Positions 1 through 64,000 of a stretch of DNA of 64,000 bases are shown here, piece after piece. Each line of letters starts with the position of its first letter. Within the stretch, counting starts at the first letter, position 1. The translations under genes and the position numbers were made by a program. The stretch lies in assembly GCA_965215265.1 (NCBI GenBank), contig OZ244048.1, positions 4,608,001 through 4,672,000 of the forward strand, written 5' to 3'. A model generated the notes under the pieces. It was given only the letters and a program-made list of their open reading frames with translations. It did not search any database and had not been told where the DNA came from. This DNA comes from Candidatus Poribacteria bacterium. GTDB taxonomy: Bacteria; Poribacteria; WGA-4E; WGA-3G.

Positions 1-2
1 AA

Positions 3-239
3 GCAGTGGATAGCGAAACAGAGGATAAGACGCTTGATGAACCTGTTATCGTTGCTCTACCTGAGAAGTACGCATCAAAACCGATGAGCGTAACTGAGGC
101 GTTAGCAGAATTACAAACCTCCGGAGAGCCGCTGATCCTCTTTTTAAATTCTGATACACAGCAGGTAAATCTACTCTATCAAGCGGACGAGTTGATAGAT
201 GCAAATGCGTACGGTTGGGTAGAACCGCAGTTTACCTAA
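3..239 (+). CDS. hpf: Ribosome hibernation promoting factor (long HPF) C-terminal domain, 5' truncated by the window edge
   Basis: 'KPMSVTEAL.EL....LILFLN.DT.QVNLLY......YGWVEP' resembles the sigma54-modulation/S30EA C-terminal domain. Confidence 0.7.
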   Translation, partial: AVDSETEDKTLDEPVIVALPEKYASKPMSVTEALAELQTSGEPLILFLNSDTQQVNLLYQADELIDANAYGWVEPQFT

Positions 240-372
240 GCACACCGTGATGTGCATGGAGCGGCTTGTTGCCCCCGCACGCTTAGGGATACCCTTTAAA
301 TAAACCGGGGGCTCCCTTCCGGATCTGCATGATTGACGTTTGCATTGAGGAAGCAGATTGCTATAAAACATT

Positions 373-3033
373 ATGACAAATCTTCCGAAAATTTACGAAC
401 CTCAAGCGATTGAGGACAAATGGTACCAATTCTGGCTGAAAAATAGGTACTTCCACGCAGCCGATAGCTCGGAGCTGCCCCAATTTTCTATTGTAATTCC
501 ACCACCAAACATTACGGGGAGCCTTCATATCGGACACGCGCTTGACAATACATTACAGGATTGTCTTATCCGATGGCGCAGAATGCAGGGATACAATACG
601 CTCTGGATGCCCGGGACAGACCACGCCGGGATTATGACCGAATTGGTTATGGAGCAGAAACTAATTGAAGAAGGGACGAATCGGAACGCTCTCGGTAGAG
701 AAAAGTTTGAGCAGCGGATGTGGAAATGGAAGGAAGAATCCAGTGGATACATCGTCTCACAACTTCAACAATTGGGATGTTCTTGTGACTGGGAACGGGA
801 ACGTTTCACATTAGATAGCGATTTTGCTGTAGCTGTCCGGACCGCTTTTGTTCAACTCTACAACCAAAATCTCATCTATCGCGATACCTATATGGTGAAT
901 TGGTGCCCACACTGCAACACAGCTGTAAGCAATCTTGAAGTGGAGACGCGAGACATTGATGGCCATTTCTATCATATTCGCTATGCCGTTAAGGAGAGTG
1001 ATGTTCAACTTGAAATTGCCACAACTCGTCCCGAAACGATGTTGGGCGATACAGCCGTTGCTGTACACCCCGCAGATGAGCGATACCAACACTTAATTGG
1101 GAAAACAGCAATTCTTCCGATCCAAAACCGGGAGATTCCTATCATCGCAGACGAATACGTAGATAGAGAATTCGGGACTGGGGCTTTGAAGGTTACACCT
1201 GGGCACGATCCGAACGATTATCTTATTGGGCAGCGGCAAAATTTAGAACAACGCACGATTTTCACTTTGGATGGCCACATGAACCAAAACGCAGGAGAAA
1301 AGTATTTTGGTTTATCCCGATGCGAGTGCCGCAAACAAATTGTCGCAGACTTGCAAAGCGAAGGTTATCTGGTTAAAACCGTTCCGCACCGCCATGCTGT
1401 CGGCCATCACGACCGGTGCGGTACCATTGTTGAACCTATCATCTCCTTGCAATGGTTTATGAATGTCCGGCCCCTCGCGCAACGCACTATTGAAGCGGTA
1501 AAAAAAGGGGACGTGAAGTTTATTCCGGAACGCGAAACCACACGCTTCTATCATTGGATGGAAAACATTGAACCGTGGCCGATTTCACGCCAACGGTGGT
1601 GGGGACATCGGCTACCGATCTGGTATTGCAACGCTTGTGACACGGTGCTTGCTGCAATCGAAACCCCACAACAGTGTCAATGCGGCGCAACCGAAATGAC
1701 TCAAGATGAGGATGTACTCGATACATGGTTCAGCTCAGGACTCTGGCCCTTCGCTACAATGGGCTGGCCCCAAAATACAAAAACCTTGGAAACGTTTTAT
1801 CCCAACTCCGTGCTCGTCACCGGCTGGGATATTCTCTTCTTCTGGGTGTCCCGTATGATGATGCTCGGACTTGGTTGTATGAATGAGGTTCCGTTCCGCA
1901 CTGTTTATCTTCACGGGCTTGTTGCCGACGAAAAAGGGGATAAAATGAGCAAATCAAAAGGCAATAGCATCGACCCGCTTGAAACTATCGCAACGTACGG
2001 GACTGATGCCTTCCGGTTCGCCCTTGCAAACGTCGCGACACCAATCCCTTATGTACCGCTCCCTGAATCCCAAATTGAAGCCGGTAAACGGTTTGCAAAC
2101 AAGATATGGAATGCGGCACGATTTACACTGATGAACCTTCAAAAGCACCCACGTCCGGAAAACACCCAGCCAGATACTGTGCAAGAACCGCAAGCGCTCG
2201 AACTCGCTTGGATCCAGAGTAGACTTAGCCATGCCATCAAAACGACAACAGATGCACTAGAAAATTTTCGATTCCATGAGGCCGTACAAACAGTCTATGC
2301 CTTTCTCTGGCATGAATTTTGTGATTGGTACCTTGAATTCACTAAACAACGACTTGCTCAGGCGGAGCCTGAAGCTTTGTGGGTAGCAGCGGAGGTCTTG
2401 GAAAAGAGCGTCCGGCTCCTTCACCCCTTTATGCCGTTTATAACTGAGGAGATTTGGCAGCAATTGTTGCATAACCGGGTCGGTGCTGTTTCTGAAGCGG
2501 CAGAGTCTGTTACTGTAGCACATTGGCCAGAATCCGCTGGCGAAAACCCACACGTAGAAGCGACTATGGGAATAGTGATGACTGTTATTGATAACATCCG
2601 GAGCATACGCGGGGAATTGAATGTCCCAATCCGTGCTGCTGTAAAGGTACTCATCCAGGCACCAGATGCTGAGAAACGGGAACGTCTAAGTACATACCTT
2701 GGACAGTATCTCCCTGCTTTCATGCGTGTTCACAGCATTACAATTGCTGAGAGCCTATCAAAACCGCCTGCTTCTGCTGAAGCAGTCATCGACGGGCTCG
2801 TCATCTATATCCCTCTTGAAGGTGTCATCGATCTGGAGGCGGAACGCGCAAGACTTAGCAAACGACACCGACAAGTGATAAAGGATGTTACAGCAGCCCA
2901 GAACACATTGGATAATCCCAATTTCATCAATCGGGCACCCGCGAAAGTCGTCTCACAAAAACGCGCACAATTGGAACGGCTCTTGGCCGAACAAGAAAAG
3001 TTATCTCAAAGTTTGTCCGTCTTAACGGAATAA
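373..3033 (+). CDS. valS: Valine--tRNA ligase
   Basis: PPPNITGSLHIGH, KMSKS, ATTRPET and DVLDTWFSS motifs; C-terminal coiled coil; 886 aa. Confidence 0.98.
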   Translation: MTNLPKIYEPQAIEDKWYQFWLKNRYFHAADSSELPQFSIVIPPPNITGSLHIGHALDNTLQDCLIRWRRMQGYNTLWMPGTDHAGIMTELVMEQKLIEEGTNRNALGREKFEQRMWKWKEESSGYIVSQLQQLGCSCDWERERFTLDSDFAVAVRTAFVQLYNQNLIYRDTYMVNWCPHCNTAVSNLEVETRDIDGHFYHIRYAVKESDVQLEIATTRPETMLGDTAVAVHPADERYQHLIGKTAILPIQNREIPIIADEYVDREFGTGALKVTPGHDPNDYLIGQRQNLEQRTIFTLDGHMNQNAGEKYFGLSRCECRKQIVADLQSEGYLVKTVPHRHAVGHHDRCGTIVEPIISLQWFMNVRPLAQRTIEAVKKGDVKFIPERETTRFYHWMENIEPWPISRQRWWGHRLPIWYCNACDTVLAAIETPQQCQCGATEMTQDEDVLDTWFSSGLWPFATMGWPQNTKTLETFYPNSVLVTGWDILFFWVSRMMMLGLGCMNEVPFRTVYLHGLVADEKGDKMSKSKGNSIDPLETIATYGTDAFRFALANVATPIPYVPLPESQIEAGKRFANKIWNAARFTLMNLQKHPRPENTQPDTVQEPQALELAWIQSRLSHAIKTTTDALENFRFHEAVQTVYAFLWHEFCDWYLEFTKQRLAQAEPEALWVAAEVLEKSVRLLHPFMPFITEEIWQQLLHNRVGAVSEAAESVTVAHWPESAGENPHVEATMGIVMTVIDNIRSIRGELNVPIRAAVKVLIQAPDAEKRERLSTYLGQYLPAFMRVHSITIAESLSKPPASAEAVIDGLVIYIPLEGVIDLEAERARLSKRHRQVIKDVTAAQNTLDNPNFINRAPAKVVSQKRAQLERLLAEQEKLSQSLSVLTE

Positions 3034-3101
3034 TATCTGGATTTCTGTGGGGCTCAGGCTTGTAGTTTATCTCCCCGCCCATGTCCGGAAGGAGCACCAA
3101 A

Positions 3102-3509
3102 ATGGAGATTGAGAATAATGAAAGATGCTTTGTTTGCGGTATGAAAAATCCGTTCGGTTTGCAAGTTAAACCCGAAATTCTTGCAGATGGTGCACAAGTG
3201 AGAATTGAATGTACGCCACCAGCGCATTTGCAAGGCTGGGCGGATGTGTTGCATGGAGGTATTCTCAGCACCTTGTTGGATGAAGCCATTACCTATATCG
3301 GTATAGCGACTTTTGGCAAACCGGCTGTCACTGTGCAACTTGATGTTCGATTCCGCAATCCCTCTCCAACAGGTGTGAAATTAACTGTTTTAGCACAACG
3401 GATAAAGGCATCATCCCGCTTGGTTTTAGCTGATGCAAGTGTCACTCTGTTCGATGGAACGGTCGTCGCTACTGCTAGTGGGAAAGTCATGTTAGCAAGT
3501 CGTAGCTGA
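3102..3509 (+). CDS. PaaI family (hotdog-fold) thioesterase
   Basis: CFVCG..NP.GL and HGGILSTLLDE motifs; AAGGAG precedes ATG 3102. Confidence 0.9.
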   Translation: MEIENNERCFVCGMKNPFGLQVKPEILADGAQVRIECTPPAHLQGWADVLHGGILSTLLDEAITYIGIATFGKPAVTVQLDVRFRNPSPTGVKLTVLAQRIKASSRLVLADASVTLFDGTVVATASGKVMLASRS

Positions 3510-3530
3510 ACATCGCGGGCAAACGAAAAA

Positions 3531-5174
3531 ATGCCAAAGCAGCACAATCAGTTTTCTATACAAAAGACATGCGATACGGATGTTCTTATCATCGGAAGCG
3601 GTGCGGCAGGTTTGCGTGCTGCGCTGTCCGCTGGGCAACGTGCTAAAGTGACGCTCATGACAAAGTCCGTTCTCAAAGAGAGCAATTCGCAGTACGCCCA
3701 AGGCGGCATAGCCGTTGCTATGAACGTAGATGACACAGTCGCGCTGCATGTAGAAGATACTTGTAACGCGGGGGACGGGCTTTGTGAATTAGGTGCTGTT
3801 GAGACGATGGTATCGGAAGGGGTGCCGCGCGTAACGGAGCTCGTTGAGTGGGGTGCCAATTTTGATTGGGAGGGTACCCTCCCACGGTTTACGCGAGAAG
3901 CAGCCCATAGCCGACGACGCATTGTACACAAAGGCGATGCAACCGGACGAGAAACCACAGATGTGTTAATCCAACGCGTTAATGCCGCAGAACAGATCGA
4001 TGTTTTAGCGAACTCCTTCGCTATCGATTTTTTTATAGCAGATGGACGGTGTTATGGCGTTATCGCAGTTGTTGAGAACGAACTAGTATGGTTTCGGGCA
4101 AAAGCCACTGTCCTCGCCACTGGCGGACTCGGGCAGCTCTATCCGTGCACCTCAAATCCAGCGGTTGCAACAGGTGACGGCTTCGCTGCAGCTTGGCGTG
4201 CTGGATGTGAACTGATTGATATGGAATTTGTTCAGTTCCATCCGACTACGCTCTATCTCCAAGGTGCGCCGAATTTTTTGATTTCAGAGGCTGTACGCGG
4301 CGAAGGAGGAACGCTGATAAATATCCGCGGCGAACGGTTTATGGATAAATACCATCAAATGGGCGAGCTCGCACCACGTGATGTCGTCAGCCGGGCTATC
4401 TGGGCAGAAATGCGCCAAACTGGATTTCCATGTGTCTATTTGGATATCACCCATCAGCCGGCGGACTTTATACTGCAACGTTTTCCAACCATCTCGGATA
4501 TGACACGACACCATGGATTAGACATCTGCATAGACTTAATTCCAGTCCGTCCCGGAGCACACTTTATGATGGGCGGGATTCGGACGAACATTGAAACTGA
4601 AACAAATATCCAGGGGCTGTATGCTTGTGGCGAAGTCGCATGCACCGGGGTTCACGGGGCAAACCGCCTGGCGAGCAACTCCCTATTAGAGTGCCTCGTT
4701 TTTGGGGCACGCGCCGGGGGGAATGCCGCCGCATTTGCGGATACGGTAGCAGACCTTCATCTTCAAAATATAGAGCAGAGCCTATTAGCCGGAGAAAGTT
4801 GTACACTCGACGGCATCGAAACCGCAAAGACAACAATCCGAGAAACGCTGTGGAAAAACGTCGGCATCGAACGAAATGGCGAGGGTTTAGGAGAAACGCT
4901 CGCCGAATTGGGAAAATTGGTTCAACTAAACGTGCATCGTACTGTCCACAATGGTTCTCTGCCGCCCTATGCAACCAGCACAAACATCGCGGCATTTGAA
5001 ATGTTGAATATGCTGGAGACTGCTTATCTCATCACTGAGGCCTCGCTCATCCGGACAGAGAGCCGGGGGGCACACTACCGCACCGACTTCCCTGAGCGGG
5101 ATGATTCCGTCTGGCAACAGCGCATTATTCTCACCCGTGGGAAAGCCCCTCAGTTAATAGAGTTAGACGGATAA
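3531..5174 (+). CDS. nadB: L-aspartate oxidase
   Basis: GSGAAG FAD motif, AQGGIA, QFHPT, HGANRLASNSLLE, ESRGAHYR. Confidence 0.95.
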   Translation: MPKQHNQFSIQKTCDTDVLIIGSGAAGLRAALSAGQRAKVTLMTKSVLKESNSQYAQGGIAVAMNVDDTVALHVEDTCNAGDGLCELGAVETMVSEGVPRVTELVEWGANFDWEGTLPRFTREAAHSRRRIVHKGDATGRETTDVLIQRVNAAEQIDVLANSFAIDFFIADGRCYGVIAVVENELVWFRAKATVLATGGLGQLYPCTSNPAVATGDGFAAAWRAGCELIDMEFVQFHPTTLYLQGAPNFLISEAVRGEGGTLINIRGERFMDKYHQMGELAPRDVVSRAIWAEMRQTGFPCVYLDITHQPADFILQRFPTISDMTRHHGLDICIDLIPVRPGAHFMMGGIRTNIETETNIQGLYACGEVACTGVHGANRLASNSLLECLVFGARAGGNAAAFADTVADLHLQNIEQSLLAGESCTLDGIETAKTTIRETLWKNVGIERNGEGLGETLAELGKLVQLNVHRTVHNGSLPPYATSTNIAAFEMLNMLETAYLITEASLIRTESRGAHYRTDFPERDDSVWQQRIILTRGKAPQLIELDG

Positions 5175-5204
5175 AGCACCGGGGGCATCTCTTGTAGGTT
5201 TATC

Positions 5205-7496
5205 TCACTCACTCACTTTCCCGATAACCGAACCCGTCAACCGTTTCTGTTGCCCTATCCGTTTGCCCTCTTTGGTCGAATTCACCGCTGGTGCTTCGCG
5301 CTGCCCGTAAATTTCGACATAATTATCATAACTATTAATAACTTTTTTGATATGCAGACGCGTCTCTCTAATCTTAATTTTTTCTACAAATTCGTCGAGA
5401 TCCGCTATATTCTTAGATTTTATCCATCGTCTCATGCGGCCGGGTCCACCGTTATATGCACCGGTTACAAGCATGGCGTTATTGTCAAAAAGGGAATTAA
5501 GATAGGCAATGTACTTAGTCCCCATTTGGATATTGATTTCGGGCTGTTTGAGCATCGTAGTGCGGAATCGTCGGATTTTGAGTTGACGTGCGAGAAGCTT
5601 GCCCGTAGCAGGCATGATTTGCATCAATCCAATAGCGCCTGCCCAACTGATTGCATCAGCACGATAACGGCTCTCTTCCAAAATCATCGCGTAGATTAAG
5701 TATTCGTCTACCTGATAGGACACAGCGTATTTCCCAATTAGTGACGCATAGTAGCGTGGATAGAGTACTTCGCGGAGTTTCCTGGTCTGCGAGGTATCAG
5801 TATGCACAAAAGTCTGGTTTTGGAGTGCTTGTTCAGCCACTTCTCGTGCCCGGTCATACCGTGCTGTCTGTTCATAACAGTTAATCAACGCATAGAAAGT
5901 GTCAAATGCAGTTTGCAGCTCTCCGTACTCAATCTGGTAGTTTAGCTGGGCAATGGCATCCTCATAAAGATGGAGTTTCATTAAAGCGTTGGCTTGTTTA
6001 GGTAAGGCGGCCTGAGCTGGAAGTTCTGCGTCGGGGATGGCCCTCGGTTCTAATTCAGAGCGAGAAAGCCCTAAAATCGCCTTTGCCCTGGCACTATAAT
6101 ACCAATAGTTGGCTTTGGCGACTTGTGTGTAGAGCTCTTGGGCGAGCGCCGGTCTGTTTTGCCGTTCCTGGATTTTTGCCATCCAGAAATGCGCGCCCAT
6201 TGCGTAACGGTTCCCCGGAAAATTTTCTTTTAAACCTTTAAAAGCGTTGTAGCTTTCCTCATATCGCTTTTGGTCAAAACGCTGCCAGCCTATTCGCCAG
6301 CCGGCAACATCGGCATAAGGACTCTTTGGCGCCGCCTGGATTAACTGGGTGTAGGCTTTGAAGGCAGCAGCCACATTCCCGCGCTTTTCCTGGATTTGCG
6401 CGAGTGCGTAAAGCGCATCATCCACTAATTCACTCCATTCGTAGGCTTTGACGAAGCTTTCAAGACGTTTTGTGGCGGTTTTGAGGTGGCCTTTGAGCCG
6501 GTAGCACTGCGCTGTTTGATATTCGGCGCGTGTCAAATAGTCGCTTTGGTGGCCGAGTGCTACCACAACGTTATATTTCTTAATAGCTGTGTTATACCAT
6601 TTTCTTCCCTGATAGCTCTGCCCCAGAAAGTAAAATGCTTGGCCTCTCAACTTCAGGTCTTTCGTAGAAGTAATCCTTTCAAATTCGAGGGCGGCTGCCT
6701 TCCAATTTTTACGGTTTAAAAACACACGTCCACAATTCAACCGGTCCTCAGCTGTGAGGGTGAACCTCTTGTGATTTCTTGAGAGCCGTTTGAGTCGGCC
6801 GAGGGACTCTTCTGCAATATTATCGGTATAGTTTTCCTGAAGAAGTTGCTGATAGATTTCAAAGGCGGCAGCAGTGTTCCGGAGCCCTTCCTCACACTGC
6901 CCGCGTGCATAAGCCGCTTTTCGAACATAGCGTTTGTCATCGCTGAGTTCCGATAAGAACGCTTTCGCTGCTGTCCACTGCTTCTGTTTTAAGTGCAGTT
7001 CAACCAGAGCCCACTGTGCTTGGGCACGATAGAAACTGTCTGGATACTCTTTGACGATACGCGAGTACCATGCTCTCGCCTTGCTCTTATTGTTCATCTT
7101 TTCATAAATCTGGGCGAGACGATAAATGGCGCTATCCGCCAATGGATATGTATGTGACGCGACGCGTGCGTAGCTGCCAATTGCTTTCGCGCGATGCCCC
7201 AATTTTTCATAGCAGTAGCCTAACACATGATGAATCTCCTGCCTTTCCGGCTCGGACAATGCCACGCGTAATAAACCCTCTAATTTGGGGATAGCACGCT
7301 TGTAGTGCCCCTTATCTATGAATCTAAAAGCAGCGAATTTAGCCCCCTCGCTACTTGAATCGTGCACGATATTATCAGCATAAACGAACGTTCCTGCAAT
7401 AAAACAACTATAAACCAGGAACGCAACACTGAATAAAATCTTTCCCCAATTTTCCCAATCCCTTGTCGACTTTTGTGTTCTCAGAAAAAAAAGCAT
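5205..7496 (-). CDS. TPR-containing soluble lytic transglycosylase (SLT domain)
   Basis: N-terminal hydrophobic signal and TPR-like repeats; EES...GAIGLMQIMP.T, AYNGGPG and ETR.HIKKV motifs. Confidence 0.92.
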   Translation of the reverse strand: MLFFLRTQKSTRDWENWGKILFSVAFLVYSCFIAGTFVYADNIVHDSSSEGAKFAAFRFIDKGHYKRAIPKLEGLLRVALSEPERQEIHHVLGYCYEKLGHRAKAIGSYARVASHTYPLADSAIYRLAQIYEKMNNKSKARAWYSRIVKEYPDSFYRAQAQWALVELHLKQKQWTAAKAFLSELSDDKRYVRKAAYARGQCEEGLRNTAAAFEIYQQLLQENYTDNIAEESLGRLKRLSRNHKRFTLTAEDRLNCGRVFLNRKNWKAAALEFERITSTKDLKLRGQAFYFLGQSYQGRKWYNTAIKKYNVVVALGHQSDYLTRAEYQTAQCYRLKGHLKTATKRLESFVKAYEWSELVDDALYALAQIQEKRGNVAAAFKAYTQLIQAAPKSPYADVAGWRIGWQRFDQKRYEESYNAFKGLKENFPGNRYAMGAHFWMAKIQERQNRPALAQELYTQVAKANYWYYSARAKAILGLSRSELEPRAIPDAELPAQAALPKQANALMKLHLYEDAIAQLNYQIEYGELQTAFDTFYALINCYEQTARYDRAREVAEQALQNQTFVHTDTSQTRKLREVLYPRYYASLIGKYAVSYQVDEYLIYAMILEESRYRADAISWAGAIGLMQIMPATGKLLARQLKIRRFRTTMLKQPEINIQMGTKYIAYLNSLFDNNAMLVTGAYNGGPGRMRRWIKSKNIADLDEFVEKIKIRETRLHIKKVINSYDNYVEIYGQREAPAVNSTKEGKRIGQQKRLTGSVIGKVSE

Positions 7497-7784
7497 ATCT
7501 TTAATTCCTATTGTGGTTTTTCATCTTTCGGATGCGAATTCGCGTGAATTAAACAGTCATTACCAAATTCCTACGATGGGATACGGCCAGCTCATTAGTC
7601 GAGTCTCAAAAATAGATAAACCTCCCCAATTTACTTATATTGTAACGTTTATTAATCGCAAACAGCAACAAAAAAAATAAGGATAACAGCAGGTATAGAA
7701 ATCACTTGCTAAATAGGCGATGTACTGCTATACTTAACAGTAATCTAATTGCGCAATGAATATTGCGCGCAGAGGAGGATGTTC

Positions 7785-8561
7785 ATGGAAATTGTAGCAC
7801 TTGGGAAAACAGGATTAGAGGTTTCACGCCTTTCAATTGGCACCGGATCAAACGGATGGAATGGCAGGTCAAATCAGACAGACTTAGGGCTGGAAGGCCT
7901 ACGCGACCTGCTGTTATTTTCACATCAAAAAGGCGTTACGTTCTGGGATACTGCAGACCAGTACGGGAGCCACCCGCATGTCAGGGAGGCTCTCAAGCAC
8001 GTGGACCGGAGTAGTGTAACAATTACAACTAAAACGGTATCACGTACACGTGAGGAAGTTGAATCGGATGTCAAGCGATTCCTGCGGGAAATCGCGTCAG
8101 ACTATGTGGACATTGTGTTGCTCCACTGCTTGACTCAACATGATTGGCCATCCCGCTATCCGGATGCCATGGAGGCACTGGTCCGGTGTAAGGAGCAGGG
8201 ATTGATTCGCGCACACGGTGTCTCCTGCCACGATTTTGGTGCGTTCCAGACATCGGCTATGACAGACTGGGTTGATGTTGTACTCGCACGGATTAACTAT
8301 GCAGGAGTACACATGGACGCATCACCTGCAGATGTTATCCGAACAATGGAACAGATGACATTTGCTGGCAAAGGCATCTACGGCATGAAGGTACTTGGCC
8401 AGGGTAAACTGGCTAAGGAAGCAGGTCGGACACGAGAGGCAATCGAATTCGTGATGCAGCTGCCGTGTGTTCACGCTATGACTATCGGCATGACATCCCG
8501 CAACGAAGTTGAAATGAATGTGCAAATTATTAATCAATTAGAAGAGAGTTTACATGCCTAA
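7785..8561 (+). CDS. Aldo/keto reductase
   Basis: LGKTGLEVSRLSIGT, DTADQYG, DIVLLH; GGAGG precedes ATG 7785. Confidence 0.92.
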   Translation: MEIVALGKTGLEVSRLSIGTGSNGWNGRSNQTDLGLEGLRDLLLFSHQKGVTFWDTADQYGSHPHVREALKHVDRSSVTITTKTVSRTREEVESDVKRFLREIASDYVDIVLLHCLTQHDWPSRYPDAMEALVRCKEQGLIRAHGVSCHDFGAFQTSAMTDWVDVVLARINYAGVHMDASPADVIRTMEQMTFAGKGIYGMKVLGQGKLAKEAGRTREAIEFVMQLPCVHAMTIGMTSRNEVEMNVQIINQLEESLHA

Positions 8562-8763
8562 GCTCCAACCCTTAAAGAACGTGTAACGCGCGGTAGGGGG
8601 GTAGGTGAGGCACCTGTCTGAAAACGTTATCACGAACCAAACTGCCGGCATTCCTGGTAAGATGAACTAGCATTCAACGCTATAACGATACCGGTGCCTC
8701 TTCCTCAACCTCAACAAATATCATCCGGTATTTAGACCGCTTTAGTGTTCGTAAAATAGGAGC

Positions 8764-8860
8764 GGATAACTTCAAACAAGGCAGCAAGCGGACAAAGCAG
8801 ATTGCGTGTGAAGAGAGACAAAGGATACTGGGATAACTTCAAACAAGGCAGCAAGCGGAC
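8764..8860. repeat. Two identical 30-bp direct repeats separated by a 37-bp spacer
   Basis: GGATAACTTCAAACAAGGCAGCAAGCGGAC at 8764-8793 and 8831-8860. Confidence 0.95.
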
Positions 8861-8909
8861 CCATTTTTTGAGGAGTCCATTTCGCAGCGCAGGCAATATT
8901 GCCTGAGAT

Positions 8910-10367
8910 ATGAGAAAAATCATGGATAAATACGAAACAGTCATCGGTTTAGAAATCCACGCAGAATTATGTACACAAAGTAAATTGTTCTGCCATTGCG
9001 CGTATACCTTCGGTGCCTCAGCGAACGATTGCACTTGTCCTGTCTGTCTAGGGATGCCGGGTACCTTGCCTGTTATGAACACGCGCGCAGTGGAGTTCGC
9101 TGTACGTGCAGGCTTGGCGATGGGATGCCAAATTGCTTCATACAGCAAATTTGATCGTAAAAACTATTTTTATCCCGATTTGCCGAAAAACTACCAGATT
9201 TCGCAGTACGATTTGCCGTTGTGTCAAAATGGGCAGGTGACGTTTGACTTTAACGGTAAACTTCGCACCGTTGCACTCCGCCGAATCCATCTCGAAGAAG
9301 ATACCGGCAAATCCGTACACGCCGAAGTGACCGGAGACGCAACGCGGAGTTTCATGGATTTTAATCGCGCCGGGGTACCGCTATTGGAAATCGTAAGTGA
9401 GCCTGAACTCCACTCGCCCGCCGAAGCAATCGCCTACTGCCGTGCAGTTAAAGAAATTTTAGAATACATTGCAGTCAGCGATTGTAACATGGAAGAAGGA
9501 AGCCTACGTTGTGAACCGAACCTGTCTCTCCGTCCGAAGGGCAGTACTGAATTGGGAACACGCACAGAGATTAAGAATAAAAACTCCTTTCAGGAACTCT
9601 TTGACGCTATGGAATACGAGGTGAAACGGCAGACACGAATCTTGGATGCAGGCGGTGAGATTGCACAGGAGACGCTGCTTTACAACGCAAGCACAGGGAA
9701 GACCGCGGCTATGCGTGGAAAGGAAGAAGCGGATGATTACCGTTATTTCCCAGAACCAGACCTCGTTCATGTTCAAATCGATGCAGAATCGCTGGCTGAA
9801 ATCCAATCCACGCTCCCAGAGTTGCCTGCAGCACGACGCGCACGTTTTATTTCGGACTATCGACTTTCACCTGAAAATTCCCAATTTTTGACAGCTACAC
9901 CCCAATTGGCTGACTTCTTTGAGGACACAGCACGACTCAGCGGCGAACCGACTGCAGCCGCCAATTGGATAATGGGCGATCTGGCGCGCCTCCTCAATGC
10001 CGCACAGATTCAGATTCAGGAGGCAAAGGTAACACCACCGCATCTGAGTCAACTCATTGAGTTGATTAACAACGCAACTATCAGCGGCAAAATCGCAAAA
10101 TCGGTGCTTGATGAGGCGTTCGAGACAGGGAAAATGCCCAAGGAGATTGTCAAAGAGAAAGGATTAGCACAGATTACTGACTCCTCCGCAATTGAAGAGA
10201 TTATCTTACAAGTTGTGGAAGAACATCCAGGACCAGCACAGGATTATCGCAATGGCACAAAAAAGGCACTCGGATTCCTCGTTGGACAGGTGATGCGTGC
10301 AACAAAAGGGAAAGCGAATCCGCAGCTGGTGAATCGCATCTTGACACAAGTGTTGACTGCAGACTGA
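8910..10367 (+). CDS. gatB: Asp/Glu-tRNA amidotransferase subunit B
   Basis: VIGLEIH, FDRKNYFYPDLPKNYQISQ, DYRYFPEPDL, GQVM.ATKGKANP. Confidence 0.98.
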   Translation: MRKIMDKYETVIGLEIHAELCTQSKLFCHCAYTFGASANDCTCPVCLGMPGTLPVMNTRAVEFAVRAGLAMGCQIASYSKFDRKNYFYPDLPKNYQISQYDLPLCQNGQVTFDFNGKLRTVALRRIHLEEDTGKSVHAEVTGDATRSFMDFNRAGVPLLEIVSEPELHSPAEAIAYCRAVKEILEYIAVSDCNMEEGSLRCEPNLSLRPKGSTELGTRTEIKNKNSFQELFDAMEYEVKRQTRILDAGGEIAQETLLYNASTGKTAAMRGKEEADDYRYFPEPDLVHVQIDAESLAEIQSTLPELPAARRARFISDYRLSPENSQFLTATPQLADFFEDTARLSGEPTAAANWIMGDLARLLNAAQIQIQEAKVTPPHLSQLIELINNATISGKIAKSVLDEAFETGKMPKEIVKEKGLAQITDSSAIEEIILQVVEEHPGPAQDYRNGTKKALGFLVGQVMRATKGKANPQLVNRILTQVLTAD

Positions 10368-10376
10368 AAGCAATTC

Positions 10377-10490
10377 ATGGATATCACTCAGATACGAGAT
10401 AAACTATCTCAGATTAGACAGATGGGTTATATGGAAACCTGCAAGAAGAAGATATCTATTTTAGTTATCGTTCAGGAACAACTGATATGA
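10377..10490 (+). pseudogene. Collapsed remnant of a restriction endonuclease (MvaI/BcnI-like N-terminus)
   Basis: 37-codon ORF MDITQIRDKLSQIRQMGY..., with its stop overlapping the methyltransferase start (ATGA); family assignment is by recalled resemblance. Confidence 0.5.
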
Positions 10491-11763
10491 GTGAAATCAA
10501 ACATAAATACAGAGACGAAACCTGGGATTTTCAATCTGCCAATACCAAAGAATATACCCACTGCTTCCATATTTATCCAGCAATAATGATTCCGCAAATC
10601 GCACGAAAACTTCTGAATCGATATGGCGTGAAAGGCGGATGGTTGCTTGATCCGTATTGTGGCACCGGGACCTCGTTAGTTGAGGCTTCTCTCTTTGGCA
10701 TGCACAGCGTTGGCTGCGATATCAATCCCCTCGTGCGGTTGGTAGCTGCTGCTAAGTTGACACCAATCCCCTTAAAGATGCTTGATCAACACTTGACTAA
10801 ACTGAACCATTGCCTGTTTCAGACTGAATTTTCCAACACAATGCCGGCGGATACGCACGTTCCTAATATCAAGAATCTGGAATATTGGTTCTCTACATAC
10901 ACCATTAAATACCTTGCTTTCCTTCGAAGATGGATTCGCGATGTGGAAAATGAGGCAGTTCGGAACTTTATGTGGATTGCCTTCTCGGAAACCGTTCGAG
11001 AGGTTTCCTATACCCGTAACGGTGAATTTAAGTTGTATCGAATGCCTACACATAAACTCGCACATTTTGAGCCGGATGTTTTCGGGATTTTTCGCAAAAA
11101 ACTGAGCAGAAACCGACACGGGCTCGCGGCGTTCCTTCAAAAACGAAAAAATGTTGAAGCGACGATTTCTAACGCGAACACTGCCCACGGCGAAATCCCG
11201 ATGCCGAAACCACCGGGCGGGTATAACGTGGTAATTACATCACCACCGTATGGCGATTCACAAACTACAGTCGCTTATGGGCAATTTTCGAGACTCTCCG
11301 CAGAATGGATAGGATGCCCCAATGCACGAAAAATTCATCGCATCGCAATGGGAGGACATCAAACAGACCAAAAATTGGGGGACTCCCCAGTAGCAGACGC
11401 TATTGAAAAGATTCGTTCTATTGATGAAAAACGGGCACGTCAGGTCTCTGCTTTTTATATAGACCTCAGGAAGAGTATCTGCACGGTTGCGAAGATGCTC
11501 GCTACTAATTCAACAGTCTGCTACGTTGTCGGAAATCGGAAGGTTAAAGGTGTCACATTACCTACAGATGCATTTATCCGTTATGCATTTAACACGCATC
11601 GCTTTGCACATACGGAAACTATTGTCAGGAACATTCCGAGCGCATGCCCAAGAGAAATAGCCCCGCCAACGTCGCACGACAAACAGATACAACGATGCAC
11701 CAGGAACATATTGTCATTTGTGAGAGAACAGGACGCTGTACAGCACAATCTGGGCAACCTTAA
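10487..11763 (+). pseudogene. N4-cytosine/amino DNA methyltransferase (M.MvaI-like) with a frameshift near 11640
   Basis: H.YPA.MIPQIA, DPYCGTGT (motif I) and TSPPY (motif IV); the family-like ending RMPKRNSPAN...TMHQEHIVI lies in another frame from 11641 to TAA 11763. Confidence 0.8.
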
Positions 11764-12072
11764 CTGAAGAGGCGTTCATAAATTATTTTTAGTCAAATCA
11801 GCCTATCCGCTTTGAAAGCACGCCCCGATTTCAGGACCGGAGACGTTTCGCAGCTGCCCTAACAAGAGCATTTCCGGATATCCGATAAGGAGATGTAACC
11901 GGCGCTCTGTATTAACCTGGCGACTGTTGCACACAAATCATGGAATGGGCTCCAGAATAACACGAGCCACACCAGAAAAAAAATTGACATCGTTCCCAAC
12001 CATCTGGTAAAATATGTGTAAAAGCATGACGACGCTTCACTATTAGCAAATAGCATAGTAAGGAAAGTTTAA

Positions 12073-12762
12073 ATGGAAGCAAAGATTTTGATCGTTGAAG
12101 ATGAGCGTGACATTGTAGATTTGTTGCGATATAACTTGCGTGATGCAGGCTTCAAAACAGATTACGTGAGGAACGGAGCCGATGCACTGCAACGTGCAGT
12201 TGATGAGCAACCGGACCTCATCTTATTAGATTTGATGCTCCCGGAAGTGGATGGCCTCATCGTGTGCCGCTTGTTGAAAAACGACCCGCGCACCAGACAT
12301 ATCCCTATCGTGATGCTCACCGCTAAAATTGAAGAAAGCGACCGGGTTACCGGGTTGGAACTGGGCGCAGATGATTATATCCCGAAACCTTTTAGTCCCA
12401 GGGAAGTCGTGTTACGGGTTTCCGCTGTGCTCCGACGCCTCAAAGCCGGACAAGAGACAAAAAATACAAATCAAATCAAAACACATGGACTGACTATCGA
12501 TTTTGACAAACATCAGGTGTTAGCTGAAAATGAGACTATCGACCTTACGGCTACCGAATTTAAACTCATCACGATGTTTGCGCGTTCACCTGGACGCGTC
12601 TTTACTCGCGATATTCTCATGGACGTTATCTGGGATCAAGATTATTACGTCATGGACCGGACTATCGATACACACGTCAGCCGCCTTCGACGCAAACTGG
12701 GCACCTTTGGTAAACATATTGAGACGGTACACGGGGTCGGGTATCGGTTTACAGAACAATAA
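12073..12762 (+). CDS. OmpR-family response regulator, PhoB/PhoP-like
   Basis: Receiver domain (VEDE, LDLMLP, KPF) plus winged helix (RTIDTHVSRLR, IETVHGVGY); next to the pst/phoU locus. Confidence 0.9.
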   Translation: MEAKILIVEDERDIVDLLRYNLRDAGFKTDYVRNGADALQRAVDEQPDLILLDLMLPEVDGLIVCRLLKNDPRTRHIPIVMLTAKIEESDRVTGLELGADDYIPKPFSPREVVLRVSAVLRRLKAGQETKNTNQIKTHGLTIDFDKHQVLAENETIDLTATEFKLITMFARSPGRVFTRDILMDVIWDQDYYVMDRTIDTHVSRLRRKLGTFGKHIETVHGVGYRFTEQ

Positions 12763-12897
12763 AGCGGTGTGACTTGGGGGCTCCCTAAAATTTGCAATGC
12801 CCGCTCTTATCTGTTATATTGGTTATATGCGAACACGCGGTTTAACGCAAGTTCTATGGTCGCGATGTCCGCTCTGTTTAACCAAGATTTTTTTCGA

Positions 12898-13019
12898 AAA
12901 GGAACATAGATGAAGATGAAAATGAGTTTGGGAGCTGCAACGGCTACCCGTTTGATTCAGAAAGGAACACAGATGAAGATGAAAATGAGTTTGGGAGCTG
13001 CAACGGCTACCTGTTTGAT
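12898..13019 (+). repeat. 63-bp-period tandem duplication of RBS plus start of a gene
   Basis: AAAGGAACAYAGATGAAGATGAAAATGAGTTTGGGAGCTGCAACGGCTACCYGTTTGAT at 12898 and 12961. Confidence 0.95.
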
Positions 13020-13437
13020 GCTGATACTGTCAGTCTGCAGTGCACCTTTTATTGCTCACGCGCAACAGCACTCCGTCATGACTGATGCGAAAACCGCAGC
13101 CGAGCACGATGCAGAAGCCGATGTCAATAAACTTTTATGGTTTGGGGCAGGCACCCTGCTTTCCAGCATTGCACTGTTTGACTCGGGCTGTCTCGTCTCT
13201 ACAGCGGGGTTGGGCGGTTCATATCTCTATCAGCCTTCACCCCCCTCGGATCGGTTTCTAGGAAAATCGCCGGAGTACGTCGCTATCTATACAACAGCCT
13301 ACAAATCCAGAGTTGGGAGCCTACAGCTCCGTTGGGCAGCAGCAGGATGTGCTGGCGGCGGTCTGATAATTTTTGGCCTCATCCAATCTACTTTTTCAGT
13401 CGGATTCCAGGCATCGATTTCATTGGGGCTGCTGTAG
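12910..13437 (+). CDS. Hypothetical exported/membrane protein
   Basis: Signal peptide ending AHA-QQ, two hydrophobic segments, GKSPEYV..YT.AY motif; alternative start at 12973. Confidence 0.75.
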   Translation: MKMKMSLGAATATRLIQKGTQMKMKMSLGAATATCLMLILSVCSAPFIAHAQQHSVMTDAKTAAEHDAEADVNKLLWFGAGTLLSSIALFDSGCLVSTAGLGGSYLYQPSPPSDRFLGKSPEYVAIYTTAYKSRVGSLQLRWAAAGCAGGGLIIFGLIQSTFSVGFQASISLGLL

Positions 13438-13466
13438 AAACCTCTATTTTGAGACCTGACTTCTTT

Positions 13467-14120
13467 TCACAGAGACGAATGTTGGTGTCGGATAACATTA
13501 CCTTCTACGAGGTAAAACACCTCTTCTCCGATATTCGCGGCTAAATCCCCTATCCGCTCTAAATGCCGGAAGAGGAGCAAAACGCTAATGCCGGGCGAAA
13601 TAAGTTTTGGGTGTTCCGCTAAAATGTCTAGGATTTCCCGTAATACCCGTTCATAGATAGCATCAATCTTACTGTCGCGGGCACGGATTTTTTGTGCCAG
13701 TTCGGCGTTACGATTAACAAAAGCATCTATCGCGTCTTTGACTAACTCCAAGATGAGCTCCGAAACATAAGGCAGATCCACGAACGGCTTAAAGGGTGGA
13801 TATTCCAATAATTCCAGGCTCCGTTTTGCGATAGTAACACTTTTGTCGGCGATTCTCTCAATGTTTCGCGAAATCTTCATCGCCGAAGTCAGAAACCGTA
13901 ACTCAAACGCGACAGGTTGATGCAGAGCAATCAGTTGGATACACGCGGATTCGATCCGGTTTTCAAAAAGGTCAACGGTATCATCTGTTGCAATAACTGC
14001 ACGCGCTAAGACTTCATCGCGCGTTAACACCGATTGTACCGCTTGGTGTAGCATGCGCTCTGTAATGCCCGCCATCTCTAAAAGTTGATGCTGCAGCACC
14101 TTAAGTTCCATTTCCAACAT
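13467..14120 (-). CDS. phoU: Phosphate signalling protein PhoU
   Basis: Two PhoU repeats: QPVA.ELR...ERIAD and LERIGDLA.NI.E. Confidence 0.95.
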   Translation of the reverse strand: MLEMELKVLQHQLLEMAGITERMLHQAVQSVLTRDEVLARAVIATDDTVDLFENRIESACIQLIALHQPVAFELRFLTSAMKISRNIERIADKSVTIAKRSLELLEYPPFKPFVDLPYVSELILELVKDAIDAFVNRNAELAQKIRARDSKIDAIYERVLREILDILAEHPKLISPGISVLLLFRHLERIGDLAANIGEEVFYLVEGNVIRHQHSSL

Positions 14121-14195
14121 TTTTAGTCTTATGTACCTGGGTTTGTGTTATCTACGTGTCTGCAGAGCAATAGCCCCCGGTTAGTTTTCGCATGA

Positions 14196-14969
14196 TTATC
14201 CCAGTCTTCCGGTAACATACTGTTCAGTTCTTTCATCTCGCGGATTCGTAAAAATCTTTTTCGTTGCATCAAATTCGATTAATTCACCAGCATAGAGGAG
14301 GCCAGCAAAATCAGAGACACGTGCCGCTTGTCGTCTTTTACTTGTAACAAAAATCAGCGTGTACTGCTTTTTCAGATTCCGGATGAGTGCCTCAACTTTA
14401 GCGGTTTCCATCGGGTCCAATTCGCGGCACGGTTCATCAAAAATCAATACTTCAGGATTGCTGGCGAGTGCACGAGCAATACAGAGGCGCTGCTGCTGCC
14501 CAATAGTGAGTAGTGCCGGCGTTTTGTCCAAAATGCATGAGACTTCATCCCACAGCGCGGCAGCTCTGAGGCTTTTCTCTACAATTGCATCAAGCTCTCC
14601 TGACTGGGTTATACTAGAAATCCGTGGACCGTACGCAACATTCTGGTAAATAGATTGCCGGAACGGAATCGGTTTGTCGAACACCATCCCAATTTGCCTG
14701 CGAATCTGCGTTGCGTCCAAGCTTGATGCATAAAGGTTTTGATCCTTAAAAAGAATTTCGCCTGTGAGTTTGAAGTTAGATGTGAAGTCATTTAACCGAT
14801 TGAGGCATCGTACCAGGGTACTCTTACCGGAATTAGATGGCCCGATGAGTGCTGTCACCTGCTGAGACTTTACGTCAAAAGATGAGTCGCGTAGAATCTG
14901 TCTATTGCCGTACCAGACGTTTAGATTACGTATCTTTAACACAGATGCGTCTTTTAATAATGCACCCAT
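14196..14969 (-). CDS. pstB: PstB-like ABC ATPase (third copy, degenerate motifs)
   Basis: Walker A GPSNSGKST; ends YVTGRLG; signature LTIGQ, and no Q-loop Gln or switch His. Confidence 0.85.
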   Translation of the reverse strand: MGALLKDASVLKIRNLNVWYGNRQILRDSSFDVKSQQVTALIGPSNSGKSTLVRCLNRLNDFTSNFKLTGEILFKDQNLYASSLDATQIRRQIGMVFDKPIPFRQSIYQNVAYGPRISSITQSGELDAIVEKSLRAAALWDEVSCILDKTPALLTIGQQQRLCIARALASNPEVLIFDEPCRELDPMETAKVEALIRNLKKQYTLIFVTSKRRQAARVSDFAGLLYAGELIEFDATKKIFTNPRDERTEQYVTGRLG

Positions 14970-14990
14970 AAAAAACTCCGGATTTTGTGC

Positions 14991-15605
14991 TTAGGCGAAA
15001 CGTTTCTGTGAATGCCGTTCAAGCATATTGGCTGTGCAGCTAAAGAACAGTGCGCCACCTAAAGAGAACCCAATTTCAATCCTGGGTGTATTAAATACAC
15101 TCGTCGCAACTATCGGTATGATAGTTTGAATACCAATAAGCATTCCTGCAACAGCTAGGGCACGTGAAACTGCACGGCACATTCCAGCCAAGATCGAGGG
15201 ACAAGCCAACGGTAAAATGTGGTTCCTTAACACTTGCCACCTGTTGGATCCGAGTACATACGCCGCTTCGCGCAACGGTGTGTCAATCCTCTGAATCCCT
15301 TGTTGCGTTGACTGAATCGCGACAGGCATGACTATTAAAACAAATGTGAGCGCACTCGTGCTGAAGCGCACGCCGCCTTCTCTAAAGATGAAAACCTCTA
15401 CCCCCAAAAATCCGTATAAAATTGAGGGGATGCCGGCTAATATAGCAACCGTGCCTTCAACCGCGCGACGCACCCAGTTCGTTTTCGGAAGCCACTCTTC
15501 CATATAAACCCCGGCGAGCCCACCTATGAAGAGGGAGAAAAGCACGACTGGAAACATAAGATAGAGATTTGCTATCAAGCCCGAAAAACTGGATGATGCT
15601 TCCAT
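14991..15605 (-). CDS. Short, divergent PstA-like phosphate ABC permease
   Basis: GVYMEEW, LAGIPSILYGFLG and EAA loop LREAAYVLGSNRWQ; only 204 aa. Confidence 0.75.
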   Translation of the reverse strand: MEASSSFSGLIANLYLMFPVVLFSLFIGGLAGVYMEEWLPKTNWVRRAVEGTVAILAGIPSILYGFLGVEVFIFREGGVRFSTSALTFVLIVMPVAIQSTQQGIQRIDTPLREAAYVLGSNRWQVLRNHILPLACPSILAGMCRAVSRALAVAGMLIGIQTIIPIVATSVFNTPRIEIGFSLGGALFFSCTANMLERHSQKRFA

Positions 15606-15635
15606 TGTAATTCCTACGCGTTTTTCAGTACGAGC

Positions 15636-16409
15636 TTACCCGTACCGCATTTGGACATAATCTGCAGTCTTCGAATTCTGCGGTGTTTGAAACAGTGCCT
15701 GCGTTTCTCTATGCTCAATCAGTTCTCCCAAGAACATGAAAATACACTCATCGCTCACGCGGCGTGCTTGTGCCATGTTATGCGTCACGATGACGAAAGT
15801 GTATTCTCCGGCAAGTATTTCCATCAATTCTTCAATAGCCTGGGTGCCTTTTGTATCCAGGGCAGAGCACGGCTCATCCATGAGAATAATCTTCGGTTTG
15901 AGCGGCAAGAGTCGTGCAATACAGAGCTTCTGCTGTTGTTCAAGTTGTAGTGAGGTTGCACGTACCTTTAACTTATCCTTCAAATCATCCCAAAGAAGAA
16001 CCGAGGCGAGAGATTCTTCAACAATAGCATCTGCTGCTGCTCGCGACAGGTGCCACAGCGGTGAATGTATCCGCAATCCGAATAGGATGTTTTCATAAAC
16101 CGAAATTGGTAACGGATTCGGTCTTTGGAATACCATGCCGACGGTCTTTCTCAATTCCGGTAAAGCGACATCCACATCGTAAATATTCTTGCCTAATACT
16201 GTAATTTCACCTTTTGTGGTAACATTACCATATCGTTCATTAGCTCGATTGAAACAACGGAGCAACGTGGTTTTCCCACAGCCGGAGGGACCAATAAGCG
16301 CAGTTATTTGGCCCTCCACTATTTTTACATTGACATTGATGAGTGCCTGAAAATCCCCATACCAGAGACTGAGCGCTTTGGTTTCAATGCTGTAGTTTTT
16401 AGTTTCCAT
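15636..16409 (-). CDS. pstB: Phosphate ABC ATPase PstB (second copy)
   Basis: GPSGCGKTT, VFQRPNP, MDEPCSALD, VTHNM; signature altered to LQLEQ. Confidence 0.92.
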   Translation of the reverse strand: METKNYSIETKALSLWYGDFQALINVNVKIVEGQITALIGPSGCGKTTLLRCFNRANERYGNVTTKGEITVLGKNIYDVDVALPELRKTVGMVFQRPNPLPISVYENILFGLRIHSPLWHLSRAAADAIVEESLASVLLWDDLKDKLKVRATSLQLEQQQKLCIARLLPLKPKIILMDEPCSALDTKGTQAIEELMEILAGEYTFVIVTHNMAQARRVSDECIFMFLGELIEHRETQALFQTPQNSKTADYVQMRYG

Positions 16410-16507
16410 ATGCTACTATATCCTGAAATGTCTGCCAAAACCCGGATGCAAGAGAGACACAGTCTACGTTATTCTGTATGAACCCTGGCTTCGTGCTAAT
16501 TTACTTT

Positions 16508-17266
16508 TTATCCGAAGTTCCCGTTGACATAGTCGTAGGTGGATTGATTCGCCGGGGTTTCAGAGAAAATCACCTCAGTTTTGTCAATTTCAACAAGCTC
16601 CCCATTGAGAAAAAAAGCGGTTCGGTCGGCAAGTCGTTTTGCCTGTTGGACGAGATTGGTGACAAGCAGTATTGTCATATCAGCACTGAGGGTTTTCAGG
16701 ACCGATTCAATCCGCATCGTTGTAACCGGATCGACAGCGATAGAAAATTCATCAAGGCAGAGAATTTCCGGCTGATGTGAGAGTGCCCTTGCAATGGTTA
16801 ATCGCTGTTGTTGGCCTCCTGACAGTTTGGTTCCGAGCGTATGTAACCGATCTTTTACTTCATCCCACAAAGCAGCTTGTTGAAGACATCGCTCAACGAT
16901 ACCATCTAATTCTGACTTTTTGGACAGCCCCGTTGTCCGCGGTGCAAAAGCGACGTTGTCATAGATGGATAGCGGCAATCCGACTGGCAAGGGTAGCACC
17001 ATGCCGATGCGTCGACGCAATGCATAGACATCTCGAATGGTGCTAACATCTACGCCCTCCAGTTTTACTGTGCCTTCAAAAGTCGTGCCAGACGTGAATT
17101 CAAGCGTTCTGTTAATCACCTTCAGCAACGTTGTTTTGCCTGATTGCGCAGGTCCGATGATGCCGAGAATTTCGTTTTCGTAGACATCAAAGGAAATTCT
17201 ATTGAGGGCACGTTTCGTGCCGTAGTCGACGCTGAGTTCCGATACCTCAATTTTCTTTGTCTGCAT
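16508..17266 (-). CDS. pstB: Phosphate ABC ATPase PstB (first copy)
   Basis: [22 protein letters not shown]; ends YVNGNFG; probable start MQTKK at 17266. Confidence 0.9.
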   Translation of the reverse strand: MQTKKIEVSELSVDYGTKRALNRISFDVYENEILGIIGPAQSGKTTLLKVINRTLEFTSGTTFEGTVKLEGVDVSTIRDVYALRRRIGMVLPLPVGLPLSIYDNVAFAPRTTGLSKKSELDGIVERCLQQAALWDEVKDRLHTLGTKLSGGQQQRLTIARALSHQPEILCLDEFSIAVDPVTTMRIESVLKTLSADMTILLVTNLVQQAKRLADRTAFFLNGELVEIDKTEVIFSETPANQSTYDYVNGNFG

Positions 17267-18023
17267 TTTGTGGCGTTGCCTCGTGCTGTTTGTAAGCAGT
17301 CGGATCGTTATCCGGCGCATCTGTTTCCTCTGATCCTCGCCGTTCTGAGCGTGCCTCTGTCAAGACAGAGGCTAACAATCCGGAAGGGATTGCGATAAGC
17401 CCAACACCGATTAGCGTTACGAGTGCTGTAAAAATTTTTCCACCGGTCGTGATTGGATGAACATCGCCGTAGCCCACCGTGGTTAACGTCACGATTGCCC
17501 ACCACATTGCATCAAAAATCGTCCCAAAGTCTTCCGGTTGGGCCTCTTTTTCAAAATAATAAATGCCGCACGCAGCGAGATAGACTAACATTAACGATAG
17601 AAAAGCAAGCGCGAACAGCTCTCTTTTCACTTCGTTTAACGCCTCTGTCAGCCGGTCAACTGCAAGGATAAATCGCGTCGCCTTAAAAACTCTGAAAATC
17701 CGAAGAAATCTGAAGATACGAAGAACCCGGAAACCTGTTAACTGAAACAACGTCGGTAAAATCGCAAGCAAATCAATGATGCCAAAGAAACTAAAAATGA
17801 AAGCACGTCTTTTCGGCGCAGCGTAAATCCGAAGGATATACTCCACAGAAAACACCGCGAAAAAAGCATAGTCGACTATCAAAAAATGCGTCGCGTACGG
17901 GTCATTCTCCGGCCTACCTGACTCTAAGGCAAAGGCAATCGCAGCTGCAAGAATCAGGAACTGGATGACGAGCGTGAAAACCCGCCCTTCTATCAAAATT
18001 CTTAATTTTTCTCTGCTTTCCAT
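17247..18023 (-). CDS. Voltage-gated (6TM) potassium channel
   Basis: TTVGYGD selectivity filter; S4 helix FRVLRIFRFLRIFRVFK. Confidence 0.93.
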   Translation of the reverse strand: MESREKLRILIEGRVFTLVIQFLILAAAIAFALESGRPENDPYATHFLIVDYAFFAVFSVEYILRIYAAPKRRAFIFSFFGIIDLLAILPTLFQLTGFRVLRIFRFLRIFRVFKATRFILAVDRLTEALNEVKRELFALAFLSLMLVYLAACGIYYFEKEAQPEDFGTIFDAMWWAIVTLTTVGYGDVHPITTGGKIFTALVTLIGVGLIAIPSGLLASVLTEARSERRGSEETDAPDNDPTAYKQHEATPQNADKEN

Positions 18024-18092
18024 ATACTAATCCGAATAACCGTGGCAATAAGGTTCTTTACACTAAAATCCATTTGAACCCAGAGCGCTACT

Positions 18093-19010
18093 TCACCACT
18101 TTTTTCGGGTGCGAAGGTATACCCGCAAGACAATCGCGGCGGCGTTAACGAGCAGCACACTTCCTACCAGCACAATCGCCGTACCGTAAGGGATGCCCTC
18201 GGCTACGTCCGGAACTTGGGTTGAAATTGTAAAAAGATGCAACGATAAGGCCATACACTGGTCTATTATATTGTAAGCGAAAACGTCTCCTTCTGCAATA
18301 GCTTTATAGAAAACCGCACCGGTAAACATAATAGGAGCCGTTTCACCGGCGGCACGCGAAACTTGCAAAATCACACCTGTTAAAATTCCGCTGATTGAAT
18401 TCGGTAACACAATCCGACGAATCGTTTGCCAGCGTGTAGCGCCGAGATTCCAACATGCCTCACGAAACGCCATAGGTACAGCATTGAGCGCCTCTGTCGT
18501 ACTTGCAATGATAACAGGAAGCGTCATAATTGCAAGCGTGAGGGATGCCGCTAAAATAGATTCGTCTAAACCAGCAAATAGGACAAAGGCACCAACGCCA
18601 AACAACGCATGCACAATGCTCGGTACGCCCGCGAGATTCACGACTGCAAGATTAACAATACGGGTAAACCAATTTTCACGTGCGTACTCATTCAGATATA
18701 CAGCTGCAAATACGCCAATCGGCGCAGACACTAATAAGGAGACTACCACTAAATAGATTGTACCGAGAAACGGGGCCCACAGACCCCCTGCACGCATATT
18801 ATCTTTCGGATTCGTAAATAGAAATTCCCAAGAGAGCACCGGGAGTGCCTTATACAAAAGGTAGCCGATAATGAGCAACAGCGGCAGAATCATAAAGGAG
18901 GTCATGATAAAAAAGAAAATCCTCACCACGGTTTCTGTCCATCGCTTCCGTCTTCCAATCTCGGTTTCTGTAAACATTGATCCGGAACGGGTTTCTAAAT
19001 TCTTATTCAT
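18093..19010 (-). CDS. pstA: Phosphate ABC permease PstA
   Basis: AVYLNEYA, LAGVPSIV, REA...LGATRWQ, RAAGETAP. Confidence 0.95.
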   Translation of the reverse strand: MNKNLETRSGSMFTETEIGRRKRWTETVVRIFFFIMTSFMILPLLLIIGYLLYKALPVLSWEFLFTNPKDNMRAGGLWAPFLGTIYLVVVSLLVSAPIGVFAAVYLNEYARENWFTRIVNLAVVNLAGVPSIVHALFGVGAFVLFAGLDESILAASLTLAIMTLPVIIASTTEALNAVPMAFREACWNLGATRWQTIRRIVLPNSISGILTGVILQVSRAAGETAPIMFTGAVFYKAIAEGDVFAYNIIDQCMALSLHLFTISTQVPDVAEGIPYGTAIVLVGSVLLVNAAAIVLRVYLRTRKKW

Positions 19011-19028
19011 ATTTCCTCTAAGCGTGTC

Positions 19029-19982
19029 TTAACTTTGCCGTATGCCTTTGATGACCAGGTCTGCTATGAGGTTAACCATAAATGTAAGCGTAAAGAGCAG
19101 GATGCCAATGATAAAAAGCACCTGATAGTGTTCGCTGCCTCTCGCAACTTCCCCCAATTCTGCAGCGATAGTTGCTGTGAGGGTGCGGATCCAAGCTAAA
19201 GGGCCATCCGGAATATTAACCGAGTGCCCGGTTGCCATCAGCACCGCCATAGTTTCGCCAATAGAACGTGCTGCGCCGAGTAAGACTGCCGCCAATAGCC
19301 CATTTTTCGCAGCCGGTAATAGGACACGGTAAATCATTTGCCAACGCGTCGCACCGAGTGCCTCAGCGGCTTCCCGGTAAGAATCCGGCACTGCTTTCAA
19401 CGCATCTTCTGCAATAGAGACAATGATCGGGACACTCATCAACGCGAGCATAATGCCACCATTTAGCATCGTTAAACCGATCGGCGCGTTAAATACAGCT
19501 ATAATGAGTTGATTCATCAGCGTTAACCCGATGAAACCCCAGACGACAGAAGGAATCGCAGCAAGTAACTCTATAATAACTTTGAAGGTTTCTCGCAATT
19601 TCGCACTGCAGAACTCCGATACAAAGATTGCAGCGCCAAGCCCAAATGGAACAGCCAGAAACATCGCTAACGCTGTCACACTAAAAGTGCCCAAGATCAG
19701 CGCCAAGGTACCGTACCTTTTATTATTCAATGAGGTAGGATACCATTCCGGGCTCGTAAGAAACTCACCGAGCTCTAAACCACCGAAAAGGAACCCTGCC
19801 CCTTCACGGAACACGAAGAAAAAAATTCCGAACACGAAAAGGATCGAACTGATACCGCATAAACGGATAAACAGTTCAATTACCAACTCTGATATTTTTC
19901 GTAGAATGCTCATTTTTTTAGATGATTGTGAATACAAATTCATTGTAGCAGCATCAGATATTTCTTGTTCTGAGCAATACAA
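19029..19982 (-). CDS. pstC: Phosphate ABC permease PstC (true start probably 19943 or 19913)
   Basis: ELLAAIPSVVWG, REAAEALGATRWQ, RSIGETMAVLM. Confidence 0.95.
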   Translation of the reverse strand: MYCSEQEISDAATMNLYSQSSKKMSILRKISELVIELFIRLCGISSILFVFGIFFFVFREGAGFLFGGLELGEFLTSPEWYPTSLNNKRYGTLALILGTFSVTALAMFLAVPFGLGAAIFVSEFCSAKLRETFKVIIELLAAIPSVVWGFIGLTLMNQLIIAVFNAPIGLTMLNGGIMLALMSVPIIVSIAEDALKAVPDSYREAAEALGATRWQMIYRVLLPAAKNGLLAAVLLGAARSIGETMAVLMATGHSVNIPDGPLAWIRTLTATIAAELGEVARGSEHYQVLFIIGILLFTLTFMVNLIADLVIKGIRQS

Positions 19983-19993
19983 AAAATCTGTCC

Positions 19994-20941
19994 TTATTGG
20001 TTATCCTCTCTTTTTAGCGGCACAAAACCGAGTTTCTCAACAATCTTTTGTCCTGCTGGTGACAAAATCCAATCTAGATAGGTTTTAACCTCGCCCGTGG
20101 GTGTACCGAGAGAGTACATATACAGCGGACGGGCGATCGGGTACGTTTTAGCAAGCACGTTTTTGAGATTGGGCGCATAATACGGGGCATTAGGTTCAAC
20201 TGCTACTTTTAACATCTTAACATGAGTTGTCGCATAGCCCATGCCACTATAGCCGATAGCACACGGCGTTCGTTCTACAACCTCTACGACATCTTTAGAG
20301 CCGTGTAAATCGAGAGAACCGAGGGCGAAGTCTCGTGCTTTTCCCAAGAGTGCTTCACGAAAATAGAAATAGGTGCCTGAGTTCGACTGTCTACTGATAC
20401 GGATAATTTTATCACTTGGGCAGCTTGCGTGTGCTATGCCCAGCTGGCTCCACTTCGCTATAGTTCTGTTCTCACCATAAATTGCAGCAAGTTCGGAAAT
20501 CGTAATCTGTTCCAACGGGTTATGCTGATTCACGTACACTGCCAAAGCATCATACCCAACGATAAATTCTTGGGGGACTTTGCCTGTATTTTTTTCTGCT
20601 TGATCCAATTCCTTAGGTTTTATTTGACGGCTACAATTCGCAATATCCACAGTACCGTTAATTAACGCCGCTACCCCAGTTCCAGAGCCACCGCCCGATA
20701 CCTCCACAGCAGCCGTTGTACTCACACCTATGTAGGCTTCTGCCCATGCTTGTGCCAGATTGACCATCGTATCAGAGCCTTTATTTTTGATAATGAACTG
20801 CTTCTCTTTTTTTACTGCGTTTCCAATTCCTCCACTCGGAGAACAGCCGGTGAAAACAGTGCAACCAGCAAAAAATAGAATAACAGTACTTAGGAGGCGT
20901 AAGTCTACCCGTGGCGCTGCTAACAAACCATTTTCTTCCAT
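19994..20941 (-). CDS. pstS: Phosphate-binding lipoprotein PstS
   Basis: Lipobox-like FTGC; GSDTM, GGGSGTG, RQSNSGT, YPIARPLY. Confidence 0.95.
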   Translation of the reverse strand: MEENGLLAAPRVDLRLLSTVILFFAGCTVFTGCSPSGGIGNAVKKEKQFIIKNKGSDTMVNLAQAWAEAYIGVSTTAAVEVSGGGSGTGVAALINGTVDIANCSRQIKPKELDQAEKNTGKVPQEFIVGYDALAVYVNQHNPLEQITISELAAIYGENRTIAKWSQLGIAHASCPSDKIIRISRQSNSGTYFYFREALLGKARDFALGSLDLHGSKDVVEVVERTPCAIGYSGMGYATTHVKMLKVAVEPNAPYYAPNLKNVLAKTYPIARPLYMYSLGTPTGEVKTYLDWILSPAGQKIVEKLGFVPLKREDNQ

Positions 20942-20979
20942 CTGTTTACCTTTCTTCACAATATCTGAAATTTAATCTA

Positions 20980-21013
20980 ATTATAGCATGGAATTGTTAC
21001 GAAAATAAGACAA
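20980..21013 (-). promoter_or_regulatory. Pho box plus extended -10 promoter of pstS
   Basis: Minus strand reads TTGTCTT-ATTT-TCGTAAC, 10 nt, then TATAAT preceded by TGn; this is canonical PhoB geometry with 5/7 matches per half-site. Confidence 0.7.
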
Positions 21014-21457
21014 AATTAAAAATTTTTGGGCAACCGGGTTATCGTGGCGGACATCTACGTGCGAATTGGCGAATGTTCTCGGCATCTTGCATCGTTATGT
21101 CCGTGACACGCTTAACCGCACGGTGAAGTGGGTCTATCGGCAGACGGCACCGAAAGGGAATATCGCGGGGACGTGGAAGGGCACGCACCACAACTGCAGC
21201 GATGACGAAGTGCCAACAGATCTTGCCGGACAGCCGAAGATGTTTGCGGTGCCGCTTTTTTGGATTAAAAGGATTTTGGGAAAAACTTTGCATTTTACGG
21301 TATTTTGTGATATGATTTGTATTATCAGCTTCAGTGACGCTGAAATTCCAACGGCAGACTGGAATTCAGAGCGATGCAGGTGGAAAAACTGATAGAGAAC
21401 TATGGAATCCATGTCGTGCTTGCAGCAACATTTGTCCAGGGGTTCAGAAAACAAAAT

Positions 21458-22141
21458 ATGAAAACATGTGTCATTATCTTCGCGAAGTATCCGATTCCGA
21501 ATCATGTTAAAACCCGACTAATTCCGTATCTATCGCCGGAACAAGCGGCAGAATTATACGGAGTGTTTCTTGCCGATTGGTGCCAGGCAATTGCTGAACT
21601 CAGCGGCGTGGCTCGTATTATCGCGTATACACCTCCGGAGAAGCAAGCAGCTTTACAAGCATTAATCGCGGGGGATGCTACCTATATTCCGCAAGTAGGA
21701 ACCGGGCTCGGGAGTCGTCTGATCTCAGCAACACAATGGGCATCCGGAGAAGGGTACGAAAGGATTATAATCGTTGGTTCAGACAGCCCTACGTTACCGC
21801 TTTCGTACGTCTCTGAAGCGATTGTCATCCTTGCAACGCGGGATATCGTCATCGGGCCGAGCATAGATGGCGGGTATTATCTCATCGGATTTTCCTCACC
21901 CAATATTTCGTTGACGGTTCCGTTTGTGTTTCAGGAGATTCCGTGGAGCACCAGCTCTGTTTTTGAACAAACAGTGGCGCGAGCATGTTTAGTCGATGCC
22001 ACGTTAGGACTACTGCCACCATGGTACGATGTGGATACGCCTGCAGATGTAGCGTTTTTGAAAGCGCATTTAGCGGCTATGAGAGTTGCAGGTGATAAGC
22101 TACAAGCAGTTAGCACAGAACGTTTATTATCAGAATTGTAG
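21458..22141 (+). CDS. DUF2064/TIGR04282-type glycosyltransferase-like protein
   Basis: IFAKYP...VKTRL, GSDSP, GPSIDGGYYLIG, YDVDTPAD. Confidence 0.85.
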   Translation: MKTCVIIFAKYPIPNHVKTRLIPYLSPEQAAELYGVFLADWCQAIAELSGVARIIAYTPPEKQAALQALIAGDATYIPQVGTGLGSRLISATQWASGEGYERIIIVGSDSPTLPLSYVSEAIVILATRDIVIGPSIDGGYYLIGFSSPNISLTVPFVFQEIPWSTSSVFEQTVARACLVDATLGLLPPWYDVDTPADVAFLKAHLAAMRVAGDKLQAVSTERLLSEL

Positions 22142-22259
22142 TCGCCTCAGCAACTTTCGCTGCGCAGAATATTTGCAGAGGCAAGTTTTAGCTCTGATAG
22201 CAAAAATTTTCATATTAAGCTAGACAACGTTTTTCAGATAGAGAAAAGGAGTATTGAGA

Positions 22260-22991
22260 ATGGGACAATTAGACGGAAAATTTGCAATTGTGACAGGCGG
22301 CAATCGCGGGATTGGGAAAGGAATTGCGAAAGGCTTGGCCGCTGAGGGCGCAAGCCTCACTATCGCCGCGAGAAACGCCGAACTCTTAGAGCAAACCGCC
22401 AGCGAAATCCAAGCCACCGGTGCTTCGGTGCTGACGGTTCCAACCGATGTAACGGATGAACAACAGATTAAAGCACTCTTCGAAAAGGCGATGGCGGAAT
22501 ACGGCCAACTGGACATCCTGGTAAACAACGCAGGCGCTTTTGATGGAGGACCGATCGACGAACTCTCAACCGAGGCGTGGGACCGGGTGATTGGCGTAAA
22601 CCTGCGTGCACCGTTCCTCTGTACACGCGAAGCTGTGCGAATTATGAAAGCACAAGGCCAAGGCGGACGTATCATCAACGTTGGAAGTATTTCCGCACAT
22701 CGCGTCCGGCCCCGGACCGCACCTTACAGTGCCAGTAAATTCGGCATTTGGGGATTAACCCAAGTAACTGCATTGGAAGGAAGGCCGCACGGCATCACCG
22801 CTAGCTGCTTACAGCCTGGGAATACATATGTAGAACGGATTCAGAAGCGCCCGCAGGCCCCCGTCGAAGCGATGATGGATGTAGACGAACTGGCAAAAGC
22901 CGCTGTTCTCATGGCAACATTGCCCCCTAATATTAATATGTTGGAAGCGACAGTCCTTCCGGTAGGACAGCTCTATGTCGGGCGTGGCTAA
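22260..22991 (+). CDS. SDR family oxidoreductase
   Basis: TGGNRGIG, NNAG, YSASK. Confidence 0.95.
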   Translation: MGQLDGKFAIVTGGNRGIGKGIAKGLAAEGASLTIAARNAELLEQTASEIQATGASVLTVPTDVTDEQQIKALFEKAMAEYGQLDILVNNAGAFDGGPIDELSTEAWDRVIGVNLRAPFLCTREAVRIMKAQGQGGRIINVGSISAHRVRPRTAPYSASKFGIWGLTQVTALEGRPHGITASCLQPGNTYVERIQKRPQAPVEAMMDVDELAKAAVLMATLPPNINMLEATVLPVGQLYVGRG

Positions 22992-23246
22992 GGCTGCAGT
23001 CTAAAAAAAACAGTGGGTTTTGTAGATTCATGGCCACTTAGATTCGTCTATTTCGGAGAACAATAGCCTGGAACCTTTGGCATCACTTGTAGATGAAAAA
23101 GCAGCTTTCTTCAGGCCTCCAATTAGGTCCGATGCCTTACTATTTCAATAAAATGATGCCCAATTTCGGCATTCATGATTTCATTGAGAATTGGAATCAG
23201 TAGGACGTTACAAAAACGACAAGGTATATTGAAATCTTTGTCCGCT

Positions 23247-24041
23247 TTACAGAGGCAAACCTAACATACCGCTGAGATAGAAATAAGCCTCCTCAGTATA
23301 CCGGGGGAGGTTCTCGGGGTCCGCCACTTCTAATTCAACTGTCAGGTCGCCTTGGTAATTTACTTCTTGCAGCGTGGCGATAATTTCCTGTAACGCAAGG
23401 TCGCCGCGTCCAATCCCGACTGAGACAGCACCGAGGTGATCTTTGAGATGGACAGCATAGATGCGTGAAGCAAATTGGCGAATCGCAGCAAATATGTCTA
23501 CACCCGATGTATGGAAATGGCCGGTATCAATACATATCCCGACCCGCTCATCAGGAACAGCATCCAATATGCGTTGGAAATCCTCAGGTTGTTGCAGAAC
23601 ATTGCCGTGGTGTGGCTCAAGTGTCAGTTTAATAGTGCTTTCTGACGGTATGCGTGCTAATACCTGTTTTAGACAGTCTAGGACCCTGTCTAACGCACCC
23701 GGTTCCGTCCTGCGTTGTGCGCCGCTTGTTGTGAGGTGCGTCGCGTTCAACGCCTCAGCGATATCCACACATTTTGCTATCGCTTCTGCACGTGCTTGTA
23801 CATCGGCAGCATTGTGTCCACCCCAGCCCGGCGGATAGAGTCCGGCACATTTCATGCCCGATTCATCAATTTTTGACTTCATGCTGGCCGGCTCAAATTC
23901 GTGCACAGCGTCAACGCTCCATATTAAGGGACCGTGGATTTCCATGAACCGGTAACCGGTTGTAGGGGCGTATTCCAAAGTTGCAGCGACTTCATCTTCA
24001 GCATAGCCTCGGTAGCAGATAGAGGCACAGATAATGTCCAT
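23247..24041 (-). CDS. Sugar phosphate isomerase/epimerase (xylose isomerase-like TIM barrel)
   Basis: LEPH, DTGH, HLKD, G.GD, VELE; probable start MDIICAS. Confidence 0.88.
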   Translation of the reverse strand: MDIICASICYRGYAEDEVAATLEYAPTTGYRFMEIHGPLIWSVDAVHEFEPASMKSKIDESGMKCAGLYPPGWGGHNAADVQARAEAIAKCVDIAEALNATHLTTSGAQRRTEPGALDRVLDCLKQVLARIPSESTIKLTLEPHHGNVLQQPEDFQRILDAVPDERVGICIDTGHFHTSGVDIFAAIRQFASRIYAVHLKDHLGAVSVGIGRGDLALQEIIATLQEVNYQGDLTVELEVADPENLPRYTEEAYFYLSGMLGLPL

Positions 24042-24278
24042 AAAAAAATGTTCCTTTTGACCGAACTTGTAGCAGAAATCTACGAAGCCCGACATGAATA
24101 GGAATTTACTTACCCTTTTTGAAGGTGAGCAATAGTTTATTCTTAACACGACTCTAGGTGGGAATATTGTAAACTTCCCGCAATTAGATGGTAGCATATT
24201 CTTCAAAATTTATCCATTGAAATCAGCACATCAACAAGCATCACCATTGAGAAAAATAACGCTTGGAGCAAAATAGCG

Positions 24279-24689
24279 ATGATTCAGCACATTGAGATAA
24301 CTTTACCTGAGTACCCGCGTGGTTTTCATCTCATCACAGACGACATTCTAAAATCCATAGATGAGATACCAGAGTCCGGCATCCTACATCTGTTTATTAA
24401 GCATACCTCAGCAGGATTGACTATCAATGAAAACGCAGATCCGACTGTCCGAACGGATTTTGCACGCAGCTTCGATCAGCTCGTTAGAGAGCACGAACCT
24501 TTCTATCAGCACACATTAGAGGGCGCTGACGATATGCCTGCACATATCAAAGCGGCGCTCGTTGGCTTTTCCGTATCCATTCCAATTGTGAACCATCAGC
24601 TAAATTTAGGGGTGTGGCAGGGCATTTATCTGTGCGAATTCCGGAATCGAGGGGGAAAGCGAAATTTAACGGCGACGCTCTATGCCTAG
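24279..24689 (+). CDS. yjbQ: YjbQ family protein
   Basis: HTSAGLTINENADP, DDMPAHIK, LG.WQGIYLCE. Confidence 0.93.
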   Translation: MIQHIEITLPEYPRGFHLITDDILKSIDEIPESGILHLFIKHTSAGLTINENADPTVRTDFARSFDQLVREHEPFYQHTLEGADDMPAHIKAALVGFSVSIPIVNHQLNLGVWQGIYLCEFRNRGGKRNLTATLYA

Positions 24690-24762
24690 CCAAAATGATA
24701 GCCAGCTCCTAATCTAGACTGTCTTTTAGGTTAGGTTACTCGCATCCGTTTGTGCTACGCAT

Positions 24763-25331
24763 TCAATTGGCTCCGTCACTTTCCCAATCCATCTGATACT
24801 TGATGTCGTAGTTGATGATGAAATCTAATTCCTCATCCGTGAAGCCTTAGTGCCGCGCAAGGACGCGGCAGATCTTGTCGATGATGGATTTGGACACCCG
24901 GTGGTTTTGTAGGTTGTCTCCTTGCGTTGTGCGTGGTGCTTTAAATCCTGTATCAAATCAGCGGAGAGTGCAGAGAGATTCTGATTTATGGATTTTTCCA
25001 TTTGCGCAACGCCGATACGGAAATTTCGAATTTCATGTAAGTTTAAAGCACGGCAATCGGAGAGAATAACATACCACTAGTAAGATAATGAACTGTTCAT
25101 TGTCGCTACAACAACAACTGCATCTAGGGCTGTTGTTAAATATAGGGGTTTGAGATCTGTTGAGATCTTCTCTCCGTCTCGTTGGTTCCAAAAGTAAAGA
25201 ATAAAGTCCATTGCCCGAATCCAATAGCAAGGTGAGTTCTGGAAATAGATTGTGTAGGGGGCCCGTCTCGTGGTGAGAGGCCCCTCTAAGCCTGAGAATT
25301 GAGTCAGCTTTTTCCATATCCTATATTCCAC
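24763..25331 (-). pseudogene. Degraded 3' remnant of an Eco57I-like/type IIG restriction-modification gene
   Basis: Fragments YWIRAMDF..YFWNQRDGEKIST...NSSL, ILSDCRALNLHEIRNFP and SKSIIDKI.RVLARH*GFTDEELDFIINYDIKY.M, with stops, frameshifts and a gap. Confidence 0.75.
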
Positions 25332-25342
25332 ATCTTTTTAAT

Positions 25343-25371
25343 TTGACAAACACTTCTTCTTGAGGTATAAT
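25343..25371 (+). promoter_or_regulatory. Consensus sigma70 promoter upstream of the LRR gene
   Basis: TTGACA-N17-TATAAT exact match. Confidence 0.85.
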
Positions 25372-25643
25372 TAAAATCAAATAACCCTTTGCAGGGTTAG
25401 AAGAGAGCAAAAGTGTTCTTTAAAAGTGAAAGAATGAGTTGACGTGTCCGTTGGCAGTTTGTGAATGCACTGCATTTTTTGGAAAGGGATTCACAAACAC
25501 GATTTCATTTTTTGAACACCTGTGTGCCCGTCTTACGAATTGGCAAAAAAGGTTGAAAACGTAGTCTGTTAGGAAACTTAGTCCGAACTATAAAATCAAG
25601 TTTATTCCGTCACGGGATAAAGAATAACAAGGAGTTAGATAAG

Positions 25644-26956
25644 ATGAAGAGAAGAATGTATCCCCCCCTCTATATGTTAAGTGTTTTAGTTCTATTATTA
25701 ATCGCTGGGCTTGTTATGCCGTTTACAAACACCCCTTAACCTGTTCCATTCTATTTTGCATCACGCTTTCGTTACTCATTGCCCCCCTGGCAGTGAGCCA
25801 AAGTCCAGTAGTGAACATTCCGGATGCGACGCTCCGTGCGGAAATCCAGAAGAGCCTCAAACCCGCGGGGGGGGCTATCACCCAGGCAGATATGCTCCGC
25901 TTGACACGCCTCGATTTGAGAAACCTCAATTCAGATGAACGATCAAACGTTAGCAATCTGACAGGACTTGAATTCGCAACCAACTTGGAAGAGCTGGCTC
26001 TCAATGATACGCAAGTGTCGGATATCTCGCCGCTGGCAAACCTCACCAACTTGAGATGGCTGCATCTCAAGCGTACGCAAGTGTCGGATATCTCGCCGCT
26101 GGCAAACCTCACCAACTTGAGATGGCTGCATCTCGAGGATGCGCAAGTGTCGGATATCTCGCCGCTGGCAAACCTCACCAACTTGGAAACGCTGTATCTC
26201 TCGGGAACGCTGTCGGATATCTCGCTGCTGTCAACCTTCACCAACTTGGAACATCTGTCTCTCGGGGATACGCAAGTGTCGGATATCTCGCCGCTGTCAA
26301 GCCTCACCAACTTGGATTGGCTGGATCTCGGTGGTACGCAAGTGTCGGATATCTCACCGCTGTCAAACCTCACCAATTTGGAAACGCTGTATCTCAGGGG
26401 TACGCAAGTGTCGGATATCTCGCCTCTGGCAGGCCTCACCAACTTGAGAAGGCTGGATATCACTAATACGCCAGTGTCGGATATCTCGGCACTGTCAAGC
26501 CTCACCAACTTGACAGTGATAGGTTTTGCGGGTTCGGTGGTGAACATTGCGGATGAGACGGTCCGTGCGAAAATAGAGGAGACACTCAACATCTCCGCGG
26601 GGACGGCTGTGACCTCGGCAGATATGCTCCGCTTGACAAGCCTCGATTTAGGTGGCTCAGACGTTAGCGATCTGACTTTCCTTCAATCTGCAACCAACTT
26701 GGAAACGCTGAATCTTGCGGGTGCGGTGGTAGAAAATATCTCGCCTCTGTCAGAGCTCACTCGTTTGGAAACGCTAGATCTCTCGGGTACGCAAGTGTCG
26801 GATATCTCGCCGCTGTCAAGCCTCACCAACTTGGAAGAGCTGGATCTCGGTGGTACGCAAGTGTCGGATATCTCTCCACTGTCAGAACTCACCAACTTGA
26901 AAAAGTTGGATCTCAGTGATACGGAAGTGTCGGATATCTCAGCCCTGTCAAAGTAA
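25644..26956 (+). CDS. Internalin-like leucine-rich repeat protein; the ATG with RBS (25644) is out of frame at a C7 tract
   Basis: 22-aa LRRs (LTNLE.L.L.GTQVSDISPL) and two N-cap modules; the LRR frame is open from 25643 and includes a hydrophobic signal-like stretch. Confidence 0.85.
25960..26953 (+). repeat. Coding 66-bp tandem repeats (LRR units)
   Basis: Recurrent ACGCAAGTGTCGGATATCTCGCCGCTG...CCTCACCAACTTG. Confidence 0.95.
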
Positions 26957-27152
26957 CATGGAGGTAAAGTCGTGTTGGAATCAGGCGTTTCGGACACCGG
27001 TCGCACCTCTGGCCACTTCACTTCCCTGATGCACGCGTCATCAACCTGCGGCGCGAGAGTGCTTATCGCGATAAACTGGATCTGGAACGGCGTTCGCCAG
27101 TGCAAGCCATCACCGCAGTGAGCTCTAAGTTAAACTAAACTAAACTAAACTA

Positions 27153-27200
27153 ACCAGGGGCAGCCACCCTCACATGGCTGCCCCCGGTTTTTTTTGTTTT
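27153..27200 (+). terminator. Intrinsic terminator, copy 1, preceded by TAAAC repeats
   Basis: CCAGGGGCAGCCA-loop-TGGCTGCCCCCGG followed by a T run. Confidence 0.9.
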
Positions 27201-27252
27201 GGATAGAGAGAAGCGTCGAGGCCGCCTTGAGAAGCGACATCTGGAGACTGCC

Positions 27253-27282
27253 TTGACAAAAAAGGAGAAAGGCTGCTATACT
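27253..27282 (+). promoter_or_regulatory. sigma70 promoter of the nuclease-like gene
   Basis: TTGACA-N18-TATACT with TGn extension. Confidence 0.75.
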
Positions 27283-27315
27283 TTATTATGAGAAGTGGAG
27301 CGTCTAAGCAGATAG

Positions 27316-28416
27316 ATGAGGCAAACTACCGCACCAGAGACATCTAAAGAAACACAAAGCAAACGTAAACTCTGGGACCCTTTCTTCAAAGAGTTCCTCG
27401 CCCGGCTGTTCTCTGGGCTGGGTGCCTCTATCCAGACAGAGATAGAAGTCAACCGGTTGCCGCAGCGTATAGATGCACTCGCTCTCCTCGAAAGTGCCGC
27501 AGCCCGGGCGAGAGTGCGTGCGAATCCGCTGCTCTCTTACTTACGCACGTATAATCTGTTCGAGTTCAAAGGGCAGAACGATCCGTTGAATGAATCGGCG
27601 TATCACCGGATTTGTATGCGTGCGCGTGGTTATCTCGCAGATAAGCAGGTGCCTGCAACCGAGTTAACCCTCACAATAGTGTCGTCTCGGAAGCCGCGGG
27701 CGCTGCTGACACATCCGCCTTTCGGGTTGCCGTGGCAGCAGCTCGCCCCGGGACATTATACCCAGGCAGGTCTGCCGGTGCATCTGTTGGTTTGCAATGA
27801 AGTGGCACTGGTTGAGCCGAATTATTGGTTGCTGCTGTTTGCGTCGTCGCAGAAACAGTTTCGTGCGTTCCTGCGGCGGGTGATAACAGAAGAGAATACG
27901 TTATATTTTGACTCCGCGTTGTATTTGCAGCCGGAAGTCACGGAGGAGGTTTGTGAAATGGAAGGACATCAAGATTTCTTTCAGAGTCGTCTTCGCGAAG
28001 TTGCGACGACTTTAGGTCCGAAGCTGCTGTCGGCGCTGACTACGTCGGATAGATTGGCTCTGTTGAATGCGATGCCCGCGGCAGAACGGGCCGATATATT
28101 GGCGAGTTTACCCGCCGCAGAACGGGCTGATATGTTGGCGAGTTTACCCGCCGCAGAACGGGCTGATATGTTGGCGAGTTTACCCGCCGCAGAACGGGCC
28201 GATATGTTGGCGAGTTTACCCGCCGCAGAACGGGCGGATATGTTGGCGAGTCTACCCGCCGCAGAACGGGCGGATATGTTAGCACGCCTGAGTCCCGATG
28301 AGCGCGTCAAAGGACTCACTCCCGATGAGCGGTTAGCCGGACTTCATTTATCTCCGGCGGTGCGTGCAGAACTCGTGCGGCAGCTGGAGACAGCTGACAA
28401 TGACACCGACATGTAG
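27316..28416 (+). CDS. PD-(D/E)XK nuclease-like protein (Rpn-like) with C-terminal helical repeats
   Basis: D..FK, TEIEV..LPQRID and NLFEFKG (D...ExK); repeats LASLPAAERADM and L.PDERL.GL. Confidence 0.75.
   Translation: MRQTTAPETSKETQSKRKLWDPFFKEFLARLFSGLGASIQTEIEVNRLPQRIDALALLESAAARARVRANPLLSYLRTYNLFEFKGQNDPLNESAYHRICMRARGYLADKQVPATELTLTIVSSRKPRALLTHPPFGLPWQQLAPGHYTQAGLPVHLLVCNEVALVEPNYWLLLFASSQKQFRAFLRRVITEENTLYFDSALYLQPEVTEEVCEMEGHQDFFQSRLREVATTLGPKLLSALTTSDRLALLNAMPAAERADILASLPAAERADMLASLPAAERADMLASLPAAERADMLASLPAAERADMLASLPAAERADMLARLSPDERVKGLTPDERLAGLHLSPAVRAELVRQLETADNDTDM
27958..28416 (+). CDS. Putative internally initiated small protein (RpnS-like)
   Basis: GGAGGAGGT lies 7 nt before an in-frame ATG at the nuclease/C-terminal domain boundary. 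Confidence 0.6.
   Translation: MEGHQDFFQSRLREVATTLGPKLLSALTTSDRLALLNAMPAAERADILASLPAAERADMLASLPAAERADMLASLPAAERADMLASLPAAERADMLASLPAAERADMLARLSPDERVKGLTPDERLAGLHLSPAVRAELVRQLETADNDTDM
28075..28290 (+). repeat. Six 36-bp coding tandem repeats
   Basis: CCCGCCGCAGAACGGGCNGATATGTTGGCGAGTTTA units. Confidence 0.95.
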
Positions 28417-28531
28417 CAGACAACCCGCTTGAAAGGGCATCTGAGTGCAGACGGTAAACTCACAGAACGCTGGGCAACGCTCAAATCGGAAGAATAAACT
28501 CAGTGAGATTTAAACTAAATTAAACTAACCT

Positions 28532-28580
28532 AACCAGGGGCAGCCACGCTCACATGGCTGCCCCTGGTTTTTTTGCTTTG
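28532..28580 (+). terminator. Intrinsic terminator, copy 2
   Basis: ACCAGGGGCAGCCA-loop-TGGCTGCCCCTGGT plus T run; near-identical to the copy at 27153. Confidence 0.9.
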
Positions 28581-28672
28581 GATAGATGGTTCTGCTTTTG
28601 TGCCGGAAAATCCGATGCCCTGGTGCGAGTCAAAACACGCTCCGTTTTCGCACCGGGGCTCCAAAAAAAGGG

Positions 28673-28702
28673 TTGACAACATAAAAGCGAGGCTGCTATA
28701 CT
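28673..28702 (+). promoter_or_regulatory. sigma70 promoter, paralogous to the one at 27253
   Basis: TTGACA-N18-TATACT sharing AGGCTGCTATACT. Confidence 0.75.
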
Positions 28703-28718
28703 AGAAATAAAGAGAGTG

Positions 28719-28832
28719 CTGGTGGCAGCTGACAACCACACCGACATGTAGCAGACGACGCGGTTGAGAGGACATCTGAGTGCGGATGGAAAACTCACCG
28801 AACGGTGGACAACACTCAAGGCGCAAGAGTAA
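28719..28832 (+). repeat. Diverged copy of 28384-28497 (gene end, TAG and 26-codon tail)
   Basis: Ungapped alignment; both copies read ...TDM*QTTRL[KR]GHLSADGKLTERW[AT]TLK[SA][EQ]E*. Confidence 0.92.
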
Positions 28833-28891
28833 GCGTGCGGATGAGTTTGTCTCAACCTAACCTCAATAGGGGACGCTCCTCTCCGGAGCGC

Positions 28892-28990
28892 ACAGTGCTA
28901 AGCAACTTCTCTTTTGATGCCAATGGCGACGCGATTTACGACCCGGTTATCCTCAACGTTAAGCATCGCAAATTTCAGGTCTTCGAGTAG
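28892..28990 (+). pseudogene. Orphan 3' end of a LivJ-like ABC substrate-binding protein gene
   Basis: TVLSNFSFDANGDAIYDPVILNVKHRKFQVFE* with no matching 5' part. Confidence 0.6.
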
Positions 28991-29096
28991 GGTGCTTACG
29001 GGCTACCTCCGCCGTGCCTCCCCGCAGAAGTCTCCCTCAAGATTCGCAGCGACGATGTGCTAACGAAATAGCCCTATTCACAAACACTTCGCAAGT

Positions 29097-29125
29097 TTGA
29101 CACAGTTTCCAATTTATGCTAAAAT
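29097..29125 (+). promoter_or_regulatory. sigma70 promoter of the LamG gene
   Basis: TTGACA-N17-TAAAAT with TGn. Confidence 0.7.
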
Positions 29126-29153
29126 TGTTAATAAACTTAAGGAGGAGTATCAA

Positions 29154-29963
29154 ATGCACGGAAATCTAAAAGGTACCGGTTATAAATTCACATGGCTTAT
29201 CTTAGTCCTTTCAGCCGTGTGTCTGTTCGCTGTCAGTTTGACTCACGCAGTTGAAGAAGAGGACATCCTTGTTTACTACTCGTTTGACAAACTCAATGGG
29301 AAGGTCTTTCCAGATGACTCTGGTAATGGGAACGATGCCGAGCTCGTTGGCAAGGGTTCTCTGGTTGATGGACAATTCAAAAAAGCGGTTCATCTAAGCG
29401 GTGGCGGCATTGTCCAAATGAGCCCCGCCAATGATTTTATTGTACCGATTGGCGAGAACGGCGAGATTACGATGGAGGCCTGGTTTTACCTGAATGAACA
29501 CGCCTCGTACGATGGGATTATCTCTATTGAGGCTGCTGCCGGCGGGTGTTGCGAATTCCGGACTATGGTAGACCCCGATTTTAACCCGTTTTGGGATGCT
29601 GGACACCATGCTGATAAACAGTTGGCAAATTTCCAATTTGAATTGGACGAATGGTACCACTACGTACTGGTTGCAGATGGCAAGGACGGCAAAATCTACG
29701 TCAACGGCGAGTTTATCGGGGAGCAGCCTGAGAATTTTAAGTGGCCGGAGTTCAAAGAGGCGGCGATTTACATCGGGGCCGGGGAAAACCCGACGCTCCA
29801 TAAGGTGGAGGACGCAATTATTGATGAGGTGGTTATCTACGCAAAAGCTTTGACCTTGGCGGAGATTCGCGAATCTATGGAATTGAGCATCCCAGGCGTG
29901 CTGGCTGTGGATGCACGCGATAAGTTGACAACCACTTGGGGAGACCTGAAAGACAGTTTTTAA
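29154..29963 (+). CDS. Secreted LamG-like jellyroll protein with Poribacteria-type C-terminal motif
   Basis: AAGGAGG RBS, signal peptide, YYSFD...D.SGNGND, IYVNG, IDEV.IY.KAL, ending AVDARDKLTTTWGDLK. Confidence 0.92.
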   Translation: MHGNLKGTGYKFTWLILVLSAVCLFAVSLTHAVEEEDILVYYSFDKLNGKVFPDDSGNGNDAELVGKGSLVDGQFKKAVHLSGGGIVQMSPANDFIVPIGENGEITMEAWFYLNEHASYDGIISIEAAAGGCCEFRTMVDPDFNPFWDAGHHADKQLANFQFELDEWYHYVLVADGKDGKIYVNGEFIGEQPENFKWPEFKEAAIYIGAGENPTLHKVEDAIIDEVVIYAKALTLAEIRESMELSIPGVLAVDARDKLTTTWGDLKDSF

Positions 29964-29976
29964 TTTCAATCGACGG

Positions 29977-30006
29977 ACGAGACGGGACTGCTACCGTCTC
30001 GTTTCC
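29977..30006 (+). terminator. Hairpin after the LamG gene
   Basis: ACGAGACGG-loop-CCGTCTCGT with a short T tail. Confidence 0.55.
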
Positions 30007-30037
30007 AATAAAATTTGAGCACAAATAAGGATCGGAT

Positions 30038-30433
30038 ATGAAACTCGGTTTTTTATCAAAAATTTTTGAAGGTGCCTTGAGCATCGAAAAAACCTACAAC
30101 GAATGCGACAAAGCACTCAGCGAATTGAGGGTATACAATCAGAACCGTCAGAAGGGACAGCTTCCGACAGAGAAAAAGGAGGCGTTGGATGCCGTTGTCA
30201 ACACTGCACTTGAGAACGCAAACCGCATTCTCAGCAAGGAGGGCGAGCGGAATTGGCCGGGCGTGTTCCGGGAAATGCACAAAAATTTAGCCGACATCTA
30301 TTTGGAACTAGATCAGTACGACAAGGTTCGCGAGGCTTGTGAACGGTTGCAAGACTATGGTACGACTGGCAAACAGGATGCGGATGCTGTGATGCAGAAT
30401 CTCAAGGAGAAAGAGGGAAACGCCTCTGAATAA
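30038..30433 (+). CDS. Hypothetical helical (TPR-like) protein
   Basis: 131-aa ORF; LADIYLELDQYDK TPR-like segment. Confidence 0.75.
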   Translation: MKLGFLSKIFEGALSIEKTYNECDKALSELRVYNQNRQKGQLPTEKKEALDAVVNTALENANRILSKEGERNWPGVFREMHKNLADIYLELDQYDKVREACERLQDYGTTGKQDADAVMQNLKEKEGNASE

Positions 30434-30579
30434 ACTCGTACGCCTATTGTAGCGGAAACTGTTTGGAATCGTGCTGTTCTTGAAAGCTGCATTCAAAGCC
30501 TCTGGTGAGATTTTTTACGCCTGCAATCGTGCCTGAAATCTTCCGCTGCTTAGTCCTTCCCATACACGAAGAGTGAAAA

Positions 30580-32532
30580 ATGCAGTTTCTCAATCCTTCC
30601 GGGTTTTATCTCCTCTTTACGATTCCGCTTGTAGTAGCACTACACTTTCTGAAGTTGCGTCGGCAAACCTACCTAGTGCCCAGTCTCATGCTGTGGCGCT
30701 CTGCTGCTGAAGATCGAAAGGCCAACGTTCCGTTTCAGCGCCTCCGGAACTACCTGCCTCTGTTGTTACAAGTCCTATTTCTGATACTGCTCACGTTAAG
30801 TGTTGCGCGCCCTGTGCTTTATCGTCCTGGATTCATGCAGGGGAAAGCGATTCTAATTATTGACAATTCCGCCAGTATGCAGTCCACGGAGATGGGGAAA
30901 ACCCGCCTAGAATTGGCCAAGGAGGAGGCGCTCCGGCTCATCCGAGATGTTTCAGCAAGCGGCGGCATGATGGTATTGGTAACACAGGCTGCCGAAAACT
31001 ATATTCAACAAGCCTTCACAACCGATGCCGAAAAATTGCACCAAGCCGTAAAAAACATAGCCCCTACCGATGCAGTCAGCAGTTTGGGACCTGCGTTTGA
31101 TGCTGTAGCACACTACGCCGATTCAACGCAAGACCGCGTCTTCTTCATCAGTGATAGTTTCCACAATCTTCCGGAGATCGCTCTACCGCTCCATAAGATT
31201 GGTGTCGGCAGCGAAGCAGAGAATGTAGGCATCGTGCAGTTCCGTTTGGAATTGGAAGCGCAAGAGTATTTGGTGCTAATCAGCATTCACAATTGGACCG
31301 ATACCCTCATAGAACTTAACGTAGCCTTAAAAGTAGAAGGGAATCTGCTTGATGAAAAACCGGAACCAGTTCCTGTGCCTGCGGGCAAAACCCAGCCTGT
31401 TCTGTTTTCTGGGGATGCTACCGGCTTAGAAGGTTTGGTTATCAGTGCGCACCTTGAGGTAGTAGATGACTTTCTGCTTGATAATACCGCCTCAGCACTC
31501 CTGCTTACACAACCTCCGTTTCAGATTGAGTTAGTCAGCAATCGGGAACATCCGTTATTGATACCGCTTTTGAGAACGTACGGCAGCCATGTGAAGCTGC
31601 GTCGAGTCTTTACCGGGGCCTATCACGGAAGCGGTGAAACAGATGTCACTATTTTTGACCAGTTTGCTCCAGATACTGTTCCGATGGGAGCTGTCATCTT
31701 TCTCAATCCAACTGTTGTAGAAGACGGTTACCTGCTTGCGCCTAACGTTAACGTTGTTGAAACGGAGACACGCCGCACACCTACTAAACCAGATGGGCAC
31801 GGGGGAACAACGCAATTACAGACAACTGCCAGAAAATCTGTTCAGGTTATTGAGCAGGATAAAACGCATCCGGTTATGAGAGGGATATCGCTGATAGGGG
31901 TGCCGCTAAGCCGAGCAGAGGCTCGCGAATTACCGAACTGGGCTCGTTCTCTAGTTGAAACTGAGAAGGGTTCACTGATATGGCTCGGTAACGATGTCGG
32001 TAACCGACAGCTCATCGTTTTTGAGTTTGATGCGTTCAATCCAGAGATTTCTCGGTTCGCACTCACCATTCCGACGGTGCCACAGTTTATTTATCAGTGT
32101 CTGACGTGGCTTGAGGCCGGCTCAGCCCCTATCCAGCCGCTAGTATATCGGGAGGATGCAACACCGCACGCCTTTCACACCGGTGAAAGTGTGAGAATCG
32201 CTTTTTCATCTGGAGAGACATCGGATATACGGGTGCTGAAGCCGGATGGGGTAACCGTTGAACTGACTGGTTCAGTCTTTACGCAAACCGATCTGATCGG
32301 CACCTACTCCGTTTTTGCGGGAGATGCGCTGGTTGAACGTTTCACGGTAAACCTGCTAAATCCGGCGGAGTCCGCGCTTTCGTCGCCCTCAACGGTGCCG
32401 GTCGAACTGGAGGAGACAGCTGGGAGAACCCCGCTTCAACCTATCCAACAAGAGGTTTGGCGTTGGCTCCTCCTCATCGCATTTCTCCTCTTGCTGCTGG
32501 AGTGGTGGTGCTATCACCGAAGCGCGAGTTGA
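30580..32532 (+). CDS. BatA/VWA domain membrane-anchored protein
   Basis: N-terminal BatA segment (F.NP...HFLK...PSL.LW...ARP), DNSASM MIDAS motif, C-terminal LLLEW. Confidence 0.9.
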   Translation: MQFLNPSGFYLLFTIPLVVALHFLKLRRQTYLVPSLMLWRSAAEDRKANVPFQRLRNYLPLLLQVLFLILLTLSVARPVLYRPGFMQGKAILIIDNSASMQSTEMGKTRLELAKEEALRLIRDVSASGGMMVLVTQAAENYIQQAFTTDAEKLHQAVKNIAPTDAVSSLGPAFDAVAHYADSTQDRVFFISDSFHNLPEIALPLHKIGVGSEAENVGIVQFRLELEAQEYLVLISIHNWTDTLIELNVALKVEGNLLDEKPEPVPVPAGKTQPVLFSGDATGLEGLVISAHLEVVDDFLLDNTASALLLTQPPFQIELVSNREHPLLIPLLRTYGSHVKLRRVFTGAYHGSGETDVTIFDQFAPDTVPMGAVIFLNPTVVEDGYLLAPNVNVVETETRRTPTKPDGHGGTTQLQTTARKSVQVIEQDKTHPVMRGISLIGVPLSRAEARELPNWARSLVETEKGSLIWLGNDVGNRQLIVFEFDAFNPEISRFALTIPTVPQFIYQCLTWLEAGSAPIQPLVYREDATPHAFHTGESVRIAFSSGETSDIRVLKPDGVTVELTGSVFTQTDLIGTYSVFAGDALVERFTVNLLNPAESALSSPSTVPVELEETAGRTPLQPIQQEVWRWLLLIAFLLLLLEWWCYHRSAS

Positions 32533-32539
32533 GGCATGC

Positions 32540-33589
32540 CTAAAGCCCGTCTGTTTGTGTCTTGTGCCACTCTTGCACAGCGTCCGGAATTGCCTGAAGG
32601 TTTTCAATTGTGGTTTGAAGTGGAATCGCGCACTCCGGACCGATGAGCGGTACCCCTGCCTCGAGGTTCTTGATCACCTCGGCTTTAACGGCTTCGGGCT
32701 GCTTAGCGAACAACGTTTCCGGGTTGTTGATATTGCCGATAAGTGCAATCCGTTCCTGCACAATCTCCATGGATTCCAGCGGGTCATTTTTTGAATCGTA
32801 GTGGAAGGCGGCCATGCCGGTTTGGGCGATGTACTCCATCCGGTCTACAGTGCGCCCACAGATATGTAGGATGAGTGGAATGGGGATGCGCTCTACAAAT
32901 TCAATGTGTAAATCTCTAAGGTAGCGCTGGTAGTACTCGCCGCTGACAAGGTCGCCTGTAGCGTGGTCAGGGAGGGTTAGCGCGTCTGCGCCTGCCTCAA
33001 TTTGGGCGATGCCGAATTGGACAGTGGCTTCCTTCATCCGGTCGAGGGCAAGTTTGGTTTTGCCCGGATCGTCGAGAGACATGAGCAGGAAGGGTTCTAC
33101 CCCGAAGCCGTGGTATCCAAGCGACCAGGGTCCCATCGTCTTTCCGATGACAGCGACTTCATCCCCATATTCTTTTTTGAGTATTTTAATAGCGTCCAGC
33201 ACGCATTGCGTGTCTGGATGCATCAAAAAATCGTCTGGAATAGAGATGTCGTCCACATCTTCCCAGATCGGTTCTCGCATTCTGACGGTGGGCCAGTTAT
33301 CTTTCTGTTCCCACTGTATGTTGCAGCCGAGTGCGCTGGATTCTTGTATAATCGTAAAGACTGGCATAATCGAGTCGAATCCAAGCTCTGTGTACCCTGT
33401 GGCTGCGAGGCGTGCCATCAATTCCGGTTCTCTATTCGCTTGCGGGAAGGGTGCGTCGACCAAATCCATCAACTCAACAGTAGCTACAGAGGTCGGGTTG
33501 CAGACAGGCGTGCGGTCTGTTGGTAGGTTTTGAAGTGCAGCCAGCACGCGTTCTCGGGCTGTCATCGGGTTCACGCTCTGTTTTTGCAT
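32540..33589 (-). CDS. MtaA/CmuA-family (UroD-fold) methyltransferase
   Basis: MTARERVLAAL...DR.PV; Zn ligands LHICG and GPEC; GNINN. Confidence 0.85.
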   Translation of the reverse strand: MQKQSVNPMTARERVLAALQNLPTDRTPVCNPTSVATVELMDLVDAPFPQANREPELMARLAATGYTELGFDSIMPVFTIIQESSALGCNIQWEQKDNWPTVRMREPIWEDVDDISIPDDFLMHPDTQCVLDAIKILKKEYGDEVAVIGKTMGPWSLGYHGFGVEPFLLMSLDDPGKTKLALDRMKEATVQFGIAQIEAGADALTLPDHATGDLVSGEYYQRYLRDLHIEFVERIPIPLILHICGRTVDRMEYIAQTGMAAFHYDSKNDPLESMEIVQERIALIGNINNPETLFAKQPEAVKAEVIKNLEAGVPLIGPECAIPLQTTIENLQAIPDAVQEWHKTQTDGL

Positions 33590-33646
33590 GTGGGTTACCT
33601 CTTTTTGTAGATAGTCAGGTTAACGTTAGTGGCTTTAGAATAGTTT

Positions 33647-34282
33647 CTACATCTGTTGACTCGGGGCAGAGAGGATGCCTCGTTTTGCCTCCAGCTCCTC
33701 TTCACGTATTACGACACGGACATTAGGTGCTCGAACTAATAGGAGACCAAGGAGTGCATCGTGTGAATGTCCACACGGGAACATTACAGTGTCGTTAGAT
33801 TCCTCAGCATATTCCATTTCTCCGAGTTTGACCAGGCCACCTGCGATTGCTGAAATTCTGCGTTTGGCTTTGGGCGCGTCGGACTCTGCGGAAACGCGGT
33901 AGGTGCCATTTCCAACGGAATGCACGGTGAGGTTTATCCGAGACTTTTTATCGAATATATTTAACGGACGTGCTTCTATGGTGGTCTTAGGTGGGTATTT
34001 GCATGCCTCCAAAAAGGCTCTTCGGCAGGCCGCTTCGTGTCCGGCACCACAAGCAAAATAGAGGAGACCATCAGGCATTTGTTGCATGCCGCCTAACGTC
34101 TTCATCGCACGGGCAACCTCTTGGAGTCGGCTGTCGGCTCCCTGCAGCCTGCTGTACGTATGGACTAAAAAAACAGGTCTCTTATCGCGTTGCTGGCGAT
34201 AGAGCGCAATCGTGATTTCATGAAAATGCACATCCATCGAAACGAGCTCAATTCGGCTGCCGATGTCAACCACGTGTCGCAT
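33647..34282 (-). CDS. Hypothetical protein
   Basis: ORF from MRHVVDIG, co-oriented with its neighbours; two F.CG..H motifs. Confidence 0.7.
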   Translation of the reverse strand: MRHVVDIGSRIELVSMDVHFHEITIALYRQQRDKRPVFLVHTYSRLQGADSRLQEVARAMKTLGGMQQMPDGLLYFACGAGHEAACRRAFLEACKYPPKTTIEARPLNIFDKKSRINLTVHSVGNGTYRVSAESDAPKAKRRISAIAGGLVKLGEMEYAEESNDTVMFPCGHSHDALLGLLLVRAPNVRVVIREEELEAKRGILSAPSQQM

Positions 34283-34392
34283 GATAATTCGCTTCCGGTT
34301 CTGTTGCTCACTTCTAAAAGTAAGTGACGAAAAGGGCTTTAACGAGGTAGCAGAGAAATTCTGACGGCTACAGCTACAGCCAAAAACATCCA

Positions 34393-35358
34393 CTAGCGGC
34401 GAGCGCGTCTACCACCGTAGTTGTTCTCATAGATATACCAGTAGGCACGTTCTGAAAGCCTGCGTAGAATATTCGCCCGGCGCGTCACCCACGCGCCAAA
34501 AGAGATTCTCCGATTTCTCGTCCTCGTTTTGGTTGTATCCTCAATCATACCCGTGAAGATGTAGGGCCGCGAATTGCCGCGGGGATCCCGGAGGATTAGC
34601 ACGCCGCTGTCCCCTACCAATCCATAGACAGTTCCAGTTTTGTTGTAGACACGCACGGAGGCCGGGATATTCGTCCTTTTGTAGATGTAATCTCCATTCT
34701 TCAAACCGAGGTAGTATTTCATTTTATCAGAATGAGGAAGACTTCCCCCCCATAACTGCACATAAAACTTGTTTAGATCTCGTGCACATGTCCGGTTACG
34801 ATACGTGCGGCCATTCGTTGGAATATACTCCACAATCCGGGTCTGTTTAAAATAGCGATAGTTGGCTCTCAAGATTTGATTCACTCTACGCGGACCTCCA
34901 AGTAACCTAATAAAATGGTTCGTTGATGGATTTGAGCTCGACTGAATCATTTTTTTGAGGTGCTTCCGGTTTAAAGCGGTATGGGCTTTGCGGCCTTGCT
35001 TCACTTCATGAAAATAAGCGAGCATGACAAAATTTTTAATAAGTGAGGCAGCCATCATGGGGCGTTCTTCGTTAATAGAAACCAATTTTTGGCCCTTGGT
35101 GAGATCGTAGACGACAAAGCTCGTTCGCTCCGTTGATGCTAAAACGCGACGTTTTCGCTGCCCTTTGATATATACTTCAAAAGTGGCTTCCAAGGGTGAA
35201 TCAATAGTACTTTGGTAGCGTTTGGGGATATTTCGATAGTTTACCGCACTCACTGTAAACATTGGAAGTAAAAACCAGATGCTACAACAAATTAACAGTC
35301 TGCTTAATGAAAGCCTGCGGTTATCAGGCAAGATGAAAGGTTTTATGTCTTTTATCAT
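34393..35358 (-). CDS. Serine hydrolase, class A beta-lactamase/PBP-like
   Basis: Signal peptide; SLIK (SxxK), SSN (SxN) and KTG motifs. Confidence 0.85.
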   Translation of the reverse strand: MIKDIKPFILPDNRRLSLSRLLICCSIWFLLPMFTVSAVNYRNIPKRYQSTIDSPLEATFEVYIKGQRKRRVLASTERTSFVVYDLTKGQKLVSINEERPMMAASLIKNFVMLAYFHEVKQGRKAHTALNRKHLKKMIQSSSNPSTNHFIRLLGGPRRVNQILRANYRYFKQTRIVEYIPTNGRTYRNRTCARDLNKFYVQLWGGSLPHSDKMKYYLGLKNGDYIYKRTNIPASVRVYNKTGTVYGLVGDSGVLILRDPRGNSRPYIFTGMIEDTTKTRTRNRRISFGAWVTRRANILRRLSERAYWYIYENNYGGRRARR

Positions 35359-35423
35359 TCTATTCTTTTTTCCTTTCCTAACTTTCCTGTGTTTGATATT
35401 CGAGTACCAAAAACGACTCGTTG

Positions 35424-36944
35424 TTATTCATGCGTGCCTACAGTTGGTAATTGATAGCAGGCTGCTTCCTGATCATTTCGCACGAGAAGGTAGCTGCCTG
35501 CAAGCGCTGGAGTATTCCAGGTTCTTCCTGTCAGCACCTTGTGACGCGCCAATTCAATCAGTTCGGCCGGGCTCGGTTCTACCAACACCAATTCGCCCGA
35601 TTCGGTTAACACGAGTAGTACATCTCCAACTAATAGGACTTGCCCGTGTCCGTATCTACCCCGCTTCCATTGCCTCGAGCCGTCCGTAGGATTTACACAA
35701 GCGAAAATTCCGTCGTCAAGCCCATAGAGATAGCCTTGATGAGGGATGACAGTGGTAAATTTTGCTTTGAGATGTATTGTTTCCCATATAAGTGAAACGT
35801 TAAAGTCTCCGTCCGGGTTACGCCTGAGTTGGAACAATTTCCCCCCCACTCCGTAAGCGGTTGAGACAAACAGTTTGTCATCAGAAAGCGGTAACGGTTG
35901 TGAGACGCATTCGGCCCTGCTCGGCCAGGTTCGCTTCCAAAAAAGTTTCCCGGTCGTCGGTTCGTGGGATGTGATCAGTCCCTGATTGAATATGAGCAAT
36001 TGGCGTGTCCCTGCAAGTGTTGTCAAAAGTGGAGAACTGTAACCGGTGCCGGTTCTGTGCCCTTGCCAGATAATTTCGCCCCTGTCTTTATGATATGCTA
36101 CGGGGCCGCCGGCACTAACGATAACGAGCTCGCCGTATATGAGCGGGGAGATACTCACGCCCCAGGGGGGCGGCTGTGCGTCATTCTCTTTAAAGATATT
36201 GGTTGTCCAGAGTTGTTCACCCGTCTGGAAATTGAGACAGTTGAGGATACCGGTGGAACCGAGGGTGTAGACCTTGTTACCCGAGATCGTCGGTGTTGCG
36301 CGCGGCCCAAGCCCTGCTAAAGCAGAGTCGTATCTCGCTTCGTCGCGATGGCTCCACTTTACATCGCCCGTGCTTAGGTCATAACAGACGACCATTTCCC
36401 AGTCCCCGTCCTGTTCTTGTGTGATGGCTGAATTTCCGACAACAGCGAACGCTGACCAGCCAGCACCGATAGGCTGCCGCCATATTAGTTTTGGTGGATG
36501 CTTCTCCCAATCACGCTCTATCTCAAAGGTAGTGACAACGGCATTCCTATTTGGGCCAAGGAACTGTGGGTAATCCGTCGTCGAGGTTATACGTTGTTCT
36601 GTAGAAACTGATACAGGATTCGTGGTTTCATTTGTCCACCGCCACTCTACTATCGGCATCAGGTCTCCGCGTACGCCACGAATGCGAAAGAGGGCACCGC
36701 AAAGTACTAGCACGACGGCAATCATTAAAAGAGTGAAAAGACGTAAGTGCCAGGCTAAGCGAGATAGAAATAATAACCACAGCACCCCCAAAAACAGGGC
36801 GAGGATGAGGATGCTAATCGTCATAACCCCTTTTCCTTCACGATCTTCAGCATTTAATCCCCATAGAACTCCAATTCCAAGGATGGCAAGGAGCACAATG
36901 ATAAGCAGGGGCCACCAGCGGGTACGTTTGTTAATAGAGCTCAC
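35424..36944 (-). CDS. Membrane-anchored PQQ-binding-like beta-propeller protein
   Basis: Three N-terminal TM helices; YPQFLGPNRN, GPRATP, YSSP, TWNTPAL. Confidence 0.88.
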   Translation of the reverse strand: MSSINKRTRWWPLLIIVLLAILGIGVLWGLNAEDREGKGVMTISILILALFLGVLWLLFLSRLAWHLRLFTLLMIAVVLVLCGALFRIRGVRGDLMPIVEWRWTNETTNPVSVSTEQRITSTTDYPQFLGPNRNAVVTTFEIERDWEKHPPKLIWRQPIGAGWSAFAVVGNSAITQEQDGDWEMVVCYDLSTGDVKWSHRDEARYDSALAGLGPRATPTISGNKVYTLGSTGILNCLNFQTGEQLWTTNIFKENDAQPPPWGVSISPLIYGELVIVSAGGPVAYHKDRGEIIWQGHRTGTGYSSPLLTTLAGTRQLLIFNQGLITSHEPTTGKLFWKRTWPSRAECVSQPLPLSDDKLFVSTAYGVGGKLFQLRRNPDGDFNVSLIWETIHLKAKFTTVIPHQGYLYGLDDGIFACVNPTDGSRQWKRGRYGHGQVLLVGDVLLVLTESGELVLVEPSPAELIELARHKVLTGRTWNTPALAGSYLLVRNDQEAACYQLPTVGTHE

Positions 36945-37120
36945 AGTAAACTCCTTACGGACTAAGTTACGTTTCTATCTATAATAGTATTTTTTTTCAA
37001 ATTTTTCAACAAAAATTTGAAAAACTAAATGGCCCTAGCACAAAATCTATAAAGCCTTGTCAGTAAAAAACGTTTGTGGTAAGATGAGACTATATCCAGA
37101 GAAGAGGTCAGGAGACGAAA

Positions 37121-38173
37121 ATGGCAATAGGATTAGGCGTTATTGGAATGAACCCTACTAACATGGGTTCAACCGCAGCACTCCTGAAAGATGTACCAGA
37201 TCTGAATTATGAACTCCGGGGCATTTGTGCGAGAAGACCTGAGGTCCTGGAAAACTATGCGAACCGGCTTGGTGTCGGTTTTTGGACGACAGATTATCGC
37301 GAATTGGTTCGACACGAGGACATTCAAGTCATCGCCGTCTATTCACCGGATCATCTGCACGCGGCGCATTGCATTGCTGCAATTGAGGCAGGAAAACACG
37401 TGGTTTGTACCAAACCGATGGTGACAACCTTGGATGATGCCCGGCACCTCGTTGAGCTAGTACGCATGCATAAGGTGAAGTTTCTCGTCGGGCAGACAAT
37501 GCGGTTTGACTTGCAATTTTTGACGATGAAGAAGTTGTTTGATGACGGTGACTTAGGGGACATCACGTTGGCAGATGCCTACTATGTCCATGACATGCGC
37601 GAGGTTTACGAGTTCACACCCTGGCGATTGCAGGAACCACAAGATTTGATGTTCGGAGGCGTTGTGCACCCGGTTGATATCTTGCGCAGCTTCCTCGGCG
37701 ATGTGGAGGAGGTTCATGCTTACGGGATGAAAGGACCGCTGACCCCGGAGTACCCGATAATGAATAACTTTTTGCTCAATCTCAAGTTTAAGAGCGGGCA
37801 GATTGCCAGAGCGATGGGACTCTACGATATTGTCCACCCCCCGATGCCGATGATGCAGGTATCAATTTACGGGAGCAAAGGCACCATGATCGGGGACTTT
37901 ACAGATAATAAAGGCGGGCAAGTCAAACTGATGCTTGACAAGATGGTGGCGAGAGAACCTTTCGAGATGACGTATCCACCTGAGTTGGATACGAGTGTGT
38001 ATGGGCACGGGCAAACGGTAATCCGGTATATGCGCCATTTTCAGGAATGCCTCGAGGCAGATACAGAACCGGTGCCGAACGTCGTTGATGGCGCGAAGTC
38101 GATCGCTGTTGGTGTAGCGGCCTGGCAATCGATTGAGACGGGGCAGCCTGTGAAGGTGTACAACGAGTTTTAG
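37121..38173 (+). CDS. Gfo/Idh/MocA oxidoreductase
   Basis: N-terminal Rossmann fold, SPDHLH, AGKHVVCTKP, H.VD. Confidence 0.92.
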   Translation: MAIGLGVIGMNPTNMGSTAALLKDVPDLNYELRGICARRPEVLENYANRLGVGFWTTDYRELVRHEDIQVIAVYSPDHLHAAHCIAAIEAGKHVVCTKPMVTTLDDARHLVELVRMHKVKFLVGQTMRFDLQFLTMKKLFDDGDLGDITLADAYYVHDMREVYEFTPWRLQEPQDLMFGGVVHPVDILRSFLGDVEEVHAYGMKGPLTPEYPIMNNFLLNLKFKSGQIARAMGLYDIVHPPMPMMQVSIYGSKGTMIGDFTDNKGGQVKLMLDKMVAREPFEMTYPPELDTSVYGHGQTVIRYMRHFQECLEADTEPVPNVVDGAKSIAVGVAAWQSIETGQPVKVYNEF

Positions 38174-38559
38174 CAGAATCACGCAAAATATGAGAGCAGC
38201 TTGGCTTTTCATATTCTCTCTTTTATCGTAAAATCTAAATGGATGCGATGCCGGGAGTCAGCACTGTGATGACAATCTACACCCTTGCCGAGGCGGTTGC
38301 GGTGCAGAACTGACTAATCCTGAGGCCCATAGTTCGGAATGTCGGTACCATCATCCGATGGAAATTTTCTATAATTGCCAACCTCATAACCATGGGTCCA
38401 ATTGTGGGGCACCGTAGCAGACCTGGTTAATGCCGCATTTTGCAAAAAGGTCGGATTTCTACGACAGCACGCCGGCATCCTATGTCAAGAGAAATCTATT
38501 CCGGACTATTTACGATTCTTATCCTCACATTTGGATTATTTTTCAAAAACAAAATTTCC

Positions 38560-38648
38560 TTGACATTTAGGTTTATATAATGTATAATTTAGGTATGACT
38601 AAATTAATTTATTAAGGATGCCTAATCATTTCGAGACTGATTGCCTAA
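38560..38648 (+). promoter_or_regulatory. Consensus sigma70 promoter overlapped by tandem DtxR/MntR-type operators
   Basis: TTGACA(38560)-N17-TATAAT(38583); TTAGGTTTATATAA at 38567, TTAGGTATGACTAA at 38589, TTAAGGATGCCTAA at 38612. Confidence 0.85.
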
Positions 38649-38768
38649 CATTTATAGGTATGGGTGCGAAATAATGTAAGGAGTCGGTAAAGCCTCCGGC
38701 AAGATAGAAACGGAACTTTCATGACAATCCTTCCATATTGTTACTAGTGACAAAAATTGGAAAAGTTA

Positions 38769-39443
38769 ATGCTTACACATGCAGCTGAAGACTACCTAAA
38801 GTCCATTTATAAGTTACAAGAAAAGGGTGATAAGGTTTCAACTGGGACGTTAGCACAATATCTCGACGTTAAGCCTGCCTCCGTGACAGGGATGCTTAGA
38901 AAGCTGAAAGAGATGAAGTTGGTACGCCAAGAAAAGTATCAAGCCGTGACACTAACAAAGGCTGGTAAAGCGATTGCACTGGAACTCATTCGGCACCATC
39001 GCTTATTGGAGCTTTACCTGTTTAAAGCCCTCGGTGTGCCGTGGGATGGCGTTCATGAAGAAGCTGAGAAGTTAGAGCATGTCATTTCAGAGGACGTGGA
39101 GGCACGGATGGATGCCATACTAGGCTACCCGACTGCCGATCCGCACGGGGCACCGATTCCGGATCAGAATGGGGTTGTAACACAAACGGACCGTACGCCC
39201 ATGACGGCCCTTAGCAAGGGACAATCCTGTGTTGTTGCTGAAGTCAATGATACCAATTCCGAACTACTCCGGTATTTGGGCGGACTTAACCTCTATCCTG
39301 GGACTGCGTTTCACGTACTTGATATTGCCCCATTTGAAGGACCTTTTACTATTGATATTGCTGGACAGCACATTGTCATCGGGCGCGAAGTCACAAAGCA
39401 TATTTTTGTCACCAATATCCACGATACAGAATTAACGGAGTGA
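38769..39443 (+). CDS. mntR: DtxR/MntR family metal-dependent repressor with FeoA domain
   Basis: EDYLKSIY, RHHRLLELYL, EAEKLEH, DPHG.PIP. Confidence 0.93.
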   Translation: MLTHAAEDYLKSIYKLQEKGDKVSTGTLAQYLDVKPASVTGMLRKLKEMKLVRQEKYQAVTLTKAGKAIALELIRHHRLLELYLFKALGVPWDGVHEEAEKLEHVISEDVEARMDAILGYPTADPHGAPIPDQNGVVTQTDRTPMTALSKGQSCVVAEVNDTNSELLRYLGGLNLYPGTAFHVLDIAPFEGPFTIDIAGQHIVIGREVTKHIFVTNIHDTELTE

Positions 39444-39525
39444 ATCAGAGCGAAAACCCCTAAAAAATCGACATCTGACGTTAGAACAACGGTGTATAAG
39501 AAAAAACAATCACAAGGAGCATCAA

Positions 39526-40659
39526 ATGCAACGACACGAGCAAAGTACGCCCGATCGAAAAACGCTCAAAATCTGGAAACATCATTTGCAGGATGAGGTA
39601 GATGCTCATTTCCTCTACGACGTGTTCGCGAGTCTTGAGCAGGATGCACATAGAAAAGAGATATTAACCGAGCTTGCCATTGTTGAAAAACGGCATATCA
39701 CTCGATGGCAAGAGATGCTAGATACCTATAAGGTAGTCTATAAACTGCCACGGCCGACAATGCGAGCCCGCTTGATGGGTTGGTATGCGCGTCGGGTTGA
39801 CAGTGAATTCACACTTACGCAAATGCTGAACGAGGAGGCAGGCGAAGTTAAAGATTATCTAATGCTGCATAAAAATAGCAAACTTACGGATGCGAAGAGT
39901 ATGGCACTCACCATGGCGAGAGAATCCGCCATGCATACAGGAGATTTGCAGCAACTGACAGGTGAGAGTCCCGAACCGTGGCATAAAACCGAATCCGGTG
40001 GAATGTTAGGGAACATTGTTTATGGATTTAATGACGGGTTGACAGCTAACTTTGGGCTTGTCGCCGGGGTGATCGCTGCAACTGCTGATACCTCGATCAT
40101 TTTGGTGACCGGCATTGTTGGAACTATCGCTGACGCGCTCTCTATGGGTGCTTCTGGTTACCTCGCTGCAAAAAGCGAACAGGAAGTATATGAGCACGAG
40201 ATTGGAGTTGAAAAAGAGGAGATCCGCCTGATGCCCGACTTGGAAGAGGACGAGCTGGCCCTTATCTATGAGGCGCGCGGCATTACAAAAGAACAAGCGC
40301 GAACTCTCGCTCATGAAGTCATGCAAGATCCGGAGAAGGCCCTCGCTGAGAAGGTACAGACTGAGCTCAAAATTGGTGAAACGCACACTACGCCACTCAA
40401 AGAGGGGTGGATTACCGGATTCGCCACGGCTATCGGGGCTTTTATTCCGGTTGCGCCTTTTCTCTTTACCTCCGGACCTCTTGCTATCTGGCTCGCTTTT
40501 AGCCTCGCTATGTTTTCCCATTTTGCTGTCGGTGCTGCAAGGAGCATCTTCACCGGACGTGGGTTAATTCGGAGCGGGGTTGACATGTTTGTGGTCGGGC
40601 TGGGTGTTGCAGCGGTTGGATATCTCGTCGGCGAGCTCTTGGAACGTTTCTTTTTCTAA
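39526..40659 (+). CDS. Ferritin/rubrerythrin-like domain fused to a VIT1/CCC1 transporter
   Basis: N-terminal E..H motifs (EKRH, ESAMH); GFNDGL, SMGASGYLA. Confidence 0.9.
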   Translation: MQRHEQSTPDRKTLKIWKHHLQDEVDAHFLYDVFASLEQDAHRKEILTELAIVEKRHITRWQEMLDTYKVVYKLPRPTMRARLMGWYARRVDSEFTLTQMLNEEAGEVKDYLMLHKNSKLTDAKSMALTMARESAMHTGDLQQLTGESPEPWHKTESGGMLGNIVYGFNDGLTANFGLVAGVIAATADTSIILVTGIVGTIADALSMGASGYLAAKSEQEVYEHEIGVEKEEIRLMPDLEEDELALIYEARGITKEQARTLAHEVMQDPEKALAEKVQTELKIGETHTTPLKEGWITGFATAIGAFIPVAPFLFTSGPLAIWLAFSLAMFSHFAVGAARSIFTGRGLIRSGVDMFVVGLGVAAVGYLVGELLERFFF

Positions 40660-40842
40660 AAGGGTATGAAGAATTTAACGCTCGGATGGCGGGGTTCGGT
40701 TTTCTTTCTCTCTCCTTCAGGAGAGAGAAGAATACCTTATCCCCGCCACCACTGGTTTACACGGATTGTCCAGAAAAAACAGAAAAAAAATCCGGCACCT
40801 CAAACCGGACAATGCAATATCAGACAGAGATTGGAAAACAGA

Positions 40843-41886
40843 ATGATAGAGAAAATAGACAAGATAGCGGGCCAAAGCCGCTTCGATGAGATTCGCACAC
40901 GGTTTTTCCGGCTAATCTCGCCTGAGTGCTTTAATAGACGAAAAGTCGCTTTTTTAGCAGTATGCTTCCTAACGATGCTGGCAAGTGTCGGCTGTGAACC
41001 CCAAAAACAGCCAGATGCTGCGACATCAGAAAAATTGAAGGTTGTTACGACTATCGGCATGATTACGGATATTGTCAAGAATGTTGGCAGTGAACACGCT
41101 GAGGTGATTGGACTTATGGGGCCCGGTGTCGATCCGCACCTATATAAGGCGACTGCAGGAGACATAAATCGACTGAAGGCCGCAAAACTCGTTTTCTATA
41201 ACGGCCTGCACTTGGAATCGAAAATGGGGGAGGTACTTGCTAAGACAACGGGAAACACGCGAGCCGTCGCAGTCACAGATGCTGTAGATAGGACACGACT
41301 CTTGGCACCACCTGAATTTGAGGGACAATACGACCCGCACTTATGGTTTGATGTGACGCTGTGGATGAAAGCCGTTGAAACGGTACAAAAGACACTCAGC
41401 GAAGTCGATCCGGGGCATGCAACTGATTATCGCTCCAACGCGGAACGTTACCTCGATAAACTCGCTGAATTACATGAATACGTCAAATCAGAGGTGGCGA
41501 AGGTAGCACCTGAACAACGTGTCTTGGTAACAGCACACGATGCTTTTAATTACTTTGGTAAAGCATACGGGTTTGAGGTGCGCGGCCTACAGGGGATTAG
41601 CACAGCAACAGAGGCAGGCATCGCGGATGTTCAGGAATTGGCAGCTTTTATCGCAGAACGGCGCATTCCCGCAATTTTTGTTGAGTCTTCGGTTTCTTCT
41701 CGGAGCATTGAGGCTGTGAAAGCCGCTGTTAAGTCCAGAGGCTTTGAGGTCGACATTGGCGGTGAGCTTTTCTCAGACGCAATGGGTACCGTTGGAACGC
41801 CTGAGGGCACCTATATCGGCATGGTCCGCCACAATATTGATACGATTGTGAAAGCCCTGACAAAAGCGTCTGTAGACGAGCAATGA
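40843..41886 (+). CDS. troA: Mn/Zn/Fe ABC substrate-binding lipoprotein (TroA/MntA); start uncertain
   Basis: Lipobox VGC; GVDPHLY, DPHLW, HDAFNYF, FSDAMG. Confidence 0.92.
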   Translation: MIEKIDKIAGQSRFDEIRTRFFRLISPECFNRRKVAFLAVCFLTMLASVGCEPQKQPDAATSEKLKVVTTIGMITDIVKNVGSEHAEVIGLMGPGVDPHLYKATAGDINRLKAAKLVFYNGLHLESKMGEVLAKTTGNTRAVAVTDAVDRTRLLAPPEFEGQYDPHLWFDVTLWMKAVETVQKTLSEVDPGHATDYRSNAERYLDKLAELHEYVKSEVAKVAPEQRVLVTAHDAFNYFGKAYGFEVRGLQGISTATEAGIADVQELAAFIAERRIPAIFVESSVSSRSIEAVKAAVKSRGFEVDIGGELFSDAMGTVGTPEGTYIGMVRHNIDTIVKALTKASVDEQ

Positions 41887-41984
41887 AACGTGTAACCGCA
41901 CAGCTTGAGTTGCGAGAGAGGTATTCTTTTTCTGTCCATGAGAAAAGATAACCTTTTACTCGCAACCCATTGGGAGGAGTCAGC

Positions 41985-42728
41985 ATGCAAGCATCTGAAC
42001 CAAAAGCAATTGAGGTGACAGATTTGACGGTCGCGTATCACGAGAAACCAGTCTTGTGGGATATCGACCTCGATGTGCCACCGGGTGTACTTTTGGCAAT
42101 TGTAGGTCCCAATGGGGCAGGTAAAACAACGTTGATGAAAGCGATTTTGGGCTTAGTCCGTCCTGCAGCCGGCAGAATCTTAATTTATGACAAGCCTTAT
42201 GAAGTGCAGCGCCGGATTGTTGGGTATGTGCCACAACGCGAAAGCGTTGATTGGGATTTCCCGACAGATGTATTAGACGTTGTGATGATGGGGCGCTATG
42301 GTAGGCTGGGCTGGATACGACGGCCGGGAAAAACGGAACAGCACCTTGCTAGGCAAGCCTTGGAGAAAGTCGGCATGGAGCTGTATGCCACTCGGCAGAT
42401 AAGCCAACTCTCCGGTGGACAGCAGCAGCGCGTTTTCCTTGCCCGTGCCCTTGTCCAAGATGCAACCGTCTACTTGATGGATGAACCTTTTCAAGGCGTG
42501 GATGCAACAACGGAGCGCGCGATTGTGGAGCTGCTGCAAGAACTGCGTGCAAACGGAAAAACTGTTGTCGTTGTCCATCATGATCTTCAGACTGTGGAAG
42601 ACTATTTTGATTGGGTGATGTTATTGAACATTCGCCGCATTGCGAGTGGCCCTGTTGCTGAAACCTTCACGCCCGAGAATTTGCGGCTAACGTACGGGGG
42701 GCGGATCGCTTTCATGAAAAATTCATAG
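41985..42728 (+). CDS. troB: Metal ABC ATPase (TroB/MntB)
   Basis: [25 protein letters not shown]. Confidence 0.93.
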
Positions 42729-42753
42729 CAGGAATTACGCTCACCTCTTCTCT

Positions 42754-42842
42754 AAGTGATTGAAGAATCATAACCTAGAACGGCTCAGACGAGATTTACA
42801 CACGAGTTATCAAAACAGAGACGTTGATGGTACGGAGATATA
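42754..42842. repeat. 89-bp intergenic repeat, copy 1, followed by partial sub-repeats to about 43000
   Basis: 88/89 identical to 45102-45190. Confidence 0.95.
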
Positions 42843-43002
42843 CAAAAAACACGAGCTATCATTACCTAGACGTTGATGGTACGGAGATATACAAAAAAGT
42901 TGCATCTTAGAGTCAATACATCGAAGGGCTCTGACGAGATTTTCACAGTCATTGACAATACATCAGGCGTTATCGGGCTGAAATATACAAAAAAACGAGA
43001 AA

Positions 43003-43986
43003 ATGGAAACTCTAAACAGTATTATACCTCTCGATTATACGTTGATGATTGTTGCCCTCGGTTCCGCACTGCTTGGCCTGGTCAGTGGTGCCCTTGGCAC
43101 CTATGCAGTTTTGCGGCAGCAGAGTCTCCTCGGTGATGCCATCTCACATGCTGCACTGCCGGGCATAGCGATTGCTTTCCTGCTGACTGGAAGCAAGATG
43201 CCACTGATTCTGGTATTCGGTGCTGCGGTTGCGGGATGGTTGGGAACCCTGCTCATTCTGAGCATCGTCAAATTAACGCGTATCAAGTACGATAGTGCAC
43301 TCGGGCTGGTGTTATCTACCTTTTTCGGTTTTGGTCTAGTTTTGCATACGCTCATTCAGAGAACTGGCAATGCGAATCAAGCAGGATTGGATACATTCCT
43401 CTTTGGACAAGCCGCCTCCATACTGGAGCGCGATGTGGTGACAATGGGCATCCTTGGTGGCATCGCAATCTCCGTTATGCTCCTCTTCTGGAAAGAGTTA
43501 AAGTTGCTTGTATTTGATGAGGGCTTTGGGACATCTGTTGGCTTACCGATCCGTGCGCTTGATATTCTGTTGACAAGCCTTTTGGTAATTGCGATTGTCC
43601 TCGGTTTACAAACAGTGGGTGCAGTTTTGATGAGCGCGATGTTAGTTGCCCCGGCGGCTGCAGCACGCCAATGGACAAACCGTCTCGGTCCTATGGTGTT
43701 CCTCGGTGCACTCTTTGGTGCAATTGCCGGTATAAGCGGGACAATTATTAGCAGTAGTGCCTCGCGAATTCCGACAGGGCCGACAATTGTACTGTGTGCG
43801 ACAACCGTCGTCGGATTTTCCATTGCTTTTGCCCCGAACCGAGGGCTTTTGTGGAATTGGTTGCGGCATCAACGCAACAAACGTAACTTCAAGATGTCTA
43901 TAAGTGAAACGGTTAACACTACACAGGTACGCACGCTGTCTCAGCGTGCAAGTGTATCTGTTCCGTCGAAAAAAGAATCGGTGTAA
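43003..43986 (+). CDS. troC: Metal ABC permease (TroC/MntC)
   Basis: LGDAISHAALPG, LFGQAA, P.GP.IVL. Confidence 0.92.
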   Translation: METLNSIIPLDYTLMIVALGSALLGLVSGALGTYAVLRQQSLLGDAISHAALPGIAIAFLLTGSKMPLILVFGAAVAGWLGTLLILSIVKLTRIKYDSALGLVLSTFFGFGLVLHTLIQRTGNANQAGLDTFLFGQAASILERDVVTMGILGGIAISVMLLFWKELKLLVFDEGFGTSVGLPIRALDILLTSLLVIAIVLGLQTVGAVLMSAMLVAPAAAARQWTNRLGPMVFLGALFGAIAGISGTIISSSASRIPTGPTIVLCATTVVGFSIAFAPNRGLLWNWLRHQRNKRNFKMSISETVNTTQVRTLSQRASVSVPSKKESV

Positions 43987-43992
43987 GAAAAA

Positions 43993-45099
43993 ATGAGTCA
44001 CATTGAAATTTTGCTGATTGCTACTGTTGTCGCAGTCGCATGTGCACTGCCGGGTGTATTTTTAGTGCTGCGCCGGATGGCCTTGATGGGTGATGCAATT
44101 AGCCACGCGATTCTTCCGGGCATCGTTCTCGCTTTTTTTTTAACGCACAGTCTTTCATCGCCGCTGCTGATTCTCGCTGCTGCCGGCACCGGGGTCTTCA
44201 CCGTTATCATCGTTGAATTGCTACAGCGTACAAAATTAGTGAAAGAAGATGCGGCAATAGGATTAACCTTCCCTGCGTTGTTCAGTATAGGGGTTATCCT
44301 GATTTCCCGCTTCGCCGGCAATGTGCATCTGGATATTGATGCGGTGTTACTGGGAGAGCTCGCTTATGCGCATTTAAACCGGCTGACGGTTGGTGGTGTT
44401 GATTTGGGTCCTGTGTCTCTGTACGTTATGGGGACGATTTTGGTGGTGAACCTGATTTTTATTTTTCTGTTCTATAAAGAATTAAAACTCGTGACATTTG
44501 ACAGCAGTCTGGCAGCCTCGTTAGGATTCGCGCCGGCAGCTATCCACTACGGATTGATGACTTTAGTCTCTGTTACGACAGTGGGTGCGTTTGACGCGGT
44601 CGGCTCTATCTTAGTTGTGGCCCTCATCGTTGGCCCGGCGGCCACGGCGTATCTCATGACAGACAGTCTGGCACGCATGCTGCTCTTCAGCGGCATCATT
44701 GGCAGCGTCAACGCGGTGACCGGTTATTGGCTGGCCCACGTTTTTGATGTCTCAATCGCCGGTGCGATGGCAACGATGACGCTGGTTATCTTCGGATTCT
44801 GTTTTTTGGTTGTTCCCGGACGTGGGCTCATTGCAATTCTGCGTCGCCGGCATCTGCAGAAATTGGAGTTTGCACAGACGATGTTAGTGATTCATCTGCT
44901 TAATCATGAGGCACTGCCTGAAGCTGCTGAGGAATCGCTTATCTCTCATCTTCATGAACACCTTCGTTGGGAACCGTCTTTTGCCTCACAAATCGTTAAA
45001 TACGCCTTGGGGAATCAGTGTGTCTCCTTGGTAGGCGGCACTTCACTCGCTTTAACAGCACGTGGACGGGGCATCGCACAACGTGCACTTGTTCAATAG
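43993..45099 (+). CDS. troD: Metal ABC permease (TroD/MntD) with soluble C-terminal extension
   Basis: DAISHAILPG, HLD.DAVLLGE, AFDAVGSILVV. Confidence 0.92.
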   Translation: MSHIEILLIATVVAVACALPGVFLVLRRMALMGDAISHAILPGIVLAFFLTHSLSSPLLILAAAGTGVFTVIIVELLQRTKLVKEDAAIGLTFPALFSIGVILISRFAGNVHLDIDAVLLGELAYAHLNRLTVGGVDLGPVSLYVMGTILVVNLIFIFLFYKELKLVTFDSSLAASLGFAPAAIHYGLMTLVSVTTVGAFDAVGSILVVALIVGPAATAYLMTDSLARMLLFSGIIGSVNAVTGYWLAHVFDVSIAGAMATMTLVIFGFCFLVVPGRGLIAILRRRHLQKLEFAQTMLVIHLLNHEALPEAAEESLISHLHEHLRWEPSFASQIVKYALGNQCVSLVGGTSLALTARGRGIAQRALVQ

Positions 45100-45101
45100 A
45101 A

Positions 45102-45190
45102 AAGTGATTGAGGAATCATAACCTAGAACGGCTCAGACGAGATTTACACACGAGTTATCAAAACAGAGACGTTGATGGTACGGAGATATA
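45102..45190. repeat. 89-bp intergenic repeat, copy 2
   Basis: 88/89 identical to 42754-42842. Confidence 0.95.
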
Positions 45191-45212
45191 TAGAAAGAGC
45201 GGAGATTAGAAA

Positions 45213-47576
45213 ATGCGAGCTGTTTCAATGTGCGTTCACAAAAGAGCAAAATTGAGAGTTCGTCCGTTTTGCTCTGACTTGCTTTGTCTAATATTCATTT
45301 TTCTTTTGTTGCTTGTCAATCCGCTCGGATTCGCTGACGAATCCGGTCTCAAAAATCCAGATGGGACGTGGAAATGGACGAATCGCCTCATTGATGAAAC
45401 CAGTCCGTATTTGCGACTGCACGCACATAACCCGGTGGATTGGTATCCGTGGGGCGATGAGGCGCTTGCGCGCGCGAAAACTGAAAACAAATTGATTTTT
45501 CTCTCCATCGGTTATTCTACTTGCTACTGGTGCCATGTCATGGAACGGAGAGTCTTCTCAAATCCGGGGATCGCTGCACAGATGAATGCACAGTTTATCA
45601 ATATCAAAATTGATCGGGAGGAGCGGCCTGACTTAGATGAAATCTATATGACAGCAACGCAGTTATTGACAGGTAGCGGTGGATGGCCGACTTCGGTGTT
45701 TCTCACACCAGATTTAGAGCCGTTCTATGCTGGGACCTATTTTCCGCCTACAGATGTACCGGGTAGACCGGGGTTCCCAACCATTCTGACAGCCGTTCAT
45801 GAGGCTTGGACAGTGCGGGAATCAGAAGTTATTGTAGCAGCGAGGGAAATTGTCACTGCGATTGAAAATGCGATGAGCCGAAGGTTCAGTCCAATTTTAT
45901 CTAAACTTCCAGAGCGAGGGCTCGTCGAGACTGCCGTAGAGAAACTTACAAGCAGCTACAGTCAAGCATACGGTGGTTTTGACGGTGCACCGAAATTCCC
46001 TAGTCCTGCCAATTTGGAGTTTCTGCTGAGCGAATGGGAAACCCAGTTAGGAAGTGGTTCAGTCGGATCTTACGAAAAAATGATAACGCATACGCTCGAT
46101 AGGATGGCGTACGGCGGCATCTACGACCAGCTCGGCGGTGGGTTTCATCGGTATTCAGTTGACGAAAAATGGCTAGTCCCACACTTTGAGAAGATGCTCT
46201 ACGACAACGCGCTACTCGCAAAAATCTATCTCCGCATCTATGTCTTAACCCAAGAACCGCGCTATAAACGGATAGCAACTGAGATTTTCTCTTTCATTTT
46301 CCGAGAGATGACAGCTCCTGAAGGTGGATTTTATTCGGCAATAGATGCTGAGACGGATGCAGAAGAGGGAAAATACTATGTCTGGAGCACCACTGAAATC
46401 GATGAAATACTAGGGAAGCAGCATGCAAAACAGTTCAAAAAGGTTTACGGTATAGATAAGGGGCCCAACTTTGAAGGAAAAAATGTTTTGTATATCCCAA
46501 GTGGGACAGACGAGGAGACTCTCAAGGCAGTTGCGTCGGAACGTGAAACCTTGTTAGCAGCGCGTGCCTTCCGTGAACGTCCGCTTCTCGACACGAAGAT
46601 TCTAGTGAACTGGAATGGCTTGATGATAGATGCCCTGGCCTACGGTTATGAGGTACTACGCGAGGAACAGTACCTCCAGGCAGCGCAGAAAGCTGCTCGG
46701 TTTATTCTAAAAAAATTAAGACAGCCTGATGGCGGGTTATGGCATACTTATACGGAAGGGATTGTGAAATACGACGGTTATCTTGTCGATTATGCATTTT
46801 TTGTCCGCGGTCTATTAGGACTGTATCAAGCCACGGGCGAACCGCTTTGGTTGCAGGAGGCAAAAGCGTTAACGAATACGATGATTGAACGTTTTTGGGA
46901 TGACAAGAACGGAGGGTTCTTTTTTACACAAGCCGATGCAGAAGACCTCATCGTCCGAACGAAGAACCCTTACGATTCCGCGCTCCCTTCCGGCAACGCT
47001 GTGGCTGTCAATAATCTGATAACTTTGTCGAGACAACCGTCTACGAAAAATTATCAACAACGTGCCGAAGAAACCTTTATCAGTTTTAGTACCGCGATGG
47101 AACAATACCCTACATCTTTCATGCACATGCTCTCCGTCCTGAACCGTTACCTCTCGAAATCGAAAAGGACGGCATCGTCAGAGCATATCACTGCAGCGGC
47201 ATCTATCCGCTTGACCGGACAGATTTTTAAGGTCGAACTGAACGTCAAAATTGCGGAAGGATGGCACATTAACACCAATCCGGCCGCCCAACCGAATCTG
47301 ATTCCGACGGCTGTTACCGTCGACGCAGCTGCCCCTGTGGAGCTCGTTTCCGTTAAATATCCGCGGGGGGCAGCTGCGCATTTTACGTTCAGTGATGATG
47401 CCTTAACAGTTTACGAAGGAGAGATAACGATTTCTGTACAATTGAGACGCAAACCGAAAGAGGCATCTGATGCAGCGTCCCCGGTCGCACTGCACCTCAC
47501 GTATCAGCCGTGTAACGACACACAATGTTTGCTGCCGAATGTGTTGGAGATTCCGTTAGCGTTACCGGAAGAGTAG
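45213..47576 (+). CDS. DUF255/YyaL thioredoxin-domain protein with signal peptide and C-terminal DsbD-N-like domain
   Basis: [30 protein letters not shown]; GWHIN...YEG...YQPCNDTQC. Confidence 0.92.
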
Positions 47577-47818
47577 CGTCTTGCACGTTTTTAGGAAGCG
47601 GTGCTGCTTTTTACGTCTCCTTCAATTCAATATTCTATTTAAAGAATTGTCCCTGCCACTCAACCGCTTTCTCGGAAACGTTCTACAAAAAATGGAGGGA
47701 AGTGAGGATAGATATTTTTTGTTTAAGAAGTTCTCCCCGCTTGCGGGGATGAATTCTTTAATTTAACGGAAATCTGCTATCATGATATACTTAGAATCTA
47801 TCAATAACCGTAATATCA

Positions 47819-48715
47819 ATGAACGATACAATTACTGCGATTAACGGCATTAAAGCAGGACATGCTACGAATACCATTGCATGCACCGGTTGCACAGTCA
47901 TCCTCTGTGAGGCAGGCGCGACAGCAGGGGTTGATGTGCGCGGGGCTGCCCCCGGTACACGAGAGACAGAGGCAATTCGCCCCGGCCGCTTGGTGCAGCA
48001 GGTTCACGCTGTTCTCCTAACGGGCGGTAGTGCATTCGGTCTAGATGCAGCGGGTGGTGTTGTCCAATACCTTGAGGAGCGAAACGTAGGCTTTCCAGCG
48101 GGGCCGGTGCGTGTGCCAATAGTTCCTGCCGCTGTTATTTTCGATCTGGGTGTCGCGTCTGCCGAGCTCCGCCCGGACCGGCAGATGGGCTATCAGGCGT
48201 GTCTTAATGCGACAAGTGGGCGGGTTGAGACAGGCAGCGTTGGGGCAGGGACGGGTGCAACCATTGGAAAGGCCCCCGGACTTATTGCCTCATCGGGGGG
48301 TGTCGGTGCTGCGTGTATCCGGCGCCCGTCTGGTTTAATTGTAGCCGCGCTGATGGTTGTCAACGCCCTCGGAAACGTTGTGAATCCCACGACAGGCGAG
48401 ATTATTGCAGGTGGGAAGGAAGATAAGACCTTCGTTGATGTCACAGAGCGGCTTTTGGATGCAGAACTTTCTCCGGGCACAAACACAACAATCGGCGTTG
48501 TTGCCACAAATGCTTGCCTCTCTCCGGCAGAAGTCAATCGGGTTGCGGAAATGGCACACGATGGTCTCGCACGCTCGATTCGACCTGCCCACACGATGTT
48601 TGATGGAGATACGATTTTCGGGCTCTCTATCGGCAAGCAAGAGGCTTCGGTTAATACGGTGGGCCTGCTCGCAGCAGAGTGCGTGGCAAAGGCAATTGTT
48701 GATGCTGTAACATGA
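47819..48715 (+). CDS. P1/S58 (DmpA-like) peptidase
   Basis: DVRGAAPGTRE, GGSAFGL, NTTIGVVATN, HTMFDGD. Confidence 0.92.
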   Translation: MNDTITAINGIKAGHATNTIACTGCTVILCEAGATAGVDVRGAAPGTRETEAIRPGRLVQQVHAVLLTGGSAFGLDAAGGVVQYLEERNVGFPAGPVRVPIVPAAVIFDLGVASAELRPDRQMGYQACLNATSGRVETGSVGAGTGATIGKAPGLIASSGGVGAACIRRPSGLIVAALMVVNALGNVVNPTTGEIIAGGKEDKTFVDVTERLLDAELSPGTNTTIGVVATNACLSPAEVNRVAEMAHDGLARSIRPAHTMFDGDTIFGLSIGKQEASVNTVGLLAAECVAKAIVDAVT

Positions 48716-48768
48716 AGGGGTGAGCGCGGGAACAGAACCGGCGTACGACGCGCACGACAGGGCGAGGC

Positions 48769-50166
48769 TTAGTGCTTCCCTAGAGAGAAAATCGGTTCAC
48801 CTCGCATTGCATGTGGAACCTCAATACCGAATTCTGTTAGGACTGTGGGGGCGATGTCGTATAAACTTTTTGGCGATACACGTCCACAAGGTTCGCATCC
48901 GTTGCCTGTTTTGATAATAAACATGCCCATCTGGGCATGGTTGCAATCATCGGGTCCGGTATCGTTTTCGTAGGTATAGATGCTGTTGTAGCCGACACTT
49001 CCTACAGAACGCCAGGAGAGTTCTCCGAAATAGACGATGAGATCTGGTGGTATATTCTGGCATTCTTCGTAGACTTCCTCCGGTTTAAAGACGTGCGTGC
49101 CGATGTTCTTTCCGTTTTCATCTGTAATCGCCTCAAGTGCTGTTTTCAATTCATCACGTCTTTTTTCATAATCTTCAGGTTCAACTATGCCGCACGGTTC
49201 TCTCCCTTTGACGTTCATAAAAATTCGTCCGTAATAACCACCTTCACCCCAGGCTTGTGTCTTTTCCCAATCCACAAGTGCTGGGTTAAACGGTGTCTGT
49301 GCTTTCGGTTGTGCTTTCAAGGTTAAGTATCCGTGCCGTTGTAGCCATTCATTGACGCAGATGCCCCCGTCCATCCGTTTTGCACCGTGGTCGGAAACAA
49401 TCATTACCGTGGTGTGTTCATCAATGCGCTCTAATATGCGTCCCAATTCTGCGTCAAGCATTGCATAATATCGGTGCATCGTGTCTGCAAAAGGCGAATT
49501 CGGTTCGTGCTTAGGGTGCGTTTTATCCGAGAACCGCCAAAAGGCGTGGTGGAGCCGGTCGGGACCCATTTCCACCATGGCGAACAGATCCCAGGCTTTT
49601 GTGTGCAGCAGGTGCCGTGCCAATTTGAATCGTGCTTCGGTCATTTTAAACAGGTTGCGTTCTAATTCGGCGCGCAGGTCTGTCCGGAAGTTGGGGATAT
49701 CAATCATATAATCCTCCGCAACTTCTGATATTTCGTGCTTGAGTCGGTGTGGAAATGTCCACTGCGCATTTTTGTTTGGCGTGAGGAAACTGGTAACCAT
49801 CCATCCTTGAAAAGGTTTTGGTGGGTACGTGAGTGGCACGCCAAGAACGACAGACTTTTTTTGGTAACTCCCTAAGATGTCCCAAAGTGTCGGTACTTTA
49901 ACTGCGCTGGAATTGACGATGTAGAGGTTGTCATAGGAATAATCTTGGCGGTTGCGAAATCCGTAGATGCCGAGTTCCCCCGGAGACCTGCCTGTCATCA
50001 TGCACATCCATGCCGGCACGGTAATAGGGGGGATAGTGCTTTCCAATTCGCCGTAGATACCGCCTTGCATTAACGTTTGTGTGTTGGGCATAGCGTCTCT
50101 GAATTCGTCAAAGACGAGTTCAGGTGCAGCGCAGTCCCAACCGATAATGAGAACCCGTTTCTTCAT
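48769..50166 (-). CDS. Alkaline-phosphatase superfamily, type I phosphodiesterase/nucleotide pyrophosphatase
   Basis: IIGWD, STIPPITVPAW, DRLHH, SDHG, NH. Confidence 0.9.
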   Translation of the reverse strand: MKKRVLIIGWDCAAPELVFDEFRDAMPNTQTLMQGGIYGELESTIPPITVPAWMCMMTGRSPGELGIYGFRNRQDYSYDNLYIVNSSAVKVPTLWDILGSYQKKSVVLGVPLTYPPKPFQGWMVTSFLTPNKNAQWTFPHRLKHEISEVAEDYMIDIPNFRTDLRAELERNLFKMTEARFKLARHLLHTKAWDLFAMVEMGPDRLHHAFWRFSDKTHPKHEPNSPFADTMHRYYAMLDAELGRILERIDEHTTVMIVSDHGAKRMDGGICVNEWLQRHGYLTLKAQPKAQTPFNPALVDWEKTQAWGEGGYYGRIFMNVKGREPCGIVEPEDYEKRRDELKTALEAITDENGKNIGTHVFKPEEVYEECQNIPPDLIVYFGELSWRSVGSVGYNSIYTYENDTGPDDCNHAQMGMFIIKTGNGCEPCGRVSPKSLYDIAPTVLTEFGIEVPHAMRGEPIFSLGKH

Positions 50167-50175
50167 TTTTCCTTC

Positions 50176-51540
50176 TCATGCCCAGCGTGGGTTTCTGCCT
50201 CCGAACCTTTGTTCGCTTATGTTCCAGAGCTCGGATAATCCGAGTTGACGAATGTGTTCCAAGCCTGGGAGAAACGGATCGTTTATCTGTATTAACCATC
50301 GTTGCAGTGCCACTTCAAGTTCTGTCTTGAGTTGCTGTGAATTCTGATTGTTGATGAGATTGTTCAACTGGTACGGATCGGCGTAGTTATCGTAAAGGAG
50401 CCAATCTGTTCCGTCTTGATGTCGTGCGTAAGTGTAGCGGTGTGTGCGAATGCCGCGCCACTCTTGAAGTCCTGCATTAACTCCTTCGCTTCCATGCAAT
50501 GGTATTTGAAGTAAGACAGCCTCTGGTTCTTCAAGTGTCTCGTTGCGCATGGCGGCTGAAAGATCGCGTCCTTCTACCCCCTCAGGCACCTCTAAGCCGC
50601 ACAGTGAGAGGAGGCTCGGCATGAAATCGACGAGACTCAGCAACGTGTTGCGGGTAACACCTGTGGGTATTTTCCCTGGCCATCGAATAATGAAAGGTAT
50701 GCGAATGGATTCGTCCCATGGGCGTTCCTTCCGGACGTGTCCTTGGCTGCCCAGCATATCGCCATGGTCAGAAGTGTAGACGATGATGGTGTTTTGGGCA
50801 ATGCCGAGCTCATCCAAGGCGTGCATCAATCTGCCGAGATTTTCATCTAGTGCTGTGATGTGGGCATAGTACCCGGCAATGTCCTCCCGAATTTGAGGGG
50901 TGTCTACGGCATTCGGTCTGAGCTGGAGCTGCTCTGGTGGGTACATCGCTTTGTAGTGTTGAGGTACATGTTCGTATGGGTTGTGGGGCGGTCCCCAACT
51001 CATATAGAGACAGAAGGGTTCATCGGCGTGTTCTCGGCAGTATTGAATGGCGTATTCTGTTTGGAAATCTGGTTCGTAGCCTTCAATCTGCATCTGGTTT
51101 CCGACACTGTCATGGTAGGGGGCATTGAAGTAGTTATGGTGGCAATTCCATCCGAGCCAGTCATCAAAACCGAAGCGCATCTCAGGTCTGATAAACTTGT
51201 CTCTGGGCATGCCGCCGAGGTGCCACTTTCCGATGTAGCCGGTGGCGTAACCTGCGGATTTGAAAACCTCTGCAATTCCTGTTTCAGACAAAGGGAGCGG
51301 CAGGTCATTCGAGACAGCTTTGTGATTTAGCGGATACTTGCCGGTCAGTAGACATCCGCGGGCAGGGACGCATAACGGGATATTCGTGAAAGTATTCGGG
51401 AAGAACATTCCTTCTTGTGCGAGCGCATCCATGGCAGGCGTTTGCACCTGACGGTTCCCCGCACATCCGATGTCACATTGGCGATGCTGATCTCCGAAAA
51501 CAAAGATTAAATTAGGTTTCATTTTTTCCGCCTCATCCAT
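50176..51540 (-). CDS. Formylglycine-dependent sulfatase
   Basis: C.P.R motif (CVPAR), GKWH, PPH.P, SDHG. Confidence 0.95.
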   Translation of the reverse strand: MDEAEKMKPNLIFVFGDQHRQCDIGCAGNRQVQTPAMDALAQEGMFFPNTFTNIPLCVPARGCLLTGKYPLNHKAVSNDLPLPLSETGIAEVFKSAGYATGYIGKWHLGGMPRDKFIRPEMRFGFDDWLGWNCHHNYFNAPYHDSVGNQMQIEGYEPDFQTEYAIQYCREHADEPFCLYMSWGPPHNPYEHVPQHYKAMYPPEQLQLRPNAVDTPQIREDIAGYYAHITALDENLGRLMHALDELGIAQNTIIVYTSDHGDMLGSQGHVRKERPWDESIRIPFIIRWPGKIPTGVTRNTLLSLVDFMPSLLSLCGLEVPEGVEGRDLSAAMRNETLEEPEAVLLQIPLHGSEGVNAGLQEWRGIRTHRYTYARHQDGTDWLLYDNYADPYQLNNLINNQNSQQLKTELEVALQRWLIQINDPFLPGLEHIRQLGLSELWNISEQRFGGRNPRWA

Positions 51541-52565
51541 GTATAGATTTTGCGGAGCATGCCTTCACTTCGCGTCCACACGCGCCTTTTGATGGGTGAA
51601 ACGACTTTGGTGTAGTGGCAGAGATGGGTTTGCTTTGCGCCGTATTGCTCTTTGTGCGCAATCAACCCGCTGTTTTGTGGGGGCGATGCCCCGAAATCCA
51701 CCCAGTCGTAGCCGGTGTTGCATGCCCAGGTGATGATATGGTGAAAAATAGCGTTGTTAGGACGGTATTGTAAAAACTCGGGCAGCGAAGCCTCACACCA
51801 TAATGTCACCGTCCGGTTGAAGTATAGGTAGAGGAGTCCGGCGATCATTTTTTCTCTGTATGTAGCGACAGCGAGTTTTGCTATGTTCCGGCGTAGCAAG
51901 GCTTTCATAAAGGCAAGGGGCTTGGGGGTACCGCCCAATCGTTTGACTGTTGCCAGATATATATTGTAAAAAGTCGTGAGTGCTGCGTCACTATCCATAT
52001 CTATGACTTTGACACCGGATTTTGCTGCCTTCCGGACCGCCCCCCGTACCCGTTTATTGTATGCTTTCCAGAGGGCATCAACATCTGGACTCGTCGCTAA
52101 AAGATGGGTAAAATGCTCTAGCCGTTCATATCCATGTGCGTCCAAAATATGTGCATATTTCACGCTCGCTTGTGCGGAGAGCGTCCAGCGGCGTTCACAC
52201 CATCCATTTTCTATGGATGCGCTTTCAAGATACGTTTCAATTTCGGACATCAATTTATCAGGATTGACTTGTTCTGAATGGATAATCTGTGGTCCACCGA
52301 TTAGGTTCCACGGCATTGAGTGCCACAATCGGATGCTGCGAATCGGTTGAAACACGAACGCTGGCACGCCGCCAATCACTGTGTCTTGCTCCTTAATAAG
52401 CAGATACATCGGAACGAACTGTTTGAATGTCTCTGAGAGTGCGTCGCGCCACGCGAGTGACTGGAAAGCAGTGCTATCGGGACGCTGCTGAACCATCGCA
52501 TCCCAACTTTTGTCATTTTGTGTGGCAAGCGGTTCTAGTATGTACACACCGACATCGTATCTCAA
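51519..52565 (-). CDS. FemAB-like GNAT-fold protein
   Basis: VRKAAKSG, FY.IY, PNN, DFG.S..GL..HKEQYG. Confidence 0.85.
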   Translation of the reverse strand: MRYDVGVYILEPLATQNDKSWDAMVQQRPDSTAFQSLAWRDALSETFKQFVPMYLLIKEQDTVIGGVPAFVFQPIRSIRLWHSMPWNLIGGPQIIHSEQVNPDKLMSEIETYLESASIENGWCERRWTLSAQASVKYAHILDAHGYERLEHFTHLLATSPDVDALWKAYNKRVRGAVRKAAKSGVKVIDMDSDAALTTFYNIYLATVKRLGGTPKPLAFMKALLRRNIAKLAVATYREKMIAGLLYLYFNRTVTLWCEASLPEFLQYRPNNAIFHHIITWACNTGYDWVDFGASPPQNSGLIAHKEQYGAKQTHLCHYTKVVSPIKRRVWTRSEGMLRKIYTWMRRKK

Positions 52566-52665
52566 AACGTGCTTTTTGTCAATTTTTAATTGCCTTTTTT
52601 ATCAAAAGTCTGCTACAATCATATAGTGAAACCAGGATGCTTGTGATAGATAGGGAGGAGTAACC

Positions 52666-53319
52666 GTGTATCAACAGAATGGATTTTCAGAATTAGCAAA
52701 ACAGATGTTCATGCATTCGCGTGACGACGAAACCCTTAAAGAATTCCTGACCTCTCAATATTCAGAAGAGGATTTGATATGTTATCTGAGAAGCGACGAT
52801 CCGTTAGAGATGCGTGCTGCTGCCGCTGCGCTTAGGTTAATCGGAGGTGAAATGGGCATTCCGGCGTTGATAGAGGCGCTCCAGGACGATGACTTGGGGA
52901 CGTGCTTTAGTGCTGAAAATGCGTTGTGGCATATCTGGGCGCGGTCTGGTGACCCGGCTGTAGATGCGATACTTAATGACGGAAAGGCGCTACTGAGATC
53001 TGAAGCTTACGATAAAGCGGTTGAACGTTTTACGAAGGTCATTCAAGCAGCCCCTAATTTCGCAGAGGGTTACAACCAGCGTGCCATTGCCTATTTTCTG
53101 CTGGAAGAATGGAGCAAATCGATCCGAGACTGTAAGCGGACCGTGGCGCTCAATCCGAATCACTTCGGTGCGTTCGCGGGAATGGGGCATGTTTATGTCA
53201 AACTGGGAAAAATCATAGAGGCAATTACGGCTTACAAACAAGCATTGCATATTAATCCAAACCTCCTTCCGATTGCAGAGGCAATTTTGCGGCTCCGCAG
53301 CGAATTGGAAAACGAATAA
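52666..53319 (+). CDS. HEAT plus TPR repeat protein
   Basis: IPALIEALQD, LW.IW.RSG, P.FAEGYNQRA, NPNHFGA. Confidence 0.88.
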   Translation: MYQQNGFSELAKQMFMHSRDDETLKEFLTSQYSEEDLICYLRSDDPLEMRAAAAALRLIGGEMGIPALIEALQDDDLGTCFSAENALWHIWARSGDPAVDAILNDGKALLRSEAYDKAVERFTKVIQAAPNFAEGYNQRAIAYFLLEEWSKSIRDCKRTVALNPNHFGAFAGMGHVYVKLGKIIEAITAYKQALHINPNLLPIAEAILRLRSELENE

Positions 53320-53426
53320 GAGGATATGCCATCGAGCCTCTGGCGAGATGCGATATGAAAACCACACGCTTCATTCAGAACAGATAGAACAGATGTACCT
53401 TATGCTATAGACAAAAAAAATCGGAA

Positions 53427-54221
53427 ATGATTTTAAGACGTTTCGCTTTCACTGGCATGGTGGCGGGTTCACCTTATCGGCTAAAAACGTTTTTCTCTTG
53501 CATCTTCATTGCCACTTTTCTCGTGTGGATGCTATACGAATTGTTTACAACCGTGAAATTCGCATCACCGAGTTTACGTTTTGCTATCACGCAAGTATTG
53601 GTTGTGTTGTTGGCGGCCCCTTATTTATCGGCCCGTGCTGTGGTTACGGTTTCTTCTACACAATTATTGGTGTTAAGTCCGGTTAGTTTATGGCGTTTTG
53701 CGCTGATTCGGCTTATCTATAGTCAGAGCGCGGTTATCCTCTGGTCGTTTTTGTCTACCGGGTTCTTGGCCTCTGTTTTTTATGTTGGGAGTGCGACATG
53801 CCTCAAGCTGCTTGCGGTCCTGGTGATTTGTAGCATTACGGGGGCTGCTGTCGGCGCGGGCGCAGGGCTCCTTTGCCGAGATGCCCTATTTGGTACAGAA
53901 TTGACATATCTCTTGTGGAGCGTGCTAATTGGTGGCGTTTTTCTGCTAGGGCCTTTGGACCGCTATGTGGATAACATTCAATCAGTTATTCCGCCGTTTC
54001 TCAACGTTAATCCGGTGATGGCGGCTTGTAATCTCTTTTTTGAGGAAGACATTTTTAGGACACCCTTGCTTTATGATTTAACACCTGTCTCCTCTTATGT
54101 AATCACGTATCCATCGTGGTATCGTATCTGCTTCTGGCAATTGGGACTCGGTGTGCTTTGTGTCTTTGGAATTCTGTTTCAATCGACAAAGAATCTTACC
54201 TATAAAAAGATTCGGGTGTAA
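53427..54221 (+). CDS. Hypothetical polytopic membrane protein
   Basis: Multiple hydrophobic helices; 264 aa. Confidence 0.75.
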   Translation: MILRRFAFTGMVAGSPYRLKTFFSCIFIATFLVWMLYELFTTVKFASPSLRFAITQVLVVLLAAPYLSARAVVTVSSTQLLVLSPVSLWRFALIRLIYSQSAVILWSFLSTGFLASVFYVGSATCLKLLAVLVICSITGAAVGAGAGLLCRDALFGTELTYLLWSVLIGGVFLLGPLDRYVDNIQSVIPPFLNVNPVMAACNLFFEEDIFRTPLLYDLTPVSSYVITYPSWYRICFWQLGLGVLCVFGILFQSTKNLTYKKIRV

Positions 54222-54255
54222 TTCAAAACAGATATAAGGAAAAAAGATAAGTGAT

Positions 54256-55626
54256 ATGATGCAACCAATTGTGAGTGTTTCAGGGGTGCGAGGACAAGTA
54301 GGGGTTTCGCTGGATCCGTGTGTACTAACCCGTTTTGCTATGGCTTTTGGTACGATGGCTGGTGGTAGAACCGTCGTTGTAGGGCGAGATTCCCGCACCT
54401 CGAGCCCGATGGTTCGGCATGCTGTGCTTTCTGGGCTTTTTGCTACCGGGTGCCGCGTGATTGATGTTGGGCTGTGCCCGACACCGACTATCCTTTTGAT
54501 GGCGAAGGTGCTTGGTGCACAAGGCAGTGTGACGATAACGGCCAGCCACAACCCGGTTGACTGGAACGGCATCGAATTTTCTGCCATGTCTGGACAGCTT
54601 TTGACGAAAGCAGAACGTGACGAATTAACAAGAATTTACGAAAACGAAGCTTTCATTCTGGCACCATGGAACGAGCAAGGTGTATTGGAGATGTACGAAA
54701 ATGCAACAGCAGTCCATCTCAAGCAGATATTGCGTGCCCCATGGCTTGAACCGGATCTAATTCAAAAAGCCAATTTGAAGGTGGTGCTTGATTGTGGTAA
54801 CGGTGCCGGAAGTGTCCTGAGTCCAACCCTCTTAAGAGAGCTCGGGTGTAGGTTGGTTGAACTCAATTGTGTTGCTGATGGACATTTCCGTCGTCCGGCT
54901 GAACCTACGCCTCAGGCGTTAAGCGAGCTCTCTGAAACCGTAATTGCAGCGAATGCCGATATCGGGTTCGCACACGATGGTGATGCCGACCGGCTGGTTG
55001 TTGTGACTGACCAAGGTGTGCCGCTCAGTGGCGAATGGACGCTCGCTCTCGTTGCTGATTTTATCCTCTCTAAAACGAATGGTGACATCGTGGTTACGGT
55101 TTCAACGAGTCGTGTGCTGGACGATATCGCAGCAAAGCATGAGGCTGTACTCCATCGAACGAAAGTGGGTGTCGGCTGGGTCGTTGATAAAATGCACGAA
55201 GTGGATGCAGTTATCGGGGGTGAAGGCACCGGGGGTATCATCTATCCGGATATTCACCACACGACCGATGGTATTGCAACAATTGCGGCAATTCTTCAAT
55301 TGATAGCAGAGACTGATAGCCGCGTGACAACGCTTGTTGGGAACATGCCTCAATATGAGATGTGTCGCAAAAAGTTAGATATCCCTTCGCAAAACATCGC
55401 AACACAAGTGGTTGCACGAGCTATGGAGGTGTATGGCGGCGAAACACTTGAGTTGACAGACGGAATCAAACGCGTCTGGGATGATAGATGGGTGAACATC
55501 CGAAAGTCTGGGACAGAACCTGTTATTCGGGTTTTTAGCGAAGCCCCCACGTCTGACGAAGCAGAGGCTTTGTGTGACGAGACGCTCGCGGTTCTAGAAA
55601 TGTTAATGAAACAAATTCACCCTTAA
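54256..55626 (+). CDS. glmM: Phosphoglucosamine mutase / phosphomannomutase family
   Basis: SVSGVRG, TASHNP, DGDADR, GGEG.GG, RKSGTEP; substrate specificity uncertain. Confidence 0.8.
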   Translation: MMQPIVSVSGVRGQVGVSLDPCVLTRFAMAFGTMAGGRTVVVGRDSRTSSPMVRHAVLSGLFATGCRVIDVGLCPTPTILLMAKVLGAQGSVTITASHNPVDWNGIEFSAMSGQLLTKAERDELTRIYENEAFILAPWNEQGVLEMYENATAVHLKQILRAPWLEPDLIQKANLKVVLDCGNGAGSVLSPTLLRELGCRLVELNCVADGHFRRPAEPTPQALSELSETVIAANADIGFAHDGDADRLVVVTDQGVPLSGEWTLALVADFILSKTNGDIVVTVSTSRVLDDIAAKHEAVLHRTKVGVGWVVDKMHEVDAVIGGEGTGGIIYPDIHHTTDGIATIAAILQLIAETDSRVTTLVGNMPQYEMCRKKLDIPSQNIATQVVARAMEVYGGETLELTDGIKRVWDDRWVNIRKSGTEPVIRVFSEAPTSDEAEALCDETLAVLEMLMKQIHP

Positions 55627-55728
55627 TTGCGTTATTTATGACGAGGCATCTGAATAAGGGAAATGCGGCAGGATGTAAGGTTATGAAGATGCGAAAGAGT
55701 CGAAACGAAAAAAAAATTGGAGAAGGCT

Positions 55729-56964
55729 ATGGCTTTGAAACTCGCCTGTATCGGTGGCGGAAGTGGACTTTCTGCGCTGCTCAGTGGGATTAAGCAATAT
55801 GCAGACCTTCACTGTGCAGAGGATAGCATTATCGATTTAGACAGTTTGGCAGCAATCGTGACTGTTTCCGACGATGGTGGGAGTTCGGGGCGGCTCGTTG
55901 AAGAATTTGATGTACTTCCGCCCGGGGATATCCGTAGGCTCCTGTTCACCTTGTCGGATGCAGATGAGCTGGCAGGGCTTTTTGAATACCGTTTTTCAAG
56001 CAATGGGGAGCTAGGAGGGCATACAATTGGCAATATCCTGTTAACGGCCCTGACTGAATTAAAAGGGAATTTCCCGAAGGCGATTCAAGCAGCATCTCGC
56101 TTACTCTCGGTTCGCGGGCAGATTATCCCGGTGACGCTCGATTACACAGTGCTTTGCGCAGAGCTTGCGGACGGTGAAATCGTGCGTGGTGAGTCGACGA
56201 TTCCAACACGCGAGAATCGTGAGCCTATCAAGCGTGTCTTTTTTGAGCCGCGCGAAAATGGGAAAACACACCATCCGCCTGGTGAACTCTATGAATGTCA
56301 AGCGCATGAAACCGCAATAGATGCCTTGCTCAGTGCGGATGTGATTATCATCGGACCCGGCAGTCTTTATACCAGTATCATGCCGAATCTGGTTATTAAA
56401 GGCATTGTTGACGCAATCCAACGGTCCGATGCAATGAAAATCTACGTTTGTAACGTAATGACACAGCCGGGGGAGACCGATGGCTACGCTGTCACCGACC
56501 ACGTCAACGCCCTGTTTGACCATGCCAAGATCGCTTTGCAGTATGTACTTGTTAATAATCAGCCAGCGCCGACAGAAATCATTCAGGAATATGTGCGACA
56601 AGAACTCCTCGCGCAGTTAACGCGCATCCGTTCACTCGCAGAGGAAGGGCTTACAATGCTTTACGAAAGCACTGCGCATCCTTTGGATGTCCTTACTCTC
56701 GCGAAAAATATTTCACAACTCTCTGCAGAGACGATGCTCGTTGCGGATGCATCAAAAGTGCAAGTCTCATACAATGCGGAACGAGAAAATCTTGACGTCG
56801 AAGGTATTACTGTCGTTGAGGCAGACCTGATTCGTGACCTGGTTGTTACCGAACGCGGCATTGAGATGAACGTTATCCGGCACGATCCGGAGAAACTCGT
56901 GCGAACGCTCGTCAAGGTTTTTCGGAATCATCCGAAACTGAATGAACTCACTTCTTCGTCGTAA
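55729..56964 (+). CDS. yvcK: YvcK/GlmR family UDP-GlcNAc-binding protein
   Basis: GGGSG, DDGGSSG, PPGDIR, GPGSLYTS, TQPGET, RHDP. Confidence 0.9.
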   Translation: MALKLACIGGGSGLSALLSGIKQYADLHCAEDSIIDLDSLAAIVTVSDDGGSSGRLVEEFDVLPPGDIRRLLFTLSDADELAGLFEYRFSSNGELGGHTIGNILLTALTELKGNFPKAIQAASRLLSVRGQIIPVTLDYTVLCAELADGEIVRGESTIPTRENREPIKRVFFEPRENGKTHHPPGELYECQAHETAIDALLSADVIIIGPGSLYTSIMPNLVIKGIVDAIQRSDAMKIYVCNVMTQPGETDGYAVTDHVNALFDHAKIALQYVLVNNQPAPTEIIQEYVRQELLAQLTRIRSLAEEGLTMLYESTAHPLDVLTLAKNISQLSAETMLVADASKVQVSYNAERENLDVEGITVVEADLIRDLVVTERGIEMNVIRHDPEKLVRTLVKVFRNHPKLNELTSSS

Positions 56965-57142
56965 TTTTTTTAAGAATTCTGCTAGCATGGCTCGATTGCA
57001 AACTGCATCTACAAATCGGGGCCGGCGGATAGTAAAAAAATATGAGGTACATTGGAATGATAACATACCTCATGTCTCTGGATTGATTGTGATAAAGGGG
57101 GCCTGCTTGACATATAAAAAAGCTAGGGACGATTGCCGGCTG

Positions 57143-57337
57143 TTACCTCTTTTGTGTCAGAGCCGTGGGCTGAATAGTTTTGGACGCAATGTGAGCGGCG
57201 AATTGATCGCAAATGTTTGACAGATCGTCAATAAAAAGTTCCCAACGAAATTCGTCTTGTTGCGCTTTTGCAGCTGCAAGATATAGCGCGAGTTCATAAT
57301 AATTGGCGGGGTTCTCGAGCACATCTTTGGTATCCAT
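57143..57337 (-). CDS. Small hypothetical protein
   Basis: AAGGAG RBS before MDTKDVLE; 64 aa. Confidence 0.65.
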   Translation of the reverse strand: MDTKDVLENPANYYELALYLAAAKAQQDEFRWELFIDDLSNICDQFAAHIASKTIQPTALTQKR

Positions 57338-57500
57338 GGATTCTACTCCTTTCTTAATATATTTCTTCACATACCATAAAACGGAATTAAGACGGAAACG
57401 GTTTCATTTTTTTTGAAAAGAAACAGGAGATGCAGTTGAGAGTGCAGGAATGCCTTGCATCGCACCCTGGAGTATTCTTTGAACTAATTCGTTGAGAAAT

Positions 57501-57529
57501 TTGACAACATAGGCGGAATGTAGTATTAT
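57501..57529 (+). promoter_or_regulatory. sigma70 promoter upstream of glnS-gltX
   Basis: TTGACA-N17-TATTAT. Confidence 0.65.
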
Positions 57530-57800
57530 AATTGCAGCTGCAGCGAAATGTACAATGCAGGAGGAGGCAGCCTCGTCTGGGGGCGTAGTAGACTTCTATC
57601 CGGCGACTGCCAATCAGATAGCACGGGCATGCGAACCAGAGTGAAATTGATGCTGGACTCTTTTTAAGCCTTATGCACACGAATCCCGGTAGCATACGGT
57701 TTTTTGTTTTTTTTGGAGAGAGGAGTTCGTGCCACAAGATTCTCGAAAAGAGAATTCCGCCTTGTGGCATGCAAACTATGCATTGTGAAGGAGATATTTT

Positions 57801-59537
57801 ATGAAAAAGTCGGATTCTGACACAAAACACAACAGCCAAAAGGCAGACCGAAGAACGCACGGAAAAACAGGTATTGACTTTATCCGCCAGGAAGTTGAGA
57901 AAGACCTGGAATCAAATCGGTACGATGGCAGAGTCCACACCCGCTTTCCACCTGAACCGAGTGGATACCTCCATATTGGACACGCAAAAGCCATCTGTAT
58001 TAGTTTCGGTATTGCCGAAGATTATAAGGGGCTTTACAACCTGCGGTTTGACGATAGCAATCCTATCACGGAAGAGGGTGAGTACGTTGAGGCAATCAAA
58101 CGGGATGTCCGGTGGCTTGGATTTGATTGGCAGGACAGAGAATACTATGCCTCGGATTACTTTGAGGCGCTCTATGAATATGCTGTCAAACTTATCAAAA
58201 AAGGGAAGGCGTATATCTGCGATTTGACACCGCAGGAAACCAGAACGTATCGTGGGACTCTGTTGGAAGGGGGCAGAGACAGTCCGTATCGCAACCGTTC
58301 GGTTGAAGAAAATCTTGCGTTGTTCTACCGGATGTGCGGTGGTGATTTTCCTGACGGCTCACGCACACTTCGTGCCAAAATTGATATGACGAGCCCGAAT
58401 CTCAACATGCGAGATCCGGTCATGTATCGCATCCTCCGGGAGCCACACTATCGGCACGGCAAGAAATGGTGCATCTATCCCACTTACGATTTTACACATG
58501 GACAATCCGACTCTATTGAAGGCATAACCCACTCCCTCTGTGATGTTCAGTTTGAAGACCACCGGCCCCTCTATGATTGGTTTTTAGAGGCGTTGGAGAT
58601 TTATCAGCCGCGACAAATAGAATTTGCACGCCTGAATCTAACGTATACTGTGCTCGGCAAGCGCAAGCTCAGACGACTGGTACAGGGTGGACACGTCAAC
58701 GGGTGGGACGATCCGAGGTTGCCGACACTCGCGGGCATGCGCCGTCGTGGCTATACCCCGCAAGCAATTAGAGATTTTTGCAACCGCATCGGCGTTTCAA
58801 AATCAGATAATCTGATTGAGTTAAGCCAGCTCGAGTATTCCATCAGGAACGATCTGAATCAGCGTGCACCACGCGTGATGGCAGTGCTTAATCCTGTCAA
58901 ATTGATTATTGATAACTATCCAGAGGGACACGTCGAAATGCTTGATGCTGAAAACAATCCGGAAGACCCGAACGCGGGTGAACGGAAGATCCCGTTTTCG
59001 CGTGAATTATACATTGAACGTGAAGATTTTATGGAGGATCCGCCGCGAAAATTCTTCCGATTGGCCCCGCAGCGGGAGGTACGGCTCAAACACGCCTACT
59101 ATGTTCGCTGTGAAAACGTTGTGAAAAACCCGAACACCGGCGATATTCTGGAGATTCACTGTACGTACGATCCGGAGACACGCGGTGGCTGGTCAGAAGA
59201 CGGGCGCAAGGTGCGCGGCACGTTACACTGGGTGTCAGCAGAACACGCTGTGGACGCACACGTTAACCTATATGATACGCTTTTCACGGAAAGAGAACCA
59301 GAGAACACTGACGAAGAAACGGAGTGGATGGATTTCCTGAATCCGAATTCTTTGCAAATTCTAACGGGGTGTAAGGTCGAACCGGGTCTGGCTGAAGCTG
59401 ACATCGGCGCGCAGTATCAGTTTCTCAGGATGGGCTATTTCTGTGTAGATGCGGATACAACCTCACAAAAATTAGTGTTTAACCGCACTGTCCCGCTTAG
59501 GGATACATGGGCGAAGATTCAGAGAGGACAGAGATGA
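57801..59537 (+). CDS. glnS: Glutamine--tRNA ligase
   Basis: TRFPPEP.GYLHIGH, WDDPR.PT, QF.R.GYF. Confidence 0.97.
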
Positions 59538-60985
59538 GCATAAATCAGGGTGTCCGTGTCCGGATGGCACCGTCGCCAACCGGTTTTTTACACATCGGGG
59601 GCGCACGGACAGCGCTCTTCAATTGGTTGTTCACGAAACGTCACAACGGAACGTTCGTTCTCCGGATTGATGATACGGATACGGCGCGTTCGACCGAAGA
59701 ATCCATGCAGGAAATTTATAGCGCGCTGAAGTGGCTCGGACTCAAGTGGGATGAAACCTACGTCCAATCGGAACGCGGCGGCGTTTATGAACGGTACATC
59801 GCGCAGCTGCTTGAGAGCCGCAATGCTTATCACTGCTACTGCACACCCCAAGAATTGGAAGCAATCCGCGCTGAAGCACGCATGGAAAAGCGGAATCGTT
59901 CCTATGATGGACGGTGCCGACATCTCACCGCAGAAGACACGGAACGTTTTGTTGTAGAAGGACGAAAACCGACGGTTCGAATGAAGATGCCTGACGAACC
60001 CATACGTGTCGATGACATTATCCTCGGTACACGGAATATCGATGCCGGCACTCTGGAAGACGAAGTCATCGTCCGCTCAAACGGTGTCCCTACTTACAAT
60101 CTCACCTCAATTATAGACGATGCTGAGATGGCAATAACGCACGTGATCCGCGGCATGGAACACCTTAACAACACACCAAAGCAGATGGCAATCGCGAACG
60201 CACTCGATTTCACGCTTCCGCAGTTTGCACACATCCCGCTTGTTCTGGATGAGAATGGGCGAAAACTGAGCAAACGGCATCATGGTGACCTTGTCTCTGT
60301 TAATCGTTATCGCCAGCTCGGTTATCTACCTGAGGCGATGCTCAACTTCGTGGTGCGGCTCGGCTGGTCCTATGACGACAAACAGGAAATTTTTGCGGTT
60401 GATGAACTCGTCGAAAAGTTCGATCTGGCACGCGTTGGCAAAAGCGGGAGTGTCTTTGATATTAAGAAACTCGATTGGCTCAATTCACACTACATCGCGC
60501 GATTGGACATCGCAGCACGAACGGATGCCGTAATTCCGTTTTGGGAAGAAGCAGGCATAGATATAACATCCAAACCGCGCCTGCAATTGGAGGGCATCGT
60601 TACCGCAGTAGGTGAACGGCTGCTGACCTTAGCAGATATCGTCTCGCAGACCCGCTATTTCTTTTACGCGCCATCTGAATATGAGCCCAAAGCCGTTAAG
60701 AAATGGTGGGGAAGTTCGGCTGAAAAGAGAGAGAAAGCGGCTGATATCCTAACGCATCTCTCAGAGGTTTTACGCGAAATTCCGGCATTTCAGGTGGAAC
60801 TGGTTGAGGAGGCGATTTGGCAATACACGGACGCACACAATATCAAACGAGTCTTAGCGATGCAAACGTTGAGAATCGCCTTAACAGGGACATCGTTTGG
60901 TCCAAGTCTGTTTGATATCCTTGTTTTGCTGGGGAGAGACGAGGTCTTAGAACGGGTCGAAAGCGCAATAGGACATCTAGCCTAA
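59534..60985 (+). CDS. gltX: Glutamate--tRNA ligase
   Basis: APSPTG.LHIGG, KLSKR; ATGA overlap with the glnS stop. Confidence 0.97.
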
Positions 60986-61092
60986 ATTGAGTGTTCCGGA
61001 GAGGGGACTCTTGGGCTATTTATTCCTCGCCTCTTTCGTTTGTCGTAGAGATCCGTCATTGCCCCTCTTATCTGCCAAGAAGTAGGACTTTC

Positions 61093-62026
61093 ATGAAAGG
61101 AAAACTCGCCATTCATGGCGGACAAAGCACCGTCCCTGATGGATTAATTCAACCGTGGCCGCACGTTACCGACTCCGATAGAGAAGCTGTCGCAGCGGTG
61201 ATGGCCTCGGCGAAAATCACCGAACAGCAACAGGTCCAATCCGAAGGACTCGCACGAGAGTGGGCAGAGTAAATGGGTGTTGGGTATTGCATCCCCGTTA
61301 ACAGCGGCACGGCTGCCCTACACCTATGTGTTGCCGGTGTCGGCATTGAACCCGGTGATGAGGTTATTGTACCGGCCTTCACCTTCTGGGCAACGGCGGC
61401 AGCGGTCCTCCACCACAATGCGATTCCTGTTTTTGTTGATATTGACCCGCACACTTATTGTATCGATGCCACCCTCATCGAGGCGAAAGTCACTGAGCGA
61501 ACACGTGCTATTATGCCGGTTCACATTCACGGCATGCCTGCCGATATGGACACCATTCTGGCAATTGCCAAGAAGTACGATTTGAAAGTCATCGAAGATG
61601 TCGCCCAAGCCCATGGGGCGAAATATAAAGGGCGCTTCTGTGGCGCTATGGGGGACGCGGCGGGTTATAGCACGCAAGCATCCAAAACGTTGAGCAGCGG
61701 TTGCCAAGGCGGATTGTTCACAACAGATGATGAGCAAATTTACAAGCGAGCGGCGTTGCTGCAATATTTCGGTGAATTGGTGGTGCCCGGGCAGGAGCGC
61801 GAAGAACAAGAATATAACGCGTATGGGCTTGGGTGGATGTATCGCGGCGATATGTTCAGCCAAGCGTTCATCCGTAGCCAAATTAAGCGGCTGGATGAAA
61901 ACAATGCGCCGCGCATCAGGAATTGCGACTATCTCACGCAACGTCTCAATCAAATTGATGGAATTGAAACCCCTTTTGTTCCTGAGGGGTGTGAACCGGT
62001 CTATTACAACTACGTCGTCGGTTTTA
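61093..62026 (+). pseudogene. DegT/DnrJ/EryC1/StrS aminotransferase with in-frame TAA and 3' truncation
   Basis: NSGTAALH, EDVAQAHG, S..ASK; TAA at 61270-61272; interrupted by the IS630 derivative. Confidence 0.88.
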
Positions 62027-62247
62027 TAGTGGATCCCGTAATTACTTATACATTTTTATCATGTCATCAATAACCACCTCAGCGTTATATTGCCGTATCC
62101 GTTTGATGGTGGCAAAATCCTTCTCAATCGGGTTCAACTCCGGCGAATACGGCGGCAAAAATAGCAAACTCTCTGTTGAATATGCCATAATCGTAAATGA
62201 TAACATAAGCCTCAGAAAATGTAAACTTATTTTTCGGATATACTATA
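62025..62247 (-). mobile_element. Miniature internally deleted IS630-family element
   Basis: TA-flanked imperfect terminal inverted repeats (TATAGT..ATCC...TACATTTT; 23/32 match); mini-ORF 62188-62042 MAYSTE/SLLFLPPYSPELNPIE... Confidence 0.85.
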
Positions 62248-62267
62248 AAGATTCGTGGCAACTTAGG

Positions 62268-62390
62268 TATATATAACAGAGAGACAGAAACCACGGCACG
62301 AAAACAAGTGGGTTTGGAAAAAAAAAGCTAAACTTTTCCCAGCCACTTGTATATATATAATAGAGAGAGACGGAAACCACGGTGCGAAAA
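62268..62390. repeat. Two imperfect ~38-bp direct repeats
   Basis: TATATATAAYAGAGAGA(GA)CRGAAACCACGGYRCGAAAA at 62268 and 62352. Confidence 0.85.
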
Positions 62391-62756
62391 AAACGCAGCG
62401 CAGGGTAGCTGAATGTTTTCGCAGGTAAGGTATTAACCTAAAGTTCAATACCTTACCCGTCAAAAAACGCCAATGTTTGCAATGTTTTGCAAAAAAACTT
62501 GACACTTTTGTGATTTTTGATCGAATCTTATTTGGAATGGGCAGCCGCCCATTTGAGAGGGGTGTCGACGGTGATACCAGCACCGCCGCCGCGGAGAACC
62601 CTGCTACAGAACCGGTATGACAGCGCTGGTTTTCTATTGTATCATAAAACAGGTATAAAAGGCAACCAGCACGCTATATGACATGGAAAAATTGCTATCT
62701 CTCCGACCGATTTTCTTTTCAGGCATTTTTCCATCAATCCGAATGAGAGAGGTTTT

Positions 62757-63503
62757 ATGATGTTACGTGATTTACTTTCCCATCGATGGCTACAAATCTG
62801 TCTTGTTTTCTTTATTATCGCTGTTGGGGGCAGCCTGCTGTATCGTTGGCACACCCTACGAGTCACAGAAAGAGACATGGAACGGCATGACCGCTTTTTA
62901 CAGAGACTGGAAAAAGAGAATGAGACACGTCCTGCTCAAACGGTGAACGTTCCTACAGAAAATGAGACACCTGGTCGTGTAGACACATCGTCGGCAAGCG
63001 TCGCGACAGATACCGAGACACCCAAGGGAACAGCAACGTTACCTGGTGATTCGGAGTTAGACGACGTAGAGGATGTGTTCTTGCCCGATGATTTTGTAGC
63101 AGAGGACCCCCCAACTGAAGAGGTACCTGTCTCACCTCACGGCTTTGGCCCGTATCCTGAAGTCCCAGAGGATTTTCCTAGAAACGTCAACTGGGCTCAC
63201 TATGAGGAAGACCGCCCCATCTTTGAATTGATGACCCGTGTACAGATTAAATTATGGAACCAAGGATACAAGGTCACAGGGATGACTGAAAAGAATGGGT
63301 TGATGTATCCCACAATTCGCGGGACGGTTTACGTCAAATGGAGTCGTAATGGTGAAGAGATTCTTGGAATTAGAGGGCATCCCGCGGATTTGTCTGATGC
63401 AATTGTTGATCAGATGATGGAGTCTGGTATCATTCCAGCAGGGCTTAAAGTGATTGATTATGAGACAGCGGGCATAGATCCATATCAGTTTCTCAACCTA
63501 TAA
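62757..63503 (+). CDS. Hypothetical membrane-anchored protein
   Basis: N-terminal TM helix, acidic linker, VSPHGFGPYPEVP.D and GIDPYQFL motifs. Confidence 0.85.
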   Translation: MMLRDLLSHRWLQICLVFFIIAVGGSLLYRWHTLRVTERDMERHDRFLQRLEKENETRPAQTVNVPTENETPGRVDTSSASVATDTETPKGTATLPGDSELDDVEDVFLPDDFVAEDPPTEEVPVSPHGFGPYPEVPEDFPRNVNWAHYEEDRPIFELMTRVQIKLWNQGYKVTGMTEKNGLMYPTIRGTVYVKWSRNGEEILGIRGHPADLSDAIVDQMMESGIIPAGLKVIDYETAGIDPYQFLNL

Positions 63504-63519
63504 TAAGGAGGCATTTCAT

Positions 63520-64000
63520 ATGAAATGGATTTTCAGTTTTCTCATCCTCGTTTTGATAAGCAGCATCGCGATTTCCGATCACACACTCCACAGAAATCGA
63601 GTGTTACACGAGTACGAGAGAGAAACAAGAGAGAATACCTATGCATCGGCGATTGACGAAGACCTTCTCGAAATCCTACGTGCACGTTCACGGACATCAT
63701 CTAGACATTATGAAGGAAGTCAACGCTGGACAGCATTCGCCGATGTCACATGTTATAATGAGGAATACCGAGGCAATTCGGGTTTTGCTAACTATACCCC
63801 CACGAAATAGAAAATGATGGGGGATCCGAAGCTAACACATTTGTAGGCAATTTTTACGAGAATGCCAGGGTTAAAGGTCTGCGTCCAAATTTGCTTTCTG
63901 ATAGCAGAGAGGAAATAAGACGCTGTAGTGCCAGTGCAAGCATAACTGCATGGCGGGGAAGTCCATCATCAGGCATAACCTTTTCAGATAGTGCGATTCC
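63520..64000 (+). CDS. Hypothetical secreted protein, apparently frameshifted at a C5 tract and running off the window
   Basis: AAGGAGG RBS and signal peptide; stop at 63810, but the -1 frame is open from 63792 to the window end. Confidence 0.65.

Follow-up and report, generated by a model that had tools for sequence, protein, structure and literature searches.

Analysis of the 64,000-nucleotide stretch of DNA studied here (the window) and of related genomes indicated that the coding-like sequence behind the UAG of a nuclease gene is very likely a deletion scar, namely the non-functional leftover end of a deleted surface-protein gene. The original prediction had read it as a conserved UAG followed by a constrained tail in two copies, arising either by programmed amber readthrough or by site-specific capture of gene ends. 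The features of the window that bear on this are the following.

25793..26956, + strand: the cassette's first LRR gene, called at 387 aa, with an LRR_4 match; of a type that is tail-less in the intact loci too
26957..27130, + strand: scar left by deletion of the second gene (LRR, lamin-tail, C-terminal domain)
26959, + strand: ribosome site of the second gene, within the scar
26993-27116, + strand: internal piece of the second gene, 90% identity to the intact gene
27152..27199, + strand: terminator-like hairpin 1, the same hairpin as behind intact surface genes
27253..27282, + strand: sigma-70-like promoter 1, 11/12 consensus matches
27316..28416, + strand: Rpn-like PD-(D/E)XK nuclease gene, 366 aa, with D53, E83 and K85
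27942..27960, + strand: internal ribosome site and ATG (Met215), predicted to give a 152-aa RpnS-like C-terminal product
28039..28319, + strand: 36-bp (12-aa) repeats in the C-terminal part of the nuclease, 1 to 11 motif matches among paralogs
28414..28416, + strand: TAG at the deletion junction, probably the TA of the nuclease TAA plus the G of a surface-gene Leu codon
28417..28497, + strand: tail 1, the surface gene's final 26 codons with its stop, differing from the four intact genes at 2 synonymous sites
28532..28579, + strand: terminator-like hairpin 2, folding z = -7.1
28673..28702, + strand: sigma-70-like promoter 2, of the second tandem unit
28703..28751, + strand: collapsed second nuclease gene, b-type leader and last 11 codons; ribosome site, ATG and body deleted
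28752..28832, + strand: tail 2, older allele of the same gene end, 11/12 synonymous variants found outside the TAG class

A variable-number run of the 5-bp units TAAAC/TAACC precedes each terminator (window 27130-27160 and 28510-28531), differs between copies and gives the terminator hairpin a bidirectional look. About 600 bp to the left of the cassette, window 24731-25330 matches places at 1558 kb, 340 kb and 16 kb at 68-81%, and resembles a degraded remnant of some other repeated gene.

Both tails were located where they had been predicted. GACATGTAGCAG occurs at both junctions (window 28408 and 28743), and each tail consists of 26 codons plus TAA (28417-28497 and 28752-28832). A recount of the differences between them reproduced the 12 synonymous and 4 non-synonymous changes claimed earlier, 16 sites in total, with 12/16 differences at third codon positions. 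This synonymous excess (p = 2e-5, tested against 23.5% synonymous sites) indicates that the tails underwent protein-type evolution in this frame at some time. The claimed C-terminal motif is also present, as K-L-x-x-x-W, and ends 99 ORFs of the genome. The reported absence of a signal peptide was borne out as well: hydrophobic stretches resembling a signal are missing from both the nuclease and its internal product (highest 11-residue hydropathy 1.3 and 1.1, respectively, compared with 3.1 for LamG). An open stretch of 26 codons past a TAG is common in itself, being found in 34% of 751 long TAG-ended ORFs.

The number of copies had been underestimated. A genome-wide tail search gave 25 matches, one of which (21 nt, chance-like) was discarded, and the 24 retained copies comprise four intact gene ends, ten in-frame TAG copies, six remnants and four stubs. 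In four intact genes of 900, 902, 1090 and 1412 aa, the same tail is present without a preceding stop as the ordinary last 26 codons; the last 135 residues of these proteins are identical, and the one gene that was scanned features LRR and lamin-tail domains and a hydrophobic N-terminus. Long open frames that end in the C-terminal domain of these proteins occur in 23/24 same-family genomes, with 38 matches in G002 and 7 in the sister genome G001. Close homologues of the tail occur only as normal gene ends, a result that the original prediction had itself, in combination with missing readthrough peptides, set against readthrough. The tails of the seven G001 genes with this domain are near-identical to each other, which suggests concerted evolution of the gene end without the nuclease. 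Among the C-terminal-domain matches listed, the one relative with a flagged TAG was G017, where it proved to be a stop directly after the motif.

Of the six remnants, one follows an LRR gene and the other five follow nuclease paralogs that end in TAA; four are out of frame and two are in frame only behind at least two stops. All four stubs (30 nt) lie behind LRR genes, and five further loci retain only the last 13 nt of the tail. Retained pieces measure 13, 30, about 66, 81 or about 180-230 nt, and in the longest remnants the domain is still recognizable in decayed form, interrupted by a nonsense codon and by deletions within it. What is common to every locus is the 3′ edge of the tail with the terminator, rather than the peptide. 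Among 26 nuclease-type 3′ ends (25 from the search plus copy 2, added by hand), 10 have TAG and 16 have TAA, and the tails behind TAA-ended nucleases are out of frame or past further stops. The capture idea is thus correct insofar as the tail is the end of intact LRR/lamin-tail genes, but site-specific integration is not supported, given the variable piece lengths and cassette ends; variable junctions were what the original prediction had named as speaking against it.

Loci F and P are intact and run from the LRR gene through the tail-bearing surface gene, the terminator and the promoter to the nuclease, with further nuclease paralogs upstream. In the window, all that is left of the tail-bearing second gene is its ribosome site and an internal stretch of 124 nt. 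The upstream LRR gene does lack the motif, as had been noted, because the motif-bearing second gene behind it has been deleted in the window; the absence is not conspicuous, since intact loci have the motif on the second gene. DNA of the junction unit was found in 0/40 relatives, a degenerate tail pattern gave 0 matches in metagenome contigs, and neither these contigs nor the genome-wide tail search yielded an intact gene with the copy-2 tail allele.

In the reading that we propose, the full cassette is the one kept at loci F and P, with an LRR gene, an LRR/lamin-tail surface gene, a terminator, a promoter and an Rpn-like nuclease, and repeated deletions of the surface gene left the variable 3′ lengths seen before the terminator. 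One such deletion could have fused the nuclease stop to the last 81 nt by way of partial homology, giving the junction present in the window. The TAG unit may then have multiplied in tandem and to distant loci, where recombination with other copies would have produced the mosaicism of the tails by shuffling old coding alleles. The synonymous excess would be a legacy of the time when tail alleles were real gene ends; a donor of the copy-2 allele is presumed.

The nuclease itself is well modelled (pLDDT 93.8), and the best structural matches are the PD-(D/E)XK nucleases 1y88 (Z 9.2, rmsd 4.3, 144 aligned) and 2vld (Z 9.1, rmsd 3.1, 105 aligned); Foldseek gave nothing for the model at E <= 0.001. 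Residues D53, E83 and K85 are kept in 17/17 close paralogs, whose frames are all open. An internal GGAG-type site with ATG is present in 17/17 close paralogs and 3/3 distant relatives, and two arrays (loci F and P) contain separate copies of the small gene. The small product has a variable number of repeats, with 1 to 11 matches to a motif whose unit is 12 residues; a MgtE_N match on the nuclease was produced by these repeats and was rejected. The window nuclease did not match the PF04754, PF12784 or TIGR01784 profiles, a genome-wide TIGR01784 search gave no match at the loci of this nuclease, and Pfam, NCBIfam and PADLOC supplied no name for it. Among 87 aligned homologues, 8 match TIGR01784 weakly (best 1.9e-8) and 2 match DUF4351, and the ESM Atlas returned unnamed clusters and one DUF4351 cluster at 0.90. 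The protein would therefore be an Rpn by anatomy, outside PF04754 and TIGR01784 membership, and by analogy most likely works like RpnL/RpnS, as a toxin with an internally started antitoxin. In tandem b-type nuclease arrays (G000:C1:1761900-1763800 and 4101300-4104860), separate small genes keep the internal ribosome site, which matches the published picture of rpnS. Four pieces consisting of the nuclease promoter and a short start-less internal product were also observed (G000:C1, 1720183-1720339, 4202031-4202187, 4366097-4366230 and 437310-437468), two of them seen directly behind an Eco57I-type methylase gene (6 copies).

The cassette is present at about 20-21 loci in the genome. Nuclease copies are 90-94% identical to that of the window, compared with a G000 versus G001 background of about 78%, and the cassette copies therefore postdate the G000/G001 split. 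One distant nuclease gene was found in 3/40 relatives, and none of the family in G001. Both flanks could be placed in G001 for fourteen loci (C and F mapped on one side only; E, G, L, R and S were left out), and these comprise eight syntenic insertions and six breakpoints with swapped flanks. The gaps in G001 at the insertion loci are 74 (A), 268 (B), 114 (D), about 0 (H), 1200 (J), 127 (K), 2131 (M) and 7 bp (Q), and the inserts at D, J and K hold other repeated DNA as well. The breakpoint loci are W (the window), I, N, O, T and P. At five sites in G001, a left flank from one cassette is joined to a right flank from a different one (W/I, 26 bp; N/F, 130 bp; O/N, 212 bp; I/P, 43 bp; C/W, 2097 bp), and the O-right, T-left and T-right flanks pair with other places in G001. 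Syntenic insertions together with swapped flanks indicate that copies inserted and then recombined mutually, or arose during rearrangement.

Some copies carry neighbouring DNA of others: B, K and M contain 80, 63 and 8 nt of the left flank of N at 99-100% identity, B also contains 164 nt of the right neighbour of N, and R contains 99 nt of that of A (97-100% identity). Cassette ends vary, and no terminal inverted repeats or target duplication were seen at five junctions judged by eye against a 78%-identical genome, where a short target duplication could escape. No integrase was evident among the ORFs listed around cassette loci. Loci M and Q have no intact nuclease; the cassette at Q (G000:C1:4219982-4222787) breaks off on the right within the 5′ portion of a b-type nuclease gene. 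A separate region, G000:C1:2037756-2039581, is 94% identical to two tandem G001 copies, well above the 78% background, and is possibly a recent transfer. Overall, the nuclease most likely rides duplications that arise by general recombination, and its copies then serve as crossover points for rearrangement.

The expansion is not confined to this cassette. The largest dispersed young gene families of the genome are Rpn-type, with 26 full-length matches for this nuclease family, 24 for the PF04754 type and up to 9 for a third family, so that at least two Rpn-type families besides this one have expanded, and no classical transposase stands at the head of the list of families with at least 4 copies. 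Other genes of the genome match PF04754 above cut-off; several PF04754-type genes follow one another directly after surface genes of FGE/lectin-like or WD40 type, and the third family adjoins restriction-modification genes. Dispersed multi-copy genes include restriction-modification, WD40 and lectin-like genes. Expansions of LRR and WD40 genes are described for Poribacteria in PMC3909097.

This wider pattern invites an extension of the scar reading in which the Rpn-like nuclease itself drives the spread, by nicking near its own gene and thereby initiating variable-end copy-and-insert events that carry surface and restriction-modification genes. The lead of Rpn-type families over classical transposases agrees with this, as does the finding that an Rpn-type stretch is present within 5 kb for 50/118 dispersed multi-copy genes, compared with 311/3119 single-copy genes; however, 68/118 lie away from such stretches, co-copied genes are not independent, and co-location with defence genes is also expected from selection for defence. 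The sister genome G001, which has neither this family nor a match to TIGR01784, is in keeping with a causal role, whereas the surface domain is expanded in genomes that lack this family too (38 matches in G002, 7 in G001). The pieces of the left flank of N in copies B, K and M could be products of such copying, yet loci M and Q lack an intact nuclease. Kingston et al. 2017 (PMC5350276) report that overexpressed RpnA-D promote RecA-independent recombination, but Zhong et al. (10.1101/2023.05.02.539157) found no evidence of autonomous rpn transposition. We consider it unlikely that the nuclease drives the spread of this cassette. The general proposition, that Rpn-type nucleases are engines of variable-end copy-and-insert and that several separate families spread through this one genome in this way with LRR, WD40, lectin-like and restriction-modification genes, taking donor flanks along and setting off rearrangements, appears rather unlikely; the neighbourhood pattern is compatible with nuclease-driven copying and also with hitch-hiking and selection for defence. 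If true, it would revive the disputed mobility of Rpn proteins and provide a route for the expansion of surface-protein families in sponge symbionts.

A second alternative is homology integration, where a circle comprising promoter, nuclease, TAG, tail and terminator enters the 3′ ends of surface genes, so that tail and terminator become doubled. The nuclease at loci F and J does lie between direct repeats of tail and terminator, with an intact gene upstream, and tandem units occur at several loci, but an intact tail upstream is missing at most loci, junction lengths vary, and whole cassettes have moved together, with the LRR promoter region included. A contig joint that leads from 28669 back to 27250 in 3/4 sequencing runs could reflect a circle; the same joint is also expected from tandem units at other loci. 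This mechanism is very unlikely.

The deletion scar would also account for the TAG itself. The junction lies at the identical base in all 10 in-frame TAG copies, which therefore go back to one event. A TAA-type nuclease end and the start of an intact tail match at 11/18 bases in the TAG-CAG register, and a deletion through this homology patch may have created the TAG, with TA from the stop and G from the Leu codon; the chance of an in-frame junction is 1 in 3. The majority of these 10 tails remain open and almost complete, but one has Trp changed to Arg, one has the Trp motif deleted and two have lost the stop. Copy 2 consists of a promoter and a b-type paralog leader joined to the last 11 codons, and it is not translatable from the nuclease start because the ribosome site, ATG and coding body have been deleted. 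Contigs of near-identical strains from four sequencing runs include copy 2 with no differences among the pieces listed. A tail is present in 0/3 distant relatives of the nuclease.

Comparison of old and young variants revealed no sign that the tail has been maintained since. Variants found in at least two tail copies comprise 19 synonymous and 6 non-synonymous changes, whereas those private to one TAG tail comprise 0 synonymous and 7 non-synonymous (Fisher p = 0.0005). Remnants that readthrough could not reach show the same pattern (shared, 17 synonymous and 5 non-synonymous; private, 0 and 9), and the synonymous variants of TAG tails recur in copies out of readthrough's reach. The synonymous bases of copy 2 are likewise found outside the TAG class at 11/12 sites, and at 4/12 synonymous sites the copy-2 base is that of most coding tails in G001, which has no such nuclease. 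The four-gamete test is failed by 94/171 tail site pairs, thus indicating that the tails are mosaics of old alleles. Gene conversion from TAG tails into remnants could also have contributed, the direction of allele exchange not being proven. Two of the seven private tail changes, H8Y and S10N, are present in G001 coding tails and may be old alleles; without both, p = 0.006. In a control, private changes in the nuclease domain were 33 non-synonymous and 19 synonymous (p = 0.052 versus neutral; p = 0.085 versus tails), and because these too are mostly non-synonymous, young changes discriminate poorly. With small numbers and this weak control, no purifying selection on the tail was detected since its placement behind the stop.

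The decoding machinery was sought in a one-contig genome that is 95% complete. TIGR02367 gave 0 matches for PylS (the control was above cut-off in 1/14 genomes), PF01409 gave a single match only, and a CUA anticodon was found in 0/49 ARAGORN tRNA genes, although ARAGORN may miss tRNA-Pyl. RNA structure after the TAG was no better than in shuffles (z 0.33 and -1.01), and an Rfam scan of 26500-29300 gave 0 matches at E <= 5; together these showed no intron, PYLIS-like element or readthrough-stimulating structure. TAG is an ordinary stop in this genome (588/2049 long ORFs), and 22/24 listed PF04754-type genes end in TAG with no such tail detected. UAG followed by C is a comparatively leaky stop context. 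Programmed or exapted amber readthrough, which would equip some of the nuclease, or of its small product, with a sorting-type tail and which finds some encouragement in the leaky TAG-CAG of 10 in-frame copies with mostly open tails, is extremely improbable given a single junction that makes these copies one event, 16/26 ends with TAA and no in-frame tail, motif destruction in 2/10 and stop loss in 2/10 TAG tails, a copy 2 devoid of the nuclease start, the failure to find pylS, a CUA tRNA, RNA structure past the TAG or a signal peptide, and the use of TAG by 22/24 other listed Rpn-family genes without a detected tail.

If the tail is a deletion scar, the case is cautionary: a strong post-stop synonymous excess can come from the end of a deleted gene, shuffled by recombination, and is therefore not evidence of readthrough. 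The surrounding cassette is more important than the flagged tail. It adds an unannotated Rpn-like family with a gene-within-gene layout, and its roughly 20 young copies, together with empty sites in a sister genome, make rpn movement testable by sequence and in the laboratory.

The feature can be compared with four known systems. In pyrrolysine decoding and programmed stop readthrough, coding-like sequence continues in frame past a UAG, and the same arrangement is seen here; unlike in those systems, pylS and a CUA tRNA were not found, stop identity and frame are unconserved among paralogs, and the tail is not maintained. With integrative elements that copy the 3′ end of the gene they target, a passenger gene comes to lie between two copies of that end, as is also the case here, but there is no fixed junction, mostly no intact target, and the whole cassette moves.

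The closest parallel is RpnL/RpnS (COG5464; PF04754, TIGR01784). Zhong et al. (10.1101/2023.05.02.539157) describe a toxin with an internally started antitoxin, and report that rpn genes duplicate in tandem and have ends that vary and lack a target duplication, with autonomous transposition rejected. The cassette shares with RpnL/RpnS the PD-(D/E)XK domain, a predicted internal ribosome site and start, separate small genes downstream, repeats that vary in number, an arrangement in tandem arrays, copy numbers that differ greatly from one relative to the next, variable ends with neither terminal repeats nor a target duplication, and a restriction-modification neighbourhood; its insertions, breakpoints and pieces of donor flank fit published rpn behaviour. 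It differs in that the nuclease fails PF04754 and TIGR01784, the repeats are 12 rather than 4 aa long, the small product has 152 aa, and the copies are dispersed with LRR surface genes and located at rearrangement breakpoints. Outside subscription papers and the supplement of Zhong et al. (Fig. S1B), no description of Rpn copies at breakpoints or of this cassette was found in the literature. The rearranged genome of the cyanobacterium Thermosynechococcus TA-1, which contains rpn arrays according to PMC9403480, likewise combines a lineage-specific Rpn expansion with many synteny breakpoints. Its copies form three tandem arrays and its breakpoints are tied to putative transposase genes, whereas the copies described here are dispersed and mark the breakpoints themselves.
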